A DNA stretch of 43,010 nt. Origin: a virus. Its lineage: Duplodnaviria; Heunggongvirae; Uroviricota; Caudoviricetes. The notes under the pieces were generated by a model. The model saw only the letters and a list, made by a program, of their open reading frames with translations, was not told where the DNA came from and did not search any database. A program made the position numbers and the translations under genes. Positions 1 through 43,010 of the stretch are shown here, piece after piece (within the stretch, counting starts at the first letter, position 1; each line of letters begins with the position of its first letter). The stretch lies in IMG/VR virus record IMGVR_UViG_3300025011_000002. One strand, given 5' to 3'.

Positions 1-188
1 GTCATAGAATAACCATTACCTTCTGGAACTTTTGTTATAATAGCTTCTGCTTGTTCGTTAGCACCAGCTTTAACACATGTTGGTAATGTTGAATTTGTAG
101 CACCAACAGAAAGCTTAACTGCTAAACCTAAATTTGTACTTGCTGAATAATCTGCTCCAGCGATTACAGAAATATTTTGTCCTTGCAT
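1..188 (-). CDS. Head decoration / capsid accessory protein (partial, runs off window start)
   Basis: Not in ORF track. ATG at 188 with AAGGA RBS; MQGQNISVIAGADYSASTNLGLAVKLSVGATNSTLPTCVKAGANEQAEAII..., small Ala/Gly/Val-rich beta-type sequence directly after the scaffold gene. Confidence 0.55.
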   Translation of the reverse strand, partial: MQGQNISVIAGADYSASTNLGLAVKLSVGATNSTLPTCVKAGANEQAEAIITKVPEGNGYSM

Positions 189-207
189 TTCTTTTTTTCC
201 TTCTTAA

Positions 208-1035
208 TTACTTCTTTTCAAATTGCATTTCTCTAAGAACTACACCAAATTCTCTACCTTCTGCTTCTGCTTTCGCTTTAGCATTTTTAATAAGAAGTTC
301 ATCTTCATCAACTTCTGCTTCTCCAGAAGAAGTTTCCGTTCCTGTTTCTGTGGTAAGAGTTTCATTCTCTTGGTTTTTAATTTTTAAAGCTTCTAATACT
401 GTTTCTTTTGTTGCTTCATCTTCAATAGCATCAATTTTTCTTAATTTAGCTGCAACTTCTTCAGGAGTTCCTACTAAATGAGAAAATTCATCTTTTGCTT
501 TTGCAACATATTGAGCTTGAATAAGGTCTTCTTGTGCTTGAGCCATTGCATCTTCGTCAGCTTTAGCTTTAGTTTCAAAATCTGCTACTTTTGTTTCAAG
601 TTCAGTTTTTTCATTTGTTAAAGTTTCAATTTGAGCTTGTAATGAAATAACTAAATCTTGAGATTCTTGCAATTTAGTTTGAAGTTCAGTAGAACCTTCA
701 TTTTCACTTGTTTGAGGTGCGAATGCGCTAATTACTTTAGCAAAACCATCTTCAAGAGCTTTTGCAAAAGCATTAGTTTGTTCTGTGTTGTCCATTGTGT
801 TCTCCGTACTTAAATCATTTTGGTTTGTTTTATCATCTAATATATTATCTTCAACTTCATCTATAGAATCAGCATTGGGGGTTGCATCATCTTTATTTAA
901 AGTTTCAATAACATTGGGGGATTCTTCTTCACTATCTTCTTTTTTATTAAAGATGGAAATAAAAGTTTTTATTTTTGATTTCTTTTCTCTTTTTTTATGT
1001 GCTGTTTCTGCACCTGTATTTTTATTTACAAACAT
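208..1035 (-). CDS. Capsid scaffolding protein
   Basis: Highly acidic, heptad-like coiled-coil segment (LQTKLQESQDLVISLQAQIETLTNEKTELETKV); lies directly after the prohead protease. Confidence 0.65.
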   Translation of the reverse strand: MFVNKNTGAETAHKKREKKSKIKTFISIFNKKEDSEEESPNVIETLNKDDATPNADSIDEVEDNILDDKTNQNDLSTENTMDNTEQTNAFAKALEDGFAKVISAFAPQTSENEGSTELQTKLQESQDLVISLQAQIETLTNEKTELETKVADFETKAKADEDAMAQAQEDLIQAQYVAKAKDEFSHLVGTPEEVAAKLRKIDAIEDEATKETVLEALKIKNQENETLTTETGTETSSGEAEVDEDELLIKNAKAKAEAEGREFGVVLREMQFEKK

Positions 1036-1607
1036 TATTTTTTAAACCTCTTATTGCATTTATCCATAATTTCTTTATCAGACATTCTTAATACACTATT
1101 TAATGCACCTATATCATCTGCTATATTATGTTCTAAACAATCTTGAGCTTTTAAATAAATATCAGAATTATTACAATCAAAAGAAAGTTTTGCAAAAAAT
1201 CCACTAGGTTGTTTACATTTTTTATCTAACAAATCAAACATCCAAGCTCTTGTATCTTTTATATTATTTACATCAGCTTCCATATCTGTTGTTTTACCAT
1301 ATGTTCCACCAGAAGGTTCATGTATGAGAAGTGTACTTGATTCTCCCATAACCCTATAATCTGATGCTGCAAATAATACTGCTGCACAACTTGCTGATAT
1401 TCCAGAATTTATACAAACAACTGGTTTATTTGAAGCTGCCATACAATCTAATATTTTATTTAGAGCGTAAACATAGCCACCACCAGAAGTTTGATTTACT
1501 ATAGCATATGGTTGATTTGAATTTTCAACAGCCAACATATATCTTATAAAACTATCGGCAGCCCAATTATCAAAGCCTCCCATATTAAATATCTTAACTT
1601 CAGCCAT
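1035..1607 (-). CDS. ClpP-family head maturation protease
   Basis: ClpP motifs QTSGGG, GISASCAAVLFAAS (catalytic Ser) and LLIHEPSGG (catalytic His); between portal and scaffold. Confidence 0.85.
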   Translation of the reverse strand: MAEVKIFNMGGFDNWAADSFIRYMLAVENSNQPYAIVNQTSGGGYVYALNKILDCMAASNKPVVCINSGISASCAAVLFAASDYRVMGESSTLLIHEPSGGTYGKTTDMEADVNNIKDTRAWMFDLLDKKCKQPSGFFAKLSFDCNNSDIYLKAQDCLEHNIADDIGALNSVLRMSDKEIMDKCNKRFKK

Positions 1608-2919
1608 TATTAGTTCCTTTATTACTCGTATTATTTCCTACTACTTTATTGTCTTTATTGGCTTTATTTAAATCTTCTTGAGTTACTTTTGGGAAATCTT
1701 CTCCAAAATACATTTCACCAATAGCATTTTGCCTATCAACATTCATTGTAAGTATTTTACTTTGTAAAATTAAAGCAGATGTTAATAATTCGAGTTCTTG
1801 AAGATTAGTATGAGTTAATTCTGGATATTTATCAGGATAAAAACCATTAACATTACAAATTTGAGGAATAAGTTTTTTATTTATCTCATTTTTTATAATA
1901 TCTAATAAACTTCCAATAAAAGAACTATATATTTTTACTTTTGTTTGAGCTATATTTCCTGATGCTGCATTATTATGACCTAACAAAACAAAGTCAGATA
2001 ATAAACTTATTGCTATATCTCTATTACATCTTTCTATAATTCTATCTGTATCTTGAGTTATTTGTCCTGTAATTGGCTCTGTAGTATATTCAAAACCAGG
2101 GTCAGAAGGAATTAAAATATAAGAATCTTGAGAATTAGATATATTAGCTAAACCTTTTCTTATTGAAGTTATAAAGGCTTGAGCTTTAGTATTATTTTTA
2201 TCTAACCAATTCATAGGAACAGAGAATTTATTTATTCCTCTTGAATCTTTGTGAACTCTTATTGTTTCATCAATGGAGATTGTTTTCTTTGTATGATATG
2301 ATGTAAAACAATTCCTTAATAAAGCCATACCTTCTGGAGAACCATCAATAGAATCCATTTTAAAATGAAGAAGTTTATTATAATCAAGTTTTATTTTCTT
2401 AAAAGTATTTGGGTCTAATTGCCAAACTCCCTTTATATTATAATTAGGGTCTAAATCCCAACTATCTATTGTAGGACTTCTTCTTTTGGCTAATTTTTTT
2501 ATACCAAAATATCCATCTTTTCTTTTTTTATAAACTATTTCAGTTAAACCGAATCCATAAGCAAATACAGAACTTATAACAAATTTTACAAAATCAGAAA
2601 AGCTTTCTTCCATATCATCAAATATACAAGATGATACTAAGTCTCTTATTTTTTTATCTTTAGCGGAATCAGAAGCTTCTTTTATTTTATATTTACTTTT
2701 TGAACCCAATACTGTGGTTAATTTAAAATTAGCACCTATAAATGGGTCATTAAGAATCATTTCAGTAAACCATTTATATTTATTGGAGCCATATAATAAT
2801 GGTAATGGGTCATATTTAGGAGTAGACCCACCAGATATTGAATAACAAAATTCAGCACCAGTTACGCCATGCTCTGTTGTTGAAGCTGCTATATTTTTTC
2901 TGTTTCTTTTTTTAGCCAT
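1600..2919 (-). CDS. Portal protein (DUF935/Mu gp29-like)
   Basis: 439 aa directly after TerL; YGFGLTEIVY and GSPEGMALLRNC segments resemble portal motifs. Confidence 0.75.
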   Translation of the reverse strand: MAKKRNRKNIAASTTEHGVTGAEFCYSISGGSTPKYDPLPLLYGSNKYKWFTEMILNDPFIGANFKLTTVLGSKSKYKIKEASDSAKDKKIRDLVSSCIFDDMEESFSDFVKFVISSVFAYGFGLTEIVYKKRKDGYFGIKKLAKRRSPTIDSWDLDPNYNIKGVWQLDPNTFKKIKLDYNKLLHFKMDSIDGSPEGMALLRNCFTSYHTKKTISIDETIRVHKDSRGINKFSVPMNWLDKNNTKAQAFITSIRKGLANISNSQDSYILIPSDPGFEYTTEPITGQITQDTDRIIERCNRDIAISLLSDFVLLGHNNAASGNIAQTKVKIYSSFIGSLLDIIKNEINKKLIPQICNVNGFYPDKYPELTHTNLQELELLTSALILQSKILTMNVDRQNAIGEMYFGEDFPKVTQEDLNKANKDNKVVGNNTSNKGTNNG

Positions 2920-2924
2920 TATAA

Positions 2925-4610
2925 TTAATTACCTGAAATGTTATCTATAAAATCCATATTTAAATAAGGGTCAATTGCTTCTGTTTCAGCAAACGCCATT
3001 ATTATGGCATCAAATTTATCTGGTGATTTTTTAATTATTTTCTTAATATCTTCTTTTGAAGATATAATTATTTGTCCTTTTGGCATTTTCTTATAAGAAT
3101 AAGCAGCCATTTGTTTCTTTAATTCAAGAGAAGGAGGAAGAAGAATAGATTTAGAATCATCAGTTCTTATAGGATTTAATAATTCTCTTATATTCCAACA
3201 GATTTCATCTCTTTTTCTGTTGAACATCAGTTTCTTTTCTTGTGTATCTTCAATTTGTTGAAGAGTAAATGGGTCTGGAAGACCAGGAGAAGAACCAGAA
3301 ACTACTGCTACTACTTGAGGTAAATCTTTTCTTTCTAAAAGTAAATCATATACTGGTTTACCTATAGCATCTCTTTCTATTTTTATTAAAGATACTTCAG
3401 GAAATTGTTCATATACTTCAGCAATTTTTCTAACTAAATCTGGAGCATTTAAATCAAAAGATTCTGAATAAATTATTTTATTGCCGTTTCTTATTGCTAT
3501 TGAAGAATCATCTCTACCTAAACCGCCAGCAACGTCAATTCCCATCTCAAATGGTCCATATTGATGTGCTTCTGGATTATGATAGTTATCAAATGCTTTA
3601 GCTATCCAATCGCTAGGATATAATGAACTACTATTCTCATTAGGAAACTCTGCGAGAACCCTTGTTAAAAATTCATAAGAATTAATATCCATACCACAAC
3701 GAGTTAATTCTATATCAACTTCTATTGGGTTAATAAGGTGTTCTCCGAATGGAAGTTTTTGTTTTACTTGCAATTCCCATTCGTCTAATGTATCATTTTT
3801 TAATGCTTTTTTATAATTTGTTCCGCAATATATATCTAATTTATTGCGCCAATGTTTAACATCATTAATATCTCTAAAGTAATCATCTAATTTAATATTA
3901 GGTTCTACAAAAGATGGCGTATCAAACGCAGATATTTTTATTTGATGGAAAACTGAATTAGGTCCAAATGATTCATAAAATTCACCACATTTACCATAAG
4001 GAAGTGTAGTGTTTCCAATCATTACCTCTTTAACTATTGTACCAGATTTAACAATACCCTTAAAATCAGAGTACATTTTATCTGTAATACCTTGAGCTTC
4101 ATCATAAATAATTAAAACATAAGTACCATGCTTACCTACTGTTTTGTTTTCTCCAGACGATGAAACACCTTTTATATAATCTTTGTTTCTAAATCTTATT
4201 TCTGCTGTATTTTGGTTATCAGATACCCTGCCTATAAATTCTACATCATCTCCAAATTGCTCTTTCATAAAAGTATTTGCATCTTCTATAAATTCTTTTA
4301 CGTTAGCAAATATATTTTCTCTAACTTGGTCAAATGTAGGAGCAGTAAATACTATGATTAAATTTTTCTTTGGATTTGGGTCCATATAACAGTAAAAGAA
4401 CCAAAGTATAAGAGCCGATATACAAAATGATTTACCAACAGAGTTTGCAGACCTTACCGACACCCTCTTATATTTTTTTACTGCCTTAATAATATCTTTT
4501 TGATGAAAAGGAATCTTTACATTAAGAAATTCCTTCATAAAAATGTCTGGGTTTTCTTTCCAAATTTCTCTTCTTTCAAAAAGTTCAGCTAAATTCTTAA
4601 ATTCAGACAT
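2925..4610 (-). CDS. terL: Terminase large subunit
   Basis: Walker A SANSVGKS, Walker B LIIYDEAQG, RNase H-like nuclease motifs GIDVAGGLGRDDS and KSPDKFDA. Confidence 0.93.
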   Translation of the reverse strand: MSEFKNLAELFERREIWKENPDIFMKEFLNVKIPFHQKDIIKAVKKYKRVSVRSANSVGKSFCISALILWFFYCYMDPNPKKNLIIVFTAPTFDQVRENIFANVKEFIEDANTFMKEQFGDDVEFIGRVSDNQNTAEIRFRNKDYIKGVSSSGENKTVGKHGTYVLIIYDEAQGITDKMYSDFKGIVKSGTIVKEVMIGNTTLPYGKCGEFYESFGPNSVFHQIKISAFDTPSFVEPNIKLDDYFRDINDVKHWRNKLDIYCGTNYKKALKNDTLDEWELQVKQKLPFGEHLINPIEVDIELTRCGMDINSYEFLTRVLAEFPNENSSSLYPSDWIAKAFDNYHNPEAHQYGPFEMGIDVAGGLGRDDSSIAIRNGNKIIYSESFDLNAPDLVRKIAEVYEQFPEVSLIKIERDAIGKPVYDLLLERKDLPQVVAVVSGSSPGLPDPFTLQQIEDTQEKKLMFNRKRDEICWNIRELLNPIRTDDSKSILLPPSLELKKQMAAYSYKKMPKGQIIISSKEDIKKIIKKSPDKFDAIIMAFAETEAIDPYLNMDFIDNISGN

Positions 4611-4653
4611 ACAATCTCTTTATATAATATTTTTAAATTTGATTAAAATAAAA

Positions 4654-4678
4654 TAGAGGATATTCTTTCAATCCTCTA
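4654..4678. promoter_or_regulatory. Hairpin in the terL leader
   Basis: 8-bp stem tagaggat/atcctcta with 9-nt loop, upstream of the terL start. Confidence 0.4.
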
Positions 4679-4734
4679 TATTTTTAAAAGAAAAAATTTT
4701 AAAAAGGGTAAATATATATTTTAATTATACCCAC

Positions 4735-4829
4735 ATAAATACTATATCAAATTTTTTAAAAAACTTCTACACTTTTATAAAAAATAAATAAAAAGTAGAT
4801 ATTTTTGTGAAATAAGATATAGTATTTAT
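4735..4829. promoter_or_regulatory. 14-bp inverted repeat between divergent operons
   Basis: ataaatactatatc at 4735-4748 and gatatagtatttat at 4816-4829. Confidence 0.5.
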
Positions 4830-4846
4830 ACGGTGATTTACAACAT

Positions 4847-5512
4847 ATGGAAAAAACAATGATAAAAAGAACAAAAAGAACACTAAAACATAAACATATG
4901 TTAAAAAATGGAACAAAAATCAATAAAATACCGCATAAACGTAAGTATTTTATCAAAAAAAGAGTGTTAGAAGATAATAAAATATATAAAAGATACCCAA
5001 TTAATATTCCTATAAACATATTAGATACAGCATGGGAATTAATGCAAGAAGATTATAAAATAAAAAATAAAGAAATAATACATCAAAGGGAATCTTTTGA
5101 TACTTTTGCATATTTATTCTTTTACGAGATATTAAATTTTATAAAAAATGGATTTGGAATATATTTTTATGACCTTGGATTCTTTTTTTCAGAACAAACA
5201 GATATGAGAAAAATTAAAAAAAAGATAGATGGAACTAATTTTATATTTGAAGATTTTATAAAACCAGCATATGCCTTTAATAAAATATTTTGGAGAGAAT
5301 TATTAAAGTATTGGAATCAAAATAATAAAAAATATTGGGATGCAAGAAAAAAAATAAATATAAAAGTTTGGCTATATAAAAATAAAGGTTATCAAAAAGA
5401 AGAATTTAAAAGTTATAAGGATATGTTAAATGATGTTTTTCAAAAATGTTTACGAAACTATAAATGCAATAAAAAAAGACTGCACAAATTTTTCCCAAAA
5501 CAAGTTTGTTAA
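4847..5512 (+). CDS. Basic protein with divergent HU/IHF-like domain
   Basis: EILNFIKNGFGIYFYDLGFF...KPAYAFNKIFWRELLK matches the HU pattern (helix, GxxV-x-GFGxF, arm, PxFxxxxxLK); Lys/Arg-rich N-terminus. Confidence 0.45.
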   Translation: MEKTMIKRTKRTLKHKHMLKNGTKINKIPHKRKYFIKKRVLEDNKIYKRYPINIPINILDTAWELMQEDYKIKNKEIIHQRESFDTFAYLFFYEILNFIKNGFGIYFYDLGFFFSEQTDMRKIKKKIDGTNFIFEDFIKPAYAFNKIFWRELLKYWNQNNKKYWDARKKINIKVWLYKNKGYQKEEFKSYKDMLNDVFQKCLRNYKCNKKRLHKFFPKQVC

Positions 5513-5513
5513 A

Positions 5514-5882
5514 ATGATTTGCCGTAAACATAAATTTCCCCTGCAAGAATTTAAAATTTATACAAAATATTTAATACAAGCAATATTAAAAGAATATGTG
5601 AAAGAATCTTACGTTAATATAGAAAATTTTGGTCTATTTTCAAACAAAATAAATGTTGGCACATATAGACATGTATTAAGAAATATCGAGGTTAAAATTC
5701 CAAGTCATGTAGTTCCATTATTTATATATGACACAAAAGCAAGAGACTTTATAAATGGATATAATTATTTTGAAGATAGAACTAGCTGGCAAAAAGAACA
5801 TGATGAAAGAGAAAGAATAAAGAAAGAAAAGTATAAACAAAGGTATGCCGAGATTAACAACATAAAGGATTCAGATGTCTAA
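5514..5882 (+). CDS. HU/IHF-like DNA-binding protein
   Basis: Probable start ATG 5514 just after the upstream stop (ORF opens at 5430); YVNIENFGLFSNKINVGTYRHVLRNIEVKIPSHVVPLFIYDTKARDFIN aligns by eye with the HU beta-arm region. Confidence 0.55.
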   Translation: MICRKHKFPLQEFKIYTKYLIQAILKEYVKESYVNIENFGLFSNKINVGTYRHVLRNIEVKIPSHVVPLFIYDTKARDFINGYNYFEDRTSWQKEHDERERIKKEKYKQRYAEINNIKDSDV

Positions 5883-6171
5883 GAAGCAAAAACACAAAAA
5901 AATTGCGAAAAGCTGTTTAGTGTGCGGAAAAGAATTATTTGATAAAAAAGAAAAGATTGCTTTTCGTGTTGACAAAACAAAAGGACACAAAGAACATAAT
6001 ATTATTATTATATGTGAAGATTGCCATAGGATATTTAATAATGAAACAATATATGATATTTATATTGACATAAGAAATATAGAAACATATTTTAAAGAAT
6101 TTGGAAAGACTTATTTAAATATGTTTTATCAAAAGATTTATAGATTAAGAATGAAAAACAAAAAAGGCTAG
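5875..6171 (+). CDS. HNH-like zinc-binding endonuclease (degenerate)
   Basis: CLVCG...GHKEHNIIIICEDCH; the first His of the HNH motif is not evident. Confidence 0.55.
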   Translation: MSKKQKHKKIAKSCLVCGKELFDKKEKIAFRVDKTKGHKEHNIIIICEDCHRIFNNETIYDIYIDIRNIETYFKEFGKTYLNMFYQKIYRLRMKNKKG

Positions 6172-6190
6172 TCGTTAGACTAGCCTTTTT
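6161..6190. terminator. Bidirectional intrinsic terminator
   Basis: aaaaaggctagtc-gtta-gactagccttttt, 13-bp stem between the convergent HNH gene and tmRNA. Confidence 0.85.
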
Positions 6191-6410
6191 CTTTGGGATT
6201 TTATGCTGCTATTGCAACATTTTGTGAAAAATCCAAACACACAACATTTTTGCCTTTTGTTGTTTTTCTTGTTGATAACGAAGAACAGTCTCCGACTGCG
6301 AGTTTATTCACATCTACCATGTCAAAACCTGGCGACCCCAAGTATGGAATCGGTGGGAATCGAACCCACGTCCACAACAAACGCCTATAAACCTTCTACA
6401 GTTTAGCTCT
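6191..6410 (-). ncRNA. ssrA: Circularly permuted (two-piece) tmRNA
   Basis: Minus strand: CUAAACUGUAG...GGAC, T-arm GUGGG-UUCGAUU-CCCAC, CGAUUCC-A (6352-6345), linker UACUU, then 5' end GGGGUCG (6339-6333; G3.U70) CCAGGUUUUGAC, helix-2 strands, pk1 (CGGAG/CUUCG; UGUU/AACA), tag ORF and helix 5. Outer ends approximate. Confidence 0.9.
6201..6254 (-). other. tmRNA proteolysis tag reading frame (A)GKNVVCLDFSQNVAIAA*
   Basis: Inferred GGC resume codon at 6254 after pk1 and an A-rich spacer; ends in AIAA-stop, a typical ClpXP degron; UGUUGC/GCAGCA hairpin over the last codons. Confidence 0.85.
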
Positions 6411-6578
6411 TTTAAAGATTGAGCAATCTATTTCTTCTACTCTATAAAGTTTAACTTCTCTTGATTTATTAATACTTCTACATAAAAAGAAATCAGCCTC
6501 TTCTGGAGTATCAAAAAAATTATTATCGTAACGACCATATTGGTCATTGTAAACAGTAACTAAATACTTTTCTATCAT
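6396..6578 (-). CDS. Hypothetical protein (stop codon overlaps the tmRNA acceptor piece)
   Basis: 60-aa ORF co-oriented with neighbours; no recognisable motif. Confidence 0.6.
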   Translation of the reverse strand: MIEKYLVTVYNDQYGRYDNNFFDTPEEADFFLCRSINKSREVKLYRVEEIDCSIFKRAKL

Positions 6579-6586
6579 CTTTGCTT

Positions 6587-7087
6587 TTAATCACCTTCTT
6601 TCATATTAGTTTTATATCTTTCTATATCTATCATTAAATCTTCCACTAATCTTTCTGCTGCTGCAAAATATTTAACTTTACCTTTATCTTCTTCATTTTC
6701 AATATCTATTATAGGAGGTTTATAGTATTCAGAATTAGGGTCTTTTCTTTGTCTTTCAATATCTACTAACATTAAACTAACTTTAACCTTAAATATTTCT
6801 TTTTCTAAATCATCTATCTTATACTCATTAACAATAGTATTTAATTCTTTTAAAGTAATTTGAATAGTAAAGTCTGTTGGTCTTTGTATAGCTCTTGTAA
6901 TATATTCTACTTCTCTTTTAGCAAACTTATTATATAATAAATCATAATCCCTAAATTCATTCCTTGTTAGTCTAAGAATATTACCAGTTTTAACAAAGAA
7001 TAATTCTAAAAGTTCTTCCTCTGGATTTGATAAATCCTGCGTTAAATAAGTTATCTTTAATACATTCATCTGGTTTTTTGGAAACAT
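6587..7087 (-). CDS. Hypothetical protein
   Basis: Intact 166-aa ORF with GAGG RBS; no motif recognised. Confidence 0.7.
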   Translation of the reverse strand: MFPKNQMNVLKITYLTQDLSNPEEELLELFFVKTGNILRLTRNEFRDYDLLYNKFAKREVEYITRAIQRPTDFTIQITLKELNTIVNEYKIDDLEKEIFKVKVSLMLVDIERQRKDPNSEYYKPPIIDIENEEDKGKVKYFAAAERLVEDLMIDIERYKTNMKEGD

Positions 7088-7102
7088 ATAAACCTCCAGT
7101 AT

Positions 7103-7480
7103 TTATATATTAATATCTATTTTTTTATTACCTTTAAATGTAATTAATCCTTTTGCTTCTTTATTTAATGTAGGTATAACTTCTTTAACATAGTCTTTAT
7201 TATTTATTTTTATCCCTCTTAATTTATTTAAATAATTTTGTATATTCTTTATAAATTCTGGATAAGCTTTAAGCCATTTATCAAAAGGAATATTACCTCT
7301 TAAATTATTTATATCTTTATCTACCATTAAATAATTTGATTCTATATTTTTACCACCATTACAATGAGGTAATATATGCTCTACTGTTCTGTTTTCTCTT
7401 GCAACTTCTTTACCAGTATAAGCATCTGTTGAAACATAATCTTTTAATTTGGATTTATATCCAAAACTAATAGGAAACAT
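7103..7480 (-). CDS. HNH-family protein (bacterial-type, xxISFG N-terminus)
   Basis: TVEHILPHCNGGKNIESNYLMVDKDINNLRGN is an HNH core without the CxxC pairs. Confidence 0.7.
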   Translation of the reverse strand: MFPISFGYKSKLKDYVSTDAYTGKEVARENRTVEHILPHCNGGKNIESNYLMVDKDINNLRGNIPFDKWLKAYPEFIKNIQNYLNKLRGIKINNKDYVKEVIPTLNKEAKGLITFKGNKKIDINI

Positions 7481-7943
7481 ATTTTACGCCATCATATTTT
7501 AAAACTTGTTTTCTGTTTCTTGTTTTAGAATATGAAACATGAACCCATACTGCTTTACCAACTCTTTCTAAAATTAACTGGTCAAATATAAGATTATGTC
7601 TTATATATTCTACTATCTCTTCTACGGTATGTGTCACAATAGTAAAATCTACAGCTTCACCTTTACAATGTTGAGATGTTGATGAACTACCTATTTTTGC
7701 GTTTAGATTAGGGCATCTAAAGAATGAACTTATATTTGGTAGAGTTTTAAAATGAGCTACAACAGGCTCTAAAACTTTATTTATTAATAAAGTAGCTGCC
7801 GATATTATGTTAGCATTAGCTGTATTATCAATACCTAAATTTACTGCTGTTGTAGAATATATTACATTATATAAAGTAAAATATTTAGATAACTTTTGTT
7901 CTTTAGCTTTTGAAAGATATTCTTTATTATACATAGCATTCAC
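7467..7943 (-). CDS. Peptidase M15A-family cell-wall peptidase (possible endolysin)
   Basis: SFFRCPNLNAKIGSSSTSQHCKGEAVDF and WVHVSY carry the Zn ligands H, D, H of M15 peptidases. Confidence 0.85.
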   Translation of the reverse strand: MNAMYNKEYLSKAKEQKLSKYFTLYNVIYSTTAVNLGIDNTANANIISAATLLINKVLEPVVAHFKTLPNISSFFRCPNLNAKIGSSSTSQHCKGEAVDFTIVTHTVEEIVEYIRHNLIFDQLILERVGKAVWVHVSYSKTRNRKQVLKYDGVKYVSY

Positions 7944-8138
7944 CTTGAAGTTTTATAAAATCATACATGAATACTATATCAAAATATTTACTTTTATTCT
8001 TAAAAAATATAAAATATTATAAAATAAAGTCATTTGGACTAAATAAATAAAAATATAAATATGTTGCTTATATTTTTAAATAAATATATTATAACTTTTA
8101 TTATTTAATCCATTTTATTTATTAATTGATGCTCAAAA

Positions 8139-8519
8139 TTAGTTTTTAGATAACTTATTTTTACTTATTTGTTCTAATCTCATTTTTTTCATTCTTTCTG
8201 AATTTTCTTTTTTTTGTTCCTCTGTTAACGTATTAAATGTTGGTACTCTAACAGATACCATTCTTTTTGGAACAATATATGTTTTACTAACATATGTTCC
8301 ATAATTATCTATTTTTTCTAATTGATATAATTCTGGAAAGTTTACACAGCATTTATCTAGCTTTTTAATTAAGGATGAATTATAAGTATAAACACTTGCC
8401 ATATTTTCTTCTTCATTAAAATTAATTATAGTTTCTTGTTCATATCTTGTAAGTTTATAATTATTTATTCTCTCTTTTACATCTTCTTGTGTAAGTATTA
8501 TTCTTTTTTTCTTAACCAT
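8139..8519 (-). CDS. Hypothetical protein
   Basis: Start re-set to ATG 8519 (GGAG RBS); EQETIINFNEEENMASVYTYN resembles a prophage hypothetical family (from memory). Confidence 0.65.
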   Translation of the reverse strand: MVKKKRIILTQEDVKERINNYKLTRYEQETIINFNEEENMASVYTYNSSLIKKLDKCCVNFPELYQLEKIDNYGTYVSKTYIVPKRMVSVRVPTFNTLTEEQKKENSERMKKMRLEQISKNKLSKN

Positions 8520-8940
8520 TATTCTTCTCCATTTCTTCTTCATAATAATATTCTGCAACTTCTAAGGCTTGTTTTATTATTGTTGATAATCTAAATTTTC
8601 TTTTTAACTCTTCTTCTCTTTTTATCATATTATAAATATTTTCAAAAACAATATCTTCATACTTTTTAAAACTCAAATGTTCTGGTAAAGTATTTATTAA
8701 CATATCTTTTATCTTGTATTTTCTTTTATCTTCTTGTAGAGTATCTTTATTATTAAATCCTTTATCTAAACATTTTTTACAATATTTATAATCAGGAGGA
8801 ATATTCTGTGTATTACAATCATCTGAATCAATAAAGGAAGAATCACAGTAATTAATATTTCTTATTCCTAATAAGGAGTTCTTACAAGTAAAGGTAACAT
8901 ATTCTATTTCTTTTATCTCTTTATTTTTTTCTTCACTCAT
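8512..8940 (-). CDS. Hypothetical protein with Cys cluster
   Basis: Intact ORF; YCKKC and other Cys residues suggest metal binding. Confidence 0.6.
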   Translation of the reverse strand: MSEEKNKEIKEIEYVTFTCKNSLLGIRNINYCDSSFIDSDDCNTQNIPPDYKYCKKCLDKGFNNKDTLQEDKRKYKIKDMLINTLPEHLSFKKYEDIVFENIYNMIKREEELKRKFRLSTIIKQALEVAEYYYEEEMEKNNG

Positions 8941-9025
8941 AAACTTTTAACCTTTCTCTATACTTAAAATATTATCTTTTAACTATTTTAGTATAACATA
9001 TAATAGAATATGATGCAATATACAA

Positions 9026-9218
9026 GTTCTAAAATTTTAGAACATAAAACTTTTAACCCCAAAATTTATTAATAAATTAATTTATCATCTTTTAAAAGAA
9101 ATTTTAACACAACATCTCTATATAAATATTTAGAACCTTGTAATCTTTTATTCTTGTAGATATTTAATATACTTGTATTTATTTAAATAAATAGAACTTA
9201 TATAAAATAATAGAACTT
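9026..9218. repeat. TAGAAC motif cluster with 18-bp palindrome
   Basis: Palindrome gttctaaaattttagaac at 9026-9043; further TAGAAC copies at 9131, 9192 and 9211. Confidence 0.55.
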
Positions 9219-9777
9219 TTAAATATATCTTTAATATAAAATAAAAACTAATATAAATTAATGACCATTTTAAATATATCCAATTTCTCAAATTTCTTCT
9301 ACATATTTATGAATAATCTATTATATGTTCAAAAAAGGTTATTTTAAAATTACTCACCTCAAAATTATAACATCTTTTATAATAAAAAACAATAGATATT
9401 CATACATAGGGGTATGGGAAAAGGTATTTTGGAACTAGCCCTCTGTTAGAAGTGAGTACCTTGCCATCAAACCTTTAACCCCTCTTACATTTTAGGCGGG
9501 GCATTAAATAAAACAAGCCTTTAAGCCTTGCAATGATTGAAACTAAGCATATATTTAAATAAATATGAGTTTAACTTAATGTTAATTAAGTTAAACTGCT
9601 TTAATAGACTGGTTAAAGAACTATATAAACATTTTAGCATGCTTAAATTTGTATTGATTTAAATTAGTTCTAATGTTTTAAGATTGCATGTGTGAATATA
9701 AAAATAAAACTGTGTTTAAGGTACACAGTTTATAAATGATTACAAGTATTATATAATTATTATTAAAAGCTTTATTA

Positions 9778-9891
9778 TTATTTAATCAATATAATTAAAC
9801 CTGATTTAATTAGAATAACCATAACAACTATAAAGATAAACCAATTAATAAAAGCATTTCTTTTTGCCGCTCTTACTCTTAAAGCTTGCAT
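9778..9891 (-). CDS. 37-aa single-pass membrane peptide
   Basis: Not in ORF track; MQALRVRAAKRNAFINWFIFIVVMVILIKSGLIILIK with GAGG RBS and its own promoter. Confidence 0.65.
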   Translation of the reverse strand: MQALRVRAAKRNAFINWFIFIVVMVILIKSGLIILIK

Positions 9892-9909
9892 TCTTTTAAA
9901 TCCTCTTAA

Positions 9910-9953
9910 CTGATAACTATTAGATTATATCATTAACCCTTATTTTATGTCAA
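9910..9953 (-). promoter_or_regulatory. sigma70-like promoter with GTTATCAG leader motif
   Basis: TTGACA (9953-9948), 18-nt spacer, TGA-TATAAT (9929-9924), GTTATCAG at 9917-9910. Confidence 0.75.
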
Positions 9954-10257
9954 TACTTTGTTATAAAATATTGCTTATTTAATCTATTACTTATTTTATA
10001 TTATCAATTATATTTGTATTTTTTGTTATATGTAAATATATTTTACTCTCTCTTTATAAGTCAATAATATTAAGCATCTTACAAATATATAAACGTATTC
10101 TAAGCCCATTATAAGACTCATAAACAAAAGTTTTATATTATCTGATATAAACATATACTAAGATAAAGAAAGATTGATTTTTAAGATATTACTAGCTTTT
10201 AGTCTATTTATAAATAAATAAACAATCATTTTAAAAGCTTTATAAATATATAAAAAA

Positions 10258-10280
10258 ATATCCCTCAAAAAGAAGGATAT
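10258..10280 (-). terminator. Probable intrinsic terminator
   Basis: atatccctc-aaaaa-gaaggatat hairpin followed by a T-tract on the minus strand. Confidence 0.5.
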
Positions 10281-10362
10281 TTTTAAATCATAAATAAATT
10301 TGTTTACTTAAATAGCGTTATAAATAACTTAATCGTTATATGATGTTTACCTCTTTTTTTAA

Positions 10363-10378
10363 ATCTGATTAATCAGAT
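10363..10378. repeat. 16-bp perfect palindrome
   Basis: atctgattaatcagat, downstream of the promoter at 10424-10453. Confidence 0.6.
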
Positions 10379-10423
10379 AACTGCATTCAATAAATAAATA
10401 TTTTTTTAACCTTTCATAATTAA

Positions 10424-10453
10424 ATTATAACATTATTTATTTTATTTTGTCAA
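10424..10453 (-). promoter_or_regulatory. sigma70-like promoter
   Basis: TTGACA, 18-nt spacer, TGT-TATAAT. Confidence 0.7.
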
Positions 10454-10457
10454 GTTT

Positions 10458-10667
10458 TTAAAATTCATATGTAATATTGTCTTTTAATAAGAATATATTA
10501 ATATATTCAGTCATATATAATTTATGTCCTTTTAAATAACCAGTATAAAAATATCTTGTTATCATTCCATTTTTATCATATTTATATGTTATTGTATTTT
10601 GCATGCCTAAAATGAAAATGATATTTAAAAATATTATTATTAATAAGAATTTTATATAAGTTTTCAT
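10458..10667 (-). CDS. Hypothetical protein with N-terminal hydrophobic segment
   Basis: FLLIIIFLNIIFILG; co-oriented intact ORF. Confidence 0.55.
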   Translation of the reverse strand: MKTYIKFLLIIIFLNIIFILGMQNTITYKYDKNGMITRYFYTGYLKGHKLYMTEYINIFLLKDNITYEF

Positions 10668-10674
10668 TTATTTA

Positions 10675-10962
10675 TTACCTGTCTTTTAAATAGCTTTGTA
10701 TCGCTTGCCATTCGTTTTCTAATTGTATTATATCAATTGTATGTATTAATTTATTGCCTTTACTGTCGGCTTTGCCATATATTTGAAATTGTGTATTAAA
10801 TATAATAACTAAGAAAATAAAGAAAATAAATAATGTTTTTGCTACGAATTTAAAGCCCTTATAAAATTCTTTTAAAACTATTTGAAATAAGAATTTAAAT
10901 TTTAAAAATAATATTCTTTCTTTGATTGTAAAATATTCTTTTGTTGTTTCTGTATAGTTCAT
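10675..10962 (-). CDS. Hypothetical membrane protein
   Basis: TLFIFFIFLVIIF transmembrane-like stretch; GAGG RBS. Confidence 0.6.
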   Translation of the reverse strand: MNYTETTKEYFTIKERILFLKFKFLFQIVLKEFYKGFKFVAKTLFIFFIFLVIIFNTQFQIYGKADSKGNKLIHTIDIIQLENEWQAIQSYLKDR

Positions 10963-10995
10963 GTGTTTGTTCCCTCTTTGATTAACTACTAATTA

Positions 10996-11202
10996 TTATT
11001 TATGTTTATTAATTATTTTAACAAGTTTATTATATAAAATTATATCATTGTTTAAATGGTATTCTATACCATCACAATTGCATTTATATAGTAAATATTC
11101 TAATTCTTTTATAATATTTTCCTCATTTATCTTTTTATCATAATTGTTTAAATCCTCTATTATTTCAGGAAAATATTTTTTCGTATAATTTATTATTTTC
11201 AT
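10996..11202 (-). CDS. Hypothetical protein
   Basis: Intact co-oriented ORF; no motif. Confidence 0.6.
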   Translation of the reverse strand: MKIINYTKKYFPEIIEDLNNYDKKINEENIIKELEYLLYKCNCDGIEYHLNNDIILYNKLVKIINKHK

Positions 11203-11214
11203 TATTTAACCTTC

Positions 11215-11463
11215 TTAATCTAAAAATTTTAATACATCTCTTTTAATTTGTTCTTTTATATTTTTTCTGAATTGTTCAACATGCCAACCATGAAGCAATA
11301 AGAATAAATCATGTTTTTGTTTATCTGTATAATCTTTATTATCTAAAATAAAAGTTATTGCATAACTTAAATTCTCTTTTAAATAATCTTTATTTTTTGA
11401 AAAGCCAGCTTCTATGTTTTCAAATTCTTTTTTAGCTTCTTTTAAATTATTAAATACAAACAT
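11215..11463 (-). CDS. Hypothetical protein
   Basis: Intact co-oriented ORF; no motif. Confidence 0.6.
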   Translation of the reverse strand: MFVFNNLKEAKKEFENIEAGFSKNKDYLKENLSYAITFILDNKDYTDKQKHDLFLLLHGWHVEQFRKNIKEQIKRDVLKFLD

Positions 11464-11465
11464 TA

Positions 11466-12323
11466 TTATATTACCTCTAACTTATATCTAATATCATTAA
11501 AACTAACTACATAATTAAAAGTATTTTCAATTTTGTTGATTAGTTTTTGTGTTTGTGTTCTTGCTATTACTTTATTATTTTTAATATTTATATCCTCATA
11601 AATACAGCCTGAAAAATGAGAGGTAATTAAAAATAATAAGTTTGTTAATCTATTAATTGAAAAATATCTATTTTGAAAATTAACAATAGTGTTATATCTT
11701 TTTTGTTTTTCTTTTTCTAATAATTCAGAAAAGCTTTTTTTATTTTTTTCTTGTTTTTCTTCTACTAATTTATTATATTTTAATAAACCATCTTTTATAA
11801 ATATTTCTTTACTTGCTTTTATTTGGCTTGTTCTTGGTCGCATTCTATCCATTATTAAATAATAAGGTATATAAATATCATTTTCAATTATTCTACATTC
11901 TTTTAAACTTGATGGAAAATTAACATCTCTATCTTTTAAGATTCCATTATCTTGTTTTTCTATTTCTTCATGAAATACTTCTATAATTGATATATTATTA
12001 TCAAATCTATACCATGCTTTTATTTCTTCTTCACATGTATTTTTAAAATTAATATTTTCAAATTGTCTTAAAAGATAATCATTAATTATTATAATATCTT
12101 TTTTTAATTTGTTAATTCCATCTAATCCCAAAATATTTTTATCATTACAATTTAAATATTTTAATGGATATTTAGCATTATTTAAAATATAATCAAAACT
12201 TTTAAAAGATTCTTTAATACTTTGATGTGGTTTTAAATATTCTATATCCTCATTAAAATAAATTTTTAAATCCTCTATTTCTTCATTACATAATGGGTAA
12301 ATTTCATTTTCAAACTTAAACAT
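11466..12323 (-). CDS. Hypothetical protein
   Basis: 285-aa ORF behind its own promoter and GTTATCAG leader. Confidence 0.7.
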   Translation of the reverse strand: MFKFENEIYPLCNEEIEDLKIYFNEDIEYLKPHQSIKESFKSFDYILNNAKYPLKYLNCNDKNILGLDGINKLKKDIIIINDYLLRQFENINFKNTCEEEIKAWYRFDNNISIIEVFHEEIEKQDNGILKDRDVNFPSSLKECRIIENDIYIPYYLIMDRMRPRTSQIKASKEIFIKDGLLKYNKLVEEKQEKNKKSFSELLEKEKQKRYNTIVNFQNRYFSINRLTNLLFLITSHFSGCIYEDINIKNNKVIARTQTQKLINKIENTFNYVVSFNDIRYKLEVI

Positions 12324-12464
12324 TTTTTATTTAATCTCTCTTTAACTGATAACTATATTATAATACATTAATATTATTATAAAGTCAATAGATAAATTAA
12401 TATTTATTTACAATTAATTATTTTGTATTTTGCAAAATTATATAATTTCTTATTTTCAGAAAAA

Positions 12465-12740
12465 TTATATTACTCTGTCTATTCTATCAATAACACATTT
12501 TTTATTATATTTTTCTATATTATTTAAACCCGATTCAATAGCCTGTTTATATGTTCCCTTTACTGTATTTTTATATATATCGTTTGTTTTTGGATTAACT
12601 ATATAAACATCATAAATATGTATATTATCGCTTTTAAAATCAGGATGTTTTAAAACATCATTATTAACTTTTTTATATTTTTTTAATAGTTGTAAATGCT
12701 CTTTGTTGCATTTTCCTCCATAATCGTAAAATATAGGCAT
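12465..12740 (-). CDS. Hypothetical protein
   Basis: Intact co-oriented ORF; no motif. Confidence 0.6.
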   Translation of the reverse strand: MPIFYDYGGKCNKEHLQLLKKYKKVNNDVLKHPDFKSDNIHIYDVYIVNPKTNDIYKNTVKGTYKQAIESGLNNIEKYNKKCVIDRIDRVI

Positions 12741-12745
12741 GTTTA

Positions 12746-13786
12746 TTATCCCTCAAACTCTTTTAATAATTCAATTATATTTTGTTTTGGTATTGTATGA
12801 CATCCAACTTTTACAAATTCATTATTAGCTTGTTGTATTTCATACATTCCATTGATTTTTAAACCAGTAAATTTATTTAAACATTCTTGATTATTGCATT
12901 TTAAATATGCATGCATTAAGCGAATACATTTTTTAAATTCAATAGTATTATCAATAGTGATTCTTAATGATGTTTTAATAGTATTGTTTTCAATCCATAT
13001 ATAAGACAATCTATTGTAATTATTTTCTATATATTCGGGAATATCTTTTTTTATGTATTCTTTTATTTTATTTTGTTCCGTTGATGTTAATTTTTCTAAA
13101 ATATTAATACTATCCATATAAAAACTATTATCATAAATTAATCTTATTTTTTGTGTATATGTTAAACTCTCAATAATAGGTTTATATTTTTCTTTATATT
13201 CTTTTTTCGCTTCACTTGCCTTTTTTGCCGATTCTTTACGAGCTAAACTTTTATATTTATCCTCACTAACCAGTAAATCATCATAAATGTTTTTATATTC
13301 GTTTACTTGATTTAATAAATTATCGTCAATATCAAAATTATTAATCAAATTATTAATATTATTAAAAGAAGCCTTAAAACTTTGTCTATCGTCTTTTTTT
13401 AACAAATCATATTCTTTTAATCTATCTAAATATATTTTTATTGCTTCAATCGGATTAAACTCTGTTTGTGTCCATGAACTATAAAAACTTCTTTTACTTG
13501 GCATGTATATATGATTATATGCCCATGATTGTGTTAAAATACTTATTTGTTTTATTGTTGTATTACTGTGTCTATTTTCAGTTACTAATAAAACTTTTTG
13601 ATTATCTTTATTTATTGCCCTCTCTGCAATTTGTGTACTGTATGAATAAACTTTATTACCCTTAAAACTCATTCTATCGCATGAGGTCATGCCTTCTTCA
13701 TGTTCCTCTGCATAAGCAAAATAATGCGCCAATTCATAATAACCCTGTTTACAGGTTTTAAACTTTTTAATTGTTTGTGTTGTCAT
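12746..13786 (-). CDS. Early-type phage hypothetical protein
   Basis: 346 aa; VYSYSTQIA, HSNTTIKQ and VKVGCHTI resemble motifs of uncharacterised phage proteins (from memory); own promoter. Confidence 0.7.
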   Translation of the reverse strand: MTTQTIKKFKTCKQGYYELAHYFAYAEEHEEGMTSCDRMSFKGNKVYSYSTQIAERAINKDNQKVLLVTENRHSNTTIKQISILTQSWAYNHIYMPSKRSFYSSWTQTEFNPIEAIKIYLDRLKEYDLLKKDDRQSFKASFNNINNLINNFDIDDNLLNQVNEYKNIYDDLLVSEDKYKSLARKESAKKASEAKKEYKEKYKPIIESLTYTQKIRLIYDNSFYMDSINILEKLTSTEQNKIKEYIKKDIPEYIENNYNRLSYIWIENNTIKTSLRITIDNTIEFKKCIRLMHAYLKCNNQECLNKFTGLKINGMYEIQQANNEFVKVGCHTIPKQNIIELLKEFEG

Positions 13787-13864
13787 TTTCCTTTTACTCC
13801 ATTTAATAACTGATAACTTTATTATTCTATACTAAATTTATTTTGTTGTCAATACTTTAATTAA

Positions 13865-14020
13865 TTATCTTACATTATTTAATATTGATATATATTGATT
13901 ATATAATGTTAATGCCTCACCTGTTAGTATTATATCACTATAACCGATTGAGTCAACATCTTGACCATGAGGCTTTAATACTCTGTTTAATCTTTTTTCT
14001 AATGCTTCTAACTTACCCAT
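13865..14020 (-). CDS. Hypothetical 51-aa protein
   Basis: Not in ORF track; GGAG RBS, MGKLEALEKRLNRVLKPHGQDVDSIGY... Confidence 0.55.
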   Translation of the reverse strand: MGKLEALEKRLNRVLKPHGQDVDSIGYSDIILTGEALTLYNQYISILNNVR

Positions 14021-14308
14021 TTTTAAAAACTCCATTTACTTAACTAACAACTAATAAACTATTTTAAAATATACCTCTTTGTTTAATTAATATCTCATTG
14101 AATTTTAATTTTTTATCAGCTTTTATTTTATCAGATATTTGTTTTAATTCAAAAAATAAATAAGTATGTTTATTTAAAACTTCTTTTTCTGTATTCATTG
14201 TTTAAAACCTCTTATTTGATAACTATATAATAATAAACCATAATAATTATAAAGTCAATACCTAAATTAATATATTTTTAATATTTCTTAACATATTTTA
14301 AAATAAAA

Positions 14309-14330
14309 AAGCTGATAAAAATATCAGCTT
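14309..14330 (-). terminator. Intrinsic terminator
   Basis: aagctgata-aaaa-tatcagctt with T-tract on the minus strand. Confidence 0.65.
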
Positions 14331-14377
14331 AAAAAATGTTATCAGTTTTTAGGAGTTTCATGGATAGCGTATAATTA

Positions 14378-14971
14378 TTAATTAATTCTTATTTTAAATT
14401 TATCATCAATCATATAATTTATTTTATCATTAAAATTTTTAATTTGTTCTTTAATTTCTTTACTTTCATTTATTAAATCATCTATTATTTTTATTTGTTC
14501 CCTTGCTTCTTTTATTTTCTTTGTATTATATTCTATAAATGTTTTTAATCCATTTATTGCTAATTCTGAATTAATAACTCCATTTTGCTCTATACCGTCA
14601 TTATATGACGATGTAATACAAGCATGAATAATATTAATTTTATATCCATAATGCTCTATAATCCATGAATTATATCTTTTTTCAAAATATAAACTTGAAT
14701 CAATCTTTTTTAAATCTGTATCTAGTCTTTTACTTGATGTTTTATTATTGTATTTTTTTAATACTTCCTCTATTTGAGGGAATAAAGTCATGACTTTTTC
14801 AATATTTATACATTCATTTTCAATTGATTTTATTTTATTTTGCTTTTCTTCTTCCGCTTCCTGTAGTTCTATTTTTCTAATTTTGTTTAAAATTTCTTTT
14901 GTTTTTTTATCATCAAATTTTAAACCTCTTAATTCATTATATAGTTTTTGCCTTTGTTCTTTTAAACTCAT
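14378..14971 (-). CDS. Hypothetical protein
   Basis: Intact 197-aa ORF with coiled-coil-like ends. Confidence 0.7.
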   Translation of the reverse strand: MSLKEQRQKLYNELRGLKFDDKKTKEILNKIRKIELQEAEEEKQNKIKSIENECINIEKVMTLFPQIEEVLKKYNNKTSSKRLDTDLKKIDSSLYFEKRYNSWIIEHYGYKINIIHACITSSYNDGIEQNGVINSELAINGLKTFIEYNTKKIKEAREQIKIIDDLINESKEIKEQIKNFNDKINYMIDDKFKIRIN

Positions 14972-15225
14972 GTTTTATCCTTCCATTATATTTTAATACT
15001 ACACTAAATTTTTATTTTGTCAATGGTTTTATTTAATTCTTATTCTATTTATTTTTTTATGTTCATTATTTATTAATTCGGTTATAAAATCGGCTTCATT
15101 TTCTAAACATTTAAATTTTAATATATCGTCAAGTTTTTTAATCGTTTCAATATGAAAATACCAATGTTTTTGTATTTTACCCATGTATAAATAACCCCTT
15201 TTTATTTTCCTTTTCCTTCTATTAT

Positions 15226-15483
15226 TTATAAATTATGATTTATACCATTATCATAATAACAAATAAATTCGTATTTATTACTTTTAAAACGGTTGTTTTT
15301 AATTTTTTCAAATGAACTAATTTCTGGATTAGTACACTTTTTAATTGAGTTATCAGCCTTTACTTTATTATTTACAAAGGTTTTTATATTCTCTTTTGTC
15401 TGTGTACTGCATAAATATTGAAACATAGCGCAATTATCATGCGTTAAAATTCTATAATAAGTATCAATCTTATTTATTTTCAT
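15226..15483 (-). CDS. Hypothetical protein
   Basis: Start re-set to ATG 15483, overlapping the upstream gene end (ORF opens at 15546). Confidence 0.55.
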   Translation of the reverse strand: MKINKIDTYYRILTHDNCAMFQYLCSTQTKENIKTFVNNKVKADNSIKKCTNPEISSFEKIKNNRFKSNKYEFICYYDNGINHNL

Positions 15484-15742
15484 TATTTGTAACCTCATTA
15501 CATACTTTATTACTCCATTTAGCATGAACCGCTGCAATTGCTGCAAGTTTAGCAGATTTAAAACATTTTTTTAAAATAGGATTATTATTATTTATACCAT
15601 TATTTAATGTTATATAATAGCCTGTATTAGTATAAAGCCATGTTTGTTTACAATGCAATATTTCTATATTATCATTCATAAATTGATAATATTTTAAAAA
15701 TCCCTTACTTTCTACCCTTTTAATGTGTTCTTTTAAACTCAT
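15470..15742 (-). CDS. Hypothetical protein
   Basis: GGAG RBS, own promoter and GTTATCAG leader. Confidence 0.65.
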   Translation of the reverse strand: MSLKEHIKRVESKGFLKYYQFMNDNIEILHCKQTWLYTNTGYYITLNNGINNNNPILKKCFKSAKLAAIAAVHAKWSNKVCNEVTNNENK

Positions 15743-16155
15743 TTTTTAAACTCCATTACCTGATAACAAAATTAAATATAAACTAATTTTTAAAATATGT
15801 CAAGTTATTTTATTAATTGTAAATTTTTTGTTACAATTCGTTAATATTAAGACTATATTTAAAATTTTAAAAATAAAATGATTTTATTTTAATTTAAATT
15901 TAATTTGTTTTTAATTTAATTGTTTAATATGACTATATTTAAGGCAATTTTTAAAATATAATTGTTTTATGTTAATTTTTTAAATTAACTCACAAAAGGG
16001 AATTTTTATATTAAGGAATTATTTAAAATACTATAAAATTTTGAATTGTCAAGAGTTTTATAAACTTTTGTAATGCTTAATTTTTATGCAGTCTTTTTGT
16101 GTCAAAAAATTTCTGATAATGCAAAATAAAATAATAAAATAAATCTGTTTATATT

Positions 16156-16278
16156 TTTGAAAATCAGAAATATTTATAAATTCAAAAGTCATTCGAGCTG
16201 ACAAAACGAAAAACCGTTTAAGCGGAGAAATCAAAATGCAGCCGAGCCGATAAATTGAAAAGTCTATCGAGCTGAAAA
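16156..16278. repeat. Non-coding element, copy 1 (homologous to 29752-29868)
   Basis: TTTGAA-N19-TTCAAA at 16156-16186, TCGAGCTGA twice, CCGATAAATTGA at 16247-16258. Confidence 0.55.
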
Positions 16279-16289
16279 ATATTATTAAC

Positions 16290-16484
16290 TTAGTCTATTA
16301 CTATAATACCTTTACTTTCAAAATAAGCCTTAATCCATTCTTTATTATCTTCTTGTAAGCTCCACATTAAAGCTTCTTCCATCTCTTTAATGCTTATAAT
16401 TGGCTTATCTGATTCACATATGGCATCTTTATTACATATTGTGTATTCTCCGCATTTACTACATTTTTTATTCTTATCTTCCAT
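16290..16484 (-). CDS. Small Cys-containing hypothetical protein
   Basis: CSKCG; intact ORF. Confidence 0.55.
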   Translation of the reverse strand: MEDKNKKCSKCGEYTICNKDAICESDKPIISIKEMEEALMWSLQEDNKEWIKAYFESKGIIVID

Positions 16485-16610
16485 TTTATTATTGTTCCTT
16501 TTCTTTATGTAATATCTTTTTCCATAGATTTCTAACTGATTTCCAATGAGATTTTTTAGTATGTTTAAGGTGCTTCCACCATTCAGTTCTTACACCATAT
16601 TTTGCAGTCA

Positions 16611-16964
16611 TTATATTGCCTCTTCCATTATCTTTTTTAATTCTTCTGGTATTGCTTCATTACTAAATAATTTATAATAATATTCCCTTTTTGGAATATG
16701 TTTATTCATAATAATTATATTGTTTATAATATTACAAATATCAATTTTCTTTATATATTTTTTTAATTCAGAGCTACTTTTTCTTGAATTACATGACTTA
16801 CAAGAGATAAAATAATTATCTATCTTATTCTCTCCACCTCTAAACTTTGCTTTTATATGGTCTATTGTTACTGTTTCTTTTGTAACTTCTTCGCCACAAT
16901 AAGCACAGGGAATCTTATGAGCTACAGCTATATTTTTTATTCTCTTTTGTGTTACATTGCACAT
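16611..16964 (-). CDS. HNH endonuclease
   Basis: CAYCG...TIDHIKAKFRGGENKIDNYFISCKSCNSRK, canonical HNH. Confidence 0.9.
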   Translation of the reverse strand: MCNVTQKRIKNIAVAHKIPCAYCGEEVTKETVTIDHIKAKFRGGENKIDNYFISCKSCNSRKSSSELKKYIKKIDICNIINNIIIMNKHIPKREYYYKLFSNEAIPEELKKIMEEAI

Positions 16965-17051
16965 ATTAACTCACTCGCTTTACTATATTATCATCTTATA
17001 CTATAACTATTATTTTGTCAACATATAATATAAAATTATTAAGAAATAAAA

Positions 17052-17070
17052 AGCCCTCAAAAAGAGGGCT
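17052..17070 (-). terminator. Intrinsic terminator
   Basis: agccctc-aaaaa-gagggct with T-tract on the minus strand. Confidence 0.75.
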
Positions 17071-17090
17071 GTTATAACCAAAGGGAGATT

Positions 17091-17792
17091 CTATAGGGTG
17101 CTACAAAATTTATCAAATTCTTTTGATAAAGTATTTATTATATTTTTAATTATAATAATACCGTTATGTTTATTTGTTTTATTAATTTTCTTTTTTGCAG
17201 AATAATGTTTATTAAATATTTCTCTATTCCTTTGTTTTTTACAATCATCAGAACATATTGTTTGTTTATGATGATATGGAGTAAAAACATTATTACAAAC
17301 AATACAAATTCTTTTTTTTGCTTCATCTTTTTTATCTTTAATCATTGGTAAATTTATTACTTCATCTATTATAGTTTCTTCTTTATTTAATTTAGACCTA
17401 TAAAGATTTAAAGTATAATTTGGTTGAGCTGATGGTCTGCATTCTTTACCGCAATATCTTTGAGAATTTATATTTGTTTTAAATTCTTTACCACATGCAA
17501 GACAATTTCTTTCAAATTTATTAGATGTCTTTTTAATTTCTCTTAATTCTTTTTCTTTTTTTCTATTCAAGCCACAATGAATACCACGACATTTTAAGCT
17601 ACATACTTTTGGAATTTTAGTTGAAGGATATATTTTTCTAACAAAACTTTCGCCACAAATAATACAAGTAAATGTTTTATTTTTAGCGTTTGTTTTCCTT
17701 ACTTCTTTTTCTTTTACTATTTCTACTACTTTTTTTGGTTTTCTAAAGCCAAAAATACTAATTCCACTTAACATATTCGTCCTCTCTTTCAT
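17091..17792 (-). CDS. Protein with three C-x2-C...C-x3-C zinc-finger repeats
   Basis: CIICG..CSLKC, CLACG..CGKEC, CIVCN..CSDDC. Confidence 0.7.
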   Translation of the reverse strand: MKERTNMLSGISIFGFRKPKKVVEIVKEKEVRKTNAKNKTFTCIICGESFVRKIYPSTKIPKVCSLKCRGIHCGLNRKKEKELREIKKTSNKFERNCLACGKEFKTNINSQRYCGKECRPSAQPNYTLNLYRSKLNKEETIIDEVINLPMIKDKKDEAKKRICIVCNNVFTPYHHKQTICSDDCKKQRNREIFNKHYSAKKKINKTNKHNGIIIIKNIINTLSKEFDKFCSTL

Positions 17793-17894
17793 TTAACTGT
17801 TTTATTTAACTCTTACTATCTCATAGTAACACACATTTTCTTTTTGTCAAGAGCATATTAATATTTATTTACAACATATTTTAAGACAAAAAGA

Positions 17895-17920
17895 AACCCT
17901 CTAAAATGACAAAGAGGGTT
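17895..17920 (-). terminator. Intrinsic terminator after the E1 gene
   Basis: aaccctct/agagggtt 8-bp stem. Confidence 0.65.
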
Positions 17921-17959
17921 AGTTGAGAGGAGTTTAAGGGAGTTATGGGGTATTGTAGT

Positions 17960-20023
17960 TTATTTAATTTTCATAGCTCTAGGGAATTTGGCAACTGTTG
18001 TTTCCACATGTACAAAAGGCTTTTCTTTGCCTCCTTCTATTTCTGTTATAGAGGCAGTTATGTAAGATGATGCAAACTTATAGCAATGCACTATATTTTG
18101 TCTTAAACATGAGTTTGTTTCTGTTTGTGGAACATTTGTATAATTATCAATAACAATTTTATCTCTATTTACTATATCGCAACAGGCTTGCATGCATTTA
18201 TCACTACCACAACCATCCAAAATTGATGAACTACCGCCCATTGCTCTACAAGCTTGCTTTCTTTGCTTCATTATATCATGCGTAAAATCACCACAACTGC
18301 CATGCTTTACACTATATCTATCAAATAGTTCTGCCATCTGGTCAATTATAATGTTGCTTATAAATTCATTAGGTCTTGCTTCATTACTTGTAGTAACATA
18401 ATCCACACCAAATTTTTCACAAAGTTTTGGACTACTATTTACTTTATCTGCGCATAATTTTAAGCATTCATAACCGCCACAATTGCCTATTCTACCATCA
18501 CAAACGCAACCGTCTTCATCTGCAAATTCAAATACTTCTGCATTAAAATCACTACAATATGATGTGAATATATTAGGATTAAATTTTAACATTATTTCTT
18601 TTATCATTTCAGGTGTCATTATTTTGGCTTCTGGTTCTGTTGGTGCTAAGTTTGCCATATCACTTAATAATGTTTGATAATAATATTTCATCTCTGGTTC
18701 ATTAGATGTATCAATAAAGTAAATTGATGAATCTAAGTTATTATATCTAATATCAATAATATATCTTGATTCCATACTTTTATCTGCAATCTTTTCAAAA
18801 GCTTCTAGTCTTGTTTTAATTGTATCAAAGCCAAGAACAATATATTTTGATTTAACAAAGGTAAAATTAATATCTTGAAACTTTTTATCATATGATTTAA
18901 CATTATGCTTATTAAAAGTTGCTAATATAGCTCTTGCAGAATCAGATTTAGTTCTACCTATTTGTGGTGCTACATAAAATTGATTTCTTAAATTCTTTCT
19001 TTCAACTTTATCAAAATCAACTAAGGTATAGTTTTTTATTAATGCAGTTCTACCCAATTGTTCAATAATTGAAGTTCCTGCGCTTCCTAAACCCAAACAA
19101 ATAATATCTTTTTCTATTTTTTCTACATTTTCAACATCTTTTAAAACATCAGATGCTTTTATAGTTGAATAATAACTTGATTTATTTCTAACCCCTGCTG
19201 TTTTATAATGTTTATAGCGACTATTAGTTTTTGTTTTTATATAATATCCATCTTTTTCAATAGTATTTAAATCTAAATTTTCTAAAGCACTATCAACATT
19301 AGTAAGACAATCTTTGCAGATATTAAATATTAAACTAAAAGGACTAGCAGTTTTTTTAATGAAATCCCCACAATGATTACATTTTATAATGCTATCTGGT
19401 TCTGTTGCACTTAAATTTTCTTCAAGAAAATATCTTGAATTAGGAAAAGCATCACTAGCATTTGAATGTGTCATATTTAAAGCTAAACATTGTGTTGCAA
19501 CTTCTGGATTTTCAAATACATCACAAGGATGTATGTCGTTACAAAAGGCTTGTCCTTTAAATTCTAACATATTACCGTCTTTATCTTTTATTTTAAATGT
19601 TCTAACTGTTGTGTCAATATTATAATGACCAATCATTTTAGCATCTGATGAAACGAAAACATAATCCCAATGATTCATTGACAAAAATTGTATGTTTTCT
19701 ATTACTTCTTCTCTACCAGTTAAAGGTACAGTTAATGTTACGCTTCTTGGCGCATCTGTTAAAATACATTCTACTATATCATTATAATCTGATTTATAAG
19801 TAAAATGTCTTGCATTAACAGGTATTTTTTGTGATAAGAGGGCTTTTTCTTCAGCTATTTTATTCTCTCTTGCTTTTATTTCTTCTTCTGTTTCTTCTTT
19901 TACCATATTAACATCATTACCTATGCTGATAAATTCATCACATTCATCATCGTCTTCATCATCTAAATCGAAAATATCTGCTTCTATTTCTAATGCTCTT
20001 GCATCCAATTCTCTGTCTGTCAT
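17960..20023 (-). CDS. E1/ThiF-family Ubl-activating enzyme with N-terminal E2-like and Zn-ribbon domains
   Basis: ThiF core: ICLGLGSAG, VDFD, KNLRNQ, GRTK, GFD..TR (aa 306-455); candidate catalytic Cys639; CxxC pairs at aa 215-239. The E2-like call for aa 70-195 is inferred. Confidence 0.85.
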   Translation of the reverse strand: MTDRELDARALEIEADIFDLDDEDDDECDEFISIGNDVNMVKEETEEEIKARENKIAEEKALLSQKIPVNARHFTYKSDYNDIVECILTDAPRSVTLTVPLTGREEVIENIQFLSMNHWDYVFVSSDAKMIGHYNIDTTVRTFKIKDKDGNMLEFKGQAFCNDIHPCDVFENPEVATQCLALNMTHSNASDAFPNSRYFLEENLSATEPDSIIKCNHCGDFIKKTASPFSLIFNICKDCLTNVDSALENLDLNTIEKDGYYIKTKTNSRYKHYKTAGVRNKSSYYSTIKASDVLKDVENVEKIEKDIICLGLGSAGTSIIEQLGRTALIKNYTLVDFDKVERKNLRNQFYVAPQIGRTKSDSARAILATFNKHNVKSYDKKFQDINFTFVKSKYIVLGFDTIKTRLEAFEKIADKSMESRYIIDIRYNNLDSSIYFIDTSNEPEMKYYYQTLLSDMANLAPTEPEAKIMTPEMIKEIMLKFNPNIFTSYCSDFNAEVFEFADEDGCVCDGRIGNCGGYECLKLCADKVNSSPKLCEKFGVDYVTTSNEARPNEFISNIIIDQMAELFDRYSVKHGSCGDFTHDIMKQRKQACRAMGGSSSILDGCGSDKCMQACCDIVNRDKIVIDNYTNVPQTETNSCLRQNIVHCYKFASSYITASITEIEGGKEKPFVHVETTVAKFPRAMKIK

Positions 20024-20078
20024 TTTAACGCTCCTTTAAATTTTTATAACATCTAATATTCAAACTCTTTATATATTT

Positions 20079-20106
20079 ATTATAATGCAATATTTTTAAA
20101 AGTCAA
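20079..20106 (-). promoter_or_regulatory. sigma70-like promoter of the E1 gene
   Basis: TTGACT, 16-nt spacer, TATAAT. Confidence 0.65.
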
Positions 20107-20150
20107 GCCTTTTGAATAAAAAAATAAAATATTTACAATATGTAATAATA

Positions 20151-20179
20151 AAAAAGCCCTCTTAAATAGAGGGCTTTTT
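20151..20179. terminator. Intrinsic terminator after the Ubl gene
   Basis: aaaaagccctct-taaat-agagggcttttt, 12-bp stem. Confidence 0.85.
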
Positions 20180-20205
20180 TCATTCATCTTAAATTAACTT
20201 AAAAA

Positions 20206-20460
20206 TTAACCGTTTTCTTTAGAACCTGATACAAAAATTACCATATCTTTTGTAATAACTACATCATCTTCTAAAATTACGCCATCTGCAACAAGTTTAA
20301 TTTTTTCTTCAAGTTCAAGTTCTTCTTCAATAATTTCTTTTGCTTCTCCTACTGTTGAACCTACAGGTACTTCTACGCTTCCTGTTAGAGAAAAAATTGC
20401 TAATTTTGCAGGTACTTCTTCGCCTAATGTTCTTAGAAGGTCATTCACGTTTTCTGACAT
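20206..20460 (-). CDS. Ubiquitin-like (beta-grasp) protein ending in Gly
   Basis: Start re-set to ATG 20460 (AGGAG RBS). [45 protein letters not shown] parallels ubiquitin [39 protein letters not shown]. Confidence 0.8.
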   Translation of the reverse strand: [84 protein letters not shown]

Positions 20461-20482
20461 TTTCATTCTCCTTGTTTTTCTA

Positions 20483-20497
20483 CTCTTACTCTGTGCT
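20483..20497 (-). promoter_or_regulatory. 15-nt leader element shared with the JAB gene
   Basis: AGCACAGAGTAAGAG, identical to 21610-21624. Confidence 0.6.
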
Positions 20498-20558
20498 TAC
20501 TCTTGCCAAAACTATTGGACTTTTGTTTAATAATTTATTTAATTCATTCTATATTTTA

Positions 20559-20586
20559 ATTATATCATCTTTTAAAATTAAGTCAA
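20559..20586 (-). promoter_or_regulatory. sigma70-like promoter of the Ubl gene
   Basis: TTGACT, 16-nt spacer, TGA-TATAAT. Confidence 0.7.
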
Positions 20587-20617
20587 GTATTATTTTTTAT
20601 TTTTTTTAAAATTAATA

Positions 20618-21592
20618 TTACTTAACAAATGATGGTATTCCTGTAACTTTTTCATATTCTTCATCATCTAAAGAATCTAAATACTCTTGATATTGTTCAT
20701 CTGTCATTTCATCTGGCTCATCCTGATAATATACATATTCATCCGTATCATCCCATTGGTCATCTGCTACTTCGTATACATCATCTACGAATTTACCATC
20801 TCTATAGACTGTTTTGCTAGTAGACTTAGGATAATTATAGGATTGTGCATAATAAAATACTTGTCTTTCCTGTACTTTTTCTTCAATATCTTTTTGACAT
20901 TCTTTATATATAGTTTTTATTTCTTCCTCTGTTACGCCTAAAGAATAACTAACAGGGATATTTTTATAATAATCATTACCATAATAATTAGCGCAATATA
21001 TATTCTGTTGTTTATTAATAATCATTACAGGAAAGATATTATTAAGCCTAATTGCAAACATTGTTCTATAATTATTTGTATCTGTAAGTGATGGAGTAAC
21101 AGCCATATCTACATGGCTATGCCAATCTAATATCCATAATTGTCTTTCTTCTATAGGTAATGTATTTAAGAAATTTGGTATTGCTGTTGCTTCACATTCA
21201 CATTTTATTGAATCAACAATTTGTTTAAGGATTATAATATCTGTTATAATATCTTTACCTTCTATTTTTTCAACTTTACCAAGTCCTGTGATTTCTAAAT
21301 CACCTATTAAGTTTATATAAGCATTAATCTTTAACCATGCTTTTGGAGAAAATTCTAATCTTTCAATTGGTTTTTTACAAAACAAATTCTTTAGAAAACT
21401 TAAACATTTTGTAGGTTTAATATCTTTATAAGATACTTCTTTTTGCCTTGCAGGGGCTTTATATGATGATGCGTTTGATTTATTTGTAGATGTAGGGGTT
21501 GGTTTAGTGTTTATAGGCGCAACATTAACTGCTTTTTTATGTGCTGCATTTGGCAACCAATTATAGTTGGCTGAATAATTGTTATTAGACAT
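20618..21592 (-). CDS. JAB/MPN+ metalloprotease (deubiquitinase-like)
   Basis: Catalytic Glu in DLEITGLG and H-x-H-x7-S-x2-D in WHSHVDMAVTPSLTD; low-complexity N-terminus and acidic Tyr-rich C-terminus. Confidence 0.88.
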   Translation of the reverse strand: MSNNNYSANYNWLPNAAHKKAVNVAPINTKPTPTSTNKSNASSYKAPARQKEVSYKDIKPTKCLSFLKNLFCKKPIERLEFSPKAWLKINAYINLIGDLEITGLGKVEKIEGKDIITDIIILKQIVDSIKCECEATAIPNFLNTLPIEERQLWILDWHSHVDMAVTPSLTDTNNYRTMFAIRLNNIFPVMIINKQQNIYCANYYGNDYYKNIPVSYSLGVTEEEIKTIYKECQKDIEEKVQERQVFYYAQSYNYPKSTSKTVYRDGKFVDDVYEVADDQWDDTDEYVYYQDEPDEMTDEQYQEYLDSLDDEEYEKVTGIPSFVK

Positions 21593-21706
21593 ATATTCGC
21601 TCCTTATTTCTCTTACTCTGTGCTGTTTAACTCTTACTATTTTATATTACATTATCTTTTAAATTAAATCAATACTTTATTTAGATTAATTTACAATTTG
21701 TAATAA

Positions 21707-21871
21707 TTAGTTTTTATTTCTATCTCTAAACTTTACTAAGTCATTATATAATTTATATGCTATTTCAAATTCTTGCCCCATAAATAAAGCATTTTGATAC
21801 ATTTCTAAAGCATCAATTATAATTTCAATTTTATCTTTATCATATATCTTGAATACTTTTTTATTCTTCAT
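21707..21871 (-). CDS. Hypothetical 54-aa protein
   Basis: Not in ORF track; ATGA overlap with the upstream gene. Confidence 0.55.
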   Translation of the reverse strand: MKNKKVFKIYDKDKIEIIIDALEMYQNALFMGQEFEIAYKLYNDLVKFRDRNKN

Positions 21872-22128
21872 TTATTTATACCTTTAAATAAATCTATATC
21901 TGTTTTAAAAAAAATATCAATCTCATTATCTGGTATATCATAAAAATATAAACACTCATTATTAGTTATTATATGCTTCCTTATTTTTTCTATATATTCA
22001 CGTTTAAAACCTTTAAATATATTAATTACAGGTAATGGGAATAAAGAATCTTCTTCTACATTTAAATAGAATACTTCCATATCATCAGGATATTTATCTA
22101 GTATTTCTTTTATATCTTTTACTTTCAT
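21868..22128 (-). CDS. Hypothetical protein
   Basis: MKVKDIKEILDKYPDDMEV, a common small phage protein N-terminus. Confidence 0.65.
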   Translation of the reverse strand: MKVKDIKEILDKYPDDMEVFYLNVEEDSLFPLPVINIFKGFKREYIEKIRKHIITNNECLYFYDIPDNEIDIFFKTDIDLFKGINK

Positions 22129-22153
22129 AATTATATCCTATTCTATTTAAAAA

Positions 22154-22313
22154 TAAACCAGAGGCGGTAGTAGCGTTCGGCAATATGCTTGCATTGTAGC
22201 TTCTTAAATATAAGTATGCTGTATATTAAGCAATTTCCACAGGCGATATTATCGTTTCAAATTCCTACCTGTTTCTGCTTATCTACATACCGTTTTGTCC
22301 TCTTTGCGATTTA
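22154..22313 (-). ncRNA. Unclassified structured RNA or cis-regulatory leader (about 160 nt)
   Basis: Own promoter (TTGACA 22351-22346, TATAAT 22329-22324); nested long-range helices UAAAUC/GGUUUA, AGAGG/CCUCU, CGGUA/UACCG, GUAG/CUAC, UAAGCAG/UUGCUUA, ACAGG/CCUGU; GC-enriched relative to flanks. Confidence 0.65.
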
Positions 22314-22357
22314 TTATATTTTCATTATACATCATCTTTTATTTTTGTCAAGCTTTT

Positions 22358-22837
22358 TTATTGTCTCTTAAATTGCTTAATATTCCATTGATAATATTCG
22401 TTATATTCTTTAATGCCCTGCTCTATTGGTAATAATTTTTTATTTAATTCATCATATTTTGAATATTCTTTTTTACATCTAAATGAAACGTCTTTAATTG
22501 TTGGAATATAAAAATTAAGAAAAGGCTCATGGAAGTCTTCAATAAATCTATTTGCAGTTAATATAGATTTATATTCTCTCCAGTTCTTATTTCTTGATAT
22601 AACTTGCATCATTAAAGCATCTAAATAATACATATTCCAAGTTAAATTATTACTTATCCATTTAACTAATTCCTTACCTTGCGGAATAGACTTATAAAAA
22701 TAGGCTTTATCTGTTCCTAAAGTTCTAAGATATGTAGAAAGTAATTGCATTTGTTCGACAAGCATTTTTCTTACTAGCTTATCATTTAACATCTTTGCTG
22801 ACTTATTAGGGTCTTTATCTAAAACATATATCTGCAT
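22358..22837 (-). CDS. Pyrimidine-dimer DNA glycosylase / endonuclease V-like protein
   Basis: MQIYVLDKDPNKSAKMLNDKLVRKMLVEQMQLLST matches the family N-terminus. Confidence 0.6.
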   Translation of the reverse strand: MQIYVLDKDPNKSAKMLNDKLVRKMLVEQMQLLSTYLRTLGTDKAYFYKSIPQGKELVKWISNNLTWNMYYLDALMMQVISRNKNWREYKSILTANRFIEDFHEPFLNFYIPTIKDVSFRCKKEYSKYDELNKKLLPIEQGIKEYNEYYQWNIKQFKRQ

Positions 22838-22838
22838 T

Positions 22839-23138
22839 TTAATAATCTCTAAGTATTTTTTCTATATGCTCAAAAGGAATATTAAATATTTTTTCATTAT
22901 GTCTTGTATAACAATTAAAGCTTTTAAATATATCAGAAGCTTTATATAAAGATGTAGGGCTTACTAAAAATGGTTCTTGTATGCCAACTTTAGTAAAAAC
23001 ATATTGTACTTTAAAATTATTACCCATTACGCCTACTATTTGAAGTAACATAAAAACGGCTTTTTTATCAGCTTCATGTATTACATAATCGCCACATTTA
23101 ACATCATGTATAGATTTTAAAGGGTTTGATAAATCCAT
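22839..23138 (-). CDS. Hypothetical protein
   Basis: Intact co-oriented ORF. Confidence 0.6.
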   Translation of the reverse strand: MDLSNPLKSIHDVKCGDYVIHEADKKAVFMLLQIVGVMGNNFKVQYVFTKVGIQEPFLVSPTSLYKASDIFKSFNCYTRHNEKIFNIPFEHIEKILRDY

Positions 23139-23162
23139 CTTATTTATCCTTTATAATTATTG

Positions 23163-23363
23163 CTACGCAATTAAAGTAAATTCGCTATCTATAAATTCTC
23201 TTGAAACATACTTGTGAATTGCATTAGTCTGCCACAATTTATTAACAAGACTTTCTACTATCATATTTTTTGCAGAATCAGATAGCATAAAGTTTTCTTC
23301 TTCAACTTGTTTTCTAACTATTGCTGTTAATTCTTCTTTTGTGCATTTTACCAATTTAGCCAT
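23163..23363 (-). CDS. Hypothetical protein
   Basis: Intact ORF with GGAG RBS. Confidence 0.6.
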   Translation of the reverse strand: MAKLVKCTKEELTAIVRKQVEEENFMLSDSAKNMIVESLVNKLWQTNAIHKYVSREFIDSEFTLIA

Positions 23364-23826
23364 TTTAATACTCCTTACAATAAGCTGTTCAACAATACTT
23401 TAAAATCTTTATTAGTAGATTTTCTTATCATCCATTCTTTAAGGGCTACCGCTAATACTTTTTTATACTCTTCATCTGTTATTTTCATGACATATTCCTT
23501 TAATTAATAGTAGATAATGCTAAACCTAAAATAATAGAAAGGAATATTAAATTAATACAAAATAACATAAAATTTCTTGTTAAAGATTGCACAAATTCCA
23601 ACATCTTTTAGACTCCGCATATATGTTTTTAACTCTCACTCTTTAAATATAACACGTTTATTTTACAAAATCAACATCTGATAAAATATTGTAACATATT
23701 TTAATATATTATTAAATAATTACTACATAACCAAAATATAAGGCAGAGCAGTATTATATACCTTATTAGCGTTAAAGAATTAAGATTACTGTTTGATAAT
23801 TCTACATTATGCAGTAATTATTAATA

Positions 23827-24045
23827 TTAAGGTTGGTTAGACCATTTTTCAATATTATTAAATATCTTATTACCCGATTTATTTACAACATTTACTGTTC
23901 TTTGTACGGTTTTATTATTTGATATTTCTTTTTCTATTGGTTCTACTATTGCCTTTGTCATAATAAAAATACCTAGACAAAGAACTAAAAACATTGTAAT
24001 AAAAACAGATACAATTAAACCAATTTCTTTAAAAGTTGCTTTCAT
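23827..24045 (-). CDS. Hypothetical membrane protein
   Basis: IGLIVSVFITMFLVLCLGIFIM transmembrane-like segment. Confidence 0.6.
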   Translation of the reverse strand: MKATFKEIGLIVSVFITMFLVLCLGIFIMTKAIVEPIEKEISNNKTVQRTVNVVNKSGNKIFNNIEKWSNQP

Positions 24046-24072
24046 GATATTCGACTCCGCTTATTTATTATA

Positions 24073-24483
24073 TTATCCTATTTTTCCAGACACTTCCTCT
24101 AAATCTTTAAAGAATGGGAATACTTGAAATTCTCTTAACAATTCCCCTGTGCTATTATTAGGTAGTGCTTTATAAATACACATTTCAATATTATATGTAT
24201 TATCAGATGTTAAATGATAGCCCTTTGATATATAATAATTAAAAGCTTCAAAGAAATCTGAAAATGTATTTAGTTCATTTTTTTCTATTATATCACAATT
24301 AGGATAAACCATCCATATAGAATATATTATTTTAAAATTTGGTGTAGAAGTTGATTTTTCAACATATCTTATGGATTCATTTATTTTTGGAGTTAGTAAA
24401 TCGTCTTTTTTTTCATTTAAAACAGAGATAATAAAATCTTGTATATCTATATTGTCAAGTCTTTCTTTTGTCCATTTATTCAT
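24073..24483 (-). CDS. Hypothetical protein
   Basis: Intact ORF with GAGG RBS. Confidence 0.65.
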   Translation of the reverse strand: MNKWTKERLDNIDIQDFIISVLNEKKDDLLTPKINESIRYVEKSTSTPNFKIIYSIWMVYPNCDIIEKNELNTFSDFFEAFNYYISKGYHLTSDNTYNIEMCIYKALPNNSTGELLREFQVFPFFKDLEEVSGKIG

Positions 24484-24630
24484 AATTTAATCCTCTTTTA
24501 TTTTTCCTATCCATCTTAAAATTCCATAGATGAATGTAATTAGTAATACCATTTCAAAATCTAAATTAGAGAATACAGATATTAAAGTAAAAATTATAAA
24601 GATTACATGGATTCTTAATAATCTATCCAT

Positions 24631-25086
24631 TTAATCCTCATCTTCTTCAAGTTCTATATCATCTAAATATTCTTTAATTACAGGGCGCATTTGATATTCT
24701 CTTATATCTGCTAGATTAAGATATTTTAAAAATCTAAATAATATCTCTTTCTTTTGGTCTACAGTAAGGCTATTAGCTTTAATATCAAACTCGCTAAGTG
24801 TCATTTCTGCTTCTGGTTCTCCAGTATCTCTGCAATGTTTCATATCGTCTATTTCATCATTTACATCTTCAATAGACCAATCGTTATATGTTGCAGTATC
24901 TTTTAAAGTATCTTTGCTTTCAGCATCATATATTTTTATATAGTGATTCTCTGAATTAACTGTTATTAATTCACCATCTGCAACCATTTGTTTATGTATT
25001 GATTCTGCTTCTTCTAATGTAGAAGCTTCTATTTCTGCCGATTCATAATATTCTATTTCTGCGTATTCTATTTTAAATTTTGTCAT
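24631..25086 (-). CDS. Acidic hypothetical protein
   Basis: EIEASTLEEA motif common in small phage proteins; strongly acidic. Confidence 0.65.
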   Translation of the reverse strand: MTKFKIEYAEIEYYESAEIEASTLEEAESIHKQMVADGELITVNSENHYIKIYDAESKDTLKDTATYNDWSIEDVNDEIDDMKHCRDTGEPEAEMTLSEFDIKANSLTVDQKKEILFRFLKYLNLADIREYQMRPVIKEYLDDIELEEDED

Positions 25087-25097
25087 TTTATTTTTCC

Positions 25098-25295
25098 TTA
25101 TATCTTATGTATCATTACATCGCCACAATTACCACAGGTAACTACATTAAATCCTGTCGCTTGGATTTCATTAAGTAATGCCTCTTGGTCAAGTAGTTCT
25201 TTGCTTGTTTCGCAATCACCAAAAAATAAATCAGGAAAATCACATGGTTCTCCTTCGTAACCACAATAAGGACATTTTAATAATACTTCTTCCAT
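25098..25295 (-). CDS. Zn-ribbon protein
   Basis: CPYCG...CGNCG. Confidence 0.65.
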   Translation of the reverse strand: MEEVLLKCPYCGYEGEPCDFPDLFFGDCETSKELLDQEALLNEIQATGFNVVTCGNCGDVMIHKI

Positions 25296-25362
25296 AATTT
25301 GTTTCCTTTGTTTGACTACTCTATTATCATATACTATAATTTTTATTTTGTCAATACTTAAA

Positions 25363-25929
25363 TTAAAAAAAGTTTATATTTAATTCATTCCCTGTTAAAG
25401 CCCTATTTATTGCAGAATCAAAGCTCCAATTTTTTTCTTCTTCTTTATATTTTTTAAAAGGATTTTCATTATCTTCAAGATGATATTCGTAGCAATTTCT
25501 ACAAAGAGGTGGATAATAGCTAAATACTGCTTCTTGCGTAAATGGCAAATCAAACACCGTATTTTGTTTTCCACATCTTGCACATATTGTTTCTACATTA
25601 CAATCAAGAACCAAATAGCCTTCTAAAGTATGTTTCATCATGCTAAATTCAGAAACATTGCCAGTAAAAAATGGATTATCTAACTCTCCATAGAAATTAA
25701 AACCCATTTCATCAGAAAGTTTATCTTTAAAAAAGTAAACATTATTATCTTTTTGTACGATAGACATTTCTTTTTCATTTCGTGGGGAGTTATGATTCCA
25801 TGCGAATTTATTAATATATAAAGAACGAAATAGACTTAGGTTATGTGATTCATTACTATCGTTATGTTGAAATATTCTATTTTCTGTTAAATCTATACTT
25901 CTATCTTTTATCATTTCTTTGTCAACCAA
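25363..25929 (-). CDS. Hypothetical protein with CxxC pair
   Basis: CARCG...LCRNC. Confidence 0.6.
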   Translation of the reverse strand: MVDKEMIKDRSIDLTENRIFQHNDSNESHNLSLFRSLYINKFAWNHNSPRNEKEMSIVQKDNNVYFFKDKLSDEMGFNFYGELDNPFFTGNVSEFSMMKHTLEGYLVLDCNVETICARCGKQNTVFDLPFTQEAVFSYYPPLCRNCYEYHLEDNENPFKKYKEEEKNWSFDSAINRALTGNELNINFF

Positions 25930-26681
25930 GTTTTTACTTTGCTAAAAATAGTCTTCTTTTGTTTAGGATTAATAACAAATCTATTATTTTGTTTAATTTC
26001 AAGTTGAGTTAAATATTCTTTAATCTCATCTAATGATGCAGATTTAACATTAATTTTATTTTCAATTTGTTTATTTTGTGTTGCCATTTCAGAAATCATT
26101 TTTGATAATGTTAAATCACAATACTGGTCTTCCCAATCTGCAATATAATAAAATCTATCATGAAGCATTTTATCTCTTACAAAAGAGCCAAAGAGAATAG
26201 GGTCTTTACGTTTATTCTCTTCTTTAACTTGTCTTTCAACTTCACCAGTATAATCGGTGAATACAATATAATATTCATCAAATATATTTTCTTCTTTTAA
26301 TTTTATAATAGTATCTGTTATTTCATCTGGTATTTCTCTTGGATAGTTTCTTAGTTCTATTACTTTTATAGCTTTATCTTTAACCATATTGATATAAAAT
26401 TCTATATCATCTCTGTATAGAAAAGTATCAATATTCATTTCCAATAATCTATATTCTTTTTGCAAACATTCTATAATAAAAATAAGTTTTTTAATAGCTG
26501 CATCTTGGTTAATAGCAAATGCCTTTTGTAATAATATTTCAGAATTATCATAAAGATTTTTTAAAAATTCATTATCTGTTTTCTTTTTAATTTTTTTTAA
26601 ATTATCAAAATATTCTTTTGGGTCTATCTCTTGACCATTAATATTCATTGTTTCTTTTTGTTCTTCAATTATTTCTGACAT
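25911..26681 (-). CDS. Phage hypothetical protein
   Basis: KDPILFG...RFYYIADWEDQYCDLTL resembles an uncharacterised phage family (from memory). Confidence 0.7.
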   Translation of the reverse strand: MSEIIEEQKETMNINGQEIDPKEYFDNLKKIKKKTDNEFLKNLYDNSEILLQKAFAINQDAAIKKLIFIIECLQKEYRLLEMNIDTFLYRDDIEFYINMVKDKAIKVIELRNYPREIPDEITDTIIKLKEENIFDEYYIVFTDYTGEVERQVKEENKRKDPILFGSFVRDKMLHDRFYYIADWEDQYCDLTLSKMISEMATQNKQIENKINVKSASLDEIKEYLTQLEIKQNNRFVINPKQKKTIFSKVKTWLTKK

Positions 26682-26739
26682 ATTCGCTCTCCTTTTATTA
26701 CTTTATCATCATATATTAAAACTTATTATTTGTCAATAC

Positions 26740-27294
26740 TTATAAACTAAAATCTTTTAGTGCTTCGTCTCTTATATCATCATTTATTCCAATATAACGC
26801 ATGGTTACTCTTTGAGAACTATGGTTTAATAAATCTTGTATTAATGCTATATCTTTTGTTTTTTTATAAAAATGATAACCCCAAGATTTGCGTAAAGTAT
26901 GATTCCCTATTTTATCAGTTATACCTACATTTCTACAAGCCTTATTTATTATATTATACATCATAACTCTTGTTAATGGCTTATTCTTTCCTTCTCTTGA
27001 ATAGAATAGATGGTCTTCTTTTTGTAAATTTTCTTTATTAATATATTTTAATACTTCTTTTTTTAATTCTTCATTAATTAAGAACCTTTTATATTTATTT
27101 GTTTTTTGTTCTCTTATCATTAAATGAGTATTGTCTAAAAAGTCATTTGCCTTTAATTTGAGTAAATCTACAGAGCGCAAGCCTGTATTAATTCCAACAA
27201 AAAACATCATATAGTTTCTATAAGAATCTTTCTTTAATTCTTCTTTAACTTTTTCTATTAATACTTTATTTCTTATTGGTTCTACGGTATTCAT
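26740..27294 (-). CDS. Tyrosine recombinase (catalytic domain only, XerC/D-like)
   Basis: NTGLRSVDL (Arg), HTLRKS (H-x2-R), LLNHSS (His), TMRYIG (Tyr); 184 aa. Confidence 0.9.
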   Translation of the reverse strand: MNTVEPIRNKVLIEKVKEELKKDSYRNYMMFFVGINTGLRSVDLLKLKANDFLDNTHLMIREQKTNKYKRFLINEELKKEVLKYINKENLQKEDHLFYSREGKNKPLTRVMMYNIINKACRNVGITDKIGNHTLRKSWGYHFYKKTKDIALIQDLLNHSSQRVTMRYIGINDDIRDEALKDFSL

Positions 27295-27713
27295 AATTTA
27301 ATCCTTAATATATCATTAAATATAGATTGTTTAAAATTTTCTGCCATATTTTTTGCTTCTTCTATATTATCATATCTGCCTAAATAATATGTTTTTTTAT
27401 TATGTATTATAACTACTTTCCATTTATTTTTATCCCAATGAACATTTTTAACTCCACTACTAATATTATTTTTATTAGCTGCATCTTTTATTTTTTTTGT
27501 TATTACTCCTTTTGCGCTATTAATTTTTCCTATTTCAACTATATAACATCCACAAGATTTTACATAGCCTTGTGTAAGTCCTGTTGTAGAAACTATTTTT
27601 TCTCCGCCACAATCACACCTACAAAGCCAAAATCTTCTTTGTCTTTTAGTTCTATGTTTTTTTATAACTGTTAATTTATTAAATTTTTTTCCTGTTAAAC
27701 TTTCAATATTCAT
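27291..27713 (-). CDS. AP2-domain DNA-binding protein with HNH-endonuclease-type N-terminal module
   Basis: GKKFNKLTV..WLCRCDCG..SCGC then SGVKNVHW..KWKV...YLGRYDNIEEA. Confidence 0.75.
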   Translation of the reverse strand: MNIESLTGKKFNKLTVIKKHRTKRQRRFWLCRCDCGGEKIVSTTGLTQGYVKSCGCYIVEIGKINSAKGVITKKIKDAANKNNISSGVKNVHWDKNKWKVVIIHNKKTYYLGRYDNIEEAKNMAENFKQSIFNDILRIKL

Positions 27714-27724
27714 TTAATTATTCC

Positions 27725-28051
27725 TTATACAAAATAATTTAATCTATACGCATTATTTGGTTTTAAATTTAATACTTCCATCATTATCTTTTTAGCTACA
27801 TTTGGACAATTTAATGATTTTTCTTGTAAATGATAATTATCTAATGCAAATCTACCATAATGTTCTGGTTTTATTTTTTTTTCTTCAAGTATTTTACCTA
27901 AACTTTCATGAACAATCTTAAAGAATGTCAAAATATCCGTTGAAGTTAAATCTGTTTTTACTCTTTCTCTTATTTGAGGCATGTTTTGTAGCACAGCTTT
28001 TTTACATTCTTGTGTTCTAAAATACGTAATTATACTTTTAGCAACCTTCAT
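27725..28051 (-). CDS. Hypothetical protein
   Basis: Intact co-oriented ORF behind a TTGACA-type promoter. Confidence 0.6.
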   Translation of the reverse strand: MKVAKSIITYFRTQECKKAVLQNMPQIRERVKTDLTSTDILTFFKIVHESLGKILEEKKIKPEHYGRFALDNYHLQEKSLNCPNVAKKIMMEVLNLKPNNAYRLNYFV

Positions 28052-28112
28052 TTTGATTATCCTTAATTAACTATATAATTATATTACACTATAATTATTA
28101 TTTTGTCAATAC

Positions 28113-28319
28113 TTATATTTTAAATTTACTATAATAATATCCTTCTTGAAAATATGAATGAAAATTATTATTATTAATATTTCTTGCAAACATTATCATA
28201 TCTCCATAAGAATAAAAAGATTCTACTTTAAATCTTGCATGCAAATCTTCTACTACTTCACAATCATCATATTTAGAATCTATGTTATTTATATATTTTT
28301 TAAAATCTTTTAATTTCAT
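28113..28319 (-). CDS. Hypothetical protein
   Basis: Intact co-oriented ORF. Confidence 0.55.
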   Translation of the reverse strand: MKLKDFKKYINNIDSKYDDCEVVEDLHARFKVESFYSYGDMIMFARNINNNNFHSYFQEGYYYSKFKI

Positions 28320-28320
28320 T

Positions 28321-28695
28321 TTATAAGCCTCTTACAAAATCTTGAACTTTAATAATATTATCTTTATTTTCTGTAATTTTATATATTGTTTCTTTAAATT
28401 TAGTATCAATCATATTGTGATATTGGTTTTCTGTAAATCTAAACCAATATTGTTTTGTTAATTTATCTTCTTCTGTTATTCTTAGTCTACCTTTTGGATA
28501 GCCTACAGTACCTTTAATTCCGTTATCTTTGCAATATTGTACTGCTTTATTAAATTTATCATAATCATACATCATGACAATAATATCTTTATTATATTTA
28601 TCTGTAATTTTATAATATGGCTTATTATCGTGTCCAATAGCTTCCCATATAATTAAATTATTTACTTGTTTTATTTTTTTTCCTCTTATTAACAT
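28321..28695 (-). CDS. Hypothetical protein
   Basis: Intact co-oriented ORF. Confidence 0.6.
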   Translation of the reverse strand: MLIRGKKIKQVNNLIIWEAIGHDNKPYYKITDKYNKDIIVMMYDYDKFNKAVQYCKDNGIKGTVGYPKGRLRITEEDKLTKQYWFRFTENQYHNMIDTKFKETIYKITENKDNIIKVQDFVRGL

Positions 28696-28705
28696 AAATT
28701 ACTCC

Positions 28706-28918
28706 TTATTTAATTTTTTTCATTCTTTTTAAATTATACATGATGCCTTTAGCTGACTTCTTAACTTGTTTTATTTTTTCTTTAGGAATTTCAGTATCTC
28801 TTTTAAGTAATTCATTGCATAAATTTATAACAGAAATACATTGTAATGAATCTATATTATTAAACATAAATTCTAAATCTTTTGTTTCTGTGTTTTTATA
28901 TTTATTCATTCTATACAA
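28706..28918 (-). CDS. Hypothetical protein
   Basis: Intact ORF with GGAG RBS. Confidence 0.55.
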   Translation of the reverse strand: MYRMNKYKNTETKDLEFMFNNIDSLQCISVINLCNELLKRDTEIPKEKIKQVKKSAKGIMYNLKRMKKIK

Positions 28919-29100
28919 AAGCTCCTTAACTCTCTTTTCGACCAGTCTGGGTGATACTCGTGATATTGTCTAACGCAAGTATTAAACTTATTGCTATTAT
29001 ATAACTTATCTAATTTAATGCCTATCGCTATGCCAACTAAAAAGGTTATTAAGAAAAATATTGCAATAGTTATATAAAATATTTTTTCTGGATTTGGCAT
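28906..29100 (-). CDS. Small membrane protein
   Basis: IFYITIAIFFLITFLVGIAIGI transmembrane-like segment. Confidence 0.6.
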   Translation of the reverse strand: MPNPEKIFYITIAIFFLITFLVGIAIGIKLDKLYNSNKFNTCVRQYHEYHPDWSKRELRSFCIE

Positions 29101-29255
29101 AATCTTAACCTCAATTTACTATTTTCATTTTTTAATAATTTGTTTTCAGTATATAAATAAATACTAACTATAATAAATGTAGCAGATAATCCAAATAATA
29201 AAAATATCCAAATACCGCTTATTGCATCTGAAATATCAACGCCCATTGAATCCAT
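29070..29255 (-). CDS. Small membrane protein
   Basis: GIWIFLLFGLSATFIIVSIYLY transmembrane-like segment. Confidence 0.6.
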   Translation of the reverse strand: MDSMGVDISDAISGIWIFLLFGLSATFIIVSIYLYTENKLLKNENSKLRLRLCQIQKKYFI

Positions 29256-29314
29256 AATTTATTTACCTCTTGCAATATTTTGTAATATATGCTACTATAT
29301 TTTAATATATTTAA

Positions 29315-29488
29315 CTATTCTTTAATAACAAGGATATTCTCTTCTTGTAAGAAGTTTAAAGCTTCTTCATCATTATTAAAATTGGTATCAAATTTCCTAT
29401 TAACGAATCCTTTTAAATCGTCTGTAGAATTATCATCTATTCCATTAGTATCATCAACATCATTTGACCAAGTAAATACTCTATACAT
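29315..29488 (-). CDS. Acidic 57-aa hypothetical protein
   Basis: Not in ORF track; AGGA RBS, behind a TTGACA-type promoter; MYRVFTWSNDVDDTNGIDD... Confidence 0.55.
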   Translation of the reverse strand: MYRVFTWSNDVDDTNGIDDNSTDDLKGFVNRKFDTNFNNDEEALNFLQEENILVIKE

Positions 29489-29751
29489 TTATTTAATTCC
29501 TTTATTTCTTTCAACATATTTATCATAACATATTTTTATTTAATGTCAATAGGTAAATTAAAAATAATTTAAAAAATAAAAACTACATATATAAGGAATA
29601 GTAAAAATGAAAATAAGAAAATTTAAAAAAGAGATGAAGAAAGATGAGGAATATTATGATAAAAAATGGATTGGTTATTTTAAAGATATAAATTGGAAAA
29701 ATTTTAGAAAAACTAAAAGTCTTATAAATATAAATGATTATTCTGAATAAA

Positions 29752-29868
29752 TTTGAAAACCAAAATAACTTATAAATTCAAATATGGCTCGAACCGATAA
29801 ATTGATAATCGGTTCGAGCCATTAAATTAAAAACCATTCGAGTTGAAAAAGTCAATTTGCTTTCGAGT
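29752..29868. repeat. Non-coding element, copy 2, with 15-bp perfect inverted repeat
   Basis: TTTGAA-N19-TTCAAA at 29752-29782; atggctcgaaccgat (29784-29798) / atcggttcgagccat (29808-29822); further TCGAG motifs. Confidence 0.6.
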
Positions 29869-30018
29869 CATTAAAATGTTATTATATAAATATATAAATA
29901 AGTTATCCATAAATATTACCCAACTGACTAATTGATTGTGTTTTAAAATAAGTTATTATTAAAACATAGAAACACACAAACACTTTAATTAATAGAAATG
30001 AAAGGCATAGGAGGAAAC

Positions 30019-30447
30019 ATGAAACGAGTAAGAAGAACAAGGGAACAAATTCAAGAAGAAGGTGTATCGAAAGACATCTGTATCACAAGAACATTAAAAG
30101 TAAACGATTATACTTCTAAACTTCTGAAAAAAAATAATGTAGATGTATCACAACTTAAAAATGGAGGGGATGTAACAGAAGTTTTAGCAATCTACTTTGT
30201 AAGAAGAAACTTAATTGAATTTAGAATTAAAGGACAGACTGAAACAGTAATGGAAACAATAACATCTCCAGAAATTGAAGCTAAATTTGGAGCAGGGGCT
30301 AAATTAACAGTACCTAAAGAAGTTGAAAAAGATGTTGTTATTGGTACTATTAAAATAAAAGATAGAAATGAATCTAAAAACTATGGGTTTCCAGTATATC
30401 CAAGACCTAAACTTGATGCACAAGAAAGAAAATTAAGAAGAGCATAG
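30019..30447 (+). CDS. Hypothetical protein
   Basis: GGAGG RBS before ATG 30019. Confidence 0.7.
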   Translation: MKRVRRTREQIQEEGVSKDICITRTLKVNDYTSKLLKKNNVDVSQLKNGGDVTEVLAIYFVRRNLIEFRIKGQTETVMETITSPEIEAKFGAGAKLTVPKEVEKDVVIGTIKIKDRNESKNYGFPVYPRPKLDAQERKLRRA

Positions 30448-30479
30448 TTATTTAATAATATATAAGGAAGGAATATAAA

Positions 30480-30929
30480 ATGGTAGTTAAAGAAATGAAT
30501 ATCTTACAGATAGAAACAATAGATAAACAAATATCTGAATGGAATAATTTAATCAAAGAAGCTCAAGAAAGAATAACAGAGTTAGAAATTAGAAAAGAAA
30601 GTTTATTAGTTAAAAAAGTAAAGCCAACCAGAGAAAGAAAAGAAAAATTAACAGATACAGGAATCATGTGGTTTAGTTTTCCAACAGAGAAAGACCATTT
30701 AATAGGAATAGACCATTTAAATAACAAAGTAATTGTTATAAAACCAGAACAAATATCGAAAACTTCACAGGTTAGATTCAATGAAATAGCAGAATTAAAT
30801 CATCTTCCTTTAGAAATAATAGGAGAAGGAAACATCAGAGAAGGTAATGTAGAATGGTGTAAATATATAATTTGGGAAGGTAAAAAAGAATTATTCAAAA
30901 AAGCTAAATATGAATTTGACTTAAAATAA
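30480..30929 (+). CDS. Hypothetical protein with N-terminal coiled coil
   Basis: Heptad-like IETIDKQISEWNNLIKEAQERITELEIRKE. Confidence 0.7.
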   Translation: MVVKEMNILQIETIDKQISEWNNLIKEAQERITELEIRKESLLVKKVKPTRERKEKLTDTGIMWFSFPTEKDHLIGIDHLNNKVIVIKPEQISKTSQVRFNEIAELNHLPLEIIGEGNIREGNVEWCKYIIWEGKKELFKKAKYEFDLK

Positions 30930-30943
30930 AATTTAAACAAAAT

Positions 30944-30984
30944 AAAAAGAGGCTATTGACATAGCCTCTTTTTTGTCGTAAAAT
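30944..30984 (+). terminator. Terminator hairpin overlapping a sigma70-like promoter
   Basis: 13-bp stem aaaaagaggctat/atagcctcttttt; TTGACA (30956-30961) spans the loop, 17-nt spacer, TAAAAT (30979-30984). Confidence 0.75.
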
Positions 30985-31027
30985 ATTAAAGTTAGGTTTG
31001 AGTAATATATGTAAGAAAGGGGATTAA

Positions 31028-31255
31028 ATGTTAAGCGTTTTAAGTAATGAGAATTATGAAAGCAAATCTCTTATTGAACAAAAAGATGGTCTTATTTTAA
31101 AAGTCAAACAAGATTTAGAAGTGGTGTTAAGAAGTGTAAAGAAATCCAGAGAATTAGAGCAAAGAAAATTATATAATGATATAATAAAAAGACATACAGA
31201 TATAAACGCTAATATCACTTATGATTTAAAAGATAGAATATATAACCTAGTATAA
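31028..31255 (+). CDS. Hypothetical protein (monocistronic)
   Basis: AAAGGGG RBS; own promoter and terminator. Confidence 0.65.
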   Translation: MLSVLSNENYESKSLIEQKDGLILKVKQDLEVVLRSVKKSRELEQRKLYNDIIKRHTDINANITYDLKDRIYNLV

Positions 31256-31286
31256 TTTACCCAAACTGTCGGCATTCTAACTACTA

Positions 31287-31313
31287 AAAAGACTCTTTAA
31301 TAAAGAGTCTTTT
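31287..31313. terminator. Bidirectional terminator
   Basis: aaaagactcttt-aat-aaagagtctttt between convergent genes. Confidence 0.75.
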
Positions 31314-31494
31314 CTTTATAATTATTTATTATGTCTAAATGATGCTCATTTAAAAGTCTTATGCTATTTTCATATTGTTTTTGTTGTAAACTTTTTTCAT
31401 TTAAATTTTTACCACAATAAGTACAATAAATCTTAGCATTAATATTAACCTTTAAGCAATGATTACATAATTTATTTGTCATCTTTCTTCTCAA
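31297..31494 (-). CDS. Small Zn-ribbon protein
   Basis: CNHC...CTYCG. Confidence 0.55.
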   Translation of the reverse strand: MRRKMTNKLCNHCLKVNINAKIYCTYCGKNLNEKSLQQKQYENSIRLLNEHHLDIINNYKEKTLY

Positions 31495-31638
31495 AAGTAT
31501 CTACATCTGCTTTTTTAAATAATTTTGTTACTTTTTTATTCTTTCCTTGTGGATTGTGTTTTTTATCCTTATTAATTTTATGTACAGGTTCACAATTAAA
31601 ACCTATGTTGCTGTCTGGTGTAAAATTAATTTCCATCT

Positions 31639-31830
31639 TTAAACCTCTTTCTTACTTAATTTAAATATTGTATCAGATAATTCACTATATCTTTCATACC
31701 ATAAATTTGATATATATTTATAATGCTCTTTTAATGAATTATCATAAAATATTTTTTGTTCTAAATCTATTCTCTTATTAAGTTCTACAATCCATAAAAT
31801 AATAAATAAGAATAATAATATCCAAGTCAT
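31639..31830 (-). CDS. Small membrane protein
   Basis: MTWILLFLFIILWIV hydrophobic N-terminus. Confidence 0.6.
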   Translation of the reverse strand: MTWILLFLFIILWIVELNKRIDLEQKIFYDNSLKEHYKYISNLWYERYSELSDTIFKLSKKEV

Positions 31831-31992
31831 ATTTTAATTATCTCCTCTATTTTTATTAAACAATTGCTTCCAGTAATACATACAAAATGGGAAAACACAC
31901 TCTCCACAAGGGAACATTTTCAAGGAATTATAACATAATTTTCTTCCTGTTCCTCCTGCATAAATATATTTATCACAAATATATTTCATATT

Positions 31993-32190
31993 CTAATGAC
32001 CCTTACATTTAAATAATGCTTGCCTAGCCCACCAAAAATTATTAGTATTGTGTAACTTCTGAATATATGTTGCTCCGCATTTCCAACAAGGCACAAATCC
32101 ATCTTGTAATTCTAATTCATGTATTCTATATCTATCATGACAATTAGGACACTCTATTTCAATAAATCGCATTCTATTTACTGGCGACAT
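31993..32190 (-). CDS. Small Zn-ribbon protein
   Basis: ECPNCH...PCWKCG. Confidence 0.65.
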   Translation of the reverse strand: MSPVNRMRFIEIECPNCHDRYRIHELELQDGFVPCWKCGATYIQKLHNTNNFWWARQALFKCKGH

Positions 32191-32222
32191 AATTTTCTCC
32201 TTATAATTATAATATATCTACT

Positions 32223-32459
32223 TTAAATATTTTCTTCTATATTTAATAATTCTTCTAATTCTTCAATAGCTACAGAAATATTTTGTCCAAGAATATGTAA
32301 ATTTTCTTCTGTAATACTACAATAACCATCAAAATATCTATTTACTATTTGCCATACTTCAAGTCTATTTTTCATACCAAAATGATATTGTTCTTCGGTT
32401 ATTTCTTTTCTTGAATATTGACAAGATAAGCAATCACATATAGAGTTTGTCTTATTCAT
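32223..32459 (-). CDS. Hypothetical protein
   Basis: Intact ORF, ATGA-coupled. Confidence 0.6.
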   Translation of the reverse strand: MNKTNSICDCLSCQYSRKEITEEQYHFGMKNRLEVWQIVNRYFDGYCSITEENLHILGQNISVAIEELEELLNIEENI

Positions 32460-32752
32460 ATTAACTCTTCCATCTCTTTAAGCATATCTTCTAATTCTTG
32501 ATTATATTCTTGAATATAGGGTTCTAAATAAACTCTTAAATGATTCTCATCACCTTCTGCACAAAACATAAATTCTGCATCTTGATACCATAGATTAAGT
32601 TTTTTAAGTTCTGAATCAAATTCTTTCTTTAATTTTCTTAGAATCTCTCCATTAGGCAAATACATCTTTATTGTTGCAAATGTATGAAAACTTCCATTTC
32701 TTAATTCTGTATCTATTTTATATATTTTACAATATGTTTTTTCTATTTTCAT
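32456..32752 (-). CDS. Hypothetical protein
   Basis: Intact ORF, ATGA-coupled. Confidence 0.6.
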   Translation of the reverse strand: MKIEKTYCKIYKIDTELRNGSFHTFATIKMYLPNGEILRKLKKEFDSELKKLNLWYQDAEFMFCAEGDENHLRVYLEPYIQEYNQELEDMLKEMEELI

Positions 32753-32934
32753 ATTAAACCATTTTCTTTATCTATTTTTTCTTGTTCAAGAACTTTATTG
32801 CATCTAAACCACCATCTACATTGAGAGCAAAATGATGTACTAATTCCTTGTATGCAAAAATAACCTCTTTTTTCTTCTATAGGTTCTTCTTCATCTTTAA
32901 ATAGATTTTTAAAGAAATTAAAAATACTCTTCAT
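32749..32934 (-). CDS. Small Cys-containing hypothetical protein
   Basis: Intact ORF; FCSQCRWWFRC. Confidence 0.55.
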   Translation of the reverse strand: MKSIFNFFKNLFKDEEEPIEEKRGYFCIQGISTSFCSQCRWWFRCNKVLEQEKIDKENGLI

Positions 32935-33073
32935 TATATATTATACTCTTACACTATATATTTTATTATAACATATTTTATATTTTTTGCAAGCAAAATA
33001 TTTAAAAATAAATGCAAGAAAAATATTATATCAGATATAGTAATAGAGTAAAGATAAATTAAAAGAGGTTAAT

Positions 33074-33607
33074 ATGAAAACAATTAATTGCAACAACAAT
33101 ACTTTAAAAGGCGTAAGAAGTTACAAAATTAAAAACGATAATGCTACAAATCATGAAATACATATAGTAGAAGCTTGCTGTAATACTGATTTAAAAGCAG
33201 AAGATTGCAAGAAATGCTTTGGTAAAATAGTTATTTCTGTTAGAGAATTTATAAATTTAAAAGGAAATATTGAACAAGAAAAGATTGTTTATAGAGATAG
33301 ATTTATAGTTAAGAATAAAATAATAAAAGAAATTTATGAAGCTACAGAATTTTTAGAAAAAATAAACACCGATATTTTATATGAAGTAACAGAATATGCA
33401 AAGAATCAAAAAGTTACAATGCCTTGGAGAGCATATGATAGACCACAAAACTATAAAACTGCTTGTATTGATTGTAAAGCCAAAAGACATAAATTAGGGC
33501 AAAAAGCAATGTGTGAAGGTGATAATCCTACATTTGTTGAAGAATATGGAGAAACTTTTAATAATTTCTGTAATCTACAGAAACAAACTTTATATAAAAT
33601 ATACTAG
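33074..33607 (+). CDS. Hypothetical Cys-containing protein
   Basis: GAGG RBS; CKKC and CIDC motifs. Confidence 0.65.
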   Translation: MKTINCNNNTLKGVRSYKIKNDNATNHEIHIVEACCNTDLKAEDCKKCFGKIVISVREFINLKGNIEQEKIVYRDRFIVKNKIIKEIYEATEFLEKINTDILYEVTEYAKNQKVTMPWRAYDRPQNYKTACIDCKAKRHKLGQKAMCEGDNPTFVEEYGETFNNFCNLQKQTLYKIY

Positions 33608-33617
33608 GAGAATAATA

Positions 33618-34349
33618 ATGAGTGATATAAAAGCATGTAAACCTATATTATTAAAGAAAAGGCATCTTGATAGATTATTTAAAATTACAATAGAGAATGA
33701 AACAATCCCCTTCATCTCTAACGCCCTTAACTTAGATTATCAAAGAGTTCATGGATATATTAAAAAAGGGGCAGAGCTTTTTTCAATGTATGAAGAATTA
33801 CTTGAAGAATATGGTTTTTTAGATATTGATATTTTTGATTATGAAGATGAATTTAAAGATATTTTAGAAGATTTAAAAATAGAGTTCTGTGATATATATA
33901 AATATGAAGAAATAAATGTAAAGAATTTACCTATCTGGGAAGACTATACTAAACTTCATAAAGCCTATTTTGTAGAAGAAAATAGGTATCGTTTAGAGTG
34001 GGATATAATAGATAAGATACGATTCGTAGATAATGACATCTTAAATCAAAACATAAGATTGCTCGTGATGCTAAATAGGATATATACAAGAGCATTAGCA
34101 ACATTAGGAAGCTGTGATTATTTATCATCTATTAAAAAGCATTCAAAGACTGCTAAGAATGTTAAATTAGCAGAGAATAGATTAAAGAAACTATATAAAG
34201 AAGATTTTGTAGAAGAAATTATAGATGTTAAAATAAAAGATGTTAAAGTAAGTTTGTTTGACCAACTATTAGAATTTGAAAGAAATAAACAAAAGAAATT
34301 ATTATCAGATGATGCAATAGATGTTAAGTTTATAGAAAAAAAAGATTAA
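33618..34349 (+). CDS. HTH-containing helical protein (possible terminase small subunit)
   Basis: Start re-set to ATG 33618 (AGGAG RBS); IPFISNALNLDYQRVHGYIKKG is HTH-like. The TerS call is speculative. Confidence 0.35.
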   Translation: MSDIKACKPILLKKRHLDRLFKITIENETIPFISNALNLDYQRVHGYIKKGAELFSMYEELLEEYGFLDIDIFDYEDEFKDILEDLKIEFCDIYKYEEINVKNLPIWEDYTKLHKAYFVEENRYRLEWDIIDKIRFVDNDILNQNIRLLVMLNRIYTRALATLGSCDYLSSIKKHSKTAKNVKLAENRLKKLYKEDFVEEIIDVKIKDVKVSLFDQLLEFERNKQKKLLSDDAIDVKFIEKKD

Positions 34350-34359
34350 GTTAAAAAAA

Positions 34360-34380
34360 AGACCTCCTTATTGGAGGTCT
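34360..34380. terminator. Intrinsic terminator between convergent genes
   Basis: agacctcc-ttatt-ggaggtct with an A8 tract on the left. Confidence 0.75.
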
Positions 34381-34425
34381 GCTATTATCTCGACTCATAC
34401 AACACTACGTTCTCACTCTTTAATT

Positions 34426-34584
34426 TTATTTAATATAAAGTTCTTTCTTTAATAAATTATCTTTATATAATGATTGTATATATCCATCCCAATCAAATAT
34501 TGCTGAAGAGTTTATTTCGGGATTAAGGTTTAATTTGTCTTTTACTCTTTTTATCTGTTTAATAGTTAGGCTTTTTTTTATCAT
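34426..34584 (-). CDS. Hypothetical 52-aa protein
   Basis: Not in ORF track; AGGT RBS, co-oriented. Confidence 0.45.
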   Translation of the reverse strand: MIKKSLTIKQIKRVKDKLNLNPEINSSAIFDWDGYIQSLYKDNLLKKELYIK

Positions 34585-34593
34585 ATTTAAATA

Positions 34594-35004
34594 CTAACCT
34601 TTAATCATCTTAATAACATCTTTTACTCTTTGTTCTGAAACTGTTAAAGAAACTGCATATTCAGATAATTGTTTATTATTGTTTCTTTTTTGCATTTCTT
34701 TATTTTTCCATTGTTCTAAATATTCTTTAATATATCTAGTTGTTTGTCCTGATGAATATCTTTTAGCAATTTCCCATACTTCAAATTCTGTTAAAGGTGG
34801 GATATTTTGTTTGCCTAATTTTTCTTCACTCCAAGTATAAGAAACTTTCCAAGAAAATTCAGATTCATCTTTTCCATTATTTTCTGCTTTTGTAATTCTT
34901 TTAACTTTATCCAAAGTTAAAGATGAATAAATATCGTTATCATTAAACGACTCAAATCTTCCCATCTTTTTTACAGGGATGCTAAATTCTTCTGTTACTT
35001 GCAT
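34594..35004 (-). CDS. Hypothetical protein
   Basis: AAGGAG RBS; own promoter (TTGCAT, 17-nt spacer, TAATAT). Confidence 0.7.
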   Translation of the reverse strand: MQVTEEFSIPVKKMGRFESFNDNDIYSSLTLDKVKRITKAENNGKDESEFSWKVSYTWSEEKLGKQNIPPLTEFEVWEIAKRYSSGQTTRYIKEYLEQWKNKEMQKRNNNKQLSEYAVSLTVSEQRVKDVIKMIKG

Positions 35005-35102
35005 ATGTTTCTCCTTCGACTCTTGCTGTTTCTCACTTAACCTTCAATAAAAATATATTACCACATTTTAAAATATAATGCAAGTGTTTTTTTAAAATTA
35101 TT

Positions 35103-35495
35103 TTACCATAATTTAATAAACTCTATTTTTCTTTTATCATATTTTTGAGATGTTTTATCAAAAATTTCTTTATGCACTTTCATATATTCTAATGTTTCTT
35201 CTATTATTAATTTTATACCTTCTACTGGAGATTCCGTTAATAATTCAATAGTATTATGACCATTAAATGAAATAACTTCTTTATTTTTATATATTATTTT
35301 TACTTCCCAAAATTTATTAGTATTATAATAACCATCGGTATAATATTTTATAGTAATATCATCTGAAATATCAAAGTAATCAAAATTATTAGCACTTTGA
35401 TTATTTTTTTTATAAAAACATAAATTATTTTTAATCATTAATATACTTTTTTTAAATTTTTCAAATTTACTTTCAAGTATAGCTTTTTTAAACAT
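35103..35495 (-). CDS. Hypothetical protein
   Basis: Intact co-oriented ORF. Confidence 0.6.
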   Translation of the reverse strand: MFKKAILESKFEKFKKSILMIKNNLCFYKKNNQSANNFDYFDISDDITIKYYTDGYYNTNKFWEVKIIYKNKEVISFNGHNTIELLTESPVEGIKLIIEETLEYMKVHKEIFDKTSQKYDKRKIEFIKLW

Positions 35496-35497
35496 AA

Positions 35498-35734
35498 TTA
35501 TTTATCCTCAATATCTACTACAACTTGAGATATAATTATTTCATGATTATCTGTATCTATTCTTATTTTTTCTTTTATACATTCTTCTATTATTTTATTC
35601 ATAGATACACATCTTCTTTGTGATTCTTCTCTTATATAAAGAACACATTCTTTAGGAAGACATAATTTTAAAGGTACTAAATTTCTTTCTTTATATCTTC
35701 TTCTTTGTCTTTTTGTTTTTTTCCAAGATTTCAT
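35498..35734 (-). CDS. Ribbon-helix-helix (Arc-like) DNA-binding protein
   Basis: LKLCLPKECVLYIREESQRRCVSMNKIIEECIKEK parallels Arc FNLRWPREVLDLVRKVAEENGRSVNSEI. Confidence 0.55.
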   Translation of the reverse strand: MKSWKKTKRQRRRYKERNLVPLKLCLPKECVLYIREESQRRCVSMNKIIEECIKEKIRIDTDNHEIIISQVVVDIEDK

Positions 35735-35970
35735 TAAAATTTCATCCTTTTTTCTTTTAATTCATCTAAAGTAAGATATTTTCCATTTTTATCTCGTAAT
35801 ACACATTTAAATGTTCCATCTATATAATGTCTTGTATCTACTCTTAATTCAAGATATTTAGTATCAAATGACCACATTGAGTTTTTATCTTTAAGAATTT
35901 CAAAGACTTTTCTTATATCAACCCATTCTATATTTTGATTTGGAGGTTGATTTAATTTTTGTTCTGACAT
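35734..35970 (-). CDS. Hypothetical protein
   Basis: Intact, translationally coupled ORF. Confidence 0.6.
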   Translation of the reverse strand: MSEQKLNQPPNQNIEWVDIRKVFEILKDKNSMWSFDTKYLELRVDTRHYIDGTFKCVLRDKNGKYLTLDELKEKRMKF

Positions 35971-35974
35971 ATTA

Positions 35975-36163
35975 TTAATCCTTTAAAAAATATTCTTTAA
36001 TTTCATATTTATAATTCATATATTCTGGATAAATATTTAATCTTTCCACACAATTTTCAGCACCTTTTTTAGTAAAATATACCCCTTTTAAACCATGATT
36101 ACTTGGCAACATCTTGCCATTTTTATAAACAATAAAAATACTTTTATACATTTTGTTCCTCAA
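35975..36163 (-). CDS. Hypothetical protein
   Basis: Intact co-oriented ORF. Confidence 0.55.
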   Translation of the reverse strand: MRNKMYKSIFIVYKNGKMLPSNHGLKGVYFTKKGAENCVERLNIYPEYMNYKYEIKEYFLKD

Positions 36164-36395
36164 CTGAATATAATGTTTTATTTTTTACTTCTTCTATATA
36201 TTCATCACTATTCATTGTTTTTACTGGAACTAATTTATAAAGAATAACTTGCATTTTTTTATCTCTATCATTTTTTATTAAATTAGTCATAGGGGCTTGC
36301 GCTCTAAGGATAGCTTTTCTTGATTGATAATATGGAGTATTATATTTCCATCCTAAAACAAACAATTCATCATTTATTTGATTAGATTTTGTCAT
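36144..36395 (-). CDS. Hypothetical protein
   Basis: Intact ORF with AAGGAG RBS. Confidence 0.6.
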   Translation of the reverse strand: MTKSNQINDELFVLGWKYNTPYYQSRKAILRAQAPMTNLIKNDRDKKMQVILYKLVPVKTMNSDEYIEEVKNKTLYSVEEQNV

Positions 36396-36411
36396 TATTA
36401 TTCTCCTTTTA

Positions 36412-36633
36412 TTAATTTAAATGTGCTTTAAACCAGTATTTATTTATATCAGATTCTTCTTTTATAATTACTCCTGATTTTGTAGAAGTGCTAAAATCTT
36501 TATATGTTATTGGAATAAGATTTATTTTATCTCTATCTGTAAAAACTTTTACGGCAGATAAACATTCTCTTTTTATTTTCCAAACCCAATAAAAATTTGA
36601 ATCACATTTAAAATATAAATATTTATTCATCAA
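36412..36633 (-). CDS. Hypothetical protein
   Basis: Intact co-oriented ORF. Confidence 0.55.
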   Translation of the reverse strand: MMNKYLYFKCDSNFYWVWKIKRECLSAVKVFTDRDKINLIPITYKDFSTSTKSGVIIKEESDINKYWFKAHLN

Positions 36634-37387
36634 TATTCACCACTAAATCTCTATTAAATCCAGTATTATTCTCGTGTGGGTAGCCTAATGGGTTGCATAA
36701 ATAGCGAGTTTTATCGTCAATAAAATCATGAAATGTATGGCTATGTCCACTAGCCCAAATAATAGGTTTATTATTACAGTCTGCTATTTCTCCTCTTAAT
36801 TCTGTTCCATAAGCAGAATCAAGAAAGTTATTGCTGTTTAAAAATGGCTTATGATGCGTAATAACAACGCAAGGCTCTTTAGATTCATTAAGAGTTTTAA
36901 ATATATATTCTTTTGCAATCTTATGTAAGGTTGTAGAATATTCTGGTGTAAATTTTAAAGCTCCATTTTTATATCTTATAAGCCTAAAATCATTCATACT
37001 ACTTCCTGCATCATACATATCAATAGGGCTTCTATTATTTAAAGAAGTCCATAAAGTTGAACCAATAAATCTTATTCCATTAATGATAACAGAATTATTA
37101 TTTAGATAATGAAAATTTTTATGTACCGCTTCAATTCCTGAAAAGAATATATCTGCTTTTTCAATATATGAATGATAAAACGTATGATTGCCATTTATAT
37201 AAATAATATCTGTATTAGGATATTTTTCTGCAAGTTTAATAATAAAATTAAAACAGTTTTTTAATTCTGCTAAATCTCCTGCAATACAATAAACATCAAC
37301 ATCTTTTAAATTAGGTATATACCCATGTCCAAAATCAATATGGAGGTCTGATTCAAATTTTATCTTCATAACCAAGATATTACCCAT
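36623..37387 (-). CDS. Calcineurin-like metallophosphoesterase
   Basis: SDLH, AGDL, GNH, THH and GHSH motifs. Confidence 0.9.
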   Translation of the reverse strand: MGNILVMKIKFESDLHIDFGHGYIPNLKDVDVYCIAGDLAELKNCFNFIIKLAEKYPNTDIIYINGNHTFYHSYIEKADIFFSGIEAVHKNFHYLNNNSVIINGIRFIGSTLWTSLNNRSPIDMYDAGSSMNDFRLIRYKNGALKFTPEYSTTLHKIAKEYIFKTLNESKEPCVVITHHKPFLNSNNFLDSAYGTELRGEIADCNNKPIIWASGHSHTFHDFIDDKTRYLCNPLGYPHENNTGFNRDLVVNIDE

Positions 37388-37608
37388 CCAAAATTAGTAC
37401 CCCAAGAATCAGATTCAGAATCTAAATCTACTCTTCTATTTACTTTATAACCAGCATTTTTTAATGCCTCTTGGTCTGAATAGTCTAAATTATAATATGT
37501 TGTTGAATAATCTCCAGATAAACATTTTTTTCTAATATCTTCTAATATTTCTTCTCTTATAACACAAGTTCTTGATTTAGTAAGTTCTTTAGCTTCTGTA
37601 GCAAACAT
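37366..37608 (-). CDS. Hypothetical protein
   Basis: Intact ORF behind a TTGACA/TATAAT promoter. Confidence 0.65.
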   Translation of the reverse strand: MFATEAKELTKSRTCVIREEILEDIRKKCLSGDYSTTYYNLDYSDQEALKNAGYKVNRRVDLDSESDSWGTNFGWVISWL

Positions 37609-37676
37609 TTATTTAATCCTCATTAATTCTTATATTTATATTATAGCATAGTTTTAAAAGATGTCAATATATAAAA

Positions 37677-37701
37677 AAATCCCGATTATTAATCGGGATT
37701 T
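37677..37701 (-). terminator. Intrinsic terminator
   Basis: aaatcccgatt..aatcgggattt hairpin with T-tract on the minus strand. Confidence 0.75.
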
Positions 37702-37757
37702 CAAAATATACTCTGGACATATATTAATTAATATAATAACATCTTTTAAAATAAAAG

Positions 37758-38048
37758 TCAAGATGTTTTTCTTTTTCTATTTCTATGCCTTGGTCTTGGA
37801 TTAGAAATATTACTTGTAGGGTCAGGTTTTGCAGCACTTTCTAATATGGTATTATATTCTTCCATAAATGCTTCTTCTATTCCTCTAATAAAACTTAACG
37901 ATATGCTAAGAGTTTCTTGTTTGCCATTTTGTTTAGCAAACTGAATAGGAATATCTTCGCTATCAATCATCATCTGATTATCTTCAAGCATAGTTTCTAA
38001 GGCTTCTATTGTTGCTTTAATCGCTTCAAAAGTATTAGGAAAACTCAT
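37758..38048 (-). CDS. Hypothetical protein
   Basis: Intact ORF; basic C-terminal tail. Confidence 0.6.
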   Translation of the reverse strand: MSFPNTFEAIKATIEALETMLEDNQMMIDSEDIPIQFAKQNGKQETLSISLSFIRGIEEAFMEEYNTILESAAKPDPTSNISNPRPRHRNRKRKTS

Positions 38049-38050
38049 AA

Positions 38051-38707
38051 TTATTCTACCTCGCTTAAATATTCAAATTTCCAACCTTTATGTCGTATTT
38101 GTTTTTTATTAAGACATCTCCAAATACCAGCATAATCTAATTCATGTTCTTTGGCAAAACCTAATTGCGTATTACTTGTAAACTCTATACTATTTGGAGA
38201 TATGGCTTTAAAGGTTCTTTGATTGTATTGTGGATTTCTGTTGTTTGTTTGTTCTTTTCTTGTAGCCCATCTACAATTATCTAAACAATAGTTGCCATTA
38301 TTATTAATTCTATCTATAGTGGTATTTTTTTCAGTAAACAATTTTGAATGTTCTAAATATTCTTCATACATATCATCTCTGAAATTTTCAAATTTTAACC
38401 ATCTGTCGCAAACTTTTATTCCACGACCACCATAATTAGGATATGCTTTATTTTTTAATCTTAAGCATCTATCTTTCATATTAGCCCAAATTCTATAAAA
38501 TCTAATATTCTTCATACCATGGATTAGTCCATTTGGGCTATCTTTTGAAATACAACCACAAGATTTAGTATTTTTAGAGTTTAAATTACTACCAGAAACA
38601 TATACTATGTTTTCACAATCACATTGACATTTAAAAACAATATTACCACTTTTATTTCTATAAGCTATTTCTAATGGAGTTAATCTTTTAAATTTTTTGC
38701 CTATCAT
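38051..38707 (-). CDS. HNH homing endonuclease
   Basis: CQCDC..SCGC, YGGRGIKVCDRW, TIDRINNNGNYCLDNCRWAT. Confidence 0.85.
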   Translation of the reverse strand: MIGKKFKRLTPLEIAYRNKSGNIVFKCQCDCENIVYVSGSNLNSKNTKSCGCISKDSPNGLIHGMKNIRFYRIWANMKDRCLRLKNKAYPNYGGRGIKVCDRWLKFENFRDDMYEEYLEHSKLFTEKNTTIDRINNNGNYCLDNCRWATRKEQTNNRNPQYNQRTFKAISPNSIEFTSNTQLGFAKEHELDYAGIWRCLNKKQIRHKGWKFEYLSEVE

Positions 38708-39984
38708 TAAATAATAACCTTAAATATAGTTTTACTTTTTTTCATCTTATCGAGACCCCTGATGTCATAAGCCTCTAATTCACGAACGATTTGATAACCT
38801 TCACAATCAGATGGAACATTTTGTAAATCTACTTTTATGCCATCTCTATTTTTAATAGAATCTATAACAATTAGATTTTGTGAAGCTCTACCATTTAGAT
38901 GTAACCCATTATAAGCATAATTATCAGTACCACATAATGATGAACATCTTGAGAATAAGTCAGATAGATAAGCCATATGAATATGTCCAGATAAAACATA
39001 ATCTATACTTATTCCATCATGTAAATATTTCATAAGAATTTTAGATAAACTATCAACAACATCTCTACCTGTCATTTGATGACCATGAATAAGTAATATA
39101 TTTTGACCTAAAATATTAATTACTTGTTCTAAAGGACTTGTAGATAAATGTATTTTAATTCCTTCTGAATTTAAAAATCTATGGTATAACATAGCTAATA
39201 GTGTATAATCGTAAGAATCAGAAGAAACAATATCCGAATATCCTATTTGCTCTGTTAATCTTGATTCATTACCACAAACGCCAAAGAAGTCTATATTAAA
39301 ATCTGTATTTAAATCTAATAAGAATTGACTTACAATATGACATGCTAATACTGTTGCTTTTGCTCTATTTGTAGCATTATTTAATTGTTTGTCTAAAATA
39401 TCATCTTTGTTTAATAAATCTCCTGTAGAACAAACAATAACTTTAGTAATTCCATTAGCTTTAAAGTATTCTTTAGCCTTATAAGCTAAATATTGTAATC
39501 TTTTACTTGCTATTTCAAAATCAAACTTATTAGACCTTAAATTTATAAGATTGTTAAAATGTGCATCAGATATATGAACTATTCCAACCTTATCAAAACT
39601 AGGTATAGTAGTATGTTTTATAGTAAAACTATTTAGATTATGTGCTTTAATTTCATTTATAAGCTCTTCATTAAATTCTTTTATAGCATTATAAATTCTT
39701 GTTTGTTCTCTAAAGCTTTTTCTTTCAACCCTATTTCTGTCTTGAAAATATTGCTTTTGTCTGGCTAACTTTACATTTTCTTCAACAATTTCATCATCAG
39801 GACTTCCAACAAGTTCTATTTTAAATTCTTTTTGCCACTCTCTAATTTGAGTTGTTGTAATATTTTCTGTCCATGACATTTCCGCAGATAGATGAACTTT
39901 ATGCCTTAGTTCATTAATACAATTGTCTCTTGATGGGAAATTATTAGCCATCCACCACTCTCTAAACTGATTCTTTAAATCCAT
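38707..39984 (-). CDS. Calcineurin-like metallophosphoesterase with N-terminal extension
   Basis: SDAH, TGDL, GNE, IHGH and GHIH motifs. Confidence 0.8.
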   Translation of the reverse strand: MDLKNQFREWWMANNFPSRDNCINELRHKVHLSAEMSWTENITTTQIREWQKEFKIELVGSPDDEIVEENVKLARQKQYFQDRNRVERKSFREQTRIYNAIKEFNEELINEIKAHNLNSFTIKHTTIPSFDKVGIVHISDAHFNNLINLRSNKFDFEIASKRLQYLAYKAKEYFKANGITKVIVCSTGDLLNKDDILDKQLNNATNRAKATVLACHIVSQFLLDLNTDFNIDFFGVCGNESRLTEQIGYSDIVSSDSYDYTLLAMLYHRFLNSEGIKIHLSTSPLEQVINILGQNILLIHGHQMTGRDVVDSLSKILMKYLHDGISIDYVLSGHIHMAYLSDLFSRCSSLCGTDNYAYNGLHLNGRASQNLIVIDSIKNRDGIKVDLQNVPSDCEGYQIVRELEAYDIRGLDKMKKSKTIFKVII

Positions 39985-39987
39985 CTT

Positions 39988-40221
39988 TTAAACCTCTGTC
40001 TTTTCTTCAAACATATCTACTGGACATTCCCAAACAGGGGTAACTATGTCATATTTAACACAGTTCTCATAAACTGCATTAGCTATTGGACAGTTATTCT
40101 CTCTATTTTCTAAATCTAATTTTTTACAACCATAACATAGGCAATTCTCTCTATGCTTACCTTTATTATTAGATTTTACGATGACATCTTTCCCATGATG
40201 GTCATAAACTTCAAAACTCAT
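39988..40221 (-). CDS. Small Cys-rich hypothetical protein
   Basis: CLCYGC..NCP..C..VWECP. Confidence 0.6.
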   Translation of the reverse strand: MSFEVYDHHGKDVIVKSNNKGKHRENCLCYGCKKLDLENRENNCPIANAVYENCVKYDIVTPVWECPVDMFEEKTEV

Positions 40222-40222
40222 T

Positions 40223-40711
40223 TTAAACCTCTTCTTTAATATTATTAATAGAATGCAATGTTGTTATACCTAAAGAGTTCCACATTTTTATATTTTTAAT
40301 TTCATCGTCTACAGCTAATTTTATATCAAATCTACCTTTTATTGAAGAAGTATATATGTCTTTTTTTACCTTATCTGAATCTTCATAATTATCAAAAGGT
40401 CTCATAAATAAATGATATAAATCATTTAATTGATAATCAGGCACTCTCCAAATTTTATCAAGCATATTTCTTGTTAAATTAAGTCCATTATCTGTAGCTT
40501 CTCTTGCGGTTACAAATAATATTTTATACCCTTGTTTAGAATAATTTTCTATTAATTCTAAACACCAAGTATTAAATTTATAATTAATATAAAATTTTTC
40601 AAAATTACCCCATTCTTCTCTACTTGTTTTGTCTTTAGGATAAATATAGTGGGCATTATCTACTAAACACCCATCTATATCTATTATTACCGCTTTAGGA
40701 ATATATCTCAT
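40223..40711 (-). CDS. HAD-family phosphatase (polynucleotide 3'-phosphatase-like)
   Basis: IIDIDGCL (DxD), FVTAR, K, AVDD motifs as in the T4 PNKP phosphatase domain. Confidence 0.8.
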   Translation of the reverse strand: MRYIPKAVIIDIDGCLVDNAHYIYPKDKTSREEWGNFEKFYINYKFNTWCLELIENYSKQGYKILFVTAREATDNGLNLTRNMLDKIWRVPDYQLNDLYHLFMRPFDNYEDSDKVKKDIYTSSIKGRFDIKLAVDDEIKNIKMWNSLGITTLHSINNIKEEV

Positions 40712-40723
40712 ATATCCTACCTA

Positions 40724-41002
40724 CTATCTCTTAGGAAGTAATGAATTTACATTATCTAATAAAAGTCTTGCATGATGTAAAGCATCTGAAATATCTTCAA
40801 TTTTTGCCTTTGCTTTATCAATATTTTTATCAAGTGCTTTTTGTAATTTATCAATCTTTTTATCAAAGTCTGAATGAAGTTTATCAATTTTACTTCCAAG
40901 AGTATCCATTTCTTTAATTGCTTCATCTACGCCTATTGATAAGATTTGTGATGCAAGCGAAATAATACTATTAATAATGCTTAGAATTTTTACTAATTTC
41001 AT
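40724..41002 (-). CDS. Helical hypothetical protein
   Basis: Repeating IDK units (KIDKLHSDFDKKIDKLQKALDKNIDKAK), coiled-coil-like. Confidence 0.55.
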   Translation of the reverse strand: MKLVKILSIINSIISLASQILSIGVDEAIKEMDTLGSKIDKLHSDFDKKIDKLQKALDKNIDKAKAKIEDISDALHHARLLLDNVNSLLPKR

Positions 41003-41181
41003 AAAATACCTCTTTCTTCTAATCTTTCTTTCAACTCTATAAGAACTACATTTTGTAATACTGACATTTGAAAAGCTTTATTTAAAAGTTTATTTAAATC
41101 ATCATCTTTTAAATCATTTTTAACTTTTTGACAATATTCAAAGACTCTATCACCTAATTTTTTTAATTCATTAAATTCCAT
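40999..41181 (-). CDS. Hypothetical protein
   Basis: Intact ORF with GGAG RBS behind a promoter. Confidence 0.6.
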   Translation of the reverse strand: MEFNELKKLGDRVFEYCQKVKNDLKDDDLNKLLNKAFQMSVLQNVVLIELKERLEERGIL

Positions 41182-41248
41182 TTGACTCTCCAGACTTAAT
41201 ATAAATATTATAACATATTATAAAAATAAATACAAGTGTTATTTTTTA

Positions 41249-41728
41249 TCAAATATATTTAAAATTCCAACCTTTTTCATATTCTTTATTAACTTTAATG
41301 CGTGACCTAATATATTCTCTGTTTAATCCTTGTTCTTTTGCAAAGATACTCATATTATTGCTAATAAATTCTTTACCTTCTGGATTTATAGCCTTAAAAG
41401 TTCTTTGACTTTTTAAAATTCCTCTATTATTTGATTGTTCTTTTCTTGTAGCCCACTTACAATTTTCTAAACAATAATCTCCGTTTACATCTATTCTATC
41501 TATTGTAGTATTTTTTTCTGTAAATAATTTTGAGTGTTCTAAATAACTCTCATACATATCATCTTTAAAGTTTTCAAAAGATTCTAGCCATCTCTCACAT
41601 ATTTTTATTCCTCTTCCTCCATAATGATTAAAATAATGATAATTCTTATTTAAACATCTATCTTTCATGCTATAATATATACTATAAAATCTAGTATATC
41701 TCATTCCATGTGTTTTTAAACTACTCAT
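41249..41728 (-). CDS. HNH homing endonuclease (paralog of 38051-38707)
   Basis: YGGRGIKICERW, TIDRIDVNGDYCLENCKWAT; YLEHSKLFTEKNTTIDRI identical to the paralog. Confidence 0.85.
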   Translation of the reverse strand: MSSLKTHGMRYTRFYSIYYSMKDRCLNKNYHYFNHYGGRGIKICERWLESFENFKDDMYESYLEHSKLFTEKNTTIDRIDVNGDYCLENCKWATRKEQSNNRGILKSQRTFKAINPEGKEFISNNMSIFAKEQGLNREYIRSRIKVNKEYEKGWNFKYI

Positions 41729-42036
41729 TTTATTTTATTAAATCCTTTTTTAAAAATATTAACTAAAATATATAAATAACTTTCTTCTGTATGATTAGAG
41801 TTCTTAAACCATTGCTCATAAGCCATATTTAGAATTGAATCTATAACTAATTGATAATGTGGATGTTCTGAAAATATAGTAAAGAATGTTTTATTATAGT
41901 GAACGGCAGGAGTACCATTTTGATAACCTACTTTTACATTTAAAACATCTGCTAATTTATCCATATCTGTAACTATAGACTTAAAATAATCTACTTTTTC
42001 TTTAACAGACATTTTTGTAACATCTTCTAAAATCAT
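41725..42036 (-). CDS. Hypothetical protein
   Basis: Intact, coupled ORF. Confidence 0.6.
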   Translation of the reverse strand: MILEDVTKMSVKEKVDYFKSIVTDMDKLADVLNVKVGYQNGTPAVHYNKTFFTIFSEHPHYQLVIDSILNMAYEQWFKNSNHTEESYLYILVNIFKKGFNKIK

Positions 42037-42230
42037 TCTATTATTTCACTTTCTAATATGTTTACTTTACCATCTATTATTTTGTATTTAATTTTACAAC
42101 CTTTATCTACACCATTTGATGAAGAATCTATAGCTATTTGTACAGGATTAATATTTTCCCAAGCTTTTTTTATTGCTTTTTCGTCTAATGTAGAAATATA
42201 TAAATCTTTTAAACAATTATTATCCTGCAT
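42033..42230 (-). CDS. Hypothetical protein
   Basis: Intact, coupled ORF. Confidence 0.55.
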   Translation of the reverse strand: MQDNNCLKDLYISTLDEKAIKKAWENINPVQIAIDSSSNGVDKGCKIKYKIIDGKVNILESEIIE

Positions 42231-42814
42231 TATAATTCTATAATCCTTTTAATATCATCTTTTATATCTAATCCACTTAATTCTTGTCCAATAGTAATCC
42301 AACCATTTCTAGGTTGTCTTGCAAATAATTCAATTCTTGGTAAATCTCCAAATAATTCAACTATTTTATCTGCAATAATATCTGGTTTTTTTGAATGATA
42401 CTCTAAAGGACTTTCTACAATAGAAGAAATGTAATTACTTATAGGCTTCATTTTCCCTTTAATACCTAATATACAAAGTTCTGAACCTGATTTTGTATAG
42501 TATCCTGTTCCAAAATGTGTTTTACCATTTTTATATTCTTTCTTCCAATTAAAGGCTATATTTGGTATTTTAAATCCCCAATGTTTTAATAATGACAATT
42601 TATCTATTATATCAGAATCAGATGTCATAGATGTTGTAATCCACATGAATATAGCACAATTATCATCTGCTAAATCTTGTATTGGTAAATTCTTAATATC
42701 TTCTATTTTCATAGGAGGATATTTATCTGTTATTCCACCACCAAATTTAGTTTTTAGATTATTTCTTTTTGGAAAATACCAAGCAGGGTCTAAATAAATT
42801 ATATTAAATTTCAT
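42230..42814 (-). CDS. MT-A70-family adenine methyltransferase
   Basis: Start re-set to ATG 42814 (GAGGT RBS); IIYLDPAW (DPPW-like), SELC, HSKKP and RIELFAR are MT-A70 motifs. Confidence 0.85.
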   Translation of the reverse strand: MKFNIIYLDPAWYFPKRNNLKTKFGGGITDKYPPMKIEDIKNLPIQDLADDNCAIFMWITTSMTSDSDIIDKLSLLKHWGFKIPNIAFNWKKEYKNGKTHFGTGYYTKSGSELCILGIKGKMKPISNYISSIVESPLEYHSKKPDIIADKIVELFGDLPRIELFARQPRNGWITIGQELSGLDIKDDIKRIIEL

Positions 42815-43010
42815 TATTAACCTCAATATGCTTCCAAGTTCTTCCTCTAAAAATATCTCCAATTGTTTTTTCATTAACTTTATATATTTTAGCTATTTTT
42901 CTATTGGTAAAATTATTTTTAATATTTTTTATTTCAATAACTTGTCTTTCGGTTAATTTTGAATTAGTGGTATTTTCTCCATATTTAATTGGTTTTAAAC
43001 CAGAATCATA

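Follow-up and report, generated by a model that had tools for sequence, protein, structure and literature searches.

The window, i.e. the whole 43,010-nt stretch of DNA that was analysed, carries a complete circularly permuted tmRNA gene on its minus strand (approximately 6403–6160). tmRNA is an RNA that rescues stalled ribosomes. Judged by its sequence, the locus is a genuine two-piece (permuted) tmRNA gene. All elements named in an earlier sequence-only reading were found in the proposed order, both by motif coordinates and in the alignment to the Rfam family RF04321. The elements described below are all located on the minus strand.

The acceptor piece comes first (6345–6403, a minimal extent based on the RF04321 alignment, motifs and pairs). 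Here P2c, P2b and P2a contribute their 5′ strands (ACUGU, 6402–6398; GGUUUAU, 6393–6387; UGUUGUG, 6379–6373), followed by GGAC and the T-arm GUGGG/CCCAC with the loop UUCGAUU (6369–6353). All five pairs of the T-arm are formed, and the loop is of the GUUCGAnUC type. The acceptor 3′ strand CGAUUCC (6352–6346) and the discriminator A (6345) end the piece. The linker UACUU (6340–6344) comprises 5 nt, and CCA is not encoded.

The coding piece (6160–6339) begins at G1 (6339), and the terminator hairpin closes it. Its first element, the acceptor 5′ strand GGGGUCG (6333–6339), pairs with 6352–6346 at seven of seven positions. The stem contains the alanine identity pair G3·U70 plus G4·U69. The D-loop analogue CCAGGUUUUGA (6332–6322) is followed by the 3′ strands of P2 (CAUGGUA, 6321–6315; AUAAACU, 6307–6301; GCAGU, 6299–6295). 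All P2 pairs are canonical, and P2a is composed nearly entirely of G·U pairs. When the pieces were cofolded by minimum free energy, P1 and the T-arm were recovered and the G·U-rich P2 was not; comparative pairs were used instead.

The sole pseudoknot of the gene, pk1 (6268–6294), lies between P2 and the tag. It consists of P3 (CGGAG/CUUCG) and P4 (CUGUU/AAC-A-AG, with a bulged A). An A-rich stretch (6267–6255) precedes the tag reading frame GGC...UAA (6201–6254), which was located by the RF04321 alignment and motif coordinates. The frame comprises 17 codons encoding GKNVVCLDFSQNVAIAA and has the hydrophobic end AIAA-UAA. Helix 5 (GGAUUUU/AAAAUCC, 6234–6228/6202–6196, seven of seven pairs) forms around the last part of the tag and shares bases with the stop codon.

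The 3′-terminal hairpin is an intrinsic terminator (6160–6191) located between convergent genes; its 14-bp stem leads into a U tract. Terminator-like sites were more frequent than expected (three found versus 0.2 in shuffles). An A run lies before the stem of the tmRNA terminator and a T run after it. The terminator probably stops transcription in both directions. As only seven bases separate helix 5 from the terminator, pk2–pk4 are absent, and the expectation that there would be no room for them was correct. The total length had been put too low, at about 215 nt. The gene measures approximately 245 nt, as the terminator reaches to about 6160.

A 60-aa open reading frame (6396–6578, minus strand) lies upstream, with its UAG stop (6398–6396) inside the P2c strand. 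It belongs to no Pfam family and is possibly spurious. Its overlap with the first helix leaves the acceptor piece without a defined 5′ end, and the precursor probably arises from read-through. No promoter stands out at the locus (10 sites found versus 8.4 expected).

Phage surroundings and possible mobility

The location in a phage had been proposed from the sequence and was borne out: the gene is flanked by genes for TerL, portal, head protease and endolysin. The window has a GC content of ~25%, and its DNA was present in full in four runs of one groundwater metagenome study. TerL and portal shared less than 30% identity with any phage in the collection, and no cultured phage in the collection matched at the DNA level. 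A scan of 30 window ORFs revealed neither SmpB nor a CCA-adding enzyme.

Several further features of the window were recorded. The 8–16 kb region has the lowest GC content of the window (18–21%), and within it 1.5 kb (8940–10458) contain no ORF of at least 50 codons. A small protein of the tyrosine-recombinase family (184 aa) is encoded at 26740–27294, a calcineurin-like phosphoesterase at 36623–37387, a PNKP-type HAD phosphatase at 40223–40711 and an MT-A70 methyltransferase at 42230–42874.

Two small ORFs flank the tmRNA gene (5875–6171, plus strand; 7103–7480, minus strand) and show weak PHROG matches to HNH endonucleases. Pfam gave no HNH support for either, and there was no HNH-like ORF near the closest relative of the gene (L107, see below). 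These ORFs could be homing-type genes which move the tmRNA cassette.

We searched 185,579 species genomes for a host with the same form. The junction pattern gave no matches, and the coding-piece pattern gave two chance matches, neither with a tmRNA. In the pattern scans of viral and species genomes, the clade was thus found on phage contigs only.

These results bear on the idea that the tRNA-like half merely mimics an integration site, serving as attP homology for a tmRNA or tRNA gene of the host. The recombinase gene would fit such a role, and tmRNA genes are common integration sites (PMC11915505). However, attP fragments hold the 3′ end of their target only, whereas the window gene has both halves plus tag and pk1, in permuted order. 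The recombinase gene is also 20 kb distant, and the junction and coding-piece motifs were matched by no bacterial genome in the collection. We regard this explanation as extremely improbable.

Covariance models, relatives and compensatory changes

The generic permuted model RF04321 (tmRNA_permuted) matched with 77.6 bits against a gathering threshold of 47 (E = 2.5e-13 for the whole window), and the alignment covered the full model (1–213). This match is far above chance. No other Rfam 15 family was above its gathering threshold across the 43-kb window. The best-scoring subtype model was beta_tmRNA (RF01850) with 39.3 bits (gathering 84), and the terminator hairpin aligned to the 3′ hairpin of this model. 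In the window, cyano_tmRNA (RF01851) and alpha_tmRNA (RF01849) were below gathering and scored lower than beta in the clan competition. The Rfam comparison proposed in the sequence-only reading therefore had a divided outcome: the generic permuted model was passed, and all three subtypes fell below gathering.

ARAGORN made no tmRNA call in the window, even when thresholds were lowered to 70% (-ps70). The suspicion that scanners could miss the gene thus held for ARAGORN and failed for RF04321, which detects it at default thresholds.

A relative, one of the IMG/VR loci with a permuted junction (see below), was found on a 143-kb viral contig (L107), with 74% identity to the window gene over 232 nt and the same layout. 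The gene region of a 158-kb viral contig (L120/L121) was identical to L107, and L122 was an incomplete near-copy. Three more pattern scans for further clade members returned only L107, L120/L121 and L122, plus one chance match (L123). L107 scored 93.8 bits on RF04321. In L107 and L120, ARAGORN called a permuted tmRNA with the tag GNNTVSLDFGRKMALVA, in a frame homologous to that of the window gene. The tag frame is conserved at the protein level between the window and L107/L120.

At the junction of L107, CCA is encoded and is followed by a 1-nt linker and then G1. This arrangement argues for release and use of the acceptor end. The tmRNA gene of L107/L120 heads an array of at least 14 tRNA genes (L107:700–1036, L120:774–2158, minus strand), and a tRNA-Ala begins 5 nt past its 3′ hairpin. 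In L107/L120, the coding piece would thus end where RNase P processes this tRNA. A terminator hairpin lies immediately upstream of the tmRNA gene in L107.

The possibility that L107 hides a one-piece gene or a duplication intermediate upstream was considered and rejected. The candidate (L107:944–1168) scored 57.9 bits on the one-piece model RF00023 when the hit was cut off by the limits of the searched stretch. With the surrounding sequence complete, the score was 36.4 bits, below the threshold of 47, and many pairs were non-canonical. Hence, when hits are truncated, scoring may wrongly label a permuted gene as one-piece.

We compared the paired positions of the window gene and L107. All nine helices were paired in both sequences: 42 of 43 pairs were canonical in both, and eight showed double compensatory changes. 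When the partners were slid by 1–3 nt as a control, only 16–19 of the 43 pairs were canonical and 0–1 double changes were counted. These counts are based on two distinct full-length sequences, the same ones from which the structure was derived. The largest share of double compensatory changes was in pk1 (five: two in P3 and three in P4), with the position of the bulged A kept. Helix 5 contributed two double changes and P2a one, and P2c contained a co-inserted pair. Differences from L107 cluster in compensatory pairs, which argues for selection on the structure.

The conserved elements also bear on two readings in which the gene would not rescue ribosomes. As a decoy or inhibitor, the RNA would bind SmpB or ribosomes while uncharged or unprocessed and dampen trans-translation of the host; the 5-nt linker might keep the acceptor stem a closed hairpin, or CCA might never be added. 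The very short linker and the lack of an encoded CCA would agree with this. There is also a possible precedent: a passage of PMC11915505 cites a tmRNA-like RNA of mycobacteriophage DS6A, with no tag CDS, which inhibits endogenous tmRNA in Escherichia coli. Yet a pure decoy would not need the tag frame, resume context, helix 5 and pk1, all of which are kept with compensatory changes. Moreover, the sister sequence L107 encodes CCA next to G1, and short linkers without CCA are frequent among phage genes of the cyano type which otherwise score as full tmRNAs. A decoy is therefore improbable.

The gene might instead be a passenger or decaying relic, derived from a host or another phage and of no present function in the window phage. 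Its RF04321 score is under that of L107, it is rejected by ARAGORN and it has no clear promoter. No window protein matched the flanks of the relatives, and a homologue of the window TerL was not found in the L120 record. As the carriers share no detectable proteins in the compared DNA, the gene appears to move between phages, as a passenger might. Against decay, the helices are unbroken, neither the tag ORF, with its canonical hydrophobic end, nor the terminator is disrupted, and the changes relative to L107 fall mainly in compensatory pairs. A relic is very improbable. That the tag, pk1 and helix 5 are preserved and covary counts against the decoy, the relic and the integration-site mimic alike.

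The window gene among known two-piece tmRNAs

The sequence-only reading had described a phage-borne, permuted, minimal tmRNA as unusual. The published record contradicts this. In one study, 53 of 133 unique phage tmRNAs were two-piece (PMC9004378), and tmRNAs and SmpB have been listed in large environmental phages (PMC7162821). A curated set contains 79 phage and 11,946 permuted sequences, and RF04321 was built from that work (PMC11915505). As reviews state, a strong reduction in pseudoknot number is characteristic of two-piece tmRNAs (PMC3985003, PMC3968760).

The IMG/VR survey gave the same picture. With a degenerate permuted-junction pattern allowing linkers of 0–30 nt, at least 119 viral loci were found (L001–L119). 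In 69 of the 119 matches listed, the linker was no longer than 8 nt (4–8 nt), and many had no encoded CCA; because the pattern allowed 0–30 nt only, the linker lengths among these matches are not a fair distribution. The Rfam permuted and beta models, which come from bacterial seeds, hold ~25–30 positions for the linker. It may be that ultrashort linkers are characteristic of phages. In the light of these papers and loci, permutation, phage carriage, a short linker and the loss of pseudoknots are ordinary for the class.

Most of the matches listed were called by ARAGORN, and most viral loci tested passed cyano_tmRNA or beta_tmRNA. ARAGORN missed about 10 of 117 other viral loci (L005, L037, L044, L060, L063, L064, L074, L077, L078 and L103). 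Two of these, L005 and L037, both passed RF04321. Gly-initiated tags and ARAGORN misses also occurred in other viral lineages. Together with the window copy, these misses mean that phage surveys based on ARAGORN under-count.

In the structured-core tree, the window gene and L107 formed a pair (support 100/100) on a long stem. The pair was placed outside the cyano-type clade (97/99), in a polytomy with many divergent phage lineages.

The closest published counterparts are the two-piece tmRNAs of OM43 phage Melnitz, pelagimyophages and cyanophages (PMC9004378) and the tmRNAs of large phages (PMC7162821), which are likewise permuted ssrA genes on tailed phages. These counterparts share with the window gene a complete tRNA-like domain plus tag and a low number of pseudoknots. 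They are often located beside tRNA genes, as is the case in the relative L107/L120. The window phage differs in coming from groundwater and not from a marine habitat; its GC content is ~25%, and no riboswitch was seen. The clade lies outside that of the cyanophage-type genes and reaches no subtype model. Moreover, the window gene was not found by ARAGORN, the tool with which the published phage tmRNAs were surveyed.

With beta_tmRNA, the window gene shares an end-to-end alignment (model 1–331) and the layout of P2 strands, T-arm, acceptor, linker, P2, pk1 hairpin, tag and 3′-terminal hairpin. The differences are in the linker (5 nt versus ~30 in the model) and in the tag, which is Gly-initiated and has 17 residues, in contrast to the ANDxxxALAA-type tags of the viral loci passing RF01850. 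The permuted order is common to the cyano and alpha two-piece tmRNAs (RF01851, RF01849), and cyanophage-borne copies likewise have very short CCA-less linkers, whereas the tag is unrelated to the cyano ..NNIVAFSR.. type. G3·U70, T-arm, P2, pk1, tag and helix 5 also occur in the one-piece tmRNA (RF00023), and its motif GACUAA-C-UGUAGA ahead of the P2 3′ strand is kept. In contrast to the one-piece form, the gene order is permuted and pk2–pk4 are absent.

Hence, the window gene is a well-preserved added lineage of the already known phage two-piece tmRNAs. Specific to its clade are the passing of the generic model only, a long branch of its own, the occurrence on phage contigs only and the failure of ARAGORN to call the window copy.

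Proposed working and meaning

Taken together, the locus is best read as a functional two-piece tmRNA gene of a large AT-rich groundwater phage, with maturation and function inferred from sequence (probability roughly 85%). It would be expressed within one precursor transcript. As no promoter stands out, read-through from lysis-side genes upstream of it is the probable source. RNase P would cut 5′ of G6339. The UACUU trailer after A6345 would be removed by RNase Z or exonucleases, and CCA would then be added by a CCA-adding enzyme. With CCA not encoded and a linker of 5 nt, maturation would depend wholly on enzymes of the host or on unseen phage enzymes. The acceptor piece (at least ~60 nt) and the coding piece (~180 nt) would be held together via P1 and P2.

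The RNA would be alanylated by the host AlaRS through G3·U70. SmpB and EF-Tu of the host would bring the charged RNA to stalled ribosomes; SmpB was not found in the 158-kb record of L120 either. Translation would resume at GGC (6254), and the tag ending in AIAA would direct the products to host proteases. The putative benefit for the phage is that ribosomes are kept free while host and phage mRNAs are cut during infection.

A further-reaching version is that the clade is a phage-restricted lineage, permuted independently of alpha, beta and cyano, in hosts with a one-piece tmRNA, and that its own 17-residue Gly-initiated tag is unlike that of the host. This is unlikely. If true, the phage would redirect the fate of rescued proteins, beyond topping up the host system.

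The general understanding of tmRNA is left unchanged by the window gene. In practical terms, the newer Rfam model RF04321 recovers a copy that ARAGORN misses. The linkers of 4–8 nt, often CCA-less, offer a compact natural substrate for studies of RNase P, 3′ trimming and CCA addition on permuted precursors. For the phage two-piece tmRNAs as a family, the gene adds a structurally supported and well-preserved lineage, and this lineage comes from groundwater, not from the ocean.
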